A stretch of 8,680 bases of DNA from Candidatus Thorarchaeota archaeon. Its GTDB lineage: Archaea; Asgardarchaeota; Thorarchaeia; Thorarchaeales; Thorarchaeaceae. Positions 1-8,680 of this stretch are shown here, piece by piece. The notes below the pieces were generated by a model that was given only the letters and a program-made list of their open reading frames with translations, did not search any database and was not told the DNA's origin. A program made the translations under genes and the position numbers. The stretch covers positions 1 to 8,680 of the forward strand of contig SHMX01000017.1 in NCBI GenBank assembly GCA_008080745.1. The letters are read 5' to 3'. How positions within the stretch are numbered: position 1 is the first letter of the stretch; every line of letters starts with the position of its first letter.

Positions 1-1449
1 TCGATCCTGAGCGAGGAGTTGACTCAACAGATCATCGCGGAGGGATTCGAGTTGCTGATGGACCCCGGTGTGCGTGTCCATAACGAGGAGGCGTTGGAGT
101 TGTTGGCCGATGCAGGGGCCGAGGTCGATTTCGAGGCCCAGATCGCCTACATTCCCCGGGAGATCGTCGAAGGTGCCCTGGAGACCGCGCCCTCGGAGTT
201 TCACCTCTACAACCTGGACGGCGAGCCGGTGGTCCACTACGGCGGCGACAGCGTCCAGTTCGATCCCGGCTCGGCGGCCATCACGATCCTCGATAGCGAG
301 ACCGAGGAGCAGCGAGCGCCGGTCACGGCCGACTTCGTCAAGTTCGTCAAGCTGGTGGAGACGTTGCCCCAGATCGATGCCCAGAGCACGGCCCTGATCT
401 GCGCCGACGTGCCTGAGGAGATCGGTGACCTCTACCGGCTCTACATCGCCCTCAACTACATGCGGAAGCCGATCGTCACCGGTGCCTTCCGCAAGGACAC
501 CTGGTGGACGATGAAGGACATGCTGGCCGCGGTGGCCGGTGGGGAAGAGGCGCTGGCTGAGAAGCCGATCGCCATCTTCGACGTCTGCCCCTCGCCGCCG
601 CTCCTGTGGAGCGATCTGACCTGCCAGAACATGATCGACTGCGCCCGTTACGGGATCCCCTCGGAGCTGGTCTCCATGCCCCTGGCCGGTGCCACGGCCC
701 CGGTCACCATCGCCGGCGCTGTGGTGCAGCACGCCGCCGAGTGCATGAGCGGGGTGACCATCTGCCAGCTGGCCCAGGAAGGCGCCCCCATCGTCTGGGG
801 CGGGTCGCCGGCGGCCTTCGACATGCGCGAGGGGACCACGCCTATGGGCGCTGTCGGTACCTGGATGATCGATAGCGCCTACACCGAGGTGGGCAAGGCG
901 CTCAACATGCCGACCCACGCCTACCTGGGGATGAGCGACGCCAAGGTCGTCGACGCCCAGTGCGGCCTCGAGTCCTCCGGCGGCGCCCTGATGGCGGCCC
1001 TGATCGGTGTCAACATGGTCTCCGGGGCCGGCATGATGGACTTCGAGAGCTGCCAGAGCTACGAGAAGCTGGTCATCGACGCCGAGATCATCGGTATGGC
1101 GAAGCGCCTCGTCGCCGGCGTGGAGCAGCGGGACGACCCCATCGCCCTGACGCTGATGCGCAAGCTGGGGCACCGCGCGGACTACCTGGCTCAGCTCCAC
1201 ACCGCCCAGTGGTTCCAGAAGGAGCAGTATATCCCTTCGGACGTGATCGATCGCGGGTCGCTGGATGCCTGGAAGAAGAAGGGCGCCAAGACGGCCTGGG
1301 AGCGAGCCCAGGACCGGGTGGAGAAGTTGGTGGCGACCTACGAACCGTCGCCCATCTCAGATGAGCTGCGCAGCGAGCTCCGCGCCATCACGCTCCAGGC
1401 CGCCCAGAAATTCGGCATGGACGAACTGCCCTCGTTGACAGAGAAGTAA
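1..1449 (+). CDS. mttB: MttB-superfamily (trimethylamine:corrinoid methyltransferase-like) protein, non-pyrrolysine type; 5'-partial
   Basis: Frame 1 is open from base 1 (SILSEELTQQIIAEG...), so the true start lies just upstream of the window and the track's TTG at 19 is probably internal. MttB-like segments include GVRVHNEEALELLADAGA, CPSPPLLW, SMPLAGATAPVTIAG, FDMREG, GMSDAKVVDAQCGLE and GAGMMDFESCQSYEKLVIDAEI. No in-frame TAG; stop TAA 1447-1449. The symbol is family-level only and the substrate is unknown. Confidence 0.93.
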   Translation, partial: SILSEELTQQIIAEGFELLMDPGVRVHNEEALELLADAGAEVDFEAQIAYIPREIVEGALETAPSEFHLYNLDGEPVVHYGGDSVQFDPGSAAITILDSETEEQRAPVTADFVKFVKLVETLPQIDAQSTALICADVPEEIGDLYRLYIALNYMRKPIVTGAFRKDTWWTMKDMLAAVAGGEEALAEKPIAIFDVCPSPPLLWSDLTCQNMIDCARYGIPSELVSMPLAGATAPVTIAGAVVQHAAECMSGVTICQLAQEGAPIVWGGSPAAFDMREGTTPMGAVGTWMIDSAYTEVGKALNMPTHAYLGMSDAKVVDAQCGLESSGGALMAALIGVNMVSGAGMMDFESCQSYEKLVIDAEIIGMAKRLVAGVEQRDDPIALTLMRKLGHRADYLAQLHTAQWFQKEQYIPSDVIDRGSLDAWKKKGAKTAWERAQDRVEKLVATYEPSPISDELRSELRAITLQAAQKFGMDELPSLTEK

Positions 1450-1459
1450 CCCGATTCCA

Positions 1460-1465
1460 GAGGAG
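1460..1465 (+). promoter_or_regulatory. Shine-Dalgarno site of the corrinoid protein gene
   Basis: GAGGAG ends 8 nt before ATG 1474. Confidence 0.75.
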
Positions 1466-1473
1466 AAAACGGA

Positions 1474-2118
1474 ATGTCAGACGACATCTTGACCCAGATC
1501 ACCAAGAGCTTAGTAGAGATCGAACCGGACCGGGCGGTTGAGTTGACCCGGAAGGCGCTGGAGGCCGACATGGCTCCCTTGACCATCATCAACGAGGGGC
1601 TGGTGCCGGGCATGGACATCATCGGGGAGAAGTTCCAGACCGGGGAGTACTTCCTGCCCCAGATGGTCATCGCCGCCACGGCCATGCAGCAGGCGATGGA
1701 GGTCCTGGAGCCCGAGCTCCGTGCTCGCCAGGAGGCGATGGAGGTAGCCGGCACGCTGGTTATCGGCACCGTGGAGGGCGACATCCACGAGATCGGGAAG
1801 TCGCTGGTGGCCACGATGATGTCGGCCAACGGGTTCCGCGTCCACGACGTGGGCGTGGATGTGACGGCCGAGACGTTCGTCGAGCAGGTCAAGGCGACGG
1901 GCGCCAATCTGCTGGGCCTGTCGGCGCTGCTGACGACGACCATGACGGCGCAGCGGGACGTGATCGAGGCGCTGGAGGAGGCCGGGCTGCGCGACCAGGT
2001 CAAGGTCATGGTCGGCGGGGCGCCGGTCACCGCCGAGTGGGCCGAGGCGATCGGCGCCGACGGCTACGCCGAGGACGTGATCGGCGCTGTCGAGCTCGGC
2101 AAGCAGCTGGTGGCGTAG
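1474..2118 (+). CDS. Corrinoid (B12-binding) methyl-acceptor protein, MttC/MtbC/MtgC-like
   Basis: N-terminal helical cap (IINEGLVPGMDIIGEKFQTGEYFLPQM), base-off/His-on motif DxHxxG (GTVEGDIHEIGKSLV), SxL motif (GLSALLTTTM) and GGAP motif. Lies 24 nt after the MttB-like gene. Stop TAG 2116-2118. Confidence 0.95.
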   Translation: MSDDILTQITKSLVEIEPDRAVELTRKALEADMAPLTIINEGLVPGMDIIGEKFQTGEYFLPQMVIAATAMQQAMEVLEPELRARQEAMEVAGTLVIGTVEGDIHEIGKSLVATMMSANGFRVHDVGVDVTAETFVEQVKATGANLLGLSALLTTTMTAQRDVIEALEEAGLRDQVKVMVGGAPVTAEWAEAIGADGYAEDVIGAVELGKQLVA

Positions 2119-2137
2119 AGCGGGAGTCTGGAGGCGA

Positions 2138-2938
2138 GTGGCGACGATGGGTTCGGACGTTTTGAACGGCGACGGCGGCATCCTGGAGAAGAAACCGCTG
2201 AAAAGCGAGGTCTTCGAGCTGTTGCACCGGCGCATCGTCGGTGGGCAGTACGCCCCAGGTGAGTGGCTGCGCCAGGAGGAGATCGCCAAGGAGCTCGGGG
2301 TGAGCCCCACCCCGGTTCGAGAGGCCCTCGACCAGCTGGTCGCTGACGGGCTGGCCGAGGGGATCCCTTACCGGGGTGTTCGCGTCCCCAAGCTGACCGC
2401 CGAGGAGATGGCCGATGCCTACGTCCTGCGCCTGCTTCTCGAGGCGATGATCGTCCGGGTGGCGGCGTACAACATGTCGCAGCAACAGGCGGAGGCCCTG
2501 CTCGCCATCCTGGGACGGATGGAGCGGCTGGTGGACTCGGATGACGTCTCGGCGTACCAGCACCTCAACCGCCAGCTGCACGTGGGGATCGTCGCCGCCA
2601 CCAGGAACCAACTCCTCAGGCGTCTCTACGGGCTGGTCATCAACCGCTTTCCCGACTGGATGCTGTACGGCGATCTGCTCGAGCAACCGGACCTCCGTCC
2701 CCCGAAGCTGGAGCAAGACTTCGAGAATCACAAGGCGCTGGTTGAAGCCGTCGCATCGGGCGACGCCGATCGAGCGGCGCGTGAGATGATGGCCCATATG
2801 CATAGCGTTCGTGACGAGCTAGTGGCCTGGAGGGACGTCCCCAGGGATCTTCTGGATGAGAAGGAGCGGGAGATTAGGGCTTTGTTGCCGGCAGAGGGCG
2901 GTGAGGGCGTCAGCAATGAACTCTCCTCTGAAAATTGA
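2138..2938 (+). CDS. GntR family transcriptional regulator (FadR subfamily, FCD effector domain)
   Basis: Winged HTH YAPGEWLRQEEIAKELGVSPTPVREAL...GLAEGIPYRGVRV, plus FCD-type motifs LRLLLE, LNRQLHVGIVAATRNQLL and HKALVEAVASGDADRAAREMMAHM. Start is ambiguous (GTG 2138 or ATG 2147; GGAGG at 2130-2134). Stop TGA 2936-2938. Confidence 0.92.
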   Translation: MATMGSDVLNGDGGILEKKPLKSEVFELLHRRIVGGQYAPGEWLRQEEIAKELGVSPTPVREALDQLVADGLAEGIPYRGVRVPKLTAEEMADAYVLRLLLEAMIVRVAAYNMSQQQAEALLAILGRMERLVDSDDVSAYQHLNRQLHVGIVAATRNQLLRRLYGLVINRFPDWMLYGDLLEQPDLRPPKLEQDFENHKALVEAVASGDADRAAREMMAHMHSVRDELVAWRDVPRDLLDEKEREIRALLPAEGGEGVSNELSSEN

Positions 2939-2962
2939 CACCCAACTGATCCATGCTATACT
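2935..2962 (+). promoter_or_regulatory. sigma70-type promoter upstream of the ABC transporter genes
   Basis: TTGACA (2935-2940), 16-nt spacer, then TG-c-TATACT (extended -10; hexamer 2957-2962), in a locally AT-richer stretch about 90 nt before the SBP start. Confidence 0.78.
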
Positions 2963-2991
2963 AGGGCAGAGTCCCCTTAGCCCCCCTATCG

Positions 2992-3024
2992 TGTATTCCA
3001 CAAGGGCGCATATGTTTTCACAAG
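2992..3024 (+). promoter_or_regulatory. Candidate tandem operator: TGTATTCCACAAG / TGTTTTCACAAG
   Basis: Two imperfect direct copies (2992-3004, 3013-3024), each with TGT...ACA dyad symmetry, starting 21 bp apart, downstream of the predicted promoter. Confidence 0.35.
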
Positions 3025-3049
3025 CACCTTTAGATGAGGGAGGAGAACC

Positions 3050-3886
3050 ATGAAGAAAGCTTCTGCAGCCTTGACGCTCATCGTTGGGTTGGCTTTGCTG
3101 CTCTCCGCATGTGGGACGCAACCCGCTGAGGAGGGACCGGAGCCCTGCCCTACCTGTCCGCCGACCGGCGTTTCAACCGATCTCGGTGGTCGAGAGATTA
3201 TCGTCCCCCTGGATATGGCCTACCCCCCCTTCAGCTACGCCGACCCCGAGACTGACGAGCCGACCGGTTTCGACCTCGACTTCTGGAACGCGGTCTGTGA
3301 AGAGCTCAACTGCGAGCCGAACTTCGTCACCGCATCCTGGGAGGGCTTCTTCGAGGCGATGGAGGCTGGCGAGTACGACGTCGGCGAGGGTGGCCTGACT
3401 CTGACGCTGGCTCGCGCCATGCGGGTCGACGTCTCTATGCCCTACGTCGAGTACGGCCAGGTGATCCTCAAGACGGCGGGTGACGATCGAGCAGCGTTCG
3501 CGGATGAGGAGACCTTCGTCGCTTCAGACCTGACCATCGGCACCCAGATCGGCACCACCAACGAGATCGCCGCCCTCAAGATGGTCGCCGACGAAGACCG
3601 GGTGGTGAGCTTCGAGACCTACGATATGCCCGTCGTCTCTCTGCTGGCTGGCGATGTCGACTCAGTCATCATCGATGAGGTCTCCGCGGTTGGGTTCATG
3701 CAGCAGCATCCCGGTGAGCTTGAGGTTGCCTTCACCGTCACCGGCGGCGAGTACCTGGTGATCTTCTTCCCAACCAAGAGCGATCTGTTGGTACCCGTCA
3801 ACTGGGCCATCAAGCAGATGTTCGAAGACGGCACGATGGACGAAATCTGCGAGAAGTGGCTCCTGCGACCCTGTACGCCTGAATAG
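3050..3886 (+). CDS. Polar amino-acid ABC transporter substrate-binding lipoprotein (SBP family 3, HisJ/GlnH-like)
   Basis: RBS AGGAG 3041-3045. Signal peptide MKK plus hydrophobic core plus lipobox LSA-C21. Family-3 motifs DMAYPPFSY, GFDLDFWNAVCEELNC, GLTLTLAR..VDVSMPY, GTQIGTT, GDVDSVIID and DGTMDEICEKW. Stop TAG. Confidence 0.93.
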   Translation: MKKASAALTLIVGLALLLSACGTQPAEEGPEPCPTCPPTGVSTDLGGREIIVPLDMAYPPFSYADPETDEPTGFDLDFWNAVCEELNCEPNFVTASWEGFFEAMEAGEYDVGEGGLTLTLARAMRVDVSMPYVEYGQVILKTAGDDRAAFADEETFVASDLTIGTQIGTTNEIAALKMVADEDRVVSFETYDMPVVSLLAGDVDSVIIDEVSAVGFMQQHPGELEVAFTVTGGEYLVIFFPTKSDLLVPVNWAIKQMFEDGTMDEICEKWLLRPCTPE

Positions 3887-3893
3887 TCTACCG

Positions 3894-3929
3894 GTCCCCT
3901 CTCCCTGCGAGACAGAGGAGCGAGGGGAC
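3894..3929 (+). repeat. Inverted repeat / stem-loop immediately after the SBP stop
   Basis: GTCCCCTC (3894-3901) is the reverse complement of GAGGGGAC (3922-3929); inner CTCC/GGAG and CTG/CAG pairings are also possible. No U-tract. Confidence 0.65.
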
Positions 3930-3968
3930 TCCAGAGAGGTTCTGTAGAGCGAATCTCAGGGGGAGAAG

Positions 3969-4005
3969 CGATGCGGGGCACCCCGCGCCCTGGTGCCCCG
4001 CATTG
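3969..4005 (+). repeat. Perfect 12-bp GC-rich hairpin in the SBP-permease spacer
   Basis: ATGCGGGGCACC (3971-3982) pairs perfectly with GGTGCCCCGCAT (3992-4003), 9-nt loop, extendable by G-U and C-G pairs. No U-tract. Confidence 0.8.
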
Positions 4006-4085
4006 GACTCGGCCTCATCGTCGGGAGAATATCCGAATCACCAACCAGCGTAGTAACGCCAGTTGTTCTAGCAAAGGAGTGTTCC

Positions 4086-4952
4086 GTGGCCGTCGAACGT
4101 GAAAGTACGGTTCAGACTCAACGCGGGGTGATACCCTGGACCAGCAAATTGGTGGATCTGCCCTGGTGGATTCTGCTTGCGTTGTTGCTCGGTGTGACGA
4201 TGATCTACCTCATCATCACACGCCCCCTCTACACCGCGGCCTTCGAGTTTGTGCTCGAAGGGGTGCGCCTCACCATCGTGATCAGCATCGTCTCCTTTGC
4301 CATGGCCCTGGTACTGGGTCTGATCGCCGGGCTGGGTCGGGTCTCGAGGAACGTCATCTTCAACACCCTCGCCTCCTTCTACGTGGAGATCGTGCGCGGA
4401 ATTCCGCTCCTGGTGTTGCTGATCTACTTCGCATTTGTCATCACCCCCATGATCCTGGAAGCGATCGTGTGGTTCGGAACCAGTGTCCTCATGCCCATCG
4501 GCCTGAGGGGGATCGGGGGCGTGTTGGCCAATGTCGAGATCCGGGATGTTGATATGACGGTGCGAGCGGTGGCCGGGCTGGCCTTCTGCTACGGCGCCTT
4601 CGAGGCCGAGGTCTTCCGCGCCGGCATCGAGTCGATCGCCCGGGGCCAGATGGAGGCTGCTCGCTCGCTGGGCATGACCTACGCCCAGGCGATGCGACAC
4701 GTCATCCTGCCCCAGGCTATCCGCCGCGTCCTCCCGCCCTTCGGCAACGACTTCATCGCCATGATCAAGGACTCAGCGCTGGTCTCCGCCCTGGCGGTGG
4801 CGGATTTGACCCACCTGGGTAAGCTCCACCGGGCGCGTACCTTCCGCACGTTCGAGACCTGGAACACAGTCACGTTTCTCTACCTGGTGATGACCCTCAC
4901 CCTTTCTGCCGGTGTGAAGTTATTGGAGAGGAGGATGTCCTTTGAAGAGTAG
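4086..4952 (+). CDS. Polar amino-acid ABC transporter permease (HisM/GlnP-like)
   Basis: Multiple hydrophobic segments, [14 protein letters not shown] motif and EAA loop [38 protein letters not shown]. Start reassigned from 3993 to GTG 4086 because AAGGAG lies at 4074-4079 and the 3993 start falls inside a hairpin. Stop TAG. Confidence 0.93.
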
Positions 4953-4977
4953 AAAGAAAGAACCCGAGCTGATCCCT

Positions 4978-5715
4978 ATGGGGGACAACATCATTCTCAT
5001 CGAACATCTCTGCAAGAGCTTCGGGGACACCAAGGCAGTTGTGGACGTCAACCTCGAGGTTGAGCGGGGAGAGGTCTGCTTCATCTTCGGACCCAGTGGC
5101 GGTGGCAAGAGCACCCTCCTGCGGTGCATCAACCACCTGGAGACGCCCGATAAGGGCCGGGTCGTCGTCGATGGGATCCCCGTCAACGACAAGAAGACCA
5201 ACATCAACAAGGTCCGGGCCGAGGTCGGTATGGTCTTCCAGCTCTTCAACCTCTTCCCTCACCTCGACGTGCTGGGCAACATCACCCTGGCCCAGCGGAA
5301 GGTCCTGGGCCGGTCAGAGGCGGAGGCCCGCCAGATCGCCGTCGAGCTCCTGGAGCGGGTGGGCATCCCGGAGAAGGCGAATGCCTTCCCCGGCCAGCTG
5401 TCGGGTGGCCAGAAACAGCGCGTGGCCATCGCCCGGGCCCTAGCGATGAACCCCATGATCATGCTCTTCGACGAGCCGACGTCGGCCCTCGACCCGGAGA
5501 TGATCAAGGAGGTGCTCGACGTGATGCTCGACCTGGCCCAGGAGGGGATGACCATGGTCGTCGTCTCCCACGAGATGGGCTTCGCTCGGGCAGCGGCCGA
5601 CCGTATGGTCTTCCTGGACGAGGGATGCGTCGTCGAGGAGGGACCCACGGAGGAGATTTTCTGCGATCCGAAAGAGGAGCGGACGAAGCAGTTCATGAGC
5701 CAGATTCTCCACTAG
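4978..5715 (+). CDS. Polar amino-acid ABC transporter ATP-binding protein (GlnQ/HisP-like)
   Basis: Walker [10 protein letters not shown]-loop MVFQ, signature LSGGQKQR, Walker [12 protein letters not shown] and H-loop SHEMGFA. Likely start is ATG 4978 (track gives TTG 4942, overlapping the permease). Stop TAG. Confidence 0.95.
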
Positions 5716-5748
5716 GCAGTCTCTGGCAGCGAACCGTGAACGATATTC

Positions 5749-5777
5749 CAGGCGCCGAGCACTCCGCTCGGCGCCTG
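5749..5777 (+). terminator. Perfect 12-bp hairpin after the ABC ATPase (terminator-like or RNA stabiliser)
   Basis: CAGGCGCCGAGC (5749-5760) pairs with GCTCGGCGCCTG (5766-5777), loop ACTCC. Only a weak U-tail follows (TTGGCTGTCT). Confidence 0.55.
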
Positions 5778-5833
5778 TTGGCTGTCTGGATCGCAGGTGC
5801 TGCGACGATGGTGTCGCCGTTCCATTGAGAAGA

Positions 5834-5861
5834 GTGGGGGCACGGCGCGCCGTGCCCTTAC
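5834..5861 (+). repeat. GTAG/GTGG-type REP-like palindromic element
   Basis: GTGG, then a perfect 20-nt palindrome GGGCACGGCGCGCCGTGCCC (5838-5857), then TTAC. This matches the GT(A/G)G-palindrome-CTAC architecture of REP elements, with one mismatch in the 3' tetranucleotide. Confidence 0.6.
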
Positions 5862-5886
5862 GATCCCAACGATGCAGGAGGACGAC

Positions 5887-6954
5887 GTGAGACTTCGAAT
5901 CGAGTGCGACAAGATCCGCGAGAACGCCGGGGCCCTCGTAGCGCTGGCCGCCCACCACGGGATCGACGTGGTCGGCGTGACCAAGGCCTGCTGCGGCCAC
6001 CCCGACGTCGCCCACGCCATACTCGCCGGCGGCGTGAAGACCCTGGCCGACTCCCAGCTGAGCAACATCCAGCGCATGCGCCGGGCCGGCATCGACGTCG
6101 ATATGATGCTCCTCCGCCTGCCCCGTATCAGCCAGGCCGGCGCTGTGGTCGAGTTGGCCCAGGTCAGCCTCAACTCCGAGGTGGAGACCGTGCGCGCCCT
6201 CTCCCACGCCGCCCAGGCCCGCGGGGTGACCCACCAGGTGATCCTCATGATCGAGACCGGCGACCGGCGCGAGGGCGTGATGCCCGGGGACGCCCTCGAC
6301 GCGGCCCGGGCGATGATGGAGTTGCCCGGCATCGAGCTGGTCGGCGTCGGTGCCAACCTGGCCTGCATCGGCGGGGTGCTGCCCACCCGGGAGAACACCC
6401 AGCTGCTGGTCGACATCGCCGGGGAGCTGGAGGATGCCCTGGGCGTCCGTTTCCCCGTCATCTCCGGGGGTCACACCTCCAACCTCGACGTGTTGGTGCG
6501 GGACGAGATGCCGGCCCGGGTCAACCAGCTCCGGGTGGGAGAGGCGATCCTCCTGGGCGTGAACAGCACTACCGGCAACCCCATCCCCTGCCCACACCAG
6601 GACGCCTTCACCGCCTTCGTCGAGGTGATCGAGCTCAAGACGAAGCCGTCGATGCCCGAGGGCGAGATCGCCGTCGACGCCTTCGGGCGGAAGCCCCATT
6701 GGGAGGATCACGGACCGCGCCGGCGGGCGATCCTGGCTGTGGGCGAGCAGTACGTCCGCATCGCGGCCCTGCGCCCCAAGCGCCCGGGGGTGTCGATCGT
6801 CGGTGCCAGCTCCGATCACCTGGTGGTCGACGTCACCGAGGCCGCCCCCCCGGTCCGGCTGGGCGACGAGCTGGCCTTCGACCCGGCCTACGCTGCGGTG
6901 GCCACTGCCATGGCCAGCGTCGGCGTGCCGGTGGAGGTCGTTCCTCACCGTTGA
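5887..6954 (+). CDS. Ornithine/alanine racemase-family fold-type III PLP enzyme (Orr-like)
   Basis: RBS AGGAGG 5876-5881 supports GTG 5887 (355 aa; track start 5797 is too long). PLP-lysine motif GVTK (Lys codon 5983-5985), plus VILMIETGDRREG, GANLACIGG, ISGG, LRVGEAILLG, EVIELKTKPS and GASSDHL, as in ornithine-racemase-like proteins. Stop TGA. Confidence 0.88.
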   Translation: MRLRIECDKIRENAGALVALAAHHGIDVVGVTKACCGHPDVAHAILAGGVKTLADSQLSNIQRMRRAGIDVDMMLLRLPRISQAGAVVELAQVSLNSEVETVRALSHAAQARGVTHQVILMIETGDRREGVMPGDALDAARAMMELPGIELVGVGANLACIGGVLPTRENTQLLVDIAGELEDALGVRFPVISGGHTSNLDVLVRDEMPARVNQLRVGEAILLGVNSTTGNPIPCPHQDAFTAFVEVIELKTKPSMPEGEIAVDAFGRKPHWEDHGPRRRAILAVGEQYVRIAALRPKRPGVSIVGASSDHLVVDVTEAAPPVRLGDELAFDPAYAAVATAMASVGVPVEVVPHR

Positions 6955-6960
6955 TCTTCG

Positions 6961-6991
6961 GCGGGCGCGGTCTGGGACCGGTCGTTCCCGC
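6961..6991. terminator. Imperfect hairpin between convergent genes (possible bidirectional terminator)
   Basis: GCGGG/CCCGC outer stem and CGGTC/GACCG inner stem with bulges, in the 38-nt gap between the racemase stop and the - strand stop. Confidence 0.35.
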
Positions 6992-6992
6992 G

Positions 6993-8680
6993 TTAGCGGG
7001 AATCCCCGATCCGGGTCAGGAAGACGTCGAAGGCGCCGGCGCCGTAGGCATTCGTCTGGCCCACCAGGGTGTAGCTCCCATCCGGAGCGGTGCAGACCGC
7101 GCTGGCCCAGTTGAAGCCCTCACCGCCGATGGTCCGGGTCCACAGAACCTCCCCATCCTCATCTGTGCGCGCCACGTAGACCGCGTTGTCGGTCCCGCGG
7201 ATCGTCTTGGTGCTGCCGGCGAGGAGGTATCCGCCGTCGTCCGTCTCTACCACGTCGTTGCCGTAGTCGTAGAAGATCGTCTCGCCGATGCTGCTGACCC
7301 ACTCCTGGTTGCCGTCGGCATCCGTCTTCAGCAGGATGGCGTTGAGCGTCTCCTGCCCCTGGGAAGACGTGTCCGAGTTGCCGGCGACGATGAGACCGCC
7401 GTCGCTCGTCTCGCGGATGGCGTTCCCCCAGTCGTAGCCCAGGTGACCGGGGAAGCCGATCGCCTGGGACCAGACCTCGTTCCCCTCGTTGTCGATGCGC
7501 ACCAGGTAGACGTCCCGATTCGAGGAGTGGGAGCCCGTGGAGCCGACCACGACCAGGTCGCCATCGTTGGTCTCGATCACCGCCTCCCCCATCTCCGGCC
7601 CGGTATCGCCGAAGGTGCGGGACCAGATCTCGTTCCCCTGGGCGTCGGTGCGGATCAGGTAGAGGTCGTCGAGGCCGGCGCCGGAGGACTCGGTGTACCC
7701 GGCGATGACCAGATCCCCGTTCCCCGCCTCGACCACCGACCGGGCCACGTCGACCCCCGTTCCGCCGAAGGTCTGGGACCAGAGCTCGTTCCCTTCGCCA
7801 TCGGTCTTCACCAGGTAGACGTCGCGGGCACCGGCCCCCGACGAGGTGGTGTACCCCGCGGCCGCGTAACCGCCGTCGCCGGTCGGGGTGACCGAGAAGG
7901 CGACATCCCAGCCCCGGCCGCCGAAGCTCTTCGACCAGACGACGCTACCCTGGGCATCGGTCTTCACCAGGTAGAGATCGGCGTACCCCTCGCCGAAGGA
8001 GTGGGTATAGCCGGCGATGATGAAGCCCCCATCGTCCGTGGCCTCGATTGCGTGGCCACCCTCGGCCGCGGGGCCGCCCAGCGTCGCCGCCCAGACGACG
8101 TCGTCGACGGGAGCGGCCGCGGAGTGGGTGTCGAGCGCGTGGTTGATGTCGACCTCGAGGTCGAGACCCTCCAGGGCGATCCCCACCGCGTTGCAGTTGG
8201 GGACCGTGTTGTAGAGCCCGCGTTTGGTCAGCACGATGTTCCCGGCGATGGTGGGCCGGGCATCGGCCGGCACCTGGAGGTTCTGCGCCAGACCGGCGGC
8301 CTCGAGCGGCTGGTCCATCCGGCACAGGGCATAGAGCACCAGCCCCTCCTCATTCGCTGCCCCGATCAGGTCGATCACCTCCTGGTTGTCCTCTACCTCG
8401 CGGCCCCCTTCCCGGCTGACGGGCATCAGGGCCAGGACGTCGTACTCGGCCACGTCGTCGATCTCGGAGACGAGCACGTCGACCTCGAGCGCGCCCGAGC
8501 CGTGCTGGAGGGCGAACTGGCGGCAGGGCCGGACCGATTCGGTGACCCCGGTGAGGGTGACGTCCCACCCGAAGAGCTCGAAGTTGTCGAGGATCAGGTG
8601 CGTGTTCGCACCGTAAAGGTCGCTGACCAGGGCCAGGACGCGGACGTCCTCCGTGGTCGAGGTGGGGATGGGGGTGGGTG
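6993..8680 (-). CDS. Putative extracytoplasmic protein: Pro/Thr linker + divergent DJ-1/PfpI-like domain + 7-repeat beta-propeller; 5'-partial
   Basis: The frame of track ORF 6993..8477 stays open to the window edge, adding PTPIPTSTTEDVRVLALVSDLYGANTHLILDNFELFGWDVTLTGVTESVRPCRQFALQHGSGALEVD. DJ-1/PfpI-like elements are YDVLALMP, LYALC...LEAAGL and GNIVLTKRG. The C-terminus has seven ~52-aa repeats. Stop TAA 6993-6995. Confidence 0.85.
   Translation of the reverse strand, partial: PTPIPTSTTEDVRVLALVSDLYGANTHLILDNFELFGWDVTLTGVTESVRPCRQFALQHGSGALEVDVLVSEIDDVAEYDVLALMPVSREGGREVEDNQEVIDLIGAANEEGLVLYALCRMDQPLEAAGLAQNLQVPADARPTIAGNIVLTKRGLYNTVPNCNAVGIALEGLDLEVDINHALDTHSAAAPVDDVVWAATLGGPAAEGGHAIEATDDGGFIIAGYTHSFGEGYADLYLVKTDAQGSVVWSKSFGGRGWDVAFSVTPTGDGGYAAAGYTTSSGAGARDVYLVKTDGEGNELWSQTFGGTGVDVARSVVEAGNGDLVIAGYTESSGAGLDDLYLIRTDAQGNEIWSRTFGDTGPEMGEAVIETNDGDLVVVGSTGSHSSNRDVYLVRIDNEGNEVWSQAIGFPGHLGYDWGNAIRETSDGGLIVAGNSDTSSQGQETLNAILLKTDADGNQEWVSSIGETIFYDYGNDVVETDDGGYLLAGSTKTIRGTDNAVYVARTDEDGEVLWTRTIGGEGFNWASAVCTAPDGSYTLVGQTNAYGAGAFDVFLTRIGDSR
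6996..8093 (-). repeat. Seven tandem ~52-aa coding repeats (W-x3-[FIL]-GG-x-G-x-D...DGG-x3-AG-x-T...D-x-YL-x-[KR]-TD-x2-GN), likely beta-propeller blades
   Basis: Repeats begin at WAATLGG, WSKSFGG, WSQTFGG, WSRTFGD, WSQAIGF, WVSSIGE and WTRTIGG; the first Trp codon is at 8093-8091. Confidence 0.85.

Follow-up and report, generated by a model that had tools for sequence, protein, structure and literature searches.

The window that we analyzed is an entire contig of 8.7 kb (8,680 nucleotides) from the assembly GCA_008080745.1, where it was binned with a Thorarchaeota archaeon; the assembly contains no sequence upstream of it. The contig is mis-binned, because its GC content is 65% against 41% in the rest of the bin (0.39-0.43 in the bulk contigs), and the other genes of the bin are therefore not usable as context. 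The nearest relatives of its genes are found in Anaerolineales (Chloroflexota), and the best reading of its host is an Anaerolineales bacterium from marine sediment. The original prediction, made from the nucleotides alone, had recognized seven genes, a promoter-like site at 2935 and a hairpin at 5749. Pfam and NCBIfam profile matches confirmed all seven genes, and both non-coding elements were also recovered. The features are as follows:

1-1449, + strand: MttB-superfamily methyltransferase (PF06253), pyrrolysine-free, 'W1' subfamily
1474-2118, + strand: cognate corrinoid (cobalamin-binding) protein (PF02607, PF02310, TIGR02370)
2138-2938, + strand: GntR/FCD-family transcriptional regulator (PF00392, 61.2 bits; PF07729, 84.7 bits)
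2935-2962, + strand: sigma-70-like promoter, TTGACA-16-TATACT with a TG extension, at the spacer between the regulator and binding-protein genes
3003-3049, + strand: leader 5' of the binding-protein gene, matching the related locus L014 at about 85% of positions over about 50 nt by eye, in a spacer that is otherwise unalignable between the two
3050-3886, + strand: family-3 substrate-binding lipoprotein of a polar/cationic amino-acid importer (PF00497, SBP_bac_3)
3993-4952, + strand: ABC permease (PF00528, BPD_transp_1)
4942-5715, + strand: ABC ATPase (PF00005)
5749-5777, + strand: GC-rich hairpin (perfect stem of 12 bp, loop of 5 nt) between the ATPase and racemase genes
about 5836-5859, + strand: second hairpin, before the racemase start at GTG 5887
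5887-6954 (ORF 5797-6954), + strand: Orr-like fold-type-III PLP racemase (PF01168, Ala_racemase_N)

The methyltransferase matches PF06253 with 297.6 bits (cut-off 25) over model positions 33-492; since the match begins only at position 33, its gene is truncated at the 5' end by the contig boundary, with a loss of about 25-30 codons. Its frame (1-1449) is open, with no in-frame stop or UAG, a methionine occupies the pyrrolysine position, and it scores 393.8 bits with TIGR02369, the equivalog model of the pyrrolysine-type trimethylamine methyltransferase MttB, under the cut-off of 525. Thus, the earlier description of it as a non-pyrrolysine MttB holds, and a pyrrolysine-type trimethylamine methyltransferase is rejected. 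Thermoleophilia MttB genes have TAG at this position, in AGL*ADS. The best solved match to the window protein (208 bits) is MtgB of the glycine betaine:THF system MtgB/MtgC/MtgA of Desulfitobacterium hafniense (PDB: 2QNE, 9YCE): in both cases a TIM-barrel MT1 without pyrrolysine lies beside a DxHxxG corrinoid protein, and in both the genes for the MT2 and the activase may lie at another site. The glycine-betaine site of MtgB is formed by Y97 and F356, which make cation-pi contacts, and by R312 and H348, which bind the carboxylate; R312 is reported to be common to all characterized MttB enzymes acting on acidic quaternary amines, namely MtgB, MtpB, MtcB, MtyB and MthB (PMC13080624). In contrast, a HMMER alignment to 9YCE places S91, H306, S341 and E349 of the window protein at Y97, R312, H348 and F356 respectively, and with none of the four binding residues kept an MtgB-type glycine betaine methyltransferase is rejected. 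This SHSE pocket pattern is kept across the clade of the window MttB, and the histidine at the R312 equivalent is seen in the window and in all 44 clade sequences of the alignment, a comparison in which MtgB is the only characterized acidic quaternary-amine enzyme aligned directly. The protein, whose orthologues in L014, L094, L126 and L127 are 84-87% identical, belongs to an unstudied subfamily.

The corrinoid protein exceeds the cut-off of TIGR02370 (241.3 bits; cut-off 215.3) and carries the DxHxxG cobalamin-binding motif as DIHEIG, but it reaches just 198-210 bits with the MtgC-specific models, whose cut-offs are 310-370. The window further departs from the glycine betaine system in having an amino-acid-type rather than a betaine-type transporter, and a PLP racemase. 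The regulator has a GntR winged helix-turn-helix at its N-terminus and an FCD domain at its C-terminus, and its homologues (33-46% identity) stand first in MttB operons and in racemase operons of related loci. No gene for an MT2 or a RamA-type activase lies on the 8.7-kb contig; in each of the related genomes G041, G043 and G091, 2-3 RamA and 2-4 Pterin_bind genes are present at other sites.

The binding protein bears a lipoprotein signal with the lipobox LLLSAC and is nearest to binders of cationic amino acids. Its best NCBIfam match is TIGR01096 (Lys/Arg/Orn) at 105.8 bits, under the cut-off of 256.35, and its nearest solved chains are AncQR, AncCDT-1 and ArtJ. With the ArtJ/AncCDT-1/AncQR/LAO group it shares the alpha-carboxylate and alpha-ammonium anchors (T-x-T..R and Asp), and in the side-chain pocket it retains an Asp and a Trp that correspond to D19 and W60 (10.1101/157495). 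The ligands of AncCDT-1 are Arg, Orn, His and Lys (10.1101/157495). It differs from this group in being only about 30% identical to it and in missing the TIGR01096 cut-off, and D21 of AncCDT-1 is replaced by Ala. The true start of the permease is probably about 30 codons downstream of 3993, because its homologues are about 290 residues long; its GlnP-, EhuC- and EhuD-like matches all fall under cut-off, as do the matches of the ATPase to the GlnQ, TcyN and EhuA models, and orthologues of the permease are 56-73% identical.

Translation of the racemase most likely starts at GTG 5887, which is preceded by AGGAGGA at 5876-5882; its homologues are about 356 residues long. The protein matches PF01168 with 88.2 bits (cut-off 24.1), and its best NCBIfam match is the Orr model NF040742, with 368 bits (under the cut-off of 480) over 343 of the 351 model positions; the BhcC, Alr and VanT models yield only about 21-23 bits. 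Of 121 racemase sequences, 119 share the PLP lysine, K33 in GVTK. Most family-invariant residues are kept in the window protein, with two lineage-specific changes, R57Q and D289Y, at sites that 90% or more of the homologues conserve. The fold type III, the full-length match, the PLP lysine and a basic-amino-acid context are shared with Orr of the ornithine-fermenting Clostridia, and a basic amino acid is most likely the substrate of the window enzyme too. Unlike Orr, it falls under the family cut-off, is about 40-45% identical to Orr-like proteins of Natroniella and Clostridia, and has MttB neighbors instead of the oraSE/ortAB ornithine-fermentation context.

The original prediction had these genes acting together in the import, racemization and corrinoid-dependent demethylation of a side-chain-methylated basic amino acid, and proposed to test whether the MttB clade, the family-3 ABC system and the Orr-like racemase co-occur across genomes. 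We ran this test, and it bore the prediction out in part. The gene order of the window recurs in L014, in L161 and partly in L008, and its exact form is seen only in such close relatives (73-91% protein identity). Beyond them the association reappears in rearranged forms: in L015 an MttB gene abuts the racemase, and orthologues of the binding protein (59%), permease (60%) and ATPase (72%) are present; in L139 and L042/L044/L046 the window-type MttB-corrinoid pair and an MttB-racemase pair converge; and in L094 a stretch of 5 kb, with two URO-D genes in it, separates a racemase paralogue from an MttB-corrinoid pair of 85% identity. In the Thermoleophilia loci the racemase is joined by more than one MttB gene and by a family-3 ABC system. 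Overall, MttB genes occur in 30 of the 55 loci of Chloroflexota and Thermoleophilia with a racemase orthologue (at least 50% identity), against about 8-9% expected by chance from the 13-26 MttB copies per genome; the 25 loci of more distant racemases are all devoid of them. Among 301 genomes of the class, the window MttB clade is present in 10 of the 19 with the racemase versus 58 of the 282 others, and in 5 of the 7 with an orthologue of the binding protein versus 63 of the 294 others. In all three genomes that have the racemase-adjacent MttB clade, it adjoins the racemase or shares its locus.

Other observations weaken the prediction. The MttB abutting the racemase is usually a different paralogue, 27-30% identical to that of the window and with GIFS in place of SHSE in the pocket; 58 of the 68 genomes with the window MttB clade lack a racemase orthologue, and this clade is more often found beside Dpp-type peptide ABC systems or nothing informative. 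About a third of the racemase loci lack MttB; in its place they have a Dpp-type ABC system and an Amidohydro_3 gene, a combination suggestive of plain D-amino-acid salvage. Likewise, six other genomes carry orthologues of the ABC system with no MttB or racemase gene inside 10 kb, their neighbors being EutB-like, NSAR-type and DDAH-like genes.

The related loci add class-III aminotransferases, an HDAC-like deacetylase, a LysA/DokD-like decarboxylase, a DDAH-like enzyme and a lysine 2,3-aminomutase (KamA) that exceeds the TIGR03820 cut-off. The Kat variant of lysine fermentation employs KamA, KamDE, Kdd, Kce and Kat, and the occurrence of KamA, class-III aminotransferases and a thiolase beside MttB and the racemase in related loci is reminiscent of it, although the window itself contains no gene of this pathway and the two closest relatives, G041 and G043, yielded no KamA. 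Together with the binding protein, these lysine, ornithine and arginine enzymes favor the 'basic' part of the proposed substrate; its methylated side chain stays conjectural.

Our leading explanation, which we put forward tentatively as somewhat likelier to fail than to stand, is that the seven genes form a linked catabolic island for an N-methylated cationic alpha-amino acid. A methylated lysine would be the leading candidate, with methylated arginine or ornithine also possible. The pairing of MttB with the racemase in two phyla may well reflect the breakdown of a methylated lysine- or arginine-like amino acid, an activity that to our knowledge is without precedent in the MttB family. Set beside the gene identities, motifs and recurring association that we observe, the order of steps and the regulation that we infer would be as follows. 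The binding lipoprotein and its ABC partners would import an amino acid with a free alpha-amine and alpha-carboxylate, and the MttB-family enzyme would pass one N-methyl group on to its neighboring corrinoid protein in the Co(I) state. To close the cycle, a RamA-type activase and a methyltransferase of the methyl-corrinoid:THF (or URO-D) type would be needed, with genes at other sites of the genome. The PLP racemase would convert either the substrate or its demethylated product between the D and L forms, making both usable, and the GntR/FCD protein may control the island, with the ABC-racemase unit under its own promoter. We count in favor of such a linked island the gene order conserved in L014, L161 and L008, the counts per locus and per genome given above, the persistence of the association in the rearranged loci, the anchors of the binding protein, the lack of MtgB-type residues, the basic-amino-acid enzymes of related loci and the RamA and pterin-binding MT2 genes elsewhere in the three related genomes. 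Against it we count the restriction of the exact order to close relatives, the promoter and two hairpins between the blocks, the missing KamA of the closest relatives, the different MttB paralogue abutting the racemase, the predominance of clade genomes without a racemase, the MttB-free racemase loci and the ABC orthologues standing apart from both genes. A parallel is offered by the choline/phosphocholine system MthB/MthC/MthA/MthK of Eubacterium limosum, where an MttB enzyme is likewise co-localized with an accessory enzyme acting on the substrate, and where the MthK-MthB link was also recognized from conserved gene neighborhoods (PMC12155760). There, however, the accessory enzyme is a kinase that makes the substrate acidic, and the MthB substrate is phosphocholine (PMC12155760), as against a PLP racemase and a putative amino-acid substrate in the window.

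The genes might instead be separate modules lying side by side: the MttB, corrinoid protein and GntR regulator would serve to demethylate some small amine, quaternary or methylated, that is foreign to the other genes, the ABC system and racemase would be an ordinary unit for uptake and racemization of basic or D-amino acids, and the adjacency would reflect an inherited Anaerolineales order together with clustering of amine and amino-acid catabolism in MttB-rich genomes. The spacers speak for this. The ABC genes have their own promoter-like site, which matches at 11 of 12 positions and has a comparable counterpart, TTGACT..TAGAAT, at the same place in L014; one such site is present in the window, with 1.2 expected by chance, but it falls in the spacer between the regulator and binding-protein genes. 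Hairpins precede the racemase, and neither has a clear T-run, which is why a terminator scan of the window did not call that at 5749. Racemase-ABC pairs without MttB in L018, L027, L029 and L069 point the same way, as do the racemase-amidohydrolase-Dpp units, the ABC orthologues standing alone and the many clade genomes without the racemase. But the association is seen in at least four arrangements and two phyla, far above the chance level, and the window MttB clade is enriched with both the racemase and the binding-protein orthologue; taken as a whole, we regard the separation as a serious alternative that is nonetheless doubtful.

It is unlikely, though conceivable, that the genes are linked but act on an alpha-N-methylated, D-configured or peptide-borne methylated amino acid, for instance N-alpha-methyl or N-alpha-trimethyl amino acids or methylated residues from imported peptides. 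In that case one or more MttB paralogues would strip the methyls to a free alpha-amine, and the racemase would act only afterwards. Consistent with this, loci hold at least two MttB paralogues (the window and racemase-adjacent types in L014, L139 and L042-46) and up to six in Thermoleophilia, and related loci encode Dpp-type peptide ABC systems, M20 peptidases and D-aminoacylase-like amidohydrolases. However, the binding protein keeps the Asp for a free alpha-ammonium along with the Arg/Thr carboxylate anchors, which argues for a free alpha-amine at uptake, and the characterized non-pyrrolysine MttB enzymes each remove one methyl only, from a quaternary nitrogen (PMC12155760, PMC13080624). Finally, the missed Orr cut-off, the R57Q and D289Y changes and the L094 paralogue, which forms a BhcC/BhcB/BhcD-family trio with an EutB-like dehydratase and an EutC-like cyclodeaminase, could signify another fold-type-III PLP enzyme (aldolase, decarboxylase or eliminating enzyme) acting on the demethylation product, but the full-length Orr match, the low BhcC, Alr and VanT scores and the retention of the PLP lysine and most family-invariant residues make this very improbable.

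Returning to the linked island, it is possible, if rather speculative, that in Chloroflexota and Thermoleophilia MttB enzymes remove methyl groups from N-methylated basic amino acids, for example N-epsilon-methyl-lysines or N-omega-methyl-arginines from decaying proteins, with paralogues working in series and the Orr-like racemase as a dedicated accessory. If true, this would add a new substrate class to the MttB superfamily and an anaerobic route by which the methyl groups of protein modifications in sediments would enter one-carbon metabolism.

Matches to Pfam and NCBIfam models bore out the original prediction that seven co-directional genes fill positions 1-6954 of the window, and the promoter-like site and hairpin that it had placed at 2935 and 5749 were both recovered. 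The features are:

5' end of the window to the MttB stop codon, plus strand: MttB-type methyltransferase (PF06253, 297.6 bits), with no in-frame stop
next gene, plus strand: corrinoid protein (TIGR02370, 241 against a cut-off of 215), DIHEIG motif present
next gene, plus strand: regulator with GntR and FCD domains
2935-2962: promoter-like site
3050-3886, plus strand: binding protein (SBP_bac_3) with a lipobox
next two genes, plus strand: permease and ATPase of the polar-amino-acid type
5749-5777: 12-bp hairpin
about 5836-5859: second hairpin
5887-6954, plus strand: racemase (Ala_racemase_N; best model Orr, 368 bits, below the cut-off of 480)

The match of the MttB model begins at position 33, indicating that the 5' end of this gene is cut by the contig end. 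The GTG at 5887 is preceded by AGGAGGA and is thus the likely start of the racemase, whose homologues are about 356 residues in length. Exact-sequence look-ups with the racemase and the corrinoid protein gave no record. A leader of about 50 nucleotides before the binding-protein gene (3003-3049) is, by eye, approximately 85% identical to that of L014, a locus from an Anaerolineales metagenome-assembled genome (MAG), and the spacer outside it does not align between the two; the leader may represent an operator or an RNA element. When the spacers were searched for a shared GntR operator, no convincing common palindrome emerged.

The window is contig C17 in its entirety. The GC content of C17 and of contigs C14, C15, C18 and C19 is 62-65%, as against 39-43% in the other 14 contigs of the bin, and no contig bridges both compositions. 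Together with an estimated contamination of 4.8% and the finding that the closest proteins come from Anaerolineales and Anaerolineae MAGs, this implies that the window is mis-binned; the five short high-GC contigs are most likely contaminants from one or more high-GC organisms. Accordingly, the context offered by the bin, namely a RamA-type activase on contig C3 and the lack of a racemase in the bin's 40 relatives, was set aside. Between 94 and 96% of the window's sampled words are found in two marine-sediment metagenome runs of one study, and exact unitigs tile the window. In the likely source run the depth of the exact unitig over MttB (875-1643) is 170, as against 49-96 over the remaining genes (2278-8196); the MttB-corrinoid stretch may have undergone duplication or be common to a further strain, and either could be the reason that the contig breaks within MttB. 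The junction between the corrinoid and GntR genes is confirmed by two independent assemblies, L014 and the JGI metagenome contig L161. Contig C18 (L004) was considered as the missing upstream part, but L014 has different upstream genes and no join was made on this evidence. Joints in the contigs aligned to the window had short sides and came from low-identity contigs, and were taken as belonging to other organisms. On its minus strand C18 encodes, over 93-6149, a CBS protein, a corrinoid protein, MttB, a corrinoid protein, DUF1638 and MttB in that order, and both MttB genes belong to further subfamilies with the residues PWHA and SYHG at the pocket positions aligned to Y97, R312, H348 and F356 of MtgB.

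To survey the gene contexts of the racemase we fetched 80 loci with its relatives, looked in each of them for the remaining six proteins of the window, and prepared gene maps with a GC3-based gene caller and blastp clusters. Racemases with at least 50% identity were recovered from Chloroflexota (59-73%) and Thermoleophilia (50-62%), and 30 of the 55 loci encoding them have one or more MttB genes in the flanking DNA that was retrieved, MttB being the direct neighbor of the racemase in 17 cases on the gene maps. With 13-26 MttB copies in the 3-6 Mb of the relatives, chance would place an MttB gene in about 8-9% of 20-kb stretches. MttB genes are absent from all 25 loci whose racemases have at most 46% identity (Lentisphaeria, Natroniella, Clostridia, Rhodobacteraceae and others). 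The exact window order recurs in L014 (MttB 86% and racemase 73% identical) and in L161 (DNA 87-89% identical), and in part in a third locus, L008. A rearranged version is seen in L015, where the orthologous binding protein (59%), permease (60%) and ATPase (72%) are followed by an MttB gene whose stop abuts the racemase start. On the metagenome contig L162 (10001-12141) a racemase (71% identical) lies after a Dpp-type ABC system, an MttB of a further subfamily and an aminotransferase, with an HDAC-like deacetylase 3' of it. A convergent SBBP/delta-60-repeat beta-propeller gene on the minus strand of the window (6993-8678), cut by the contig end, is not kept 3' of the racemase in L008, L014 or L161.

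A tree of 44 MttB proteins from the racemase loci groups the window protein with those of L014, L042, L044 and L046, and recovers a second Chloroflexota clade of 10 proteins, which constitutes the racemase-abutting type and is 27-30% identical to the window MttB. In L014 a divergent second-type gene lies immediately upstream of the window type, and in L139 and L042/L044/L046 a second-type MttB-racemase pair is convergent with a corrinoid-MttB pair of the window type. The 5' break has probably deprived the window contig of a second-type MttB of its own. In L094, an MttB-corrinoid pair (85% identical) and a racemase paralogue are 5 kb apart, and two URO-D (MT2-like) genes intervene. Together with genes for an EutB-like PLP dehydratase and an EutC-like cyclodeaminase, which follow it, this paralogue occupies 330-3378 on the minus strand; the MttB-corrinoid pair and the URO-D genes adjoin the resulting trio, which displays the same three-family logic as hydroxyectoine utilization (EutABC) and BhcB/C/D. 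The closest relative carries, at about 4900-5700 of the locus L095 (G041:C6), pieces of another window-type MttB that are 49-61% identical and contain TGA and TAG stops. They lie some 8 kb upstream of its intact copy and look like a decayed duplicate. Thermoleophilia racemase loci show an MttB with a conserved in-frame TAG (AGL*ADS; L058, 12634-14334), seen also in L047 (context ATDS), L048, L055, L060, L068, L076 and L083; as the TAG is at the pyrrolysine position, these actinobacteria probably encode a pyrrolysine-type MttB.

In the reverse direction, we sampled 301 genomes from the class to which the genome of L014 belongs. The window MttB clade (at least 51% identity) is present in 68 of these, the racemase (E at most 1e-80) in 19, including 10 with at least 61% identity, and the racemase-adjacent MttB clade in three, in all of which it adjoins the racemase or shares a locus with it. 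The window clade is enriched in genomes with the racemase (10 of 19, versus 58 of the 282 others), yet 58 of the 68 genomes with this clade have no racemase. In 35 further loci anchored on the window's MttB clade, the commonest neighbors of the clade are a corrinoid protein, a second, distant MttB and Dpp-type peptide ABC systems; those of its sister subclade are lysine 2,3-aminomutase, class-III aminotransferases, a pterin-binding MT2 and an M20 hydrolase. Orthologues of the binding protein (at least 54% identity) occur in seven of the 301 genomes, five with the window MttB clade and one with the racemase. Apart from that of L014, the six neighborhoods of this gene are devoid of both MttB and the racemase over 10 kb, and code instead for an EutB-like dehydratase, an OSBS/NSAR-type enolase, a DDAH/ADI-like enzyme and an M20 hydrolase. 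These counts and neighborhoods indicate that the association of MttB, racemase and ABC transporter is real, yet modular and not obligatory.

The known substrates of the MttB family are TMA and acidic quaternary amines. In MtgB, glycine betaine is contacted by Y97 and F356 through cation-pi interactions and by R312 and H348 at the carboxylate, and R312 is reported to be conserved in all characterised MttB members (PMC13080624). The window MttB has S, E, H and S in place of Y97, F356, R312 and H348. In the above-mentioned pocket order, S-H-S-E is seen throughout the window subclade, S-H-S-L in the sister subclade and G-I-F-S in the racemase-adjacent clade; by this alignment to MtgB, none corresponds to a characterised specificity type. 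Searches of solved structures recovered AncQR, AncCDT-1 and ArtJ as the nearest chains to the binding protein, of which AncCDT-1 binds Arg, Orn, His and Lys with micromolar or tighter affinity (10.1101/157495). The residues that anchor a free alpha-carboxylate and a free alpha-ammonium (T-x-T..R and Asp) are kept in the window's binding protein, as are the equivalents of D19 and W60. An ectoine-type transporter was rejected, as the permease and ATPase match Ehu below the cut-offs, EhuB scores only 21 bits, and no Ehu protein is among the solved-structure matches. Most neighbors in related loci act on basic amino acids: these include KamA (542-588 against the TIGR03820 equivalog cut-off of 525; orthologous between racemase and MttB loci), a LysA/DokD-like decarboxylase adjoining the racemase in Thermoleophilia, class-III aminotransferases, the HDAC-like deacetylase of L162, and a DDAH-like enzyme within an orthologous ABC operon. 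The racemase itself retains the PLP lysine; at positions 57 and 289, where R and D are shared by at least 90% of 120 homologues, it has Q and Y. As the four nearest relatives share both R57Q and D289Y, these represent a paired lineage-specific change rather than a sequencing error, and, speculatively, may mark a changed specificity.

We conclude that this is a corrinoid methyltransferase system of the MttB superfamily with an unusual candidate accessory enzyme, for which MthK, an accessory kinase, provides a precedent as a co-localised helper of MttB. Across the literature searched, no paper was found that connects MttB to a PLP amino-acid racemase, to trimethyllysine or to lysine aminomutase, and nothing useful emerged on DgcA/DgcN. 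The original prediction of import, racemization and corrinoid-dependent demethylation of a side-chain-methylated basic amino acid is partly supported: it gains from the recurrent linkage and the resemblance of the binding protein to cationic binders, and loses from the frequent separation of its parts. The main rival, that two unrelated modules lie side by side, is in keeping with the promoter and hairpins that separate the blocks and with the many genomes that hold the parts apart; we consider it somewhat less likely than a linked island. The most economical reading, which we favor tentatively, is that the linked island imports, demethylates and racemizes an N-methylated cationic amino acid: the ABC system would take it up, MttB would move one methyl group to the corrinoid protein, and the racemase would racemize the amino acid, with MT2 and the activase presumably encoded elsewhere. 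In relatives, the genes for MT2 and the activase are located elsewhere, as is also the case in Eubacterium limosum (PMC12155760).

An MttB subfamily tied to the import and racemization of basic amino acids, and devoid of the carboxylate-binding arginine that all characterised members have, would extend the family's chemical range to methylated amino acids. Given the presence of this subfamily in 68 of the 301 genomes and the marine-sediment origin of the window, such a pathway could matter for the turnover of methylated nitrogen compounds and for methyl-group flux in anoxic sediments.
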